Shown here: positions 1 through 40,924 of the stretch, in pieces
How positions within the stretch are numbered: the first letter of the stretch is position 1
How the letters are laid out: every line of letters begins with the position of its first letter
Assembly: GCA_041821665.1 (NCBI GenBank)
Contig: JBGUDT010000003.1
Span: forward strand, 71,403-112,326
DNA length: 40,924 bases
DNA from: Anaerolineales bacterium
Lineage (GTDB): Bacteria > Chloroflexota > Anaerolineae > Anaerolineales > E44-bin32
Direction of reading: 5' to 3'
Made by a program: the position numbers and the translations under genes
Notes under the pieces: generated by a model
The model's database searches: none
Told to the model about the DNA's origin: nothing
What the model saw: only the letters and a program-made list of their open reading frames with translations

Positions 1-101
1 TCGCCATTAAAGGTCGCATCAAATGAATCGAAGCGAATGCGTTCACGTTCCGCAGCATATCGCTTCGCCTTCTCGATCTTACCGATCATTCCATAATCCA
101 T
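1..101 (-). CDS. Small hypothetical protein, N-terminal part (runs off the window edge)
   Basis: Own translation: ATG at 101 after AAGGAGGCACA; MDYGMIGKIEKAKRYAAERERIRFDSFDATFNG, open to the edge. From memory it resembles a small Chloroflexi protein with a C-terminal SWIM-like Zn finger (not visible here). Confidence 0.8.
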   Translation of the reverse strand, partial: MDYGMIGKIEKAKRYAAERERIRFDSFDATFNG

Positions 102-129
102 TGTGCCTCCTTACCTGAAATTTTGTAAC

Positions 130-161
130 AAAAAGGCACACGGGCATCATGCCCATGCGCC
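130..161 (-). terminator. Intrinsic terminator-like hairpin in the leader of the 1..101 gene
   Basis: Minus strand GGCGCATGGGCA-TGA-TGCCCGTGTGCC then TTTTT; 12-bp stem with G-U pairs that work only on the minus strand. Confidence 0.75.
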
Positions 162-230
162 TGGGATATCAACCTTCAATTGTCCTCACTTCATCCATAA
201 TTACACTGCTCCGGCTACGCCTTAACTTTT

Positions 231-259
231 AGTATATGTTTTCCATGCATCAGAGTCAA
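231..259 (-). promoter_or_regulatory. Sigma70-type promoter
   Basis: TTGACT-N17-TATACT on the minus strand. Confidence 0.75.
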
Positions 260-323
260 TCCACGATGACCCACCGAAAAACCTACGCAGTTCGTAAATA
301 TTATTTTCTAGGTGAACCACGCC

Positions 324-1064
324 CTATCTTATTCTGCCGTTGGTGTTCAATACACCATCCAATTCTCCAAGTTTTTGGATCACAGTACACTCAGCTTCTG
401 GGAACAAGCCCAGAGGGTCAACGAGGACCGCCCGCATCCCTGCACCCTCTGCCGAGATAACATCAGCGTAGAAGTTATCCCCAACGTATGCGATTGCCTC
501 GGGAGGCGTTTGCATCAACTCCGCCGCATAGGTTAGTAAGCGAGGATCTGGTTTCCACCAACCCACTTCCCCTGCTGCGAGAATGATTTCAAAAAAATCC
601 TGAAGATCTAGCTCTTCGATTACGTCCTGGATGGGCTTCTGACGATTGGAGACCACCCCAAGACGATATCCATCTTCTTGTAATTTACCCAATGTTTCGA
701 AAGCATCCGCAGCGACGACGCCAACTGGATCATACTGTTCTTGCATGATGCGTGTAATTTCAGGCGCCAATTGCTCGGCCTGCCCCTCACTCCCCCCGAG
801 GATCATGAGATGTTTGCGAGCATGATTCGTCCAGAATGCGCCATTGTCTGGATGGTTGCCGAAGATCTCCATATCCTTGAGCAATTCATCAGAATTTGCC
901 CAATATGCGGATACCCAGCGCCTGGCAGCGCGCTGAGAATCCGGATCAGGTTGGATCCCATGAACCTCGGCGTGGCGATGGAACGTGTCAATCGACGGTG
1001 GATCGCTGAACCTCAGTGTACCGTCAAGATCAAAAAGAACTGTATCAATCTTCCTTAAACCCAT
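324..1064 (-). CDS. HAD-superfamily hydrolase
   Basis: Motif I FDLDGTL, motif II VVSN, motifs III/IV KPDP and GDNFYADV. Confidence 0.9.
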   Translation of the reverse strand: MGLRKIDTVLFDLDGTLRFSDPPSIDTFHRHAEVHGIQPDPDSQRAARRWVSAYWANSDELLKDMEIFGNHPDNGAFWTNHARKHLMILGGSEGQAEQLAPEITRIMQEQYDPVGVVAADAFETLGKLQEDGYRLGVVSNRQKPIQDVIEELDLQDFFEIILAAGEVGWWKPDPRLLTYAAELMQTPPEAIAYVGDNFYADVISAEGAGMRAVLVDPLGLFPEAECTVIQKLGELDGVLNTNGRIR

Positions 1065-1125
1065 TTTATATTCATCCTACTCGTAAAAGATTTCTACCTC
1101 TTGAAAATCTAACCTTTAAATTGTA

Positions 1126-1746
1126 TCAAGACCTGACGAAGAGCATTTTAAGTCCAAAACCGATCACGACAATATATCCGAACAGGCTGGCAACCATCCT
1201 GAATCTTGGTGTCATCCTTTCATGAGCAAAGGCGCCGATCCCCGCAAGAAGCGTTTGCCAGGAAAGAGATGCCAGGGCTGCTCCAGCGACAAATACCAAA
1301 CCCTCGATTGGTCGAGTGATATCTTCCACGCCACCTCCCAGGATGATAATCGAGAAATAAACGATGGTGAGGGGATTGAAGATGGTAAGAGCCAGAAACT
1401 GGAAAAATATATTTCTCTCTTCTACAGGCTCCATGGATTTGGAGCCGGGTACCTCACGAGACGCTCTCACGGTCATCCAGATTCCATATGCGCCAATCCC
1501 AAGCAGTATGACTCCCCCGACAAGTTTGATCGCGTCTCCGTATGGAAACAGGATTGTCGAAAGGGCTTCTCCCGCGATGATCGCCAGCGACGCGTACAGC
1601 GTATCTGCCGCCGCTGCTCCTGCTCCAGCCGCAAACCCGGCTCGAAACCCTCGACGCAGACCCGTCTCGACAATCAGCACTGCGATCGCACCCACGGGTA
1701 TGGCAATTCCATAACCGGCCAGTGCCCCTTGTAAGAAATACGACAT
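1126..1746 (-). CDS. LysE-family amino acid exporter
   Basis: Hydrophobic 206 aa with PVG..A...V..GL..G...G...G.GAA.AD and NP signatures; RBS AAGGAG. Confidence 0.85.
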   Translation of the reverse strand: MSYFLQGALAGYGIAIPVGAIAVLIVETGLRRGFRAGFAAGAGAAAADTLYASLAIIAGEALSTILFPYGDAIKLVGGVILLGIGAYGIWMTVRASREVPGSKSMEPVEERNIFFQFLALTIFNPLTIVYFSIIILGGGVEDITRPIEGLVFVAGAALASLSWQTLLAGIGAFAHERMTPRFRMVASLFGYIVVIGFGLKMLFVRS

Positions 1747-1915
1747 CGTTCGGCTCTGATGACTCCTTATCGAGTTCTATGAGAATGTTGGAGATCTACC
1801 AACAAGTTTGATGATGGTAATAATTCTACCGACAAACCGCACAATGTATTACGCGTAATGTGTTACTTTGTAAAAATGCATGTGGAACCAGAATGCGGGA
1901 GGGATCCTCGTCGAA

Positions 1916-3265
1916 TCAGTGTTCTACCTCGGGTTCTGCAACACGGATCCCAGATAAATCATACGCAAGTGCCCCTGTGATTTGAACTTCCACCATTTCC
2001 CCTGCAGGAATCTCACCATCCACCAGGACCAATCCATCGATTTCAGGTGCATCGCGATAGGAGCGACCAAGGGACAGTTCGTCGTCATGACCCTCTACAA
2101 GGACATCCAACTTTTTACCGACGAAACCCTGGTTCTTCGATAAAGATATTCTTTGTTGGACTTCCATCAGGCGGTTGCGTCGATCTTCCTTGACCTCAGA
2201 TGGCACCGGATCTCCTAACTTCTCACTGCTAGTTCCACCTTCATACGAAAATGTAAAGACACCTACTCGATCAAACATCACGCTTTTAACAAATCCGAGA
2301 AGCTCAGCGAAGTCGTCCTCCGTCTCTCCCGGATAGCCGACTATGAATGTCGTGCGCAATGCCAGGTCCGGCATGGCCGCTCGCATCTTCTCGATCGTCT
2401 TGTACACCCACGTCATATTCGCGGGTCGGCGCATCGCTTTTAGAACTTCCTGGCTGCTGTGCTGGAGCGGCATATCAAGATACGGAATGATCTGCGTATG
2501 CGTGGCCATAGCCTCGATGAGGCCATCTGTTACGTATCCAGGGTAGGCATACATCACTCGTATCCAATCCAGATCCGGAGCGGTCTGCACAATATCAGTT
2601 AAAAGCGTGGCAAGGCCATCCTTCATGTCAAGGTCATGTCCGTAATCCGTCGTATCCTGGGCGATGAGGATAACTTCCCGTATTCCTTGCGACTGGAGGT
2701 CCCTCACCTCAGAAAGAATGGCCTGGGGAGGACGACTTACCGCAGGGCCCTTGATCAGGGGAATCGCACAGAAGGCGCAAGGTCGCCGGCACCCATCAGC
2801 GATCTTGAGATAGGCGCTGGCCCCCTGGATGGCGACACGTGCTACCCCTCGGTCATCCTCACCTACAGTGGGAACATCGGGAAGATGGTAGACCGGTGTG
2901 GGTTGTCCACGTTCGCGAGTTTTCCTGACAATCTCAAGGACATCCATCCATCGTCTTGTTCCTAGCACACCATCGATGCCAGGTACTTCTCGAACCACTG
3001 CTTCTCCGTAACGCTGTGTGAGACAACCAGCTGCGATAAGCGTTTGATCCGCCCTCTTACTCTCTGCAAGCTCACGTAGCACGTCAAACGATTCGTCCCG
3101 TGCTGGACCGATAAAACCACATGTATTCACGATCACAACATCGGCATCTTGGGGTGAAGGGTTCGCGCGATACCCTCCTTTGACGAGAAGTCGCGTCATA
3201 GACTCGGAGTCCACGCTGTTTTTCGCACACCCCAGTGAGATCAGATGGAAGCTGTTATCAGGCAA
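1916..3265 (-). CDS. rimO: Ribosomal protein S12 methylthiotransferase RimO
   Basis: SLGCAKNSVDSE, NTCGFI, radical SAM CRRPCAFC, C-terminal TRAM with DAPEIDG. Confidence 0.95.
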   Translation of the reverse strand: MPDNSFHLISLGCAKNSVDSESMTRLLVKGGYRANPSPQDADVVIVNTCGFIGPARDESFDVLRELAESKRADQTLIAAGCLTQRYGEAVVREVPGIDGVLGTRRWMDVLEIVRKTRERGQPTPVYHLPDVPTVGEDDRGVARVAIQGASAYLKIADGCRRPCAFCAIPLIKGPAVSRPPQAILSEVRDLQSQGIREVILIAQDTTDYGHDLDMKDGLATLLTDIVQTAPDLDWIRVMYAYPGYVTDGLIEAMATHTQIIPYLDMPLQHSSQEVLKAMRRPANMTWVYKTIEKMRAAMPDLALRTTFIVGYPGETEDDFAELLGFVKSVMFDRVGVFTFSYEGGTSSEKLGDPVPSEVKEDRRNRLMEVQQRISLSKNQGFVGKKLDVLVEGHDDELSLGRSYRDAPEIDGLVLVDGEIPAGEMVEVQITGALAYDLSGIRVAEPEVEH

Positions 3266-3268
3266 TGT

Positions 3269-4174
3269 TCAGCCTCCAGGAGCGCTGTTAGGCGCTGGCG
3301 TGCTTTCCTGGGTTGCCGTGGACGGGGCAGGCGTTCTCGTAATCGTGGGTGTAGGCGTCACCAGGCCTTCCGCTGTCCATATGCGGATGATTACCTGGCC
3401 AATTTCCCCCAGGAAACCGATATCTTGATTGTTATAAAGCACGCGGATCACGCCTCCATTCCCTGTGAGCAACTCAAGCGTCTCAAAGTCATGAAATTCA
3501 AGCGTATCATCCCGTCTAACTCGGCCGCTGAAGGCTTCCTCACCATCAACCGTAATTCGAATCCACGCTTGTTGCTCGGCAATGACGACAATGCTCGTGG
3601 TCTCGACCACACCAAGCTGCAGCGTAGATGTAGGTGTTGCCGCTTCAGGAGACAGGTTGATCAAATCTGTGAACACCACAGCTGTGGGGGGATTTTCCGT
3701 TGGGGTCTCGATCAGTTGAGTTGCTTGAGATATCGGGTCGATTTGGGCCGGGTCAGCTTCGCTGTTTAGCGCGGCGAAAACGCGCCCGCCTCCCCAAATC
3801 AACATGGCGATCACGCCTATGATGATCAACCCTGCAACGAGCAAATCTGAGGAAAACACCCGTGGCTTTCTTACTCGTACAAATGGTTTAGACGCACTCG
3901 GCTCAGTTTTTGATCCAATTTTAATCAACTGAGGGGTACGGCGACCGCGGCTTTGACCAAATTGTTCAAAGACATCTTCACGGTCCAAACCAAGGAAATC
4001 GGCATAATTCCCAAGAAATCCACGAGCTTGGCTTTGGGAAGCAAACGAGTCGAAATCACCATTCTCAAGAGCCGTAAGACGTTCCACACGGATGTGGGTG
4101 GAACGCTCGACTTCTTCGAGGGTCAAGCCGAGACGCTCTCGCGTCTCCCGTAATGTTCGGCCAATCTCTTCCAT
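3269..4174 (-). CDS. rodZ: RodZ-like protein (HTH, TM helix, DUF4115-like domain)
   Basis: N-terminal HTH (IGRTLRETRERLGLTLEEV...YADFLGLD), one TM helix, C-terminal AWIRITVDG...TGNGG domain; adjacent to rimO. Confidence 0.85.
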   Translation of the reverse strand: MEEIGRTLRETRERLGLTLEEVERSTHIRVERLTALENGDFDSFASQSQARGFLGNYADFLGLDREDVFEQFGQSRGRRTPQLIKIGSKTEPSASKPFVRVRKPRVFSSDLLVAGLIIIGVIAMLIWGGGRVFAALNSEADPAQIDPISQATQLIETPTENPPTAVVFTDLINLSPEAATPTSTLQLGVVETTSIVVIAEQQAWIRITVDGEEAFSGRVRRDDTLEFHDFETLELLTGNGGVIRVLYNNQDIGFLGEIGQVIIRIWTAEGLVTPTPTITRTPAPSTATQESTPAPNSAPGG

Positions 4175-4238
4175 GGTATACGCAAGACCCGGCCTGCTAT
4201 TAAATCCTGTTATTGGATTGTTGGGTTATGACCCTTGC

Positions 4239-4955
4239 CTAATTATCTTCTTGGGGATCTGAGTTGGTTTCCTCTGAAGATTCCTCGGCATGATCAAACA
4301 CTGAGTCAGATGCTTCCGATGCATCGATGGGTTCAACCAGCTCCTCGATGGCTTCTGACTCGGTTTCTGCGACTTCCTTCGCGCTTGCCTCGGCTGCTGC
4401 CGCGGCAGCGTCTTCCGCCTCAAGCTCGACCTGGAGGTCCGCAAAAGTGCCTGCAGCTTCTTCCTCGGGGGATTGAAGATCCTCGAATTCGTAGGCTGAT
4501 TCGGGGGGTTCCCCTTCGTGATGGACCACGACGGTGACTTCTGGAATCAAATCGATGGTCAATCGGACCGGTACTTCGTGCACACCCAGCATCTTTATCG
4601 GCTGGGTATCGATCTGATTTCGATCGATAATCGCTTCCGTTTCCATCTCGATGGAGTCGGCGATCATCGCAGTGGTTATCGAGCCATAGAGTTTCCCGGT
4701 CTCTCCAGCCTTCACGGGGAAATAAAGCTTCAGGTCCGACAGATTACCCGCCACGTCACCGAGTTCCGTATTCAACCGCTCACGCTCGACAGTGGCCGAC
4801 TCTCGAATACGGTCGGTCTGTTTGAGCATACTGGGGGTTGCCAATGCAGCCAAACCTTGAGGAAGCAAGTAGTTGCGACCATACCCATCAGCAACTTTCT
4901 TCAAATCCCCAGCACGACCGAGTTTGTGAATGTCTTTCAACAACAGTACTTTCAT
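4239..4955 (-). CDS. rplI: 50S ribosomal protein L9 with long acidic C-terminal extension
   Basis: Start moved to MKVLLLKDIHKLGRAGD (4955); GYGRNYLLP and GKLYGSIT signatures; ~85-aa Glu/Asp-rich tail. Confidence 0.95.
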   Translation of the reverse strand: MKVLLLKDIHKLGRAGDLKKVADGYGRNYLLPQGLAALATPSMLKQTDRIRESATVERERLNTELGDVAGNLSDLKLYFPVKAGETGKLYGSITTAMIADSIEMETEAIIDRNQIDTQPIKMLGVHEVPVRLTIDLIPEVTVVVHHEGEPPESAYEFEDLQSPEEEAAGTFADLQVELEAEDAAAAAAEASAKEVAETESEAIEELVEPIDASEASDSVFDHAEESSEETNSDPQEDN

Positions 4956-5032
4956 TTTAATCAAGCCCTTTCTGCAAAATTTGAGCGCCGCATGCGGCGC
5001 TCCGGGCGAAGGGTACAACGCCCTGCGCGGGG

Positions 5033-5061
5033 ATTGTACCAGAGGAACCTATCACGGTCAA
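5033..5061 (-). promoter_or_regulatory. Sigma70 promoter of rplI
   Basis: TTGACC-N17-TACAAT with extended -10 TG. Confidence 0.7.
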
Positions 5062-5158
5062 AGTAGCGAGTACCAAGAATGATGGCAAAACTGGATCCAG
5101 AGAGTTCATTAGAAGCTCATGCACCCGTCGGTCTATGAGAGCGATGGGCATACCATAA

Positions 5159-5527
5159 CTATTTTTCTGAAAGCAGCCTGACCACCATCCCCAAGAGTTG
5201 ATCTCTCGAGAAGGGCTTGAGCAGATAATCCACGGCTCCGGCGCCCATGCCCTCATCGATTTCGGATTGCTGACCCTTTGCCGAGATAAAAGCAACAGGG
5301 ATGTGCTGGATCGTGACGTCGTTAACAATTCTCCGGCAAACCTCATATCCATCCATGCGCGGCATCCTGACGTCAAGTAAGACGAGATCGGGCCGCTCTT
5401 TATAGACCATTTCAAGGGCGTCCTCGCCGTTGGCCGTCACGATGACATCATAACCCTCGTACTCCAGAGTAAAAGAGATAAGTTCCCGGATGTCCCGTTC
5501 ATCTTCAGCGATGAGGATTTTGGTCAT
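5159..5527 (-). CDS. Single-domain response regulator (receiver)
   Basis: Start moved to MTKILIAEDE (ATGA overlap with kinase stop); LLDVRMP phospho-Asp, SA, KPF. Confidence 0.92.
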   Translation of the reverse strand: MTKILIAEDERDIRELISFTLEYEGYDVIVTANGEDALEMVYKERPDLVLLDVRMPRMDGYEVCRRIVNDVTIQHIPVAFISAKGQQSEIDEGMGAGAVDYLLKPFSRDQLLGMVVRLLSEK

Positions 5528-7932
5528 GCCGCTCCGGTCTCCGGGATGACTTGGGGAACATCCTCTGCAAAAGGGAGCGCAATTGTAAAGCTCGTACCGC
5601 TGCCGGGGGTTCCTTCGCTGGTCACCCAAATCCGACCGCCATGCATCTCCACAAGATTAAGCACGATTGAAAGTCCCAGGCCTGTACCAGCTACGCCTAG
5701 GTTGAGGGCTTGCTCCCCGCGGTAGAAGCGTTCAAAGATGCGGTTTTGTTCCTGGAGCGAGATCCCGATTCCTGTGTCGGACACCTCGATTTCAATTGAA
5801 TCATCCACAGCAGCGGCTTTGAGTGCGATTTTCCCACCTGCGGGTGTGTAGTGTACGCTGTTCTCGACAAGATTTTCTAAAATCTGTCGAACCCGCTCGG
5901 CGTCCCCATTGATTCTGGGGATGTCTTCCGGAAAAACGATCTCGACTTCAAGTGTCTTATCGTACTCTTTACACATCTGATGGATGTAAGCTTCTGCCTC
6001 AGAGAAAACCGTTGAAACTCTAATTGGTTCAATTACGAGAAGATTTCGACCTGATTCAATTCTCGAGATGTCGAGAAGATCATTCACAAGAATTTCCAAA
6101 CGGTTGGTGTTGACTCGCACGATGTCGAGGTAACGCCGCTGCTCGCTGTTCAAGATGCCACTCACGCCCATAAGGAGCAAGTCCACAAAGCCCTTGATGG
6201 AGGTCATCGGGCTTCGCAGTTCATGACTCACAGTGGCAACAAATTCAGACTTGAGCCGATCGACTTCCACCTCACGCGAGATATCCCGGACGATGGAAAC
6301 AGTACCGAGAAATTCCTCGCCCAGGACTACGGGTGCAGGATGCACTGCGATGACCCTGCCATCCTCAAGGACGATTTGTTCTGAAATGAATCCGATCTGA
6401 TCGGGGGATGGTGTTTTATCACTCCAACCATGTATGGATTCAGCCCATCGACCTCCAGAAGTGCCATAGACGCCGATAATGTCGAAGACTGGTCCGCCAA
6501 GCACATCCGCGCGAGCCAACCCCAGGATGCGTTCTGCGGCTGGATTAAAGAGAAGGATGCCGTGATCATGATCTGTCACGATAACTCCATCCGTGATGGA
6601 ATTAAGGATGGCGCGTGATTTACTTGTCTCAACTTGCTGTACCCGCACAAGGGAACCGAGGTGCTCGGCCTGGTCCCGGATCAGTGCGTACAGTTCCGCA
6701 TTGCTGATCGCCACAGCAATCTGGCTGGCTGCCGCAGTCACAAACCGGAGATGCTCTTGCGTGAAGACATTGGAACGTTGTGCATACAGCGCAATCGTGC
6801 CAATGACCTCCTCCGAAGCAATCAAAGGTATCACCAGGGCGCTTTTCTGATTGGGTATGTCATCGTCATAAGGCACCCAACGCTCATCCTGAGTGAGGTC
6901 GTCAATAATGATCGCCTGCCGATTCCGGATGACCCATCCAGCGAGACCCTCATTACTTGTATAAGGGGACGGTCGTCCCCCTGGGGGAAGAGGTTCAGGA
7001 AAACCAAACGATGCGCGCAAGATGAGGTTATCTGTTTCAGATGGGATGAGGAGAATCGCACCCTGGCCTGCGGGCACCACCTCCTGGATAAGGGATAGCG
7101 ATCGGTTTAGTACTCTGTCGAGATCCAGGCTGGTCGAAAGCTCCGTTGATAATCGCAGGAGCGTCTCAGTTCTTATGAGATCGCGAGTGTGATCGTGATC
7201 CACTCCCAGAGTTGAGCTTCCTCCCACAGCACTGGGTGTAACCCCGGGGGGAAGCGCGCTCGTACCGTAAGAACGCACGATTTCAATCGAAGCCTGGAGA
7301 AGGGAGCCACACTGAGGGGCAATGAATGCGGCCAGCTCAATATCCTTATCCTCAAACCGCTCCCCGTCCCTCTTGTTTGCAGCTAGAAGGAGCCCAATTC
7401 TGTTTCCGGCGTTCGTCAAAGGAACAATTAGCATGTTTTGAAATTTTCCCTGCTGAAACGCAGGGCGAAGCCCAAATTCGTCCACCGTTGGATCTTGAGG
7501 GACGTTATTGGAAACCCAATTTTCCTGCCGTGTCCATACGGTCGAAAGTGGTGCTTCCGGCGGCGATGGAAGGCTGAACCACTCCAGAACGAATTCATCC
7601 TGAACCCCGTGGAAAGGGATTTGGCCGCGCAGCAACAGGTCAATTTGATCGTAGATCAGGAAGCCCAGGATCGATACGTTGAGAGCATCCGCTATTGTTT
7701 CGGTGAGCAATTCAAACAATGCCTCCTGATCCTGGATAAGTGGGATGGCTTGAAAGAGCGCAGAAATCAAATCAGGGTCACTATAGTGTGATTCGCGTTG
7801 ATGGACATCGTCCTCTTTCTGTCTTGTGGCTTCAGTCGAGCGGATGGAGGCGGCGACCCAAACAACTCCGATGATGAGCACACCAAAGAAGAGGAGAAAA
7901 AATCCCACCAGCAAGGGGTTTATGTTATTCAT
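5524..7932 (-). CDS. Sensor histidine kinase (TM-GAF-GAF-PAS-HisKA-HATPase)
   Basis: H-box SHELRSPMTSI, N-box NLVENS, G boxes DTGIG and GTGLGL; two GAF-like segments; PAS (DGVIVTD..FNPAAE). Confidence 0.93.
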   Translation of the reverse strand: MNNINPLLVGFFLLFFGVLIIGVVWVAASIRSTEATRQKEDDVHQRESHYSDPDLISALFQAIPLIQDQEALFELLTETIADALNVSILGFLIYDQIDLLLRGQIPFHGVQDEFVLEWFSLPSPPEAPLSTVWTRQENWVSNNVPQDPTVDEFGLRPAFQQGKFQNMLIVPLTNAGNRIGLLLAANKRDGERFEDKDIELAAFIAPQCGSLLQASIEIVRSYGTSALPPGVTPSAVGGSSTLGVDHDHTRDLIRTETLLRLSTELSTSLDLDRVLNRSLSLIQEVVPAGQGAILLIPSETDNLILRASFGFPEPLPPGGRPSPYTSNEGLAGWVIRNRQAIIIDDLTQDERWVPYDDDIPNQKSALVIPLIASEEVIGTIALYAQRSNVFTQEHLRFVTAAASQIAVAISNAELYALIRDQAEHLGSLVRVQQVETSKSRAILNSITDGVIVTDHDHGILLFNPAAERILGLARADVLGGPVFDIIGVYGTSGGRWAESIHGWSDKTPSPDQIGFISEQIVLEDGRVIAVHPAPVVLGEEFLGTVSIVRDISREVEVDRLKSEFVATVSHELRSPMTSIKGFVDLLLMGVSGILNSEQRRYLDIVRVNTNRLEILVNDLLDISRIESGRNLLVIEPIRVSTVFSEAEAYIHQMCKEYDKTLEVEIVFPEDIPRINGDAERVRQILENLVENSVHYTPAGGKIALKAAAVDDSIEIEVSDTGIGISLQEQNRIFERFYRGEQALNLGVAGTGLGLSIVLNLVEMHGGRIWVTSEGTPGSGTSFTIALPFAEDVPQVIPETGAA

Positions 7933-7946
7933 ATCAAGGTGACTGC

Positions 7947-8219
7947 CTACCCATCCAACTGCCGAGCGTTCGCGGATGATTTGGTGACTTGAAAAATGTT
8001 TTCAAAGTTTTGTTCGTCGACTCGTAAGACACCGATAGAAAGCGAGAGCTCGGGTGAAGCATTGCCTGACTCGCCATCCATCTTGAATGCACCCCCATCC
8101 AAAGAAGTTAGCAGCTGCGGAAGCTCATCCAAATCGTACCCTTCCCCATCGAAAAAGATGCGGAGCAAATTGGATATATCGAAATCGGCATCAACAATCA
8201 GGATGCGACCGGTCTTCAT
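7947..8219 (-). pseudogene. Probable internally deleted receiver/GGDEF-like protein (90 aa)
   Basis: RBS AAGGAGG; first ~30 aa look like receiver beta1-alpha1 (RILIVDADFDISNLLRIFF..EGY); last ~35 aa look like a GGDEF C-terminus (LSLSIGV...A.ARQ); no middle. Confidence 0.55.
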
Positions 8220-8550
8220 CCTGTGCCCCTCCTTGTTGATGGATGCCTGACGCAAGAACCATTAGCCGAGACCTGCCTTTTATTGGTTTACAAGATCGAG
8301 CGAAGTCGAATCAGGCATCATCCCCGCTACAGAGACTCTCTCAGAGGACACATAATCGATACCAACTCAGTTGAAACTATTCAACCATTTGGGTTTTATC
8401 TTACGGTAAACATAGAGACCCAGCAAATACGATAAAAGGGCTATCCAGAGGACGAAGTGTGATGATGTGAATATAAGCGGTTGGGCACGACCAAATTGGA
8501 GGAAAAGGGATCATGAAATCGTAGGTCATTTCCCAGAGGAAGTCTACCTT

Positions 8551-9081
8551 CTACTCTTTCATTTCCTCGAGGATGCTGTAGAGCAATTCGAGTAGTACTT
8601 TTTTGACTGATTCTCGATCCGTGGCAATGCATGGCAACATCTTCACTTTAGGGTCAAGATTTAGGGCGATGCGTAAGTCATCAACTTCCCAGGCATCGTC
8701 GAGATCCTGCTTGTTAGCGGCAACGACATAAGGAGTTGGCGCGTAGGCCCGAAATGTCTGGAGAATTCCACGCGCTTCCCGATAAGTTTCAGGGCGGGCG
8801 CTATCCACCATTACAATGAAGCCGAGCATCCCTTCCGAGAGGATTTCCCACATAAAATCAAATCGTTTTTGACCCGGTGTGCCGAAGAGATAGAGGACCA
8901 AATCATCATCCACAGTGATGCGCCCAAAATCCATCGCGACAGTGGTGGTCTCTTTAATCCTCTCCGCTTCAGAACTGATCTTCCGTTCGGTGGAAACGAC
9001 ATCAATCTCACTGACCGATTGAATGAATGCAGTCTTCCCGGAGTTGAACGGACCTGTAACGACCATCTTAACAGTTTGCAT
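8551..9081 (-). CDS. MglA/CvnD-like small GTPase
   Basis: P-loop GPFNSGKT, TTTVAMDFG, GTPGQKRF, NKQD. Confidence 0.9.
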   Translation of the reverse strand: MQTVKMVVTGPFNSGKTAFIQSVSEIDVVSTERKISSEAERIKETTTVAMDFGRITVDDDLVLYLFGTPGQKRFDFMWEILSEGMLGFIVMVDSARPETYREARGILQTFRAYAPTPYVVAANKQDLDDAWEVDDLRIALNLDPKVKMLPCIATDRESVKKVLLELLYSILEEMKE

Positions 9082-9094
9082 TTTCCATCTTCCC

Positions 9095-9910
9095 TTACAA
9101 AGTCCGGATTCGATCGATCAGCTTATTTACCAATGAAGTTTGTTCTTTTTTATCGACCGGTGGTAATTGCTGAGCTTGCGGCGGGAGGGGCATGCCCTTC
9201 GGGCGCACGATTTCAATCAAGCCAGCTTGCAGCAATCCATAAACGATACGGCGGATCTCGAGATCGTTCATCTTGTTCGTCTTCGCAATTTGGCGGATGG
9301 AATTTTTAGGGTTTATATACGAGACAACCTTCCATTCTTCAACCGTCATGTGGACATCTCGAATGTTTGCGCCAGGTCTCTCCACGAAATTCAGCGCCAT
9401 ATCAAGGTTGGGAATCTCTTCCTTGAGCAGCTCCCATTCCTCCATAGAACGGGAACCCTCCATGATGATGTTCTCGAGATCCAATCGGATCGTGATAGCG
9501 TCATCGGGAGGGAGCACATTCGCATCGAAGCGGAAAAGCCCTTCAACCCAGGTGAACAACAAATAGACAATGTCAAGGACATATTGACGAATGTTCGTAA
9601 GGATGTCTTGCTGGTTGAGGTAGCCGGCGTTAATTAGCATCAATCCGAGTTCTTTATCAGTCTTACCCTGCCCGTGTGTTCGGATGATCTCTGCTTGTTT
9701 GGGCGTAATTTTCCCTGCCCGGGTCAGTATTCCAGTGAGTGAGCCGTCTTCGCTTCCCATCTGCGCATAGATGAGTTTTCCCTCGCTGAATGAGACCCAT
9801 GCAACAGCATCCGGACCTTCAAGTGTGAGTGTGCCGGTTTTGTGGGCCAGATTTATTAGATTCAAGAGCTGCGTGACACTGAAATCACGCAGGTTGCCTT
9901 TTAGTGCCAT
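9095..9910 (-). CDS. DUF4388 (PATAN-like) domain protein with C-terminal winged helix
   Basis: MALKGNLRDFSVTQLLNLI..KTGTL, LFTW.EG.FRF; C-terminal SIRQIA...IVYGLLQAGLIE. Confidence 0.85.
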   Translation of the reverse strand: MALKGNLRDFSVTQLLNLINLAHKTGTLTLEGPDAVAWVSFSEGKLIYAQMGSEDGSLTGILTRAGKITPKQAEIIRTHGQGKTDKELGLMLINAGYLNQQDILTNIRQYVLDIVYLLFTWVEGLFRFDANVLPPDDAITIRLDLENIIMEGSRSMEEWELLKEEIPNLDMALNFVERPGANIRDVHMTVEEWKVVSYINPKNSIRQIAKTNKMNDLEIRRIVYGLLQAGLIEIVRPKGMPLPPQAQQLPPVDKKEQTSLVNKLIDRIRTL

Positions 9911-10033
9911 ATAGGCCTTTTAGAAAACGAGCCGTGTGTGTTTTCCAACGACCTCAAGCTCGAGAGTGGAACCCCCAAGAGTTCCAACCAGATTGGGAAC
10001 GTCAGATAAATCCCCGCATAAGTGGGTCGCGGG

Positions 10034-10062
10034 ATTATACCGTCTGGGTAGGTCCAATGCAA
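10034..10062 (-). promoter_or_regulatory. Sigma70 promoter of the DUF4388/GTPase pair
   Basis: TTGCAT-N17-TATAAT. Confidence 0.6.
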
Positions 10063-10171
10063 ACCACCCCTTATTCCTAGTATGGGTTTGATTGACGCCA
10101 GGCCCAATGGGGACGAAATCCTACTATCCGCTGTAATTCCTTAAAAGAAAGGGTTTATGCGGGGCGTGCGG

Positions 10172-10711
10172 TTACGCTTTCCAGAAGCCCCGGTGAATTG
10201 GGCGAATATCTTCAACCGTAATAAATGCGGATGGATCGATCTTATCTACTTCAGTACGAACTCGAGCGATGTCCCGCCTCATGACGCTGCAGTTGATTAC
10301 CGAGACCGTGCCGTCTCGGCCACGAGCCGGCAGCTCTGTGGCCGCATAGCCTGCGGCTCGAAGGGATTCAGCGATCTCGTCTCCCAGATGGGAGCTGATA
10401 ATGCGTACATCGGCATGTCCGATGGCTAAGCGCTCCTCTATTTTAATCCCAACAACATTCCCGGTGGCGAATCCGGCAGCATAGGCGATCACGTTCCAGA
10501 TGTTATCCAGATTGGAGAGCACAATCGTGATGGCCACGACAAAGAGCAGTGATGTAATAAATCCAAATAGCCATGCTTCACGATTCCTCCCACGGACAGT
10601 ATATAAGACCCTGAGCGTATCCAGGGCCATATTCGTGACCCGAAGAAGGAAAATCGTGATTGGCATGAGTGCGGGATAGATTGCGAACAGATCGAATATT
10701 TGTGTTTCCAT
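10172..10711 (-). CDS. UPF0316 / DUF2179-DUF5698 membrane protein
   Basis: Three TM helices with YA.GFA.GN.VG; C-terminal G.GRDG...IDP.AFI PII-like domain. Confidence 0.85.
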   Translation of the reverse strand: METQIFDLFAIYPALMPITIFLLRVTNMALDTLRVLYTVRGRNREAWLFGFITSLLFVVAITIVLSNLDNIWNVIAYAAGFATGNVVGIKIEERLAIGHADVRIISSHLGDEIAESLRAAGYAATELPARGRDGTVSVINCSVMRRDIARVRTEVDKIDPSAFITVEDIRPIHRGFWKA

Positions 10712-12877
10712 CTAATCACCTTTTGGGGGGAGCGCAGGCATGTACATCTCCGTTACGTATTCCTTCACCATCCTCGTCATGCTGAACGAGGGTGCCAGCG
10801 TCCTAATGGTTTCTTTCATCCATCCAAGCCATTCTGCAGGCATGTCATCTGCGGAGCGATCGTAGTAAAGGGGGATGATTTCGTTTTCGAGTGTGGTATA
10901 AAGACTCTCCGCATCTGCATTGTCTTGCTCTTCCTCATTCTCATAGGTGCGGTCCTCGCCGATCGACCAGCCGTTCATTCCATTGAAGCCTTCTCGCCAC
11001 CATCCATCCAGCACAGAAAAATTCAAGACACCGTTGAGCGCTGCCTTCTGCCCCGATGTCCCTGAGGCTTCATTCGGACGCCGGGGCGTATTCAACCAGA
11101 CATCTACGCCTTGGAGCAGGTAGTGTGCGACGTTCATATCGTAGTCCTCGAGAAAAACTAATCTCCCGGCATTCTCGGAATTCTTCACGAATCGATAAAT
11201 CTCTTGGATCAGCTGTTTTCCGGGTTCATCGGCGGGATGAGCTTTCCCTGCGAAGATAATCTGCACCGGTCGATCCGGTCGACTGATGATGTTCAACAAT
11301 CGCTCCGGATCCTTGAAAATCAAATTTGCCCGCTTGTACGTCGCAAACCGGCGCGCAAACCCAATAGTGAGCGCATATGGATCCAGGAGCACGCCACTTG
11401 CGATGACCTGGACTGGATGAATATCGCCGGACTGCCACTGAAGTCTCGCTCGCTCACGCACATAGGCAACGAGTTTGCGTTTGAGATGCCTGCGAACTTC
11501 CCACAGCTCTTCATCCGGGATATCCTCCACGACTTCCCAGATTTCCGGATCATCCAGGTGCGCCATCCACTCTTCAGGGAAGTATTGCAGGAAGAGATGC
11601 TTCATTCGCCGTGCGAGCCAGGTAGGCGAATGGATGCCATTGGTCACATGACCAATGGGGACATCTTCCTCGCTCAGATTCGGCCAGAGGACCCCCCACA
11701 TTTTACGGGCGACTTCTCCATGAAGTTCCGAGACCCCATTGCGATAACGGGCCATCTTCATAGCAAGCGTGGACATGCTGAATGTTTCACCCCACGGATT
11801 ATTCTGTATTGCCAGTTGGATAAAAGATTCGCGGTCCAGGCCAAGTTGGGACCAATAACCGCTAAAGTACTTGTCCATCATCCATATTGGAAACTCATCG
11901 TGTCCAGCGGGTACGGGCGTGTGCGTGGTAAAAACCGTGGATGCTTTGATCTTGTCTTGCGCGTCCTCGAAGCTCATCCCCCCGGTGACGAGCTCACAAA
12001 TCCTCTCCAGCGTGAGGAATGCTGAATGGCCTTCATTCAGATGCCAGACCGCCGGATTGTAACCAAGCTCACGAAGTGCTCGAACACCGCCGATACCGAG
12101 AATAATCTCCTGGGATAGCCGCAGTTCAAGATCGCTTGTGTACAAACGAGCTGTCAGATTTCTATCCGCATTCTGGTTTTGATCTACGTTGCTATCCAAA
12201 AGGTAGAGGGGCACCCTGCCGACCTGTACGCGCCAGATACGAGCTTCGACCTGGCGCCCCGGGAGGTCTACAGTAACCGATAGGGGTTGATGGGACTGAT
12301 CAAGAACAGGCACCACGGGAAGATCTCCAAAGGAGAGGGGTTCATATAAGGCTTCCTGCCAGCCATTCTCCGAAATACGTTGCTTGAAATAACCTTGAGT
12401 GTAGAGAAAACCCACCGCAACAAGCGGGATATCCAGATCGCTGGCTTCCTTAAGATGGTCTCCCGAAAGGATGCCTAGTCCACCGGCATAAATTGGGAGT
12501 GTCTCATGGAGTCCAAATTCTGTTGAGAAGTACGCAATGGGTTGATTTAATCGATCCGGGTACTGAGTTGGGTACCACGAGTCCTTGACCTCGCTCATAT
12601 AACTATCGAAGGAATCGATCACATCATCATAGAATTCCAGGTAATACCGATCACGGGTAGCTTCTTTTAGACATGCCTCGTCAATAGTGCGCAGAAATTT
12701 AACTGGATTATGGGAGGTTGCCTCCCAGAGAATCGGATCGAGACGCTGGAAAACGTGGCTCGCGTCGCTGTTCCATGTCCACCACAGATTGTAAGCTAGG
12801 TTGGCGAGATGGCGCAGTCGATGGGGGAGTTTGAAATCATTCGGGGGAGCGTCAGGTTGTCTTCGTGATGCATTCAA
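10712..12877 (-). CDS. glgP: Alpha-glucan (glycogen) phosphorylase
   Basis: YAGGLGILSGD, LNEGH, FTTHTPVPAGHD, GFARRFATYKR, PLP-Lys motif EASGTSGQK. Confidence 0.95.
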   Translation of the reverse strand: MNASRRQPDAPPNDFKLPHRLRHLANLAYNLWWTWNSDASHVFQRLDPILWEATSHNPVKFLRTIDEACLKEATRDRYYLEFYDDVIDSFDSYMSEVKDSWYPTQYPDRLNQPIAYFSTEFGLHETLPIYAGGLGILSGDHLKEASDLDIPLVAVGFLYTQGYFKQRISENGWQEALYEPLSFGDLPVVPVLDQSHQPLSVTVDLPGRQVEARIWRVQVGRVPLYLLDSNVDQNQNADRNLTARLYTSDLELRLSQEIILGIGGVRALRELGYNPAVWHLNEGHSAFLTLERICELVTGGMSFEDAQDKIKASTVFTTHTPVPAGHDEFPIWMMDKYFSGYWSQLGLDRESFIQLAIQNNPWGETFSMSTLAMKMARYRNGVSELHGEVARKMWGVLWPNLSEEDVPIGHVTNGIHSPTWLARRMKHLFLQYFPEEWMAHLDDPEIWEVVEDIPDEELWEVRRHLKRKLVAYVRERARLQWQSGDIHPVQVIASGVLLDPYALTIGFARRFATYKRANLIFKDPERLLNIISRPDRPVQIIFAGKAHPADEPGKQLIQEIYRFVKNSENAGRLVFLEDYDMNVAHYLLQGVDVWLNTPRRPNEASGTSGQKAALNGVLNFSVLDGWWREGFNGMNGWSIGEDRTYENEEEQDNADAESLYTTLENEIIPLYYDRSADDMPAEWLGWMKETIRTLAPSFSMTRMVKEYVTEMYMPALPPKGD

Positions 12878-12916
12878 GTTCGTCTACCTGTCTTCGCATA
12901 TTATGGAAGCGGCGCA

Positions 12917-12925
12917 ATCATACCA
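12917..12925 (-). promoter_or_regulatory. Extended -10 promoter of glgP
   Basis: TG-G-TATGAT about 40 nt upstream of the start. Confidence 0.45.
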
Positions 12926-13190
12926 TGTGGCTGAGGGGACGTCTATTCACCGCGTTAATAGAGGAAGAATGGGTTCTTCAAGGATCGCATCCATGGCTCC
13001 CCAAGAAGCGTAAGGCACCCACAAATCAGGTTCTCCTTCTTTACAGCCGGCGGAAGGAGGTGGGGTTCGATCTATCTGGCATCTTGTAAACGTTCCCGAG
13101 AGATCATGGCTCAACATTACCACACCCACGAAGTCGGCATCTCGCGGAAGTCTTCCTGTTGAGGGGGTCTTTTTATTCGTGTAGGAAGCT

Positions 13191-14072
13191 TTAATCTGTG
13201 ACGTCTTTGAAGAGGTCACGTTCCCGCAATCCATCTGGCGCAGGGGGATAAGCACGCATGAAATTCTCCTTGCTTCCGATAATCCGTTCGATGGCCCGCA
13301 AAAAAGAATTTGTGCCTGGATCCTGTTGGCTGTGGTGACAAGCAGATGCAGCTTCTTTAATATCCGCCACAGGTCGGTAATCGATCCTCGCGTGCACGGG
13401 GAAATCTTCCTTAGTTATCGCGAGCAAATCGATGTCGTTGTTCCGACCAAAGCTTGTAGGATCCTGTCCAAGAAGCGGTAGAAGTCGGACAGCAAATTTC
13501 ATCAGCCGACGTGGAAATGTATGGTAATAAAGTTTCTGGGCCTGGTGAGGCGCGAGGTTCTCGAAATTTGAATTCTCAGAACTGGCGTTGTTGAACGCTA
13601 ATAAGGTAGCACGCTGAATTGCGATGTGGTCAGGATGGTGATAGCCGCCGATGGGATCAAATGTGATAATGACATGAGGTTTGATTGACCGAATATACTC
13701 TTCGACTTTTTCCGCGACTTCCTCGACTGGTGCTGCGCACAGGGCATTGGGGTGTTGATTGTCCAATGAACCTGGCATGCCTGAATCGCGATAGCCCAGG
13801 AAGATGACCTCTTTGAGCCCCAGTATCTCCGCGGCGCAGCGCAATTCATGCTCGCGCAGGGCGGCGATATTGTCCACCTTCCCTTCCATTTCCGCGGGCA
13901 AGCTCCCGACTTCACCTCGGGTTGCGCAAATCAACGTGACCTCGGCACCGCGCTGTGCATACAGCGCAAGCGTGCCCCCCGGGCCAAAGCTCTCATCATC
14001 AGGATGTGCAAGTGCGACGAGTAAACGTTTTTGAGAACTCAAGTTCGTCGTTGAAGCGTTAGCTGACATCAT
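13191..14072 (-). CDS. PIG-L family deacetylase (MshB/Mca-like)
   Basis: AHPDDE, TRGE.G, R..EL..AA..LG, YRDSGM, HPDH. Confidence 0.9.
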   Translation of the reverse strand: MMSANASTTNLSSQKRLLVALAHPDDESFGPGGTLALYAQRGAEVTLICATRGEVGSLPAEMEGKVDNIAALREHELRCAAEILGLKEVIFLGYRDSGMPGSLDNQHPNALCAAPVEEVAEKVEEYIRSIKPHVIITFDPIGGYHHPDHIAIQRATLLAFNNASSENSNFENLAPHQAQKLYYHTFPRRLMKFAVRLLPLLGQDPTSFGRNNDIDLLAITKEDFPVHARIDYRPVADIKEAASACHHSQQDPGTNSFLRAIERIIGSKENFMRAYPPAPDGLRERDLFKDVTD

Positions 14073-14096
14073 AGGGACAATCTTACTACAACTACA

Positions 14097-14513
14097 TCAG
14101 TCTCCTACAATTTGGACCACGAGTGATCTGGAGCGCGCACGGACGTCAAAATCGATGAAGAGAATCTGCTGCCAGGTACCCAATGTGAGTTGTCCCTCTT
14201 GAATGGGGATGGAAAGGGATGGTCCCAGTAGTGCAGCACGAAGGTGCGAGTGCCCATTACCGTCTCCCCAACGCAGATTGTGTTCATATTCCTGATCCAC
14301 AGGTGCGATCTCATCTAATACTCGACGAAGATCTGCAAGCGCGCCAGATTCAAATTCGATGGTCGTGAGCCCACTCGTCGCTGAGGGAGTAAATACAGTC
14401 GCAACACCTGCTTGGATCCGTCCTTCATCCACGATGGCCTGCACCCTTTCAGTCAGGTCATGCGTATCGGCGTGACCCTTAGTCTGAAGATCGATACTGC
14501 CGCTATGAATCAT
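14097..14513 (-). CDS. yjbQ: YjbQ family (secondary thiamine-phosphate synthase)
   Basis: Start moved to MIHSG (RBS AGGAG); HNLRWGDGNGHSH, LGTWQQI..DFD. Confidence 0.9.
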   Translation of the reverse strand: MIHSGSIDLQTKGHADTHDLTERVQAIVDEGRIQAGVATVFTPSATSGLTTIEFESGALADLRRVLDEIAPVDQEYEHNLRWGDGNGHSHLRAALLGPSLSIPIQEGQLTLGTWQQILFIDFDVRARSRSLVVQIVGD

Positions 14514-14583
14514 GATCACTCCTATGGGTTTCGGCATTTTTAAACAGATTTTGAACCACGCCGGCTATGTTATGCGCTGGGAC

Positions 14584-15759
14584 CTAGTCTTGTTGATCGG
14601 AAGATGACGCTTCTTCCTCAAATAGAGGGAGTTGGTTGATGTCTAACTGGGAGCGAATCTGCGCCTTCCCGCTGGTTTTTGCACTGTATTGTGCTTGATC
14701 GGCACGTGCGAGTAAATCATCGATGGTCTCATCTTCCTCACGCATTTGGGCAACGCCTGCGCAGAAAGTGAGCGGGGGGACCGAAGTACCCAAGCTGGCG
14801 CCGTACGCTCCGAGTGCTTTCCGCAGCTTGTTTGCCACACCGACCGCATCCTTAATCGTCGTTTCGGGCAGTAGCACGGCAAACTCATCGCCACCGATCC
14901 GAGCGAGTAGATCGGTTGAGCGCAGGACGGCTCTTATTGCCATGGACAAGCTTCGTAAGATCTCATCTCCGAAAAGATGACCAAAGCGATCGTTGATCGC
15001 TTTGAAGCCATCCAGGTCAATATAGAGCAACGCCAGTGGACGGCGATATCGTTTGGCGCGAGCGAATTCCCGTTCGAGCTGTTCGATCAAATATCTGCGG
15101 TTGGCCAAAGCGGTCAGTGGATCTGTATGGGCGAGCAGCGTAAGCTGCTCTGTGTGAGAGCGCAACCTTTGAATCGTCCGCTCAATATGCCTAGAAAGAC
15201 TGACGAGCAGCATTGCCAACGCTTGCTGAATCACGATCTGGATGGATAGAAAAGTTAAGCCTGCGGAGCTTGTATAAAGATAGGCTGGCTCCATCTCTAG
15301 ACCCCTCAGACGGAGCCATGCGAAAACCACTGTCAACGAGGCGAGTGAGGAAAAGACGATGGGGGAATAGCCTCCAGTAATCGCCCCCACCACGAGAATA
15401 GGGGCCAACAGGATTCCGCTGAGGAGGTAAAGATCCGCAGGAAAAAGCATGATGCGAAAGAATGAAAACAGGAACAGCGCGAATGCCAGTGTGTATCCCG
15501 CCGCGCCAATATTCCCCCTTTTAATCATTCGTAAGGCTAATGCACTGCTGAAAGCTAGAAAGAGAATGGAGAGAAACTCAAACCAAAGATCTTCGAACCT
15601 GATGAGTTCTGACCTCCACAACTGCATCAGATCGACGATGAGCCAGACGCATAATGCTGTGAAGGTCGCAAAGATCGCGAGTTGACCGATACGCGCCCTG
15701 AAAGGACGAAGTTCAGGGTCCATGGAAGGAAACGAACCGGCGCGTAGTCGGTTAATCAC
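14584..15759 (-). CDS. Membrane-bound diguanylate cyclase
   Basis: About 6 TM helices; DPLTALANRR, DLDGFKAINDRFGH, intact GGDEF, I-site RSTD. Start uncertain (GTG 15759 or ATG 15723). Confidence 0.92.
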   Translation of the reverse strand: MINRLRAGSFPSMDPELRPFRARIGQLAIFATFTALCVWLIVDLMQLWRSELIRFEDLWFEFLSILFLAFSSALALRMIKRGNIGAAGYTLAFALFLFSFFRIMLFPADLYLLSGILLAPILVVGAITGGYSPIVFSSLASLTVVFAWLRLRGLEMEPAYLYTSSAGLTFLSIQIVIQQALAMLLVSLSRHIERTIQRLRSHTEQLTLLAHTDPLTALANRRYLIEQLEREFARAKRYRRPLALLYIDLDGFKAINDRFGHLFGDEILRSLSMAIRAVLRSTDLLARIGGDEFAVLLPETTIKDAVGVANKLRKALGAYGASLGTSVPPLTFCAGVAQMREEDETIDDLLARADQAQYSAKTSGKAQIRSQLDINQLPLFEEEASSSDQQD

Positions 15760-15786
15760 GAGGGTTAGCCAGGTGGTTTTTCCTAA

Positions 15787-16575
15787 TTAAATGTCGTCGG
15801 TTGGAACTGTTACTCCGAGGATATTGTAACCCGAGTCTACGTAGAGCACCTCGCCGGTGACATTCTTAGCGTAATCAGATGACAGCCACAAAGCTGCGCC
15901 GCCGACATCTTCACTGGTCACATTCGAGCGCAGCGGATTTACATTGGCGAATTCCCGGTGAAGTTTCTTGAATCCGCTTACACCAGCGGCAGAGAGTGTA
16001 CGTATGGGTCCAGGAGAAATCGCATTCACTCGAATCCCTCTCGGACCAAGGTCCACAGCCAGATATCGAGTCGTATTTTCTAGAGCCGCCTTCGCAATGG
16101 CCATGACGTTGTAGTTAGGGAAAACCTTTACGCTCGCATGGTAGGAGAGTGTGAGCATGCTGCCGCCATTGGGCATGAATGGAATGGATGCGCGGGCGAT
16201 GGCGATGAACGAGTAAACGCTGATATCCATGGCGACGCGGAAGCCTTCACGGCTCGTCATATGAAAGTCGCCCATAAGCTCATCCCGATCTGCAAACGCA
16301 ACTGCGTGAACGAGAATGTCGTAGGGACCCAGGTCGCTATCCACTTTTTTAAACAGATGCTCAATTTCATCATCGCTGGACAGATCACATTTTTCGACAA
16401 AATCTGAACCCACCGATTCCGCCAGTGGACGAACACGCCTTTCTAGCGCATCTACAGCATATGAAAAAGCTAGTTTTGCCCCATGCTCGTGCATGGTTTT
16501 TGCGATGCCCCATCCTATTGAGTGATCATTTGCTACGCCAAATACCAGGGCAGTCTTGCCTTCGAGTAACTTCAT
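15787..16575 (-). CDS. fabI: Enoyl-ACP reductase FabI
   Basis: GVANDHSIGWGIA, YNVMAIAKAALE, NAISPGPIRTL. Confidence 0.95.
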   Translation of the reverse strand: MKLLEGKTALVFGVANDHSIGWGIAKTMHEHGAKLAFSYAVDALERRVRPLAESVGSDFVEKCDLSSDDEIEHLFKKVDSDLGPYDILVHAVAFADRDELMGDFHMTSREGFRVAMDISVYSFIAIARASIPFMPNGGSMLTLSYHASVKVFPNYNVMAIAKAALENTTRYLAVDLGPRGIRVNAISPGPIRTLSAAGVSGFKKLHREFANVNPLRSNVTSEDVGGAALWLSSDYAKNVTGEVLYVDSGYNILGVTVPTDDI

Positions 16576-17192
16576 TCTTCAAATCCCTCCTGTCGATTGA
16601 ATGATCCTGGAAGTACTTGAAATCTCCACGAGACGCTCTTCCAGGGTTCAGGTACATTGTTTAACCCCACACGTGCCCCTGTTGTTACGGCATTTTCCGG
16701 AATTTGTCCTGCTTCTTCGATGAAGAACTTCCCCCCTGAATCGCACATGTCTGTCCCATCCGCAGCATGGTTGATCCCGAAAGCCTGACACAATTTTGCC
16801 GGTCCATTCAAAAGTTGTGTTCTCTTTCTACTATTCCGCCGCTCCATCATGCGTGGGATTCCCTCTTCGGGGAGCAGGGCGCGAATTAATATGGCTGCGG
16901 GTTTGCCTTCCTCTTCCGTGACTACGTTCAACATCCAGTGCATACCATAGATAAAATAGACATAGGCATGTCCCGGCGGTCCCCACATCGTTTCGTTCCT
17001 GTCAGTTCGACCTGCGCGCGCATGACATGCAAGATCTTCTGTCCCGACATAGGCTTCCACTTCAATGATGGTCCCGCTTAGGCGTGTGTGATCTTCTTCT
17101 AGTTTGACCAACCGTTGACCCAGCAGCTCGCGAGCGACCGTCAGGGTTGCTCGTTGATAGAAATCTCGAGTCCTTCTTGTTGATTTCATCAT
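16572..17192 (-). CDS. mpg: DNA-3-methyladenine glycosylase (Mpg/AAG family)
   Basis: IIEVEAY, G.AYVY.IYGMH, AILIRA, GPAKLCQA; ATGA overlap with fabI. Confidence 0.92.
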   Translation of the reverse strand: MMKSTRRTRDFYQRATLTVARELLGQRLVKLEEDHTRLSGTIIEVEAYVGTEDLACHARAGRTDRNETMWGPPGHAYVYFIYGMHWMLNVVTEEEGKPAAILIRALLPEEGIPRMMERRNSRKRTQLLNGPAKLCQAFGINHAADGTDMCDSGGKFFIEEAGQIPENAVTTGARVGLNNVPEPWKSVSWRFQVLPGSFNRQEGFEE

Positions 17193-17284
17193 GATAATTC
17201 AAGCGAATAAGGTTGGTCTGCCTATTTGCCATAAGAGCGGTCGATTAAAGAAAAAGCGGATAGATGCAGGAACGATCCCGGATG

Positions 17285-18220
17285 CTAATCACCGTTGGTC
17301 TGGAAGCGACTGTCCTCCGCAGCCATTTGCGCAAGACCTTCCTCCAGTGAATATCGAGGTCTGTACCCCAATTTTGATGTGGCGATTTGAATATCGGCCC
17401 GCATGCGAGGAGCGCCTGAGTCCTGATCTTCTTTGAAGATTCGCTCTACATCCTTATCTACTATTTTAAGGATGGTTTTCGAGAGATCACGGATGCTGGT
17501 TTCCTCACCGCTGCCAATATTGATCACGGATCGGTCAACGGTAGGGGCTGTAGCCGAGGCAACCATGGCTTCAACGACATCGTCAAGATAGACGAAATCT
17601 CTCGTTTGATCCCCGCTGCCATGGATGACTATGGATCCGCCACGTGCGGCGTGTCTTAGAAAATGTGGAATCACAGGAGGATGCGCTACCGATAAAGGCT
17701 GACCGGGTCCATAGGCATTGAAGACCCTCAATGAGATCGTCTCTATGCCCCACAGCGAACCGATAGTTCTAACATAGTGCTCCGCAGCAAGCTTGGACAC
17801 CGCATAGGGAGATCCAGGATTGGGTGAGATATCTTCGCGCAGCGGTTGCTGGTCTTGATGGCCGTACACCGCACCAGAGGAGACAAATACAACCCTGCGA
17901 ACCCCTACATCACGCATGGCTTCCATCACACTGACAGTGCCTCCCACATTGATGATGTTGTATTCGCGCGGGTAAAGCACAGACTCGGGGACGGATACTT
18001 TTGCGGCAAGATGGTAGACACAATCGACATCTTGAAGGAGTGTCCATAACTTGGGTCGATCGGTGACGTCCCCTCGTGTGAAGAGTACGTCCGGACTCAA
18101 GCGGCCAGGGTCGCCGGCTGAAAGATCATCCAGACCACGGACTTGATGACCCTCTCGCGCCAGTCGATTGGAGAGAGCTGATCCTAGAAATCCTGCTGTT
18201 CCAGTGACAAGGAAATTCAT
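17285..18220 (-). CDS. NAD-dependent epimerase/dehydratase (extended SDR)
   Basis: Start moved to MNFLVTGTAGFLG; SSGAVYG, YAVSK, FNAYGP, QTRDFVY. Confidence 0.92.
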   Translation of the reverse strand: MNFLVTGTAGFLGSALSNRLAREGHQVRGLDDLSAGDPGRLSPDVLFTRGDVTDRPKLWTLLQDVDCVYHLAAKVSVPESVLYPREYNIINVGGTVSVMEAMRDVGVRRVVFVSSGAVYGHQDQQPLREDISPNPGSPYAVSKLAAEHYVRTIGSLWGIETISLRVFNAYGPGQPLSVAHPPVIPHFLRHAARGGSIVIHGSGDQTRDFVYLDDVVEAMVASATAPTVDRSVINIGSGEETSIRDLSKTILKIVDKDVERIFKEDQDSGAPRMRADIQIATSKLGYRPRYSLEEGLAQMAAEDSRFQTNGD

Positions 18221-18269
18221 TATAAGAAATGTCGGAGCGGTAAGATTTAACCGTCTGCCAGGGAACGAG

Positions 18270-18278
18270 ATTATAACA
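18270..18278 (-). promoter_or_regulatory. Extended -10 promoter of the epimerase
   Basis: TG-T-TATAAT 50 nt upstream of the ATG. Confidence 0.55.
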
Positions 18279-18369
18279 TAGGGAGTCCAAACATCTCCCC
18301 GTGGAGACCCTGCGGAATCCCTACGAAAAGGGCAGACGGGCAATGTTTTCTTCGTCGTAGTGACATCCA

Positions 18370-18397
18370 TTGACACTTTGCTTCCGACTGGTATGAT
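18370..18397 (+). promoter_or_regulatory. Sigma70 promoter, likely leaderless transcript
   Basis: TTGACA-N16-TATGAT with TG extension; ATG 6 nt after the -10; no SD. Confidence 0.65.
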
Positions 18398-18403
18398 GCC
18401 GCT

Positions 18404-19678
18404 ATGCATAGACAGGGTTGGGCAAGCCGGATTCTTTGGATTGGCTGGAGAGGATTTTTATTCGTCTTGGTACTTCTGCTGCTTGCGGGAAGCACGCTGC
18501 AGTCGGTGGACGTAAACGATCATATCCAGCGATTTACACGCTCACATGAGTTTAATTTTCTGAGTTGGACGCTGGATGCCTTTACCGTCAAAGTTGGGCA
18601 ATGGGGTCTCGGTTTATCCTCCTATCTAGACGAGACAGACCAGGAGGTCATCGTGTTGGACTACATCCAGCTCGTGGATGAAGTGCAAAGTGAAGAACGC
18701 TATCTCGAAGAAATCTTGGGTGACCCGGATATCGACGAGGTGGCACCCCTGGTCGATGCCCAGACAGACGTGCTGAGCACGCTGCGAAGCCAGGAAGCGA
18801 ATCTCCAACCCGTTGCTGAAAGTATCCTTCAAGAGCAAATCGCGTTCATGGTTTCTGAGCTAGGAATCGAATTAGTCGGTGTACCCATGCCGCCAGTTGC
18901 ATTTCAATTTTCACCCCTTCCACACGCCTTGATCGTCTCCCCGAGAGAGGTTATTCGTCAGGATGCGAATATCTCCCTGGATACCGAGATGTCTCTTGAG
19001 GAAAAGGTCGAGCTTGAATCAAAGGTGGAAGCATCGCTTGACGTGTCGACTCTCGTTGTGCCAGTCGGAGGTTTAGGCACCTACCCCACCATGGTGCAGG
19101 AGAGCTCATCCTTGAGTTGGGTGGTTGAGGTGGTGGCTCATGAATGGATCCATAATTATTTGAGCCTCCGTCCACTCGGTGTACGCTACAGCGAGAGTGC
19201 GGAATTACGCACGATGAATGAAACCACGGCGAATCTCATGGGTAAGGAGATCGGACACCAAGTTCTCGAACAACATTATGCCTTTCTTATCCCAGAAGAA
19301 AGTCCAACACAACCCAACGAACCGGATGATCCTCCCGAATTTGATTTTCGCGCTGAAATGCGCGAAACGAGGGTTATGGTGGATGAGCTTCTGGATAAAG
19401 GATTCATTGAAGAGGCTGAAACGTATATGGAAGAGAGGCGTGGGGTGTTCTGGGAGCATGGATACAGAATTCGACGCCTGAATCAGGCTTACTTTGCTTT
19501 TCATGGCGCTTATGCGGATGTCCCAGGTGGAGCGGCAGGGGATGATCCCGTGGGGGAAGCTGTCCGCCAGCTCTGGGATGTCCTTGATGATCCGAAAGAA
19601 TTCCTGCGCCGGATGGGCACGATGACGAGCTTTGAGGATCTTCAAGTGGAGCTTAAGGCGTATTCCACCAATCCGTGA
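18404..19678 (+). CDS. Membrane-anchored hypothetical protein, putative zinc metallopeptidase
   Basis: N-terminal TM/signal; VVAHEWIH (HExxH) followed ~20 aa later by NETTA, a gluzincin-like arrangement. Confidence 0.75.
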   Translation: MHRQGWASRILWIGWRGFLFVLVLLLLAGSTLQSVDVNDHIQRFTRSHEFNFLSWTLDAFTVKVGQWGLGLSSYLDETDQEVIVLDYIQLVDEVQSEERYLEEILGDPDIDEVAPLVDAQTDVLSTLRSQEANLQPVAESILQEQIAFMVSELGIELVGVPMPPVAFQFSPLPHALIVSPREVIRQDANISLDTEMSLEEKVELESKVEASLDVSTLVVPVGGLGTYPTMVQESSSLSWVVEVVAHEWIHNYLSLRPLGVRYSESAELRTMNETTANLMGKEIGHQVLEQHYAFLIPEESPTQPNEPDDPPEFDFRAEMRETRVMVDELLDKGFIEEAETYMEERRGVFWEHGYRIRRLNQAYFAFHGAYADVPGGAAGDDPVGEAVRQLWDVLDDPKEFLRRMGTMTSFEDLQVELKAYSTNP

Positions 19679-20798
19679 TCAAAGCGGAGATGAGAGCGGT
19701 TCTTGCCGGGAGAGTTCCTTTCTCAATTCTCTCGTCACTTGAGTGTGCACCCTTTCCAATGGCGCCAAGCCCATCGAGGATCGGGATCCCCAGTGGGGCG
19801 ACGAAATTGGCATCAGATCCCCCGCCAGTCCCTCCTTCGGTTAATTTAAGTCCGACTTTTACAGCGATGGATCGTGCCTTTTCGAAGGTCTCTCCGATCA
19901 GGGGTGATCGCTCCATCGGTGGACGGTTCCATCCACCTGTGACATAAATCTCTGCGCCTGGGAGTTTGGGGTTCAAATGTTGCAGCGCTTCGGCAACGCG
20001 CTCACCCTCTGTGAAAGTTTTTGACCTTACATCGACTCGAGTTCGGCACATCTGAGGGACCACGTTAGAGCGGGTTCCTCCCTCGATTACGCCGATATTA
20101 ATGGTAGTCTCACCCTCATCGTTCTGCAGCTCAAGGATCCCAGGTATTTGCAGGCTCATTTCCACGATGGCATTCACACCGTCTTCAATGGAAGCACCAG
20201 CATGTGCCGACACACCACGTGTTTCAATGGTGTAATTGCTGATCCCCTTTCTCCATGTTTTCAACGAACCATCACGCAATGCGGGTTCCATACAGAAAAC
20301 AACGTTATGCCCTCGGGCCAGCTCCTCGATGAGCTCACGCGATGTCTGGCTTCCAGTCTCTTCGTCGGATGTGCAAAGCATGCTCAATCTGGCTGGAGGG
20401 AACAGTCCTGCATCCCGTGAAGCTCTGATGGCTATCAGCGCCATGGCAATGCTGGCCTTCATGTCCAACACACCCGGACCCATGATGTAATCCTCGCTCT
20501 CACGCCAGGGCATCGCCTCCAGTGTCCCGTGTGGATAGACGGTGTCTAGATGGAACATGAGCAACATTCCATCGTCGCCCTCGCCCCACGATCCGAGCCA
20601 ATGGTCACCGACTTCGCTTTGTGGATATCGCTCCACGATGGCACCCAGTTCTCCCATCTCCTCCGCCACTTTCTCCCCAAGAGCATCGACGTCGTGTTTC
20701 GATGGTGTGGGAGATTCCTGCTTAACCAGGTCCTCCAGGAGCTGGATGAGAGCCGGCATATGGGTCTCGAAATGTGAGATTGGAAGCAGATGAGTCAT
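19653..20798 (-). CDS. M20 family metallopeptidase (carboxypeptidase G2-like)
   Basis: HLDTV, GPGVLDMK, DEETGS, GGSDANF, GAHSSDE; start set at MTHLLP. Confidence 0.9.
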   Translation of the reverse strand: MTHLLPISHFETHMPALIQLLEDLVKQESPTPSKHDVDALGEKVAEEMGELGAIVERYPQSEVGDHWLGSWGEGDDGMLLMFHLDTVYPHGTLEAMPWRESEDYIMGPGVLDMKASIAMALIAIRASRDAGLFPPARLSMLCTSDEETGSQTSRELIEELARGHNVVFCMEPALRDGSLKTWRKGISNYTIETRGVSAHAGASIEDGVNAIVEMSLQIPGILELQNDEGETTINIGVIEGGTRSNVVPQMCRTRVDVRSKTFTEGERVAEALQHLNPKLPGAEIYVTGGWNRPPMERSPLIGETFEKARSIAVKVGLKLTEGGTGGGSDANFVAPLGIPILDGLGAIGKGAHSSDERIEKGTLPARTALISALITDWWNTP

Positions 20799-20873
20799 GA
20801 AACTTTTCCCCCTAAATGATGGCAATATCCACACTTAACGGGAGGAAGTTCGTACATGGAATGCGAGAGATTA

Positions 20874-22127
20874 CTACCCATAGGGACACATATCTTCAGC
20901 AGTATACGTCTTATTGGCGTAGCCATAGTACAGCGGCTCGATGATGGTTTGGCTGTTCTCACGGGCATACTCAATGGCGGCGCGGCAAGCTGACGACCAG
21001 TCCTGACCTTCTGAAAATGTTTCCCAGAACACTCCGGCGAGATCTGAGTATGCAGAACCCTCCGTGCCAGGAGGGTGCGCACTCTGCAGCTGTGCGAAGG
21101 GATTCTGTGTTTTCGCCTCCCCGTCCAGCAACAAGGTAATCAGACCTATACGATAGTAGGCATAAGCGCTGAGGTTTGCACCTCCCGAGATCCAGTCGGA
21201 AAGCTCATCATCCTGAACCACCTTCAGAAATGCCTCTTTAGCCGCCTCCAATTCGTCCGAGGCAAACAACTCGTCAGCAACGTGGATTTGATGGATGCGG
21301 TATTCTGGGTCTTGATAATCATCCATGGCTTTGACGAATAGATCTTGTTCGTCGGACCAACTCCATGTCCGGGTAAATTGCCTGAAGGGTCCTGCACCGG
21401 CCGAACCGATACCGGTCGCGGTGATTCCAATCATGAATCGACCATTTTCAAGTGGTCCGTAGAGCTTAAACTCCGGATTGGGCAGGTCGTCCGTAGGACC
21501 CGTGAACAAATCGCGCATACCCCCCTCACGCCAGGCGAGCGCCTCAACCTCGAGAAAGCACGTATGTGCGCCGCAGTGTCTACTGGAAACCAACAAATCG
21601 GTCATCCCGTCCCCGTCTAGATCTTGTGCAGAGAGGTGAGGAGGGCTAGCTGCAGCATCATCGTACACTTGTTGATGTGCGATTTCACACCGATCGGATT
21701 CACATTCGATGACGAGGACAAGGCTGTAGGAGACTGTGTTGTCCAAATCCAGCGCGCTTAGAGCAAGTGCGAGGTCCACCTCCCCGTCTCCGTTGACCTC
21801 CATATCGATGAGATCGATTTGCCAATTCTTTGCACCTACAAGTTTCTCCATTTCGACTCGTAATCCATGAAGTCCTACTTGCCGTAAATATGTTTCGATA
21901 GCCGGCGCCCAGGTCTCGGGCGCCTCGGGGTTCAAATCAAGGTAGAAACTTAGAGATGTGTTTGTATTGATCGAGTGAACAGGCAGCTCACTTGTTTGCG
22001 TCACACGTTCCAGTAGATCTATGGGGTCAGGTGGTATGGGAGTGGGATCCACGGCGACGGATGATGCACAAGAGGTGAGGAAAAGCAGGAAAAGTAAGTA
22101 ACTGGCTAGTTGAAACATTCTTTTCAT
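20874..22127 (-). CDS. Putative lipoprotein with DxDGDG-type motifs and TPR-like C-terminus
   Basis: Signal peptide with lipobox LTSC; EVNGDGEVD and DLDGDGMTD; CGAHTC; helical C-terminus. Confidence 0.75.
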   Translation of the reverse strand: MKRMFQLASYLLFLLFLTSCASSVAVDPTPIPPDPIDLLERVTQTSELPVHSINTNTSLSFYLDLNPEAPETWAPAIETYLRQVGLHGLRVEMEKLVGAKNWQIDLIDMEVNGDGEVDLALALSALDLDNTVSYSLVLVIECESDRCEIAHQQVYDDAAASPPHLSAQDLDGDGMTDLLVSSRHCGAHTCFLEVEALAWREGGMRDLFTGPTDDLPNPEFKLYGPLENGRFMIGITATGIGSAGAGPFRQFTRTWSWSDEQDLFVKAMDDYQDPEYRIHQIHVADELFASDELEAAKEAFLKVVQDDELSDWISGGANLSAYAYYRIGLITLLLDGEAKTQNPFAQLQSAHPPGTEGSAYSDLAGVFWETFSEGQDWSSACRAAIEYARENSQTIIEPLYYGYANKTYTAEDMCPYG

Positions 22128-22326
22128 AATCAGGTCCGTTTTGTGAGTAAATGCCGCTACTCCATTGAGTCTAAATGATGCGTGGCACTTCTACAACCAT
22201 GGACTATTTTCCTGCAGTTCAGAGATTCCTACCGATGCGTATCTGACTGTGATCGTGGGAGATTATGAAGCTGGTGTTTTTGCGGATTTTTATCTTCGAG
22301 TGCTGAGAATGGCTTATACTGAATGC

Positions 22327-24552
22327 ATGGATGCCATCTTTCCGGTTGGCACATCGTCAATACATCCTGGTCCGCTGGCTCGGTTTCTCCCACCAGTAGA
22401 TGATGGAGTGATTGCGCGCATTCTGGCGCGGATTCCAGAAGGTGAAACCCCTCTGCTCGATCCGTTCGGCGTTTCACCGCGTGTGGCTTTGGAAACTGCT
22501 GCTTCTGGACGAGCATTGATTGTCGCAGCGAATAACCCGGTCACGCGCTTTGTGATCAAGCGCACCTTGCGGCCGTTCGAAAAGACGACACTCCAGTCGG
22601 CTCTTGCACACATCGCAGCAATCCCAAAAGACGACACGAGGCTGGAATTGTTCATCCTCGACTTATATCGATCAGAATGCAATCGATGTGGGGAATCTGT
22701 GATCGTCGATTACTTTGTTTGGGATCGCGAACTTGGCGGACCTTCCGACAAAGTTTATGGGTGTGATAGTTGTGGGCACACAGGTGAAACCCCAACCTCA
22801 GAGGATGATTGGATCAGATCCGCCGATTATTCTCGGCATGGATTGCAGTACGCTCTAGCATTGGAACAAGTCGCCTCCCCGGATGATCCCGACCGCACAC
22901 ATGCTGAGGCAGCGCTCTCGGTATATCCTGGGCGAGCGATCTTCGGTCTGATCACTCTGGTAAATAAGCTCAATCAGACAAACATCGCAGAACCCCTGGC
23001 AAGTGCAGCCGATGCCCTGCTCCTTTCGGCGTTTGATGAAGCTAATGCCTTGTGGGGACACCCTGAGGGTCGTGCCAGGCCAAAGCAATTAATCGCTTCT
23101 CAGAAATACCGCGAGCATAATGTTTGGCTCGCATTGGAGCGGGGCGTGGAAGCCTGGACGATGCCGGACCATGACATCGATGTCATGGCCTGGCCAGCCA
23201 GTGAAGATCTCGCCCCAGGATGTGTCGCCATCTACCCTGGTCCCATCCGTGAATTTGTGCAAACTCTTCCTTCTTTATCCGTGAACACAATCCTGACCAT
23301 ACCTCCTCGTCCAAACCAGGCCTTCTGGACACTGTCTGCACTCTGGTCGGCCTGGTTATGGGGCAGGGAAGAGGCTGGATCGATTAAGGTCGCCTTACGG
23401 AGGCGTAGATATGATTGGTCCTGGCATGCAAGCGCATTGAAGACTGCGCTTGTGTCCCTTGAACCTGCCCTTGCAGAAGGAGCGAGTACTTTTGCCTATG
23501 TTCCTGAAGCAGAACCGGGGTTTATGGCCTCCGTTCTCTCCGGTTTTGATGGCGCAGGACATCGTTTACACGAAAGTGCGTATCGGAGTGCTGAGCGGCA
23601 GGCTTATTTTACATGGATGATGGATGCATCTGTGTCCGATGAAGCACCTGATGTCGTCCGCTCAACCTTCGAATCTGCATCAAAGATCACTCTTGAGTCT
23701 CGTGGGGAACCAGCGACATACGCCACGCTTCACGTCGCTGGCTGGTCAAAACTGGCACTTGCAAGGGCTCTCGCTCCGAGGCTGGAATCTTCCCTGCGAC
23801 ACCCGTTAACGCATATTGATGAAATCTTCGAAGAGGTACTTTCTGACCGTGACATGTTCCAGCATTTGGGTCGTGGAATGGAACCTGAGAGTGGTCAATA
23901 TTGGTTGGTTGATACGGGAGAAACTGACCCACCCCTTTCCGATCAGGTGGAAATCCTTGTTTTGCAATTCTTACGTGAAAACGAGGGCATCGCTGCCGAT
24001 GAGCTTGAAGCGCTGATCTGCCGAGAACTGCGAGGTGTGTTAACCCCTGACGGCAGGTATATACGAGTTTGTTTGCAGTCCTATGCTGAACCTGATGCCA
24101 ATCTCGGGGTCTGGCGATTGAGGTCCGAAGATAAATCGGATGCACGGATCAGGGATCGGGATGAAATCATAAACTCGCTTCATGATTTAGGGGCGCACCT
24201 GGGTTATAGTGTCATAGGAAATGAGGATATCGGCTGGTTGGATAAGGGGGGCGCGGAAAAGTACCGCTTTCATGTCATGGAGACTGCTTCACTAGGAAAG
24301 CTATTCACCGAGGTGGATGATGGCGGTGTTCTCACCACCTATGTCGTCCCCGGAGGTCGTGCTCTCCTCGTAGCCGACAGAGCTCGCCGCGACATCAGGA
24401 TTCGCGATCTCATCCAGGACTCCTCAAGGGTGATCAAGTTCCGACATGTTCGCCGACTGGAAGCAGAGACCACGCTTACGCGTGAAAACTTCGCTGAACG
24501 TCTGCTCATTGACCCGCCCGAACAGCAAGATCCCCAGATGCCTCTTCTTTAA
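22327..24552 (+). CDS. DNA methyltransferase-like protein with degenerate motifs and a Zn ribbon
   Basis: Start set at MDAIF (6 nt after TATACT); LLDPFGVSP...NNP resembles motif I, CNRC...CDSC, SVNTILTIPPR at the DPPY position. Confidence 0.7.
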   Translation: MDAIFPVGTSSIHPGPLARFLPPVDDGVIARILARIPEGETPLLDPFGVSPRVALETAASGRALIVAANNPVTRFVIKRTLRPFEKTTLQSALAHIAAIPKDDTRLELFILDLYRSECNRCGESVIVDYFVWDRELGGPSDKVYGCDSCGHTGETPTSEDDWIRSADYSRHGLQYALALEQVASPDDPDRTHAEAALSVYPGRAIFGLITLVNKLNQTNIAEPLASAADALLLSAFDEANALWGHPEGRARPKQLIASQKYREHNVWLALERGVEAWTMPDHDIDVMAWPASEDLAPGCVAIYPGPIREFVQTLPSLSVNTILTIPPRPNQAFWTLSALWSAWLWGREEAGSIKVALRRRRYDWSWHASALKTALVSLEPALAEGASTFAYVPEAEPGFMASVLSGFDGAGHRLHESAYRSAERQAYFTWMMDASVSDEAPDVVRSTFESASKITLESRGEPATYATLHVAGWSKLALARALAPRLESSLRHPLTHIDEIFEEVLSDRDMFQHLGRGMEPESGQYWLVDTGETDPPLSDQVEILVLQFLRENEGIAADELEALICRELRGVLTPDGRYIRVCLQSYAEPDANLGVWRLRSEDKSDARIRDRDEIINSLHDLGAHLGYSVIGNEDIGWLDKGGAEKYRFHVMETASLGKLFTEVDDGGVLTTYVVPGGRALLVADRARRDIRIRDLIQDSSRVIKFRHVRRLEAETTLTRENFAERLLIDPPEQQDPQMPLL

Positions 24553-24709
24553 TCGATGGACTAATCCACCCCCCTGAAATCCTCGATAAATTCAACACCG
24601 AATGGCTTAACAGACTCGCGTCACCAAATTTTTATACATCGAGGACGTGCGGCTGGAGATGTGCGCTGTGGCAGCATGTGTCGGGCGCATTCCCCGCGCC
24701 ATGCCTGGT

Positions 24710-27700
24710 CTAAGGAGGTGTGGGCGATGCTGTTGGTGTGGGCGATGCTGTTGGTGTGGGCGTTACTGTGTCCGTCGGCAGAGCCGTGCTCGTTTGCGTG
24801 GGCGTGGGTGTCGTGGTCATCGTTGGTGTGGGAATTGGTGTTGGTGTCGGTTGTAAGATTTCGAGTGGTAGGGTGACGGAAGCTTTCCCACCGCGTTTGC
24901 TGCGGACAGTCAGACGCAAAATAACCCGTCCATTTCCAATTCCACGGATATCCCAATCGAACAGCTTCTCGGGTTGTTCAAAGGGCGTATCGCTCTTGAT
25001 GAGATCTGGCCACCCGGAAGAACCGTTGTCTTCCTTGTATTCGAGGACCCAGTCTTTGAAATCTGAAGTCCCAGCTGCTCGACCAAACAAAGAAAGCGGG
25101 CTTTGAAAAATAAGGGAGCCCGGATTAGGATCCGTAAACGCGATGATGGGTCGGGGGCTGTCTTCCGTACACAATTCGCTTGGGATAAAGAAGACTTCGT
25201 CCTCTTCGAACCCCAACTCTTCCGCCCACGCCTTACCTTCTTTATCCTCCTCCAGCCATTCCCTGGCCCAGGGATCATCCACTTTTATGCCCAGTTTCTC
25301 GTCAGCAAAGTCGGGACACTCCGCGGAGGCGAGTTCAAGGGAGTACGTGTCGATCCAGGCCTCTCGCCACAGGTCCTCCTCTTTCGGAAGGGGAGGTTGG
25401 TCATGAGAAAAAATTTCGGATCGTTGTTCTGGGCACCATTCTGAAGGTTTCGCACCAGAGAGGGTACAAATCACTTCATCGATAATTCCCGGCGGACGGG
25501 AAAAACTCTTAGGTTGACCGTTTGAGAGCCGGTCGGCGGCAAATTGCATTACCTCATTCCAAATTGGTGCGGCGCCGCTCAAACCTGATGTTTTTTCCAT
25601 GGGCGTGTAGTCGGCGTTCCCCACCCATACACCTACTGCAAAATCGGGCGTATACCCCAGGGTCCAGTTATCCCGGAAGTCGTTGGTCGTACCCGTCTTC
25701 GCTGCCGCCTGGAACGGGAGTCGTAAATCCGAGTTAGGGCCGAATGCAGGCGTGCGAGCCGCATTATCGCTTAGGATGTCTGAAATTATATATGCATGTT
25801 CAGGCCGGATCACCTGGTCGCCCTCCGGCTGCTCGAATTCGTATAACAGTGCGCCCGCGCTATCTTCGATACGGAGAATGCCCGTCGGTGGGACTCTCGA
25901 ACCGCCATTTGCATAGGTGGCGTAAACGGATGTGAGCTCGAGCAGCGAGACGTCGCCGCCGCCGAGCGTCAAACTTAATCCGAAGTCGTCTCTCGTGAAG
26001 GTCGTGATCCCAACCCGTTCAGCGAAGGACACAAGTCCTTCCTTTTCAGAGGTGGTTGGATCATCGTAGATACCTACAAAGTCAAGTGCTTTCACTGCGG
26101 GGATGTTGTATGAATTTGCCAGTGCTGAGCGGACCAGGGCAGGTCCGTGGAAGCGCTCGTCGTAGTTAACCGGTTCATAGGGTGGCCGGGGATCATCGGG
26201 ATTCCCGGATGGGGGAAACTCTGAAGGGACATCCCAGATGAGCGTCGCCGGCGTCCAGCCTTTCTCAAATGCAGCCGTATAGGTGAGCGGTTTAAATGAG
26301 GACCCGGGCTGCCGAGGGTGAACAGCCATGTTTATCTGACCGTCGATATCTTCATTGTTAAAATCAGGAGAACCGACCATGGCGAGAATCTCGCCGGTTG
26401 TAGGGCGAATCGTAACTAGGGCGCCATTTGTAGCGCGGTGATCTGCCAGGGATTCGACCTGAGCCCGGACGGTCTCCTGCGCTTTCACCTGGAGGACAGG
26501 ATCGATGGTGGTATATACCGTGAAGCCCGAACGATAGATGGTTTGAGGATCGTAAAGCTGCTCCAGTTCGCCGCGAATGAAGTTCACCCAGTGAGGGAAT
26601 TGCATCTCGAATGTTGGGGGCTGGAACTCATAGTTCGTGGTCTCAGCGGCGGCAGCGCCCGCCTCTTCAGGCGGTATACAGATCGGCTGCTGTGCATTAC
26701 TAACATAAATACAACCTTGTTCCAGGGAGGCTTCCATCATCAAGGTGAGAACTTGACGCTGTCGGTTAAGGGTGGCATCCCGGTTCGTGTAGATATTGTA
26801 GACGGATGGCGCCTGGACCAAACCTGCCAGGAAGGAAGCCTGAGAGAGGGTCAGTTTATCCGCTGTAGTATCAAAATAGGTTTCCGCGGCTGCTTCAACA
26901 CCATAAGCAAGGTTGCCGAAAAAACTCTGGTTTAAATAAAGCTCAAGAATGTCGTCCTTGGAATAGCGTCTGGTGATTTCTGCCGCGAGCAGGATTTCTC
27001 TGGTCTTTCTTCTAGCTGATATGCGCGCTCTCTCCTCCGGGGTGAAAAGGAGGTTCCTTGCCACCTGCTGGGTAATTGTAGAAGCGCCTGAAACGACTTC
27101 CCCTTGCGAGTAGTTCTGCCAAAGCGCCCGGACGATGGCTGCCAGGTCGAAACCGGGGTTGCTGTAGAATTGTGAATCTTCCGTAGCGACAATGGCCGCA
27201 ACCAGGTAAGGGGAAATTTCATCAATGGGCACATAGGTTCGTCGCCCAGCCTGTGGATCTAGAATCTCATAGAGTAGATTGCCCTCTCGGTCGAGGATGC
27301 GGGTGGTTTCAAACTGTGCCGCGTGCGTCTCTAAATCTTCCACCGAAGGTAGTGTTGAGGCCAGTGAGAAATACTGATAAAGCCCGAAGGAAGTGATACC
27401 AATAATCGCTGCAGCGAAGATGAATATACCCAGGATCGCCATGCGCAGCAGACAGCCACCGCAGCTGCGGGGTTTCATCGTCCCCTGGGGTGGAATCTGC
27501 CCCGAGTTTGCGTCGGAAACATATGCTGTCGTACTCACACGAGTAGCGCCAAGATCCGCTTCAGTTACCCGTTTCGGGAGATCCTGCTGGGCAGCTACGG
27601 GGGGGGAGCTGGGAGGGGTATCGGAGTCGGGATGGATTTCAGTTTGGTTTTGCGGCGTCTCATCCTGGAGGGCGGACTGACTTTCTGGCAGGAACGAATC

Positions 27701-27946
27701 GGCCATCCACCCGCCCGTCAGGTCCGGCGTTCCAGTTGGATGACGAGATGGCATCGAAGCATCAGGGATATCTTCAAAGTTATCGTTTCCCTGTTGAGAT
27801 GCGTCATCAAGACCACGCGAAGCATTCTCCCCGAGAGGCTCGATATTCGGTGGTTGCGTGGATTGAGATTCGCCTCTTGGTTCAGAGCTTACTTCAGATT
27901 CCTCGGAGGAGGGATCCTTAAGGGGAGGATCGGTGTTTTCCATCAC
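24710..27946 (-). CDS. Class A penicillin-binding protein (transglycosylase/transpeptidase)
   Basis: EDSQFY, GASTITQQ, RKTRE, LYLN..FG; SSFK, SYN, KTGT; long low-complexity N-terminus and Thr/Pro tail. Confidence 0.93.
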   Translation of the reverse strand: MMENTDPPLKDPSSEESEVSSEPRGESQSTQPPNIEPLGENASRGLDDASQQGNDNFEDIPDASMPSRHPTGTPDLTGGWMADSFLPESQSALQDETPQNQTEIHPDSDTPPSSPPVAAQQDLPKRVTEADLGATRVSTTAYVSDANSGQIPPQGTMKPRSCGGCLLRMAILGIFIFAAAIIGITSFGLYQYFSLASTLPSVEDLETHAAQFETTRILDREGNLLYEILDPQAGRRTYVPIDEISPYLVAAIVATEDSQFYSNPGFDLAAIVRALWQNYSQGEVVSGASTITQQVARNLLFTPEERARISARRKTREILLAAEITRRYSKDDILELYLNQSFFGNLAYGVEAAAETYFDTTADKLTLSQASFLAGLVQAPSVYNIYTNRDATLNRQRQVLTLMMEASLEQGCIYVSNAQQPICIPPEEAGAAAAETTNYEFQPPTFEMQFPHWVNFIRGELEQLYDPQTIYRSGFTVYTTIDPVLQVKAQETVRAQVESLADHRATNGALVTIRPTTGEILAMVGSPDFNNEDIDGQINMAVHPRQPGSSFKPLTYTAAFEKGWTPATLIWDVPSEFPPSGNPDDPRPPYEPVNYDERFHGPALVRSALANSYNIPAVKALDFVGIYDDPTTSEKEGLVSFAERVGITTFTRDDFGLSLTLGGGDVSLLELTSVYATYANGGSRVPPTGILRIEDSAGALLYEFEQPEGDQVIRPEHAYIISDILSDNAARTPAFGPNSDLRLPFQAAAKTGTTNDFRDNWTLGYTPDFAVGVWVGNADYTPMEKTSGLSGAAPIWNEVMQFAADRLSNGQPKSFSRPPGIIDEVICTLSGAKPSEWCPEQRSEIFSHDQPPLPKEEDLWREAWIDTYSLELASAECPDFADEKLGIKVDDPWAREWLEEDKEGKAWAEELGFEEDEVFFIPSELCTEDSPRPIIAFTDPNPGSLIFQSPLSLFGRAAGTSDFKDWVLEYKEDNGSSGWPDLIKSDTPFEQPEKLFDWDIRGIGNGRVILRLTVRSKRGGKASVTLPLEILQPTPTPIPTPTMTTTPTPTQTSTALPTDTVTPTPTASPTPTASPTPP
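24717..24762. repeat. 18-bp tandem repeat (~2.5 copies) encoding the TASPTP tail of the PBP
   Basis: ggtgtgggcgatgctgtt twice, then ggtgtgggcg. Confidence 0.85.
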
Positions 27947-28036
27947 GGCGGCTGATTATAGCATGCAGTCCAGTTACCCGAATTAAGGGGTTGATGAGTG
28001 CCTTCACTGTTGATGACCTCTCATCCAAAACACTGC

Positions 28037-28507
28037 TCAGGCTTCCTCTTTACTCACGACCAGCACGTTCCAACGCCCCCTCATCACTGTCTCGTCGTCC
28101 TGGTTCTGTACTTTTATGCTGAGAGTGACGCCCCCACCACCCAGCCTTGGCAAGGATTTTTTCTCTTCGACTTCCATCACAACATGGATCGTGTCACCGA
28201 TAAATACAGGCTTGCTGAATTTCCACGAAAGGATTTCGCGGAATGCAATCACCGTCCCTTCCAAGACCCCTGTTCGAACCGCAAGTCCCGAGACGATGGA
28301 GACGATCAGCAAACCGTGAGCCACACGCTGCCCGAATACGGTCTCCTTTGAATACTCGGCATCCGTGTGGATGGTGTTGTAGTCTCCAGCCAGACCCGCA
28401 AAGTTGACGATATCAGCTTCCGTGATCGTCCGACCTGGGCTGACGACTCCTTGGCCGACCTCGAATTCTTCGAAATAGTAGCCGCTGGGTTGTGAACGTT
28501 GGGTCAT
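28037..28507 (-). CDS. MaoC-family dehydratase
   Basis: Start MTQRSQ (RBS AGGAG); FAGLAGDYNTIH.D, AHGLL, F.KPVFIGDT. Confidence 0.92.
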   Translation of the reverse strand: MTQRSQPSGYYFEEFEVGQGVVSPGRTITEADIVNFAGLAGDYNTIHTDAEYSKETVFGQRVAHGLLIVSIVSGLAVRTGVLEGTVIAFREILSWKFSKPVFIGDTIHVVMEVEEKKSLPRLGGGGVTLSIKVQNQDDETVMRGRWNVLVVSKEEA

Positions 28508-28637
28508 CCTTTTCCTCCTAACCAAAACTTGAATAATTCTAGCATGATCTCCTGTTGTATTAAGTGGAGGGTCTCTCCGTTTTGTTGAATTTCTTGCTTT
28601 CCTTCCTTTTTCAACGCTGCTTCTTTACAATGTTTGC

Positions 28638-31052
28638 ATGCGTGACTTGTCGATCCCAGCCAATGGTGCATACTCACTCCGGTTGAGTGCAGATGCAAGG
28701 TTGTCTTCCACCGATTACCTCAATGATCAAATCTGGGAGCTTATTCTGGGTGACACAGAACCACCTTCAATGGCGCTCCAGACGAGCTATGGTCTGCGGG
28801 CAAAAAAAATGATGATCTTCCCAGGATTCAGCTGGGGGACAAAAAGTGTGACCAACCCTCAGCAATTTACAGAGCCTCCCGTGGTTCGAACTGCGCTGTC
28901 GAATTATGCACGTCTCACACTTAAACCCTTTGATGAGCTTGAAGTTACAGCTGAGTATTGGATCCCGGACTCACACACAGCTGCAGGTCGAATAACAGTC
29001 CATCACCTCGGGGATGAGCCACGTGAGTTGTTTCTTCGTCTATTCACTGTGCTGCAGCCAGATGAAAATGGTCGTGTCATGGGTGCGGCAAACCATGCAG
29101 GGGTAATTGTTCTCGAGGGGGCTACCGGGGGTTTGGCGCCCGTATTGTTCTTGAGCGGCGGGGCAACTGTGGTTCAAGCTGCCTACCCCGCCGTGGGCGT
29201 TCAACAAATATTCGCGCCTGGTGTTAGCCGATCATGGACCTGGGTGTTGGCTAGCGAATCCAACAAGGAACAATCGTTCCAAAGGTGCAAGGAAATAGTC
29301 GGGGGTTCCTGGGATTCGGAAATCGCACGGGTCAGCTTGAAGAATGGATCTCTCATAGATATCGAAACAGGAAATCCCGAATGGGACGCAGCTTTCTGGA
29401 TGTCTCAAAAAGCCGTCCTGGGGAGTTCCCTCAGCCCAACGAAATCGCTTCCCCATCCTTCACTCGTGCAAAGCAGAATACCAGATAAGGGCTTTTCTTC
29501 AACCCTTCATGGCGAGGATTATCCCTCATCCTGGAGCGGACAGACCGCACATGAAGTCTTTCTTCCGCTCATGAACATCATCCCAGTCGAGCCTGAGTTC
29601 GCAAAAGGGGTAATTAGAAATTTCATACACGTCCAGGAGATGAATGGCTCCATCGATTGGAAACCTGGATTAGGCGGCCAACGAAATGGCGCATTATGTA
29701 CACCATTTCTAGCCGAAATTGCCTGGAGAATTTATCAACATTCTGAAGATAGAGAATTCCTCCAGGAGGTTCATGATCCCATCTATAAATTTTTCAAAAC
29801 TTGGTTTACGCAGCGGCATGATCGCGATGGTGATGGATTTCCTGAGTGGGATCATTCCCTGCAGTCTGGTTACGACGACTGGCCTCTATTTGCCCGCTGG
29901 ACAACCTGGGGGTGTGGCTTGGATATCTCGACGGCCGAGACATCCGATCTGGGAGCCTATCTATTCAAGGAATGCAATTCCCTGGCAGCCATGGCGTCTG
30001 AGCTAGAAAAGCATGAGCATCTCGAATGGCTGAACGCTCGAGCGGACATCTTGAGGGAATCTATCGAGGCAAGCTGGGGTGATGAGAGCCATTGCTATCA
30101 ACATGTCGATCGCGATATTCACAATTCACCCCAAGGTGAGATGTTGGGACATGGCGAGGGAACATTTGATTTAGAACTTGACCGCACTTTTGAGAATCCC
30201 GTTCGTGTGTATCTAAGATTTCGAGGTGAGCGCGACGGTGCGAAATCGATGAAGGTCAATATCCATACACGCGGTCCAAGAGGGGGAAAGCGAGTTGAGC
30301 GCCTCACTGCGAAAATGCTGGCGTGGTATTGGGAACTAGGAACAGTCACATCCGCAGGGGGGATGCGCGTTATCGACCGAATTGAGATCCGTGGGGTACG
30401 TGACGATATACAAACAGAAATCTGGATAGCCGATTACGCTCGTAGGGATTTGTCCAATCTCCTGCCTCTTTGGGCGGGTATTCCGGATGATAAAAGAGCC
30501 GATCTCCTTGTTAAAAGGACACTTCTCGATCCAAAATCATTTTGGCGGATGCATGGTCTCCCCCGCAGCCCTGCGACGGACCCCGCCTATGTATCTGATC
30601 GTGAGGACGGTTCCGGGGGGGTATCGATACTCTGGAACTCGATGATCGGCGAGGGTTTGCTTGAATACGGATTTCACGCAGAAGCTGCCGAGTTAGTCAC
30701 TCGTCTGATGTCTTCTATCGTCCACCAGTTAAAAATGGGCCATAGCTTTCGCGAGAGATATGATCCTGATGGGCAGATTGGATATGGTGAACGTGATCAT
30801 CTGGCTGGGATTGCACCTCTGGACTTATTCCTCCGCTCCCTCGGTGTAAGATTAATATCGCCACGGAAGGTATGGGTGTGCGCAGCAAATCCCTATCCAT
30901 GGCCGGTTGCCGTCCGTTGGAGAGGTCTTGAAATTCTCTGTGAGTTCGATAAAACCATTGTTGTCTTTCCCGACGGGGGCGTGGTTGAAATTCGTGACAA
31001 CGAACCGACATTGGTTGAGCAGTTGGACGAAAGAATTCAACTGGGCGAATAA
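28638..31052 (+). CDS. (alpha/alpha)6 glycoside hydrolase (GH63/MGH1 or amylo-1,6-glucosidase-like)
   Basis: D.EFLQEV, RHDRDGDGFPEW, SGYDDWP, N.MIGEGLLEYG, FRERYDP. Confidence 0.75.
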   Translation: MRDLSIPANGAYSLRLSADARLSSTDYLNDQIWELILGDTEPPSMALQTSYGLRAKKMMIFPGFSWGTKSVTNPQQFTEPPVVRTALSNYARLTLKPFDELEVTAEYWIPDSHTAAGRITVHHLGDEPRELFLRLFTVLQPDENGRVMGAANHAGVIVLEGATGGLAPVLFLSGGATVVQAAYPAVGVQQIFAPGVSRSWTWVLASESNKEQSFQRCKEIVGGSWDSEIARVSLKNGSLIDIETGNPEWDAAFWMSQKAVLGSSLSPTKSLPHPSLVQSRIPDKGFSSTLHGEDYPSSWSGQTAHEVFLPLMNIIPVEPEFAKGVIRNFIHVQEMNGSIDWKPGLGGQRNGALCTPFLAEIAWRIYQHSEDREFLQEVHDPIYKFFKTWFTQRHDRDGDGFPEWDHSLQSGYDDWPLFARWTTWGCGLDISTAETSDLGAYLFKECNSLAAMASELEKHEHLEWLNARADILRESIEASWGDESHCYQHVDRDIHNSPQGEMLGHGEGTFDLELDRTFENPVRVYLRFRGERDGAKSMKVNIHTRGPRGGKRVERLTAKMLAWYWELGTVTSAGGMRVIDRIEIRGVRDDIQTEIWIADYARRDLSNLLPLWAGIPDDKRADLLVKRTLLDPKSFWRMHGLPRSPATDPAYVSDREDGSGGVSILWNSMIGEGLLEYGFHAEAAELVTRLMSSIVHQLKMGHSFRERYDPDGQIGYGERDHLAGIAPLDLFLRSLGVRLISPRKVWVCAANPYPWPVAVRWRGLEILCEFDKTIVVFPDGGVVEIRDNEPTLVEQLDERIQLGE

Positions 31053-31343
31053 GTTTCGATTGAAAACGATGCAATTGATAGTGGACGAGTAGCCCCTCAT
31101 TATTGTGTTGGAGCAGATTAAGAGCAGATCATCCCACCTCCCCATCCATCCTCCTCCTAACAGGTACTCCCAGCGGCGAGATGATATATCCTAGAGCAAA
31201 CATCATTTCAAGAAAGTGAATCGGAGCGGGATGTCACAACACGTATTCATGCGCACCGATTATGAGAATAAGTCAGAATTCCTTGTTGTCTGCTGCACAG
31301 ATGAATGCCAAGTGGGGCATGGGGGTGGAAACCCCCATACGAA

Positions 31344-31380
31344 CTTTTTCCTTGGAAGATCTCCTGCGGGGTTCTTCACT
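31344..31380 (-). repeat. Intergenic repeat, copy 1
   Basis: Reverse complement AGTGAAGAACCCCGCAGGAGATCTTCCAAGGAAAAAG matches 36491-36527 at 36/37 positions. Confidence 0.9.
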
Positions 31381-31461
31381 CTATGCATCATGCCCTTTGG
31401 CATGTATCTAAGGTGAACCTGGCATTAAGATTGACGAAGCCCAAAAATAGCTTCAGGAACA

Positions 31462-32046
31462 TTATCGATCTAGTGGTTCTCGGCTGAAGCTTTCGACATT
31501 GTAAGTAAGAATCTCTAGCTCCTCGGAGCGCCAGGCGTCCTGGGGCAAATTTGCCTTGAGACATAATCTCGATAAAAAGTCTTCAGCGTCCTCAACTTTT
31601 TTCCATACCTGCGGCAGGAACGTCGCCCTTCGGACCCCTTTCTTCACGATGACGCCGTCGACCCCCGGCTTCAGGCGATTAAGTAGGTCTTCTGATGAGT
31701 TGTACAGCAATATCTCAGGGGTTGTGAGCACAGATACTTCTGTCTCAATCAGATCAATTTCTTCAAGAGTGACCGTCGGGAAGCGGGGGTCGCGCAGTGC
31801 AGCCGAGGAGGCGTTCTTGGTCACATCCTCGGCGAGTGGAAGCTTGGCTTCGATTGTCCCCATACAGCCGCGCAATTGCCCCCCGATGTTCAGAGTAACA
31901 AAAGATGCGCCGGGTTCAGTGAGTCGTGGTGGGAGAGCTGTATGATCAATGGAGGGTAGCGAACCTTCGCCAACAGAAGCCACGATTGCCGCATTGGCAA
32001 GGTTGAGCAAGATATCTCGTTCCTCTGAACGCAATCCTATGGACAT
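31462..32046 (-). CDS. amrA: AmmeMemoRadiSam system protein A (AMMECR1 domain)
   Basis: ASFVTL, LRGCMGT, DPRFP, EVSVLT, ATFLPQVW, LCLKA; start moved to MSIGLR. Confidence 0.9.
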   Translation of the reverse strand: MSIGLRSEERDILLNLANAAIVASVGEGSLPSIDHTALPPRLTEPGASFVTLNIGGQLRGCMGTIEAKLPLAEDVTKNASSAALRDPRFPTVTLEEIDLIETEVSVLTTPEILLYNSSEDLLNRLKPGVDGVIVKKGVRRATFLPQVWKKVEDAEDFLSRLCLKANLPQDAWRSEELEILTYNVESFSREPLDR

Positions 32047-32194
32047 ATCGTCATCTTCTAGGACACCAACGGTATCACTTGAAGTATAGCAGAGCGTGGT
32101 GATGGTTTCATTTGGTGGGTGTATGGAGAGAAATGTTGGATATTTCAAACTCGTGCATACGTTAAACCCTGAGCTAACAGGGGTTATTCACGAA

Positions 32195-33127
32195 TCATGA
32201 TATGTGAGTATTCGATATCGCAGCTAGTATGGCCGGAGCGAAATCGGTGAGATCTTTCAAATTCTTTGAAAATTGGTCACGGGCATCGGCTGGTCCCACA
32301 AGCAAGGCCGGAACGAGATTGCGGGTATGTCCACGGATGCTGAGATTTTCCATGTTCCCATGGTCCGATGTAAGCACGATGAGATCTTCCCGTTCCTCCC
32401 AGGCTTTGAGAAGACCTCCCAGCATATCGTCAAACGCCTCCAGCAAATCAACCGCATCCGCCATGGATCCCTTGTGCCCGGCGATATCACTGGGCCAGAA
32501 ATCGAACCATGTAAGGTCATACGCTTCCGAGATTTCAGCGAGCATCAAACCGGCTTCATGCGATTTATATACAGGCGCAGGGGGAAAATCTGGCTGAGCG
32601 ACCCATCCCTCCCCGGTGAAATCCACGGACATGGCTCTTCCTTCTTGTAAGTCTTCCGCGGTCATGAGATCGATTCCTGCCGCAGTGACGGCAAGCGGGA
32701 TTGCCGAGTACAGCCGCCGACCAGAATCAATCATTTCAAAATAGCGTGGCGGGTAAGCATTGAGTAGAGCGGCCTTACCACCTTGCTTGGTGACGGCGTC
32801 AAAAATGTTCGATTCCTTGAGAATGGAAGCGATGGGGGGATTTGGTTTTGGACCGTAATGTCCCCCGGTCTCTGCAGGAACGTTGCGACCGGTGAGAAGC
32901 GCTGCCTGACCAGATGCTGATTGCGGAGCACCGTCGACTCCTAGGCATGCGTCCACACCCAGCAATGTCGCTTGGGCGCCATCGTAGGGTACAGATTCCA
33001 TGGTGACAGTCCTGCCCTCAAGGATACCTTTGAGATTGGGCATTCTCGCCACGGCGAAAGGATTATGCGCAGAATCTTTCGGACCCAGACCGATGCCATC
33101 GATGAAGAGGAAAAGCACCCGTGTCAT
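32195..33127 (-). CDS. Alkaline-phosphatase-superfamily metalloenzyme (phosphomutase-like)
   Basis: FIDGIG, PQSASGQ, DIAGH, TSDHGN, HTRN.VP; ATGA overlap with the upstream MTase. Confidence 0.85.
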   Translation of the reverse strand: MTRVLFLFIDGIGLGPKDSAHNPFAVARMPNLKGILEGRTVTMESVPYDGAQATLLGVDACLGVDGAPQSASGQAALLTGRNVPAETGGHYGPKPNPPIASILKESNIFDAVTKQGGKAALLNAYPPRYFEMIDSGRRLYSAIPLAVTAAGIDLMTAEDLQEGRAMSVDFTGEGWVAQPDFPPAPVYKSHEAGLMLAEISEAYDLTWFDFWPSDIAGHKGSMADAVDLLEAFDDMLGGLLKAWEEREDLIVLTSDHGNMENLSIRGHTRNLVPALLVGPADARDQFSKNLKDLTDFAPAILAAISNTHIS

Positions 33128-33687
33128 GCAGATTTCCGGGTGAATGTGAAGTATGCGGATTGTCTCGAACCATCCGTGCCGTGTTGTGTGGCAGTGAGGT
33201 CGAAGTCTAACGAGAATGTCTTCAGGATCTTATCCTCTGCGGGTATGCCGTCATCAGTGTTTGTTAGCCAGCTATAGAGCAGGTAGCTTCCACCAGGATG
33301 CACAACGCGCGAGATGGAGTTTTTATATTCCACTCTCTTATCCTCGTCGAGGTTATGAAAACAACCGATATCAAGGGCAAGATCAAAAGGCCCCGTGATC
33401 CCTTCGAGCCGGCTGACATCACCACGCTGCAAGTTCACGCTCACGCCTGCGGCTTTCGTTTTTTGTCTCGCCTGTCGGATGGCAAGGTAGGAGACATCGA
33501 TGCCCATGACGTCCCAACCCCGACTTGCAATCGTAATCAGGTTAGTGCCGGTGCCGCAGCCGAGGTCGATCGCCCGACCGGCATGATGTTGATCAAGGTG
33601 TGCGATCAGCTCAGGTGGGGAGATACCCGTATCCCACCTGGGAGATCCGAGCAGGTATTGGAGTTCGAAAAGGGCTCGGGAAATCAC
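33124..33687 (-). CDS. Class I SAM methyltransferase (TPMT/thiol-MTase-like)
   Basis: PRWDTGISPPEL, DLGCGTG, GIDVS, DIGCFH; start set at GTG 33687, a GTGA overlap with the thioredoxin stop. Confidence 0.85.
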   Translation of the reverse strand: MISRALFELQYLLGSPRWDTGISPPELIAHLDQHHAGRAIDLGCGTGTNLITIASRGWDVMGIDVSYLAIRQARQKTKAAGVSVNLQRGDVSRLEGITGPFDLALDIGCFHNLDEDKRVEYKNSISRVVHPGGSYLLYSWLTNTDDGIPAEDKILKTFSLDFDLTATQHGTDGSRQSAYFTFTRKSA

Positions 33688-34169
33688 TTCAGAGTTTCCA
33701 TGGTTTGACGCACGCGCTCGGGATCGACAGCCCCTGTCGTCTGCCATAGTTCCTCACCGGCGCCATCAATGAAAACGAACGTGGGTGTGTATTGGAAACC
33801 ATATTCTTTCATGAGATCGCGATTTTGCTCATCCTGCACATTGAGGTGGAGTATCAGGAGTTCGTTCTGAAACTCGATTTCCAGCCCATCCACGATGGGC
33901 TTTGCGGCCATACATGCCATTCAATATGGGCTTTGAAATTCGATGAGGATCGGCGTCCCGCTGCCAATTAACTCTCCGGGTGTCTCGTCATCTGAAAGTG
34001 TGGAGTCACCAGGATTGAACAGAATAATTGCAACGGCGACCCCGAGAAGAAGCGCAGCCAGGGCAATGAGCTCTCGCTGCCCCAGACCATTTCGCAAGAA
34101 GTAAACGAGCAAAACGAAGAATATGATGATGGCCATCAAGGCGAAGGAGTACTGATTGATGAATTGCAT
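33684..34169 (-). CDS. Membrane-anchored thioredoxin-fold protein with in-frame UGA (probable selenoprotein, UxxC)
   Basis: ORFs 33921..34169 and 33684..33920 are contiguous and in frame: ILIEFQSPY-(TGA)-MACMAAKPIV...YTPTFVF; two N-terminal TM helices; RBS GAGG before ATG 34169. Confidence 0.85.
33881..33907 (-). promoter_or_regulatory. Putative bacterial SECIS element
   Basis: Perfect stem AGCCCATC-GTG-GATGGGCT starting 20 nt after the UGA; G-initiated loop ~27 nt downstream. Confidence 0.7.
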
Positions 34170-34192
34170 CGTAACCTCACGAGCTTTACATG

Positions 34193-34201
34193 ATTCTATC
34201 A
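34193..34201 (-). promoter_or_regulatory. Extended -10 promoter of the thioredoxin operon
   Basis: TG-A-TAGAAT about 24 nt upstream of the ATG. Confidence 0.5.
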
Positions 34202-34277
34202 CCTTCCAAACCCTTGCCAGCGAAGAGGGTGAGAGTGAAGAAAATGTATTAAAATGTAATCGATTAAGTGAAAGTCT

Positions 34278-34306
34278 TTGACAAGGACCACCTCCTCCTT
34301 TACAAT
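34278..34306 (+). promoter_or_regulatory. Sigma70 promoter of EF-G2
   Basis: TTGACA-N17-TACAAT. Confidence 0.8.
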
Positions 34307-34344
34307 CGACAAATCTCAATTCACCAGCGAAGGATCCCCATTAA

Positions 34345-36420
34345 ATGAAAGAATACGCAACCGATTCGCTCCGCAACGTCGCGCTTGTATCCCACGGCGG
34401 TGCAGGAAAAACAATCTTGGGTGAAGCCATGCTCTTTTCGACAGGCGTCACCACAAGAATGGGTAAGATCGACGAAGGTAACACTGTATCCGATTTTGAA
34501 GACGAGGAAATCCGAAGGGATTTGTCCCTTTCAACGGCGATTCTCCCGGTAGAGTATCGTGATAAAAAGATCAATGTGCTCGACACGCCAGGCTACACTG
34601 ACTTTGTGGGCGAGGTTATCTCAGCATTAAGTGTCGCAGATGGCGCCATTGTCCTGGTCGAATCCGTAGCGGGGATCGAGGTCGGCACAGAGATCGTCTG
34701 GGAGTATTGCGATAAATTTAAACTTCCTCGTTTCGTGGTCATCAGTAAGTTAGATCGTGAGAACGCGAATTTCCAAGCGGTTCTAAATTCTTTGAGTCAA
34801 TTATCGGTGGACACTACATTCATTCCGGTCCAGCTGCCATTGGGCGAGAAGCAGGATTTCAAGGGTGTCATCGATTTGTTCAGTATGAAGGCTCGGCCTG
34901 GACAAGGTAAGGATGCAGAAGCCATCCCCGACGAGTACACCGATGTCGCCGAGGAGGCGCGTGTCAACCTCGTCGAAGCTGCGGCTGAAGGAGATGACGA
35001 CTTACTTGAAAAATATTTGAATGGTGATGAACTCTCCGCTCAGGAAGTGGCTGATGGCTTTAAATCTGCTGTACAGTCGGGACAGTTTGTGCCCGTGTTT
35101 GTGAATGCGGCTCATGATGCGACAGGTGTTTTCCCCCTACTGGATGCCATCGTCGATCTGATTCCGTCTCCCTCAGATGTAGCACCCATTGAAGCAGGAG
35201 GTGCATCGGGCACCGAAGAACTGGTGGCGTCCGATGCGGGTCCGCTGGCAGCCTATGTTTGGAAAACGACTGCTGATCCATATGTCGGGAAAATCACTTA
35301 CATGCGTGTGGTTTCTGGAACCTTATCATCGGACAGTCGTGTCTGGAACCACAGCCGGGACACCGAAGAACGATTCGGCACACTACACCTGATGCGGGGC
35401 AAGGAACAGCTTCCTGTTTCCACCTTGCATGCGGGGGATATCGGCATTATCGCGAAGTTAAGCGAGACCGAAACCGGGGATACGCTTGGGGATAAGGGAC
35501 ATCCCGTGACAATTACTCCTCCGGAGTATCCCAATGCGCTCTTCTCGGTGGCGGTCCATCCAAAGACTCAGGCAGATGCGACCAAGATCAGTCCATCATT
35601 GACGCGGCTTTCGGAAGAGGATCCTACGCTCTCGTGGCATCAGGAACCGAGCACGAACCAGACGATTCTCCAGGGCATGGGAGATCAACATATCGATGTG
35701 GCTATCCGAAAAGCAGAATCAAAGTTCCAGGTTGGTCTCACCACCGAAATTCCAAAAGTTCCCTATCGCGAGACAATTACCAAAGAAGGCCACGCCCAAT
35801 ATCGCCACAAGAAGCAGACCGGGGGCGCCGGGCAATTTGCCGAGGTGCACCTTACGGTCGAGCCGCTTGAGGATGAGGACTTCGAGTTTGTGAACAAAGT
35901 ATTCGGTGGATCCATATCACAGGGGTATATGCCCGCAATCGAGAAGGGTGTGCTTGGAGTGATGAAGCAGGGGGTTGTAGCCGGATACCCGCTTGAGAAT
36001 GTGCGTGTCCTCGTGACAGACGGCAAGGAGCATCCAGTAGACTCTAAGGCGGTCGCCTTTGAGACTGCTGGTCGGGAAGCTTTTAAATTGGCTGTAAGAC
36101 AGGCCTCACCGGTGATGTTGGAACCGATCATGGATTTACGCATAACTGTGCCGGAAGCAAACATGGGCGATGTCCTGGGAGATCTCAATACACGTCGGGC
36201 TCGGGTCCAGGGCATGGAAAGCGACCGTGGGAAGAGCGTGGTGACCGCCCAGGTGCCTATGGGGGAGATTCAGCGCTACACCACAGATATCCGATCAATG
36301 ACAGGAGGGCGAGGGTTGTTCTCCATGTCCCTCAGTCATTATGAGGTCGTACCTGCACATGTCACGGAAGCGATCATCGCCGCGAGAGATAAAGAACTCA
36401 GCAAGCAGGAAAGCGAATGA
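34345..36420 (+). CDS. fusA: Elongation factor G paralog (EF-G2 type)
   Basis: Full-length EF-G architecture (KKQTGGAGQFA, H.VDS, YTTDIRSMTGGRG); divergent G-domain (HGGAGKT, RDLSL, DTPGY, SKLD); not in the str operon. Confidence 0.93.
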   Translation: MKEYATDSLRNVALVSHGGAGKTILGEAMLFSTGVTTRMGKIDEGNTVSDFEDEEIRRDLSLSTAILPVEYRDKKINVLDTPGYTDFVGEVISALSVADGAIVLVESVAGIEVGTEIVWEYCDKFKLPRFVVISKLDRENANFQAVLNSLSQLSVDTTFIPVQLPLGEKQDFKGVIDLFSMKARPGQGKDAEAIPDEYTDVAEEARVNLVEAAAEGDDDLLEKYLNGDELSAQEVADGFKSAVQSGQFVPVFVNAAHDATGVFPLLDAIVDLIPSPSDVAPIEAGGASGTEELVASDAGPLAAYVWKTTADPYVGKITYMRVVSGTLSSDSRVWNHSRDTEERFGTLHLMRGKEQLPVSTLHAGDIGIIAKLSETETGDTLGDKGHPVTITPPEYPNALFSVAVHPKTQADATKISPSLTRLSEEDPTLSWHQEPSTNQTILQGMGDQHIDVAIRKAESKFQVGLTTEIPKVPYRETITKEGHAQYRHKKQTGGAGQFAEVHLTVEPLEDEDFEFVNKVFGGSISQGYMPAIEKGVLGVMKQGVVAGYPLENVRVLVTDGKEHPVDSKAVAFETAGREAFKLAVRQASPVMLEPIMDLRITVPEANMGDVLGDLNTRRARVQGMESDRGKSVVTAQVPMGEIQRYTTDIRSMTGGRGLFSMSLSHYEVVPAHVTEAIIAARDKELSKQESE

Positions 36421-36439
36421 CCTGCTAGAATTAATCAGT

Positions 36440-36471
36440 AGCGGGCCGGGATCACCGGCCCGTTTTTGTTT
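36440..36471 (+). terminator. Intrinsic terminator after EF-G2
   Basis: GCGGGCCGG-GATCA-CCGGCCCGT then TTTTGTTT. Confidence 0.85.
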
Positions 36472-36490
36472 CACAAATCTGAGAAATTCA

Positions 36491-36527
36491 AGTGAAGAAC
36501 CACGCAGGAGATCTTCCAAGGAAAAAG
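36491..36527 (+). repeat. Intergenic repeat, copy 2
   Basis: AGTGAAGAACCACGCAGGAGATCTTCCAAGGAAAAAG; see 31344-31380. Confidence 0.9.
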
Positions 36528-36614
36528 CCTATGGAGGTTGTCACGCTCAAAACCGCTTGCTATTCATTCCTGCAATGAGCTACAGGTTATTCTTGCTTTT
36601 TCCCATAAATAAGT

Positions 36615-36983
36615 ATGGTTGATCAATTTGAGCCCATCCGGTTCATTGCGGAGGAGATTGAGGTTCGCTATCGGGAAGGGCAGTCTCTTAGCAAAACCCC
36701 GGAACCGCCTGACGGGTTTCTCTGGAACGAAGAGGAATTCGTAGTGGTTGAAGTGCTGTCGGCTTGGACTGATTTTGAGCGCCGAGGCAGGATGAAGCGG
36801 AACATGAAACCACATAACTTTAGGGCGGCGGCACGTCGGGGTTCCTGGGGGGTGGGGCGTTTCTTCTTTCGGGTGCAAACTGAGGACAACCGTATCTTCG
36901 ACATCTATTACGACCGCGCGCCGGAGAATGCTTCCGATCGGAAAGGGCATTGGTTTCTATGGAGAGAAATGGCAGAGATCTGA
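36615..36983 (+). CDS. DUF6504-like protein
   Basis: P..F.W....F.V.EVL..W, FFRVQTED.RIFDIYYDR, WFL pattern; family recalled from memory. Confidence 0.7.
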   Translation: MVDQFEPIRFIAEEIEVRYREGQSLSKTPEPPDGFLWNEEEFVVVEVLSAWTDFERRGRMKRNMKPHNFRAAARRGSWGVGRFFFRVQTEDNRIFDIYYDRAPENASDRKGHWFLWREMAEI

Positions 36984-37155
36984 GCACAATCGGCATTCTA
37001 GTGTTTCTTGATGAACATCTTCCCAGATAATCTCTCGTTTCATACATTCAACCCATGAAGTAAATTACATGAAATCTATTAAAATACCTACCGAACCTAT
37101 TTTTGGTATGGGGGGGCGAATCGAAATTTCCAAGAAGGGAAATGAGTAAAATCAT

Positions 37156-37581
37156 ATGGATGAAGAATATAACATCGTCTACGTTGAGAAACCCGAAGAA
37201 TCTGCTTGGGGGATCATTGGACGAGGCGTTGGAAATTACAACAAACAGCAAGCAGGTGATAATAAATTTCAACGCCTATGTTTCGCTCTTCACGCGCCTG
37301 ACCAAGAAATTGTAGGAGGTGTGCTGGGCGAAGTATATTGGGAATGGTTGTATATAGATTTATTGTGGGTCATAGACGAACTTCGTGGTCTCGGATATGG
37401 GCATCGCCTTTTGACACTTGCTGAAAAGGAAGCACGGGGACGTGGTGCAAAGAATGCATATTTGGACACATTCAGTTTTCAGGCGCCAGACTTCTATAAA
37501 CAGCATGGCTATCAGGTTTTTGGCGAACTAAAAGATTTCCCTCCTGGGCACCAACGTTACTTTTATAAAAAACAACTTTAG
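37156..37581 (+). CDS. GNAT family N-acetyltransferase
   Basis: LYIDLLWV..ELRGLGYG, LDTFSFQAPDFYKQHGY. Confidence 0.92.
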   Translation: MDEEYNIVYVEKPEESAWGIIGRGVGNYNKQQAGDNKFQRLCFALHAPDQEIVGGVLGEVYWEWLYIDLLWVIDELRGLGYGHRLLTLAEKEARGRGAKNAYLDTFSFQAPDFYKQHGYQVFGELKDFPPGHQRYFYKKQL

Positions 37582-37834
37582 AAAATGTTTGGTGTTTAGA
37601 GACCATCTTCTGGAATACAACAAACGGGATAGTAATACGTCCAGAGGGCTGCTATGATTCTGTCTGATTTTCAAGTATTTTCCGCGCATCAGCGGAATTT
37701 CCCTCTAAAACAGAATCCACGCCCATCCGCTTCTATCACAAACCGTCACACAAAAATAAGAATTTATATACGAATTGGATAAACACCTTTGTCCGGCGGG
37801 TTTCCACATTTAGACATGGGGTCGTAAAAGACCA

Positions 37835-37867
37835 AGGTCGTTGGTTCGATCCCTGCACGGCGCACAA
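37835..37867 (+). pseudogene. Degenerate tRNA 3' half (Lys-like), probable att-site remnant
   Basis: AGGTC GTTGG TTCGATC CCTGC ACGGCGC A CAA = variable loop, T-arm, acceptor strand and discriminator; T-stem mismatch, CAA instead of CCA, no 5' half. Confidence 0.7.
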
Positions 37868-38099
37868 CGAATTCCCGCATAATTGGCGGGAGATTTACCT
37901 TCAGTGTCATCTCTTATCAAATTTAAGGGTAGTCTCACCAGCCGAGATGTTTTAAGCTCAAATTTCCGGCGTTTGTAAAGTGGTATATTGTATGGTTCAC
38001 TGGTTTTCATCGAGGGTATCTTCGTGCCACCGCAGAAGCTGGGCCCATAGGCATCGGACAATCAGTCAGCCCTGGATATACGCAGAGGAGAGGATAACG

Positions 38100-38678
38100 T
38101 TGGATTCAATTACAATTCTTCAGAAACAATTTGCAAGCATATTTGCGATCTTCCAAAGCATTGTTGGGGATCTCACAGAAAACGAGATGGTTGCGCGACC
38201 CGCTCCGGGGCAGAACATGATCGGTTATACGGTCTGGCATATGCCTCGAACTCTAGATGCGCATGTTCAAACATGGATTCGAGGCGTGCCCGAAGTTGTC
38301 CATGGCGAGGGCTGGTCGGATTGGAAGCCTCTCAAGCACCTGGGCTACGGCGTAGGCGTTTCGCTGAAGGAAGCAGATGAGATCGCCCACACCGTAAAAG
38401 TTCCCGATGTGCTGAAGTATGCGGATGAGGTGCACCACGAAATCACGACCTGGCTGCAGCGTCTAGACGAACGGGACTTGGACCAGATGCCGGAGATATC
38501 AAAGCACCTCTCTCAATACCCCGAGTATCAGACTGAAGGCCTCCGTAGGGAAGCAGGAGATCTGTTTGAACAGCCGACTTGGCCTCATTTGCTGTACCCG
38601 TGCATCGGTCATATTCAACGGCATCTGGGTGAATTGGAGATCATAAAAGCCATCATTCGAACAAACGATGAGCGCTGA
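38100..38678 (+). CDS. DinB/YfiT family protein
   Basis: TTG start after GGAGAGG; N.IG..VWHM and HIQRHLGEL metal-binding His pattern. Confidence 0.8.
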   Translation: MDSITILQKQFASIFAIFQSIVGDLTENEMVARPAPGQNMIGYTVWHMPRTLDAHVQTWIRGVPEVVHGEGWSDWKPLKHLGYGVGVSLKEADEIAHTVKVPDVLKYADEVHHEITTWLQRLDERDLDQMPEISKHLSQYPEYQTEGLRREAGDLFEQPTWPHLLYPCIGHIQRHLGELEIIKAIIRTNDER

Positions 38679-38939
38679 AAGATAGCGACGCTTACCATAT
38701 CGCTGGAGTGGACGGCAAATTCGCATCCACCAAATAGCATATCTCTTGTAACCGCAAGGAGATCCTGTGACCTTGACGTGGGCTTGAGATGGTCGCTCAG
38801 CTCAAGACCACGAACCTCCGTCAAGATTTTTTCTACGAACAGGAACAACACCTCTGTCCAGAAGGTTATCTGCTTTTCTCCCCACGACACAACGTCTCAA
38901 TAACTGTTCATATTCGTATTTCGACGCCCAAAACAGAGC

Positions 38940-39914
38940 TCAAGCCAGCTTCACAAGTACAAATAGCCGTGGAGCGAGGTACGCACCCCAAAATCCAGCC
39001 GTCGCATACCTTAAATAGCGCAGCGTGTTCGATAGCACATCTTCACCGCTTGGAAAAATCACCCTCAATCCGTAGAAGATCACGGCCATCCCGATCAGAC
39101 CTAATACGTAGCGCCCCAGGCGTCTCGACCATGCGCCTCCAGCGTCGAATTTTCCCCATCGGAACAGAAGCACGCCTCCGGCAGCAATTCCGAGTATCGT
39201 GCCCGAAGTTGCGACAGCGCCATCCAAGGACAATGGATCGATGGCATCGCCTCCAGTTGCCAGAACTGCGTTTGTCTCCCAGATCGCCGGGACCGTCACC
39301 GGCGCGAGAAAAGCTCGAGATATAAAGTTCAATCCAAGCAGGGAGATGGATAACAGGAGGCACAGCGCTAGAAGAACCCCAAGGGAGCGGTGAGCCAGAA
39401 TCTCCCGGATCCGATCTTCATATCTCAGGAAGATGAATAGAATAACCCCCGCGATGATCCAGCCTACGAACGTATCCATCGGGAAATGCACACCCAGGAA
39501 CCAGCGGGATATCGAAATGACAAAAATGAGGGCGCTGAGCATGATGGACACCCACCGAATCCGGATCCAGAAAGCCAATCTTCCCCATATCGCAAGGGCG
39601 TTTTGAGCGTGTCCAGATGGAAGACCGAAGCTCGTCTCAGAAGAGTAAGCGATGACCTCCCTGCTCACCCAATAGGGTCGAGGAAGTCCGAAGGCAAGTT
39701 TGAAGGCGGAATTAAGCCCGGCGCTTGTAAGCAGAATCAATCCGATGCGGATCCCCAACCCGGCATTGAAGCACCAGATCAACACGGGCATGAAAATCAA
39801 ATAGAAATCCTCGCCGCCGAGAAAGGAAAATAATTGCATCGGTGCAACGAGCCACTCGCTCCAGCTTTGGAGCCAGGTGATGAAGGGTATTCCCCAATCG
39901 ACAAATGAATTCAT
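38940..39914 (-). CDS. PAP2-family membrane phosphatase
   Basis: K......RPYW, PSGHAQ, SRWFLGVHFP.D; multi-TM. Start 39914 fits RBS AGGAG; 39920 is possible. Confidence 0.9.
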   Translation of the reverse strand: MNSFVDWGIPFITWLQSWSEWLVAPMQLFSFLGGEDFYLIFMPVLIWCFNAGLGIRIGLILLTSAGLNSAFKLAFGLPRPYWVSREVIAYSSETSFGLPSGHAQNALAIWGRLAFWIRIRWVSIMLSALIFVISISRWFLGVHFPMDTFVGWIIAGVILFIFLRYEDRIREILAHRSLGVLLALCLLLSISLLGLNFISRAFLAPVTVPAIWETNAVLATGGDAIDPLSLDGAVATSGTILGIAAGGVLLFRWGKFDAGGAWSRRLGRYVLGLIGMAVIFYGLRVIFPSGEDVLSNTLRYLRYATAGFWGAYLAPRLFVLVKLA

Positions 39915-39968
39915 AATCATTCTCCTGTGGTTGAATCGATAGGCTGTGTGCGATGGTCGCCAGAATGG

Positions 39969-40739
39969 TCAGGCTTTCTCAGTCATCACACGGGCTATAA
40001 AACTGGATGTAAATCGAAAGACTTCATCCCGTTTTGCGTCCCTGGTGACATTATGACCACTGCCTTCGATTATGATCAAATTCTTGTCTGATGAAGCGAC
40101 TGAATCCAGGATTTTCTGAGCATCACCAAGTGGTATGCTCCCATCATCACTGGAAAAAATCAACTGAAGAGGGACGGTCAGGTTAGGAAGCTCTTCTCGC
40201 ATTACCGACAATAGATCATACAATTCGGCCCCACCACGAACGGGACTGCGATCATAGACTGAGTGCGTCATCTCGGCTTCTTTATCCTGCCAATCTGAGG
40301 GTCCCCTTTTTGAATAGCGCCATACTTTGCTGAGCACCGGAACTAAGGGACGCAATTGATCTGAATATTTAATGGGGATCGTATACGGTACGGCCATTGC
40401 GCATACGCCTTCAACACGATGCCTTGATCCAAGTAAAAGGGAAAGGGCGCCCCCCATGGATAGTCCGATAATGAAGATATGGGAACACATATCGCTTAAT
40501 TGATAATAACCATCCATCGCGGAATTAACCCAATCCCACCATCTCGAGCGATTCAAGTCTTTGAAATGCGTGCCGTGCCCGAAGAGGCGAGGCCCGAGCA
40601 CAGAATAGCCTTCTTCAGCGAGGTGCTCCCCCATCTCCCTCATCTCATAAGGGGTTCCTGGAAAGCCGTGTAAGAGCAAACAGCCTGTGTCGTTTCCTTT
40701 GAACAAGAAAGGCTTCGCGATGGGCTGAATTTCGTTCAC
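39969..40739 (-). CDS. Carboxylesterase (alpha/beta hydrolase)
   Basis: LLHGF.G, GLSMGG nucleophile elbow, DD.SI, SGH; RBS GGAGG. Confidence 0.9.
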
Positions 40740-40924
40740 GCGATGACCTCCAATTCCCTTGGCAACGTGCTGAGGCTCCGACCACTATATTCGGTCACGA
40801 GCATGTCATCTTCGATTCGTACGCCCCCCTTCTGTGGGAGATATATGCCGGGTTCAACTGTAAATGTCATACCCTTGGTTAATGTTCGTTCATTATCCTC
40901 GCGTATGTAGGGGGGTTCATGGGT
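40736..40924 (-). CDS. Xaa-Pro peptidase (M24 family), C-terminal fragment
   Basis: Own translation [44 protein letters not shown]...EVIA*; GTGA overlap with the esterase start. Confidence 0.92.

Follow-up and report, generated by a model that had tools for sequence, protein, structure and literature searches.

Selenocysteine-containing thioredoxins and 'thiol:disulfide interchange protein' selenoproteins (PF00085 / PF13098) have been catalogued, and the entries in the available part of that catalogue share several traits with the protein described here: a thioredoxin fold, selenocysteine (Sec) as the first residue of a UxxC motif, the existence of Cys-type orthologues and a bSECIS element straight after the UGA (PMC13188914). 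Unlike the Sec-thioredoxins in that part of the catalogue, the present protein has an N-terminal two-helix membrane anchor and a conserved NQYSF start. Membrane-tethered thioredoxin-like domains with a hydrophobic dipeptide within the CxxC, as found here, are also known from the C-terminal domain of DsbD and from ResA/TlpA; proteins of this type are, however, anchored by one helix rather than two, the topology at this locus is read from charge bias alone, and the NCBIfam scores fall far under the cut-offs for DsbD (NF001419, 15.7 against 330) and ResA (NF002854, 18.8 against 170). The second product of the locus shares a class I fold and the PPWD and D-x-G-x-F-H motifs with the structural genomics entries 6MRO/8GDU from Methanosarcina acetivorans, but is only 27-29% identical to them and has an invariant Cys109 where 6MRO has leucine. 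The third shares its core fold with cofactor-independent phosphoglycerate mutase (iPGM) and phosphopentomutase, although it has 310 residues as against about 510 in iPGM, and a shorter insert replaces the cap (transferase) domain. For fdhF-Sec of Treponema primitia, the available part of the relevant report describes transcription that depends on selenium and is coupled to translation behind a Sec codon (PMC3892789). As in that system, a Sec-UGA lies here upstream of sequence that is possibly dependent on ribosome passage, although what that part of the report measures is transcription of the selenoprotein gene itself, whereas an effect on downstream genes at the present locus is a possibility raised by its sequence.

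The locus was studied within a window of 40,924 nt, the whole stretch analysed, on contig JBGUDT010000003.1 of assembly GCA_041821665.1 (Anaerolineales bacterium, E44-bin32), and all coordinates are positions within this stretch. Read on the minus strand, the order of the three genes is thioredoxin-fold gene, class I SAM methyltransferase and metalloenzyme of the alkaline phosphatase superfamily (Table 1).

Table 1. Features of the three-gene operon and its immediate surroundings.
Feature	Position	Strand	Remarks
Thioredoxin-fold gene, probable selenoprotein, 161 residues	33684..34169	-	ATG 34169, stop TGA 33686..33684
In-frame UGA, residue 83, first position of UxxC	33921..33923	-	aligned with Cys in orthologues
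SECIS-type hairpin AGCCCAUC-GUG-GAUGGGCU	33883..33901	-	8 bp stem, 3-nt loop starting GU
Methyltransferase gene, 187 aa	33124..33687	-	GTG start 33687..33685, stop TGA 33126..33124
Metalloenzyme gene, 310 aa	32195..33127	-	ATG start 33127..33125, stop 32197..32195
AMMECR1 / AmmeMemoRadiSam system protein A gene	31462..32148	-	TIGR04335 196.3 bits, cut-off 99
EF-G paralogue, divergent from operon	34345..36420	+	NF009381 890 bits; TIGR00484 628 bits, under cut-off 659

The minus-strand reading bears out the two four-base overlaps that had been said to link the genes: GTGA at 33687..33684 holds the thioredoxin stop and the methyltransferase start, and ATGA at 33127..33124 the methyltransferase stop and the metalloenzyme start. 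A GAGG is present 8 nt upstream of the thioredoxin ATG and a weak GGA upstream of the methyltransferase GTG. The GTG is favoured over an upstream ATG at 33747 as the methyltransferase start, orthologues beginning at the GTG residue with ATG, GTG or TTG within NTGA. Four-base overlaps are frequent in bacterial operons and therefore unremarkable by themselves, but they are conserved at these loci. The thioredoxin and methyltransferase genes overlap at 48 of 60 loci (by 4 nt in 43, by 1 nt in four and by 8 nt in one), and the methyltransferase and metalloenzyme genes by 4 nt in 35 and by 1 nt in 14 of 87 loci; the two sets have genomes in common and are not independent. The conserved 4-nt coupling of thioredoxin to methyltransferase (43/60 loci) could equally reflect a genuine link in function and would then speak for the pathway first proposed, in which reduction precedes methylation. 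A promoter/terminator scan gave no terminators, between the genes of the operon or elsewhere, and three promoter-like sites against 3.3 expected. A -35/-10-like site is located at 34220..34193. Contigs from RNA libraries hold parts of all three genes, X18 at 99% identity or better and both X19 and X20 at 90-99%, and the thioredoxin-methyltransferase junction is bridged by no contig; such libraries may hold DNA, and expression levels cannot be read from them. The AMMECR1 gene begins at least 46 nt downstream of the metalloenzyme gene and is possibly co-transcribed with the operon, contig X19 (32062-32297) joining the 3' end of the metalloenzyme gene to the 5' end of the AMMECR1 gene. AMMECR1 does not belong to the conserved cluster, being found downstream in 11 of 80 methyltransferase-centred loci. 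Across the whole window there were no Rfam matches at gathering scores and no tRNA genes by ARAGORN.

The in-frame UGA is very probably decoded as selenocysteine, as comparison with orthologues suggests. Translated with TGA as U, the protein has the active site U83-M-A-C86 and a cis-proline, P129, and the Pfam models Thioredoxin_2 (PF13098, 39.4 bits, cut-off 27) and Thioredoxin (PF00085, 38.8 bits, cut-off 23.5) span residues 69-158, crossing the TGA. The corresponding codon in 81 orthologues is TGA in 58, TGC in 18 and TGT in five. A hairpin begins 19 nt past the UGA, with its loop 27 nt past it, and has a predicted energy of -12.9 kcal/mol (z -3.84), which none of 200 shuffled sequences equalled. 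Across 51 distinct sequences of the Sec type, pairing holds in 87.5% of cells, with compensatory changes in four of the eight pairs; pair 28-36, for example, reads A-U in 26 sequences but G-C in 23, and none of 500 shuffles matched the observed pairing or covariation. The encoded residues vary (P-I-V-D-G, P-V-V-D-R) in ways that preserve pairing, and the equivalent columns of 22 Cys-type sequences show 41.5% pairing, the control level. The available part of the Sec-thioredoxin catalogue defines a bSECIS by an apical loop of 3-9 nt, a stem of 4-16 bp, a G in the first two loop positions, a distance of 16-37 nt from the UGA and an MFE of -7.5 kcal/mol or lower (PMC13188914), and the present hairpin lies within every one of these limits. 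On a tree of 68 sequences, nine changes between Sec and Cys are needed (bootstrap range 8-10), at least six of them forced by supported branches. The prediction of a Sec-thioredoxin is thus strongly supported by the Pfam span across the UGA, the Cys orthologues and a hairpin that covaries in Sec forms only.

The genome encodes SelA (458.5 bits), the wing domain of SelB (60.7 bits) and SelD (342.4 bits), the SelD gene having an in-frame TGA of its own. Rfam and ARAGORN gave no tRNA-Sec gene in the source assembly, which is 84.65% complete; within the genus, 21 of 24 genomes have one. The sole Rfam candidate above the cut-off (47.4 bits) is called as tRNA-Ser (tga) by ARAGORN and was rejected. 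An assembly error at the TGA is ruled out by a DNA contig of run X1, which spans 31400-34478 and has 15 differences, all of them outside 33921-33923, and by RNA-library contig X18 (33886-34036), in which the TGA is unchanged. Nor is TGA reassigned genome-wide, because it serves as the stop codon of all three genes of the operon.

The thioredoxin-fold protein opens with a short N-terminus bearing the NQYSF motif; two hydrophobic helices follow, at residues ~9-25 and ~33-51, and an acidic linker then leads to the thioredoxin domain. Residues S80, C/U83, C86, P91, P129 and G138 are invariant in 23 orthologues, and the protein combines Pfam matches at gathering score, a CxxC-type motif and the cis-proline of the thioredoxin fold. 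The canonical TrxA equivalog TIGR01068 was not reached (41.8 bits, cut-off 96.8), and of the selenoprotein-specific NCBIfam thioredoxin-like models TsoB scored just 18.1 bits against 805, while SaoT, TsoX, HUIPC and VPGU were absent at E <=0.01. In 68 distinct orthologues the loop between the helices was richer in K+R than both flanks in 41, equal to them in 11 and poorer in 16, this reversed bias occurring mostly in distant orthologues; in the present protein the count is 2 in the loop and 0 in the flanks, with five acidic residues past helix 2. These charge counts alone weakly suggest that the thioredoxin domain faces the outside of the cell. A DsbD_TM/CcdA homologue is encoded elsewhere in the genome, and the ORF list of the window has no cytochrome-maturation genes next to the operon.

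The methyltransferase is a class I SAM-dependent small-molecule enzyme that is TPMT/TehB-like just loosely. Its Pfam matches are Methyltransf_25 (68.9 bits), TPMT (PF05724, 41.7 bits, cut-off 26, covering profile positions 16-154 of 218) and TehB (PF03848, 23.5 bits, cut-off 20.4), and no curated NCBIfam equivalog model was reached, the TehB models scoring 34.7 bits against 303 and 30.6 against 218, and the ArsM model NF008823 24.4 bits against 263. The TPMT-like label of the original prediction therefore stands in so far as PF05724 matches above its cut-off, but Methyltransf_25 scores higher and no equivalog singles out a TehB, ArsM or other function. Profile matches in the PDB were led by 6MRO (2e-32), followed by Rv0560c, Ecm18 (4NEC), a thiol methyltransferase and TehB. 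Foldseek comparison of the predicted model (pLDDT 90.5) gave TM 0.85 for 6MRO and 0.81-0.86 for Ecm18 and Rv0560c. Enzymes whose targets are sulfur, tellurium or halide nucleophiles (Ecm18, TehB, halide/thiol methyltransferases) figure among the nearest characterised structures, a counterpoint to the reading preferred below. Protein Atlas returned generic methyltransferase cluster names alone. Among 745 longer candidates no fused form of the methyltransferase was found at E <=1e-15, which is weak evidence, and a 358-aa thioredoxin-methyltransferase fusion ORF at one locus (L064) was dismissed as an out-of-frame open stretch 5' of the methyltransferase.

That the third gene encodes a metalloenzyme, as had been proposed, holds in outline, on the evidence of PF01676 (82.8 bits, cut-off 24.3) and of a putative iPGM-type metal site. 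Across 20 sequences, residues D10, S70, D214, H218, D255, H256 and H267 do not vary; they are taken by us to be the two-metal site and serine nucleophile of iPGM; together with the gathering score, these conserved residues place the protein in the PF01676 'Metalloenzyme' clade. The predicted model (pLDDT 95.3) is closest to iPGM: VIA-align gave Z 21.0 and 19.8 for iPGM, the former with a core rmsd of 2.8 over 238 residues, and Z 17.6 for phosphopentomutase. The iPGM equivalog TIGR01307 was not reached (58 bits, cut-off 330.65), and the protein matches the C-terminal part of iPGM alone; the cap domain is absent, and the architecture is thus not that of a two-domain iPGM. At least 4873 relatives were found at E <=1e-10.

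All three genes occur together in 19 of 20 loci of relatives, and the trio recurs in Anaerolineae in Sec as well as Cys forms. Thirty of 80 methyltransferase-centred loci hold the full trio, 22 the methyltransferase and metalloenzyme without the thioredoxin, and 20 the methyltransferase alone, so that methyltransferase and metalloenzyme are adjacent in 52; most loci come from a single class, and the counts are not independent. Linkage of the three genes, Cys-type orthologues included, is accordingly upheld within Anaerolineae (19/20 and 30/80 loci) but is facultative, the thioredoxin being dispensed with in the 22 loci that keep the other two. Outside the order Anaerolineales the thioredoxin occurs without its trio partners in 12 of 12 loci, and the neighbours of distant orthologues (gamma-glutamyltranspeptidase, an MGH1-like glycoside hydrolase, cyclophilin, ABC ATPases) share no theme. 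Where the metalloenzyme is missing, the genes 3' of the methyltransferase (pentose-phosphate, HemN-like and others) likewise have no common theme. In one genus (g20) the thioredoxin gene lies beside EF-G, and the methyltransferase and metalloenzyme genes on a different contig. The EF-G paralogue, which adjoins the methyltransferase in 61 of the 80 loci, is at least as conserved as any other neighbour; it is apparently unrelated in function and marks a syntenic block, and much of the neighbourhood conservation is therefore inherited gene order. The methyltransferase-metalloenzyme pair is kept with no called EF-G gene nearby in at least five loci (L122, L144, L147, L151 and L157). Five loci have ORFs of 691-756 aa (cluster c10) with no Pfam match, which appear to be shadow ORFs lying antisense to EF-G. 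A literature search covering the main texts of a limited collection found no description of the trio, nor of the function of the 6MRO family.

The structure and distribution of this operon are matters of observation, and as a whole they are best explained, with reasonable though far from complete confidence, by a Sec-thioredoxin heading a coupled operon in which methyltransferase and metalloenzyme form the core and the putatively outward-facing thioredoxin is an accessory. The UGA is very probably decoded as selenocysteine through SelB and the hairpin that lies 19 nt downstream, and the product is then a thioredoxin-fold oxidoreductase, anchored in the membrane, whose active site is U-x-x-C. 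Its gene is followed, in a translationally coupled arrangement, by those of a 6MRO/TPMT-like methyltransferase and an iPGM-like phosphoesterase or phosphomutase. Operon and divergent EF-G paralogue together are an inherited block in Anaerolineae, within which Sec and Cys have been switched repeatedly and single genes lost or relocated. Methyltransferase and metalloenzyme may be a cytoplasmic module for methylation and de- or trans-phosphorylation of a small metabolite. The seleno-thioredoxin would be facultative, most likely an extracytoplasmic thiol/selenol-disulfide reductase supplied by a CcdA-type carrier, and presumably not the electron donor of the methyltransferase.

Other readings have been weighed against this one. 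If the TGA were a true stop, the gene would yield an 82-residue membrane peptide and, from ATG 33920, a 78-residue C-terminal fragment; this is how table 11 ORF calling treats it, breaking the gene into two ORFs, and public callers end three of four database relatives at '...QSPY', the full-length one (P0006) reading SPYCMAC. Such an outcome is scarcely credible, as the thioredoxin fold would be split at its active site, 23 of 81 orthologues have a Cys codon there, the covarying hairpin is limited to TGA forms and the genome encodes SelA, SelB and SelD. A larger share of belief, still short of an even chance and best called doubtful, goes to the proposal that scarcity of selenium stops ribosomes at UGA83, abolishing re-initiation at the methyltransferase and maybe terminating transcription early; expression of both downstream enzymes would then, equally doubtfully, track selenium supply. 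Such gating is feasible as a mechanism: the UGA lies 234 nt (78 codons) 5' of a methyltransferase start that overlaps the thioredoxin stop and has just a weak GGA upstream, and fdhF-Sec of T. primitia is a precedent as far as the available part of that report goes (PMC3892789). Against this, the RNA-library contigs neither bridge the junction nor give levels, and Cys-type orthologues have the same overlaps; the coupling therefore did not evolve as a selenium sensor and has no Sec-specific design.

In the pathway originally predicted, a compound of sulfur, selenium, tellurium or arsenic would be reduced by the seleno-thioredoxin (whose role might instead be to reactivate the enzyme) and then methylated by the methyltransferase for chalcogen/metalloid detoxification or volatilisation. 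This pathway appears unlikely. It draws on the TPMT and TehB Pfam matches above cut-off, on structural neighbours that comprise TehB, halide/thiol methyltransferases and the disulfide-methylating Ecm18, on the overlap at 48 of 60 thioredoxin-methyltransferase junctions and on retention of the trio in Sec and Cys forms alike. However, no TehB, ArsM or other equivalog cut-off was even neared, the top structure, 6MRO, has no known function, and the similarly close Rv0560c methylates a heterocycle. Moreover, the thioredoxin is absent from 42 of 80 methyltransferase loci and stands without the methyltransferase at 12 of 12 loci outside Anaerolineales; it is membrane-anchored with a charge bias toward the outside, whereas SAM chemistry is cytoplasmic, and a phosphoesterase-type third enzyme has no place in the scheme. 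Still less probable is an undescribed selenium-dependent pathway in which a 6MRO/Ecm18-like methyltransferase and an iPGM-like phosphoesterase would receive a reduced sulfur or selenium substrate, or else reducing power, from a membrane-tethered seleno-thioredoxin, and in which the Sec codon, as a selenium sensor, would set the expression of both enzymes by way of translational coupling. The methyltransferase might also act on the translation apparatus, for instance on the EF-G paralogue next door, with thioredoxin and metalloenzyme as passengers; EF-G is its most constant neighbour, and models of PrmC, PrmA and HemK2 match it weakly and generically. This is very improbable, since those scores are far under their cut-offs, the nearest structures are small-molecule methyltransferases, the paralogue and the operon are divergently transcribed, and nearly all loci belong to one class, in which shared gene order explains the adjacency.

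The thioredoxin that heads this operon is very probably a mis-called selenoprotein of known kind, in a lineage-specific operon of marine-sediment Anaerolineales. Standard gene calling cuts its gene in two, and marine-sediment Anaerolineales genomes therefore under-report the selenoprotein. The family provides a clean SECIS case, in which a hairpin is constrained within coding sequence and Sec and Cys have been switched repeatedly, and the methyltransferase and metalloenzyme make up a widespread Chloroflexota pair that merits characterisation.

Comparative evidence shows that the in-frame UGA of the thioredoxin-like gene is a selenocysteine codon, as the original prediction had proposed. Readthrough gives 161 residues, with the UGA at the first cysteine of the CxxC motif (SPY-U-MAC), and Pfam matches run across it (residues 69-158; Thioredoxin_2, 39.4 bits; Thioredoxin, 38.8 bits). 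Whole-genome searches recovered a full-length orthologue in 24/24 sampled genomes of the genus, with one TGA in 15 and none in nine. Over all fetched loci, some genomes being common to more than one locus set, the codon at this column is TGA in 58, TGC in 18 and TGT in five. On a tree of 68 distinct orthologues, nine changes between Sec and Cys forms were needed (bootstrap range 8-10), at least six of them forced by well-supported branches. The source genome, a 190-contig assembly in which the window is contig 3, positions 71403-112326, encodes SelA, SelB and SelD; the last contains an in-frame TGA of its own and is therefore probably a Sec-type SelD. tRNA-Sec was not found in this 84.65% complete assembly, and is present at 69-75 bits in 21/24 genomes of the genus.

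Features of the operon, its surroundings and related genes (window coordinates, unless a contig, C, of the source genome G000 or a relative's locus, L, is named)
Feature	Position	Strand	Remarks
Thioredoxin-like frame	34169..33684	-	ends in TGA; internal in-frame TGA 33923..33921
Methyltransferase frame	33687..33124	-	ends in TGA
Metalloenzyme frame	33127..32195	-	ends in TGA
Divergent EF-G paralogue	34345-36420	+	NF009381 890 bits; TIGR00484 628 bits, below cut-off 659
AmmeMemoRadiSam system protein A	31462-32148	-	AMMECR1 family, 196 bits; downstream of the trio
MGH1-like protein	28638-31052	+	804 aa; mannosylglycerate hydrolase-type domain
Radical SAM partner of AmmeMemoRadiSam system	G000:C11:28792-29808		TIGR04337, 266 bits; other contig
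SelD	G000:C1:64278-65210	-	selenophosphate synthetase, 342 bits; own in-frame TGA
Second TGA-bearing thioredoxin-like family	G000:C44:12198-12461	-	different contig
Second TGA-bearing thioredoxin-like family	L124:4756-5073; L146:3838-4116; L154:4734-5051		directly 3' of metalloenzyme gene

The selenocysteine codon is followed, 19 nt downstream, by the hairpin AGCCCAUC-GUG-GAUGGGCU (8 bp, 3-nt loop starting GU, UGA-to-loop distance 27 nt), which satisfies all bacterial SECIS constraints in section 5 of PMC13188914. Its folding energy is -12.9 kcal/mol (z -3.84), which 0/200 shuffles equalled. Among 51 distinct Sec-form sequences, standard pairs fill 87.5% of pair cells and both-side changes occur in 4/8 pairs (at pair 28-36, 26 sequences have A-U and 23 have G-C); 0/500 shuffles paired or covaried to this degree, and with slid partners pairing was 24-47%. 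In the same columns, 22 distinct Cys-form sequences are 41.5% paired and shuffles or slides do as well, so the hairpin is tied to the UGA and not to the protein sequence. In the Sec-type loci L097 and L164 the stem is CCUGUC/GACAGG or CCGGUC/GACCGG and the residue after Asp is Arg, not Gly; here RNA pairing appears to dictate the encoded residue. A 50-nt post-UGA segment is common to L015 (same genus) and L091 (Anaerolineales bacterium).

UxxC selenoproteins of the thioredoxin fold are already catalogued in a table of PMC13188914 (Trx PF00085; thiol:disulfide interchange PF13098), so that this protein joins them as a new member at the family level, one that has been mis-annotated. A collection of 5.8 billion proteins held only four relatives, three stopping at '...QSPY', which is a gene-caller artefact, and the fourth with SPYCMAC. 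The database protein P0008, from a 981-nt public contig, which has an ATP-synthase-c-like N-terminus (PF00137) fused to the family's linker and ends at QSPY, is probably a chimera of the assembly. No description of the trio was found in the literature searched. DNA runs holding most of the stretch are mainly labelled marine sediment metagenomes (at least half of the sampled words in 17 runs), and a contig of one of these runs, X1, differs from the window at 15 of 3079 bases.

The selenoprotein has a short N-terminus with conserved NQYSF, two hydrophobic helices, an acidic linker and a thioredoxin domain with cis-Pro P129. It falls short of the TrxA equivalog (41.8 bits; cut-off 96.8), reaches no selenoprotein-specific NCBIfam model and weakly resembles the DsbD C-terminal domain, ResA and TsoB. 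Positively charged loops favour the inner side of the membrane. K+R in the inter-helix loop exceeds both flanks in 41/68 distinct orthologues, equals them in 11/68 and is lower in 16/68; the window's protein has two such residues in the loop and none in the flanks, and five acidic ones beyond helix 2. This excess would place the thioredoxin domain outside the membrane, an orientation that is somewhat favoured. A CcdA/DsbD_TM homologue elsewhere in the genome could feed it. One in-frame TGA is also present in a second family of thioredoxin-like proteins, within U-G-T-C and U-S-T-C motifs.

The methyltransferase is a class I SAM enzyme by Pfam (Methyltransf_25, 68.9 bits; TPMT, 41.7, cut-off 26; TehB, 23.5, cut-off 20.4) and approaches none of the curated equivalog models. 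A profile of 16 orthologues matched 6MRO and 8GDU at 2e-32, a Methanosarcina acetivorans structural-genomics entry without known function, followed by YtkW, Rv0560c, 4NEC (Ecm18), thiol methyltransferases and TehB. The model (pLDDT 90.5) superposes with TM 0.85 on 6MRO and 0.81-0.86 on Ecm18 and Rv0560c. The description 'TPMT-like' therefore suits the neighbourhood but should not be read as assigning a substrate. The third gene does encode a Metalloenzyme-family protein (PF01676, 82.8 bits), for whose model (pLDDT 95.3) the nearest structures are cofactor-independent phosphoglycerate mutases (Z 21.0 and 19.8), then phosphopentomutase (Z 17.6), with alkaline phosphatases and NPPs behind (Z 16-17). 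No variation was seen among 20 sequences at D10, S70, D214, H218, D255, H256 and H267, which presumably form an iPGM-type two-metal site with Ser nucleophile. Unlike iPGM, the protein lacks a cap domain, and it fails the iPGM equivalog (58 bits; cut-off 330.65). At least 4873 relatives were found at E <=1e-10, with names no more informative than 'hypothetical', 'iPGM' or 'peptidase'.

The overlaps GTGA (33684-33687) and ATGA (33124-33127) join the three genes exactly as predicted, and the operon is taken as real and translationally coupled. The neighbourhood is conserved within Anaerolineae. The trio is in order in 19/20 best relatives' loci (the remaining one is interrupted by a contig end), with the thioredoxin-stop/methyltransferase-start overlap kept as ATGA, GTGA or TTGA in both Sec and Cys forms, but the genes are separable elsewhere. 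The relatives' records are titled as metagenome-assembled genomes of Anaerolineales, Anaerolineae or Chloroflexota. Among 401 sampled genomes of the phylum, the metalloenzyme occurs in 64 and the thioredoxin family in 32. The sister family within the order keeps the trio in several genera; one genus has the metalloenzyme alone (6/6 genomes), one the thioredoxin and methyltransferase without it, and in another methyltransferase and metalloenzyme share a contig while the thioredoxin stays by EF-G, then an arginase-family gene. Outside the order, the methyltransferase is absent from 12/12 thioredoxin loci and 5/5 examined metalloenzyme loci. One distant thioredoxin locus, L084 (genome G077, flagged unpublished), supplies one row to the distant-locus, codon, Cys-hairpin, charge and tree counts; the conclusions are independent of it. 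An MGH1-like hydrolase is the convergent neighbour in 3/12 distant loci (L082, L085, L087); such neighbours may be the remnant of an older gene order or hint at compatible-solute metabolism.

A methyltransferase-centred scan, one genome per species, gave at least 588 relatives. In the best 80 loci (79/80 titled Chloroflexota lineages), 30 have the full trio, 22 methyltransferase and metalloenzyme without thioredoxin, 20 methyltransferase alone and one thioredoxin with methyltransferase; in seven, one side was not assessable. L140 and L153, with inserts, were counted as not adjacent. The AMMECR1 gene lies downstream in 11 of these 80. The most constant neighbour is the EF-G paralogue (61 of 80), which is seen more often than each of the two partners; a large part of the conservation therefore reflects gene order that was inherited. 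The paralogue remains by the thioredoxin where the methyltransferase has moved. At least five loci that lack a called EF-G gene in the vicinity also have the methyltransferase-metalloenzyme pair, and a functional link is therefore more credible for these two genes.

The proposal that seleno-thioredoxin and methyltransferase form a reduce-then-methylate pathway draws on their conserved coupling and on the methyltransferase's structural neighbours, some of which are directed at sulfur, tellurium or halide. It is nonetheless improbable, given that the trio genes are separable, that the thioredoxin has a membrane anchor, that the phosphoesterase is left unexplained and that the methyltransferase, the Pfam TehB model aside, stays below all cut-offs for TehB and ArsM. 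For the genes downstream of the Sec codon, gating by selenium is physically plausible, and polarity behind such a codon has a measured precedent in PMC3892789; Cys forms have the same overlaps, however, and the coupling is therefore not a Sec-specific device. Our inference is that methyltransferase and metalloenzyme together make up the functional core, to which the seleno-thioredoxin would be a facultative, probably outside-facing accessory.

Follow-up and report, generated by a model that had tools for sequence, protein, structure and literature searches.

A membrane-anchored thioredoxin-fold protein of a marine-sediment Anaerolineales bacterium is very probably a selenoprotein

A 40,924-nt stretch from the metagenome-assembled genome (MAG) of an Anaerolineales bacterium (Chloroflexota) from marine sediment, here called the window, was analysed. 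The gene located at 34169..33684 on its minus strand is very probably a true selenoprotein gene. With high confidence, the evidence taken as a whole is best explained by one 161-residue selenoprotein that carries selenocysteine (Sec) at position 83, is recoded by a hairpin, has a membrane-tethered thioredoxin fold and is encoded in a conserved operon.

ORF calling with translation table 11 cut the region into two frames, 33921..34319(-) and 33684..33920(-), so that the split at the TGA reported in the initial annotation was found again on the minus strand. Reading through the TGA at 33923..33921 from the ATG at 34169, which has a GAGG on its 5' side with a 5-nt gap, yielded the 161-residue protein that had been proposed, ...ILIEFQSPY-U-MAC-MAAKPIV...TPTFVF..., ending at the TGA stop at 33686..33684. 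The in-frame UGA, codon 83, opens the U-M-A-C redox motif, and the predicted resolving cysteine of the UxxC, Cys86 (33912..33914, minus strand), lies in an invariant column of the alignment of relatives (alignment A1). The orthologue alignments produced by tblastn were unbroken from residue 1 to about residue 160. As the Pfam domain crosses the TGA and relatives have either TGA or Cys at this position, the proposal that the UGA takes the place of the first cysteine of a thioredoxin CxxC is upheld.

The tblastn comparison, which had been suggested as a check, recovered homologues of both kinds. The best 30 loci from 61 related genomes comprised 23 with TGA and 7 with Cys at the variable U/C position of EFQSPY-[U/C]-x-x-C. 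Among the best 80 of 228 relatives from a species-representative genome collection, 51 had TGA and 29 had Cys at the codon-83 column; the two sets overlap and these counts are not additive. Sequence was conserved on both sides of the in-frame UGA, with TPTF, G138, E140 and D149 invariant 3' of it (alignment A1), and the family motif reads Y-U-[MLIVG]-[AGSITVR]-C. Each Cys form is one continuous gene of about 160 aa. With the read-through protein as query, a word-indexed protein search gave 4 matches, none of them named.

Past the UGA lies a SECIS-like hairpin, AGCCCAUC-GUG-GAUGGGCU (33901..33883, minus strand; loop 33893..33891), in codons for K-P-I-V-D-G-L. Eight perfect base pairs enclose a loop of 3 nt, and the hairpin, folded alone, has an energy of -11.8 kcal/mol. 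Its first base is the 20th nucleotide past the UGA and the UGA-to-loop spacing is 27 nt, in agreement with the earlier description of a perfect 8-bp hairpin with a G-initiated loop starting 20 nt after the UGA. The legend to Figure 2 of PMC13188914 describes bSECIS elements by a loop of 3-9 nt on an upper stem of 4-16 bp, a G among the first two loop nucleotides, a UGA-to-loop distance of 16-37 nt and a minimum free energy of -7.5 kcal/mol or lower, and the hairpin falls within all four limits as given in that legend. The GUG loop, read as C-GUG-G, also fits the pattern N1-G-[G|U]-N-N2. An Rfam scan of window positions 31000-37000 at E <= 0.1 returned 0 matches, which places the hairpin and the flanking repeats outside any curated RNA family. 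Since folding of the 71-nt stretch around the hairpin was no better than that of shuffles (z = -0.85), the case for the hairpin is instead one of conservation.

Six core pairs were scored across the relatives, which are kin and not independent samples. The hairpin was kept in 52 of 52 Sec rows (six of six pairs in 43, five of six in 9) and lost in 24 of 29 Cys rows, where four pairs or fewer remained; the other Cys rows had six pairs in 3 cases and five in 2. When the 43 distinct Sec rows were taken, pairing was seen in 88.1% of cells, compared with 24-49% in slid registers, and the Cys rows, used as a control, gave 50.5%. Compensatory changes were observed in these 43 rows at pair 28:36 (AU 25, GC 14, GU 3) and pair 27:37 (CG 40, UA 2). 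The loop was GUG in 49 Sec rows, GUU in 2 and GUC in 1, and the same Val codon in the 29 Cys rows was GUG in 15, GUA in 9, GUC in 3, GUU in 1 and AUC in 1. Part of the hairpin conservation operates at the protein level because the hairpin overlaps conserved codons (P-I/V-V-D-G). Five Cys forms retain five or six of the six core pairs. A few recently converted Cys forms apparently carry SECIS relics. The published criteria, the co-occurrence of the hairpin with TGA and the compensatory changes all agree with the earlier view that the hairpin is what is expected of a bacterial SECIS. In the mechanism that we propose, UGA codon 83 would be decoded as selenocysteine, the hairpin, with its GU-containing apical loop within the coding sequence, would recruit SelB carrying Sec-tRNA(Sec), and translation would end at the second TGA (33686..33684), where such a hairpin is lacking.

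A profile search of the genome detected selA (553 bits), selB (321 bits) and selD (342 bits), each over its cut-off. A genome devoid of Sec machinery, with relatives carrying only TGC or TGT, had been named as the outcome that would speak against a selenoprotein; the three genes are present and relatives do carry TGA. The selD gene itself encodes a selenoprotein, with an in-frame TGA in RCAG-U-ASK, and behind its UGA stands a 7-bp stem capped by a GUA triloop, an architecture shared with the thioredoxin-gene hairpin. The search for all four sel genes, also suggested in the initial annotation, thus succeeded for selA, selB and selD and failed for selC in this 84.65%-complete assembly. The tRNA-Sec was not found in the assembly with Rfam RF01852 (150 of 366 candidates scored; only tRNA-Ser scored), with ARAGORN or with blastn using the tRNA-Sec of a congener, and a regular expression for its anticodon loop and T-arm returned chance matches only over the genome. 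Likewise absent from the assembly, a draft MAG in 190 contigs, are tRNA-Trp and tRNA-Ile. The sequences on either side of the tRNA-Sec locus in the congener map to the extreme ends of contigs C27 and C10, so that selC plausibly lies in an assembly gap. Among 12 same-genus genomes searched, 11 contained a tRNA-Sec (69-75 bits).

The missing tRNA-Sec of this assembly would fit a process in which the hairpin drives Sec-independent read-through and the full-length protein, free of selenium, owes its residue 83 to a near-cognate tRNA (Trp or Cys). We consider this very unlikely, as the UGA aligns only with Cys and does so at the catalytic position, the genome has selA, selB and a Sec-type selD while the tRNA occurs in nearly all congeners searched, and the hairpin fits the SelB-type consensus and resembles that following the selD UGA. 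We infer that selenium is inserted at codon 83.

The domain that spans the UGA has a predicted thioredoxin fold (residues 69-158; 33696..33965, minus strand). Across the TGA, its best Pfam match was Thioredoxin_2 (PF13098; 39.4 bits, cut-off 27), together with Thioredoxin (PF00085; 38.8 bits, cut-off 23.5). The AlphaFold2 model (mean pLDDT 84) has the beta-alpha-beta-alpha-beta-beta-alpha order of the thioredoxin-fold superfamily, and the top Foldseek matches were all thioredoxins, with target-normalised TM-scores of 0.70-0.82 and E values of about 1e-8 to 1e-7. In the model, U83 and C86 are placed at the start of helix 84-99. The loop T128-P129-T130-F131, with T128-P129-T130 invariant, appears at the cis-proline place, where a downstream cis-Pro loop had been expected. 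Strand 74-79 precedes the TGA and helix 84-99 follows it, and neither half would therefore make a whole fold, as had been suspected.

This split bears on the idea of two separate products, an 82-residue membrane peptide ending at UGA 83 and a soluble 78-residue C-terminal fragment made by AUG re-initiation, the latter having been raised as speculation in the initial annotation. An AUG does follow the UGA directly in the window, as the initial annotation had remarked, and public gene calls list the halves separately (82-83 aa N-terminal, 71-78 aa C-terminal). As a conserved feature, however, re-initiation finds no support, ATG following the TGA in just 5 of 52 Sec forms (CTG in 21, ATT in 10). 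Moreover, the halves would divide the beta sheet and leave the C-terminal piece without the first redox residue, and the uninterrupted Cys genes also count against two products, a possibility that we likewise consider very unlikely. Since insertion of Sec is in competition with release factor 2, some truncated by-product is still expected alongside the full-length selenoprotein.

Contigs from two DNA runs belonging to different studies span the in-frame TGA. Of the 40 listed variants, not one falls at 33921-33923, a synonymous variant being present at 33927. The TGA is not an assembly error. That the locus is a pseudogene, or an ordinary Cys thioredoxin gene with a sequencing or assembly error, might be entertained for a draft MAG in so many contigs; it is hardly credible given that the same TGA recurs in 51 of the best 80 relatives, which were assembled independently and reach down to about 40% identity, with conserved sequence after it, that no variant is listed at the site in four runs and that the hairpin co-occurs with TGA. 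In the RNA libraries, one 151-nt contig of X18 spans the TGA, and X19 contributes two contigs; they are short and the libraries may contain DNA, and they were accordingly not counted as proof of transcription. A genome-wide reassignment of TGA to one of the standard amino acids, on the pattern of code 4 or 25 lineages, has negligible probability, since nothing was found in its favour, 306 of 747 long frames of the genome and 8 of 12 window genes (the thioredoxin gene included) end in TGA, and in-frame TGA codons are absent from selA, selB, EF-G and the remaining 11 window genes. In this genome TGA otherwise serves as a normal stop.

The N-terminal part of the protein contains two predicted transmembrane helices on the minus strand, the first at residues 8-27 (34089..34148), from the AlphaFold2 helix and the hydrophobic sequence, and the second at residues 31-51 (34017..34079), from AlphaFold2 and charge counts in 59 orthologues. 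In these orthologues, the short inter-helix loop is rich in Arg and Lys (1.97 K+R vs 0.71 D+E per protein), and the 15 residues past helix 2 have 1.37 K+R vs 2.34 D+E per protein. This charge distribution, by the positive-inside rule alone, suggests that the catalytic domain is on the outer face of the membrane. The two helices would tether a classical thioredoxin fold in which the redox pair Sec83-x-x-Cys86 stands at the N-terminal end of the first long helix, and the earlier designation as a membrane-anchored thioredoxin agrees with these predictions. A DsbD_TM homologue (53.8 bits) is encoded in the genome. As to topology, electron donor and substrate, we infer that the protein is most likely a membrane-tethered thiol-disulfide oxidoreductase with Sec as the attacking nucleophile, its catalytic domain probably facing outward and probably kept reduced via a CcdA/DsbD-type transporter.

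Comparison with known thioredoxins gave scores below cut-off for all TrxA/TrxC models (TIGR01068, 41.8 bits for a cut-off of 96.8; NF006898, 29 for 138; NF008229, 27.5 for 125). The TIGR01068 score indicates that the protein is not a TrxA orthologue, and the WCGPC motif of TrxA/TrxC is replaced by Y-U-M-A-C. Sec-containing thioredoxin (Trx, PF00085, UxxC) is given as an experimentally verified bacterial selenoprotein in the accessible part of PMC13188914, citing Kim et al. 2015. Judged from that entry, the protein described here shares with it the thioredoxin fold, Sec as the first residue of UxxC and a SECIS hairpin in the coding region just past the UGA, whereas it differs by its two-helix membrane anchor and linker and by Y-U-[MLIVG]-[AGSITVR]-C in place of W-C-G-P-C. 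The same source rates the Thiol:disulfide interchange protein selenoprotein family (PF13098, UxxC) as 'predicted with high confidence'. The resemblance to this family, drawn from its table row only, lies in PF13098 as best Pfam match, the UxxC and a presumed thiol-disulfide exchange; the Anaerolineales taxon, the two-helix anchor and the operon are, as far as that row goes, specific to the family studied here.

The protein also recalls the extracytoplasmic, membrane-anchored reductants of thioredoxin type, ResA, CcmG(DsbE) and TlpA, as well as the DsbD C-terminal domain, being a membrane-tethered thioredoxin-fold domain of CxxC type that probably faces outward, and the CcdA/DsbD_TM homologue in the genome could supply electrons. 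Identity with ResA, DsbE, DsbD or TsoB was rejected, the scores being far under the NCBIfam cut-offs (19.2/170, 13.4/123, 15.8/330 and 18.1/805 bits, respectively); TsoB, at this sub-threshold score, was the sole match among the selenoprotein-specific NCBIfam models. In place of one signal-anchor, the protein has a hairpin of two helices, and its minimal thioredoxin fold is without the ResA/TlpA insert. No cytochrome c maturation genes were found near the thioredoxin gene.

In the literature, within the accessible parts of PMC13188914, PMC1088965, PMC13326102 and other sources, a Trx selenoprotein with a two-helix anchor was not found described for Anaerolineae, and the BSepDB/deep-Sep gene lists may well contain it. 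UxxC thioredoxin-like selenoproteins are already a known and ordinary kind, most often annotated wrongly, and we rate the present gene as a further member, publicly mis-annotated as two fragments. The annotation is corrected for dozens of Anaerolineales genomes, in which the gene is carried as an 82-83 aa 'hypothetical' fragment and a 71-78 aa 'thioredoxin family protein' fragment. The marine-sediment Chloroflexota selenoproteome gains a clean, membrane-anchored and widely conserved Sec/Cys family, whose SECIS shows real compensatory changes, and which provides useful material on SECIS gain and loss within coding sequence and benchmarks for selenoprotein predictors. The understanding of how bacterial selenoproteins work is unchanged.

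The thioredoxin gene appears to head a conserved operon. In a GTGA (33684..33687, minus strand), 2 nt of its TGA stop also belong to the GTG with which the next gene starts, a 4-nt gene overlap through which the two genes may be translationally coupled. This downstream gene (33124..33687, minus strand), probably co-transcribed, encodes a class I SAM-dependent methyltransferase (Pfam Methyltransf_25, 68.9 bits; TPMT, 41.7 bits). It overlaps by 4 nt the next gene of the run (32195..33127, minus strand), for a Metalloenzyme-superfamily protein (phosphoglycerate-mutase or phosphopentomutase-like). Synteny of a divergent EF-G gene, the thioredoxin gene, the methyltransferase and the metalloenzyme was seen in 29 of 29 loci that had sufficient flanking sequence, and among 29 orthologous loci there are 27 in which the methyltransferase match starts within the thioredoxin gene, 4 nt from its end. 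No NCBIfam model scored over cut-off for the methyltransferase or the metalloenzyme, and hence the operon gives no functional name. As the TPMT score is weaker than those of generic methyltransferase models, a link to selenium methylation is not claimed. A speculative and rather improbable extension would be a lineage-wide Anaerolineae envelope selenoenzyme, in which the exported Sec-thioredoxin domain and the coupled TPMT/TehB-like methyltransferase form one chalcogen/thiol-handling module. Were this so, Se/Te or disulfide species, for example, would be reduced and then methylated, a role distinct from general disulfide exchange, and the repeated Sec-to-Cys switches would track the selenium supply of the sediment.

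A second thioredoxin-like selenoprotein is predicted in the same genome, on contig C44 (TGA 12410..12408, minus strand), where the TGA is at position 1 of the motif W-U-P-T-C. It differs from the present protein by its locus and in that, instead of the two transmembrane helices, it carries a signal peptide of lipoprotein type (…LVAAC) and a linker that is long and acidic. The two proteins share about 32% identity over the thioredoxin domain, and the C44 gene has a similar hairpin, GCCCGU-CGUGC-ACGGGC, at the same distance from its UGA.

On the minus strand of the window, translation with table 11 gives two separate open reading frames for the region, 33921..34319(-) and 33684..33920(-). Reading through the TGA at 33923..33921 (codon 83) from the ATG at 34169, which has a GAGG 5 nt upstream, yields a single protein of 161 residues that ends at a second TGA (33686..33684), with the site context ...GTPILIEFQSPY-U-MAC-MAAKPIVDGLE... 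and, further on, ...YTPTFVFIDG.... The Pfam models Thioredoxin_2 (39.4 bits) and Thioredoxin (38.8 bits) both match above their cut-offs over residues 69-158, a segment spanning the TGA. In the AlphaFold2 model, computed with 14 orthologs as input (mean pLDDT 84), a pair of long helices near the N-terminus (residues 8-27 and 31-51) is joined by a linker of low confidence to a thioredoxin fold in which strand 74-79 precedes the TGA and helix 84-99 comes after it. The top Foldseek matches in the PDB were all thioredoxins (E ~1e-8 to 1e-7; target-normalised TM-score 0.70-0.82). Since this strand and helix lie on opposite sides of the TGA and the top matches are thioredoxins only, neither half is a fold on its own. 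Every detail observed in the initial annotation, which had described split reading frames, a read-through thioredoxin and incomplete halves, was borne out.

When 61 related genomes were searched in six frames, most of them yielded a match over the full length. Codon 83 aligned with TGA in 23 of the 30 best loci and with Cys in the other 7, inside a near-invariant motif, EFQSPY-[U/C]-x-x-C. Another scan, with each species represented by one genome, yielded 228 relatives, the best 80 of which comprised 51 TGA and 29 Cys forms, a set that overlaps with the 30 loci; both forms of homolog that the initial annotation had proposed to look for therefore occur. Conserved residues downstream of the TGA (T128-P129-T130-F131, G138, E140 and D149) imply that translation must go on beyond codon 83. 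The record titles of the relatives almost all name Anaerolineales, Anaerolineae or Chloroflexota MAGs. One Sec form (L093) comes from a record titled as a Methanosarcinales archaeon MAG; by sequence it falls among the Anaerolineales forms, and the label looks like a binning error.

A hairpin, AGCCCAUC-GUG-GAUGGGCU, lies within the coding sequence at 33901..33883 (-), with a folding energy of -11.8 kcal/mol and its loop starting 27 nt past the UGA. The bacterial SECIS consensus in the Fig. [quoted passage not shown] The 71-nt surroundings of the hairpin fold no better than shuffled sequences (z = -0.85), so the case for it rests on comparison across relatives. In this comparison, which involves genomes related to one another and a hairpin overlying conserved codons, six core pairs were scored in 52 Sec rows (51 loci and the window) and 29 Cys rows. 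All six pairs formed in 43 Sec rows and five in the other 9, compared to six in 3, five in 2 and four or fewer in 24 Cys rows. Thus, at least five core pairs are present in 52/52 Sec rows, which upholds the SECIS element proposed initially. As a register control, 88.1% of the cells paired in the 43 distinct Sec rows, versus 24-49% when the 3' arm was slid; in the Cys rows 50.5% of the hairpin cells pair. Among the distinct Sec rows, pair 28:36 is A-U in 25, G-C in 14 and G-U in 3, the compensation consisting of an Ile-to-Val change together with a synonymous GAU-to-GAC change, and pair 27:37 is C-G in 40 and U-A in 2. The loop is a Val codon, GUG in 49/52 Sec rows versus 15/29 Cys rows, a synonymous-site bias of the kind expected of an RNA signal.

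Parsimony on a rapidly built maximum-likelihood tree (81 rows, hairpin-coded columns kept) counted 11 Sec/Cys changes, and well-supported branches force at least 3. In three Cys forms (L087, L101 and L118) the SECIS position still has a hairpin with all 6 bp. The Sec form L104 shares a starred clade with L087 and L118, and L101 clusters with the Cys forms L062 and L070, both of which lack the hairpin. From these sequences, we read the hairpins kept in the three loci as likely relics of recent Sec-to-Cys conversion, a reading that L087 and L118 support more directly than L101 does.

The selA (553 bits), selB (321 bits) and selD (342 bits) genes, whose presence the initial annotation had proposed to check, were all found in the source genome above cut-offs. 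The selD gene (contig C1:64278-65210 (-), locus L001) is interrupted by an in-frame TGA of its own (RCAG-U-ASK) and encodes a selenoprotein itself; 33 nt past its UGA, a 7-bp stem capped by a GUA triloop has the same architecture as the window hairpin, for which it is an internal positive control. In this assembly, which is 84.65% complete and also without tRNA-Trp and tRNA-Ile, ARAGORN found no tRNA-Sec, and Rfam RF01852 scored tRNA-Ser genes alone (150 of 366 candidates scored). A tRNA-Sec was found at 69-75 bits in 11 of the 12 same-genus genomes searched. Because the flanks of a close congener's tRNA-Sec locus map to the extreme ends of contigs C27 and C10, and a ~130-nt repeat with dozens of copies in the genome adjoins the missing part, the gene very probably falls in an assembly gap.

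An assembly error at the TGA was ruled out, as contigs from two DNA runs of different studies span the site and none of the 40 variants listed, out of 58, falls at 33921-33923; those nearby include a synonymous change at 33927. TGA also works as a regular stop codon in this genome, closing 306 of 747 long frames and 8 of the 12 window genes, and the other 11 window genes have no in-frame TGA. Selenoprotein genes usually end up split in gene calls; public databases hold fragments of 82-83 aa and 71-78 aa matching the two halves, together with uninterrupted ~160-aa forms, some named 'thiol-disulfide isomerase/thioredoxin', which are presumably the Cys forms. Taken together, six lines (Sec/Cys pairs, hairpin, machinery, stop usage, absence of assembly error and gene calls) agree on TGA 83 as a Sec codon, and a real selenoprotein gene is well supported.

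In the proposed mechanism, SelB with Sec-tRNA(Sec) would bind the hairpin while the ribosome is on UGA 83, leading to Sec insertion, and the terminal TGA, which has no such element, would direct termination. The product would be a membrane-tethered thiol-disulfide oxidoreductase with Sec83 as nucleophile and Cys86 as resolving residue. Over 59 orthologs, the inter-helix loop averages 1.97 K+R and 0.71 D+E per protein and the 15 residues after helix 2 average 1.37 K+R and 2.34 D+E; the N-terminal tail is essentially uncharged. Following the positive-inside rule, these counts suggest a cytoplasmic loop and an outward-facing thioredoxin domain. A DsbD_TM/CcdA homolog (53.8 bits) in the genome could supply electrons. 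Like the electron donor and the substrate, this topology is inferred. Re-initiation at the AUG following the UGA, also suggested initially, is not conserved: the next codon in the 52 Sec forms is CTG in 21, ATT in 10 and ATG in 5. A C-terminal piece made by re-initiation would have an incomplete sheet, short of one strand, and would be without the first residue of the redox pair.

In the sequence GTGA, the TGA stop of the thioredoxin gene runs into the GTG start codon of a gene for a class I SAM methyltransferase. There is a further 4-nt overlap between the methyltransferase gene and a Metalloenzyme-superfamily gene, after which comes an AmmeMemoRadiSam system protein A gene. An EF-G paralog (34345-36420, +), which scores 890 bits against NF009381 and with 628 bits stays under the TIGR00484 cut-off of 659, is divergent from the thioredoxin gene, an arrangement kept in all 30 related loci examined. 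The order EF-G, thioredoxin, methyltransferase, metalloenzyme is found in 29/29 loci with enough flank, Sec and Cys forms alike, the methyltransferase match starting 4 nt before the thioredoxin-gene end in 27 of them. The conserved overlap accounts for the TGA stop shared by all 30 orthologs examined. NCBIfam gave the operon partners no functional name. Two copies of the ~130-nt intergenic repeat, at 31260-31380 (-) and 36490-36609 (+), flank the operon together with the EF-G gene in opposite orientations; the repeat is also present in a congener and matches no Rfam family.

UxxC thioredoxin-fold selenoproteins have long been known. Thioredoxin (PF00085, UxxC) is listed among the verified selenoprotein families in a review table (PMC13188914), and thioredoxin selenoproteins were counted in a Sargasso Sea survey (PMC1088965). 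NCBIfam cut-offs ruled out a TrxA ortholog, ResA, DsbE, DsbD and TsoB, and no selenoprotein-specific NCBIfam model matches the protein. In the part of the literature covered, which does not extend to the BSepDB and deep-Sep gene lists, no description of the two-helix-anchored Anaerolineae family was found. The window gene adds to the known UxxC group and is of modest specialist interest. Outside the window, contig C44 (~12198-12790 (-), TGA 12410..12408) encodes a second thioredoxin-like selenoprotein candidate, whose sequence combines the motif FAYW-U-PTC with an acidic linker and a signal of lipoprotein type (…LVAAC). Its UGA is followed, at the spacing seen for the window gene, by a hairpin (GCCCGU-CGUGC-ACGGGC), and many relatives have one-TGA homologs.
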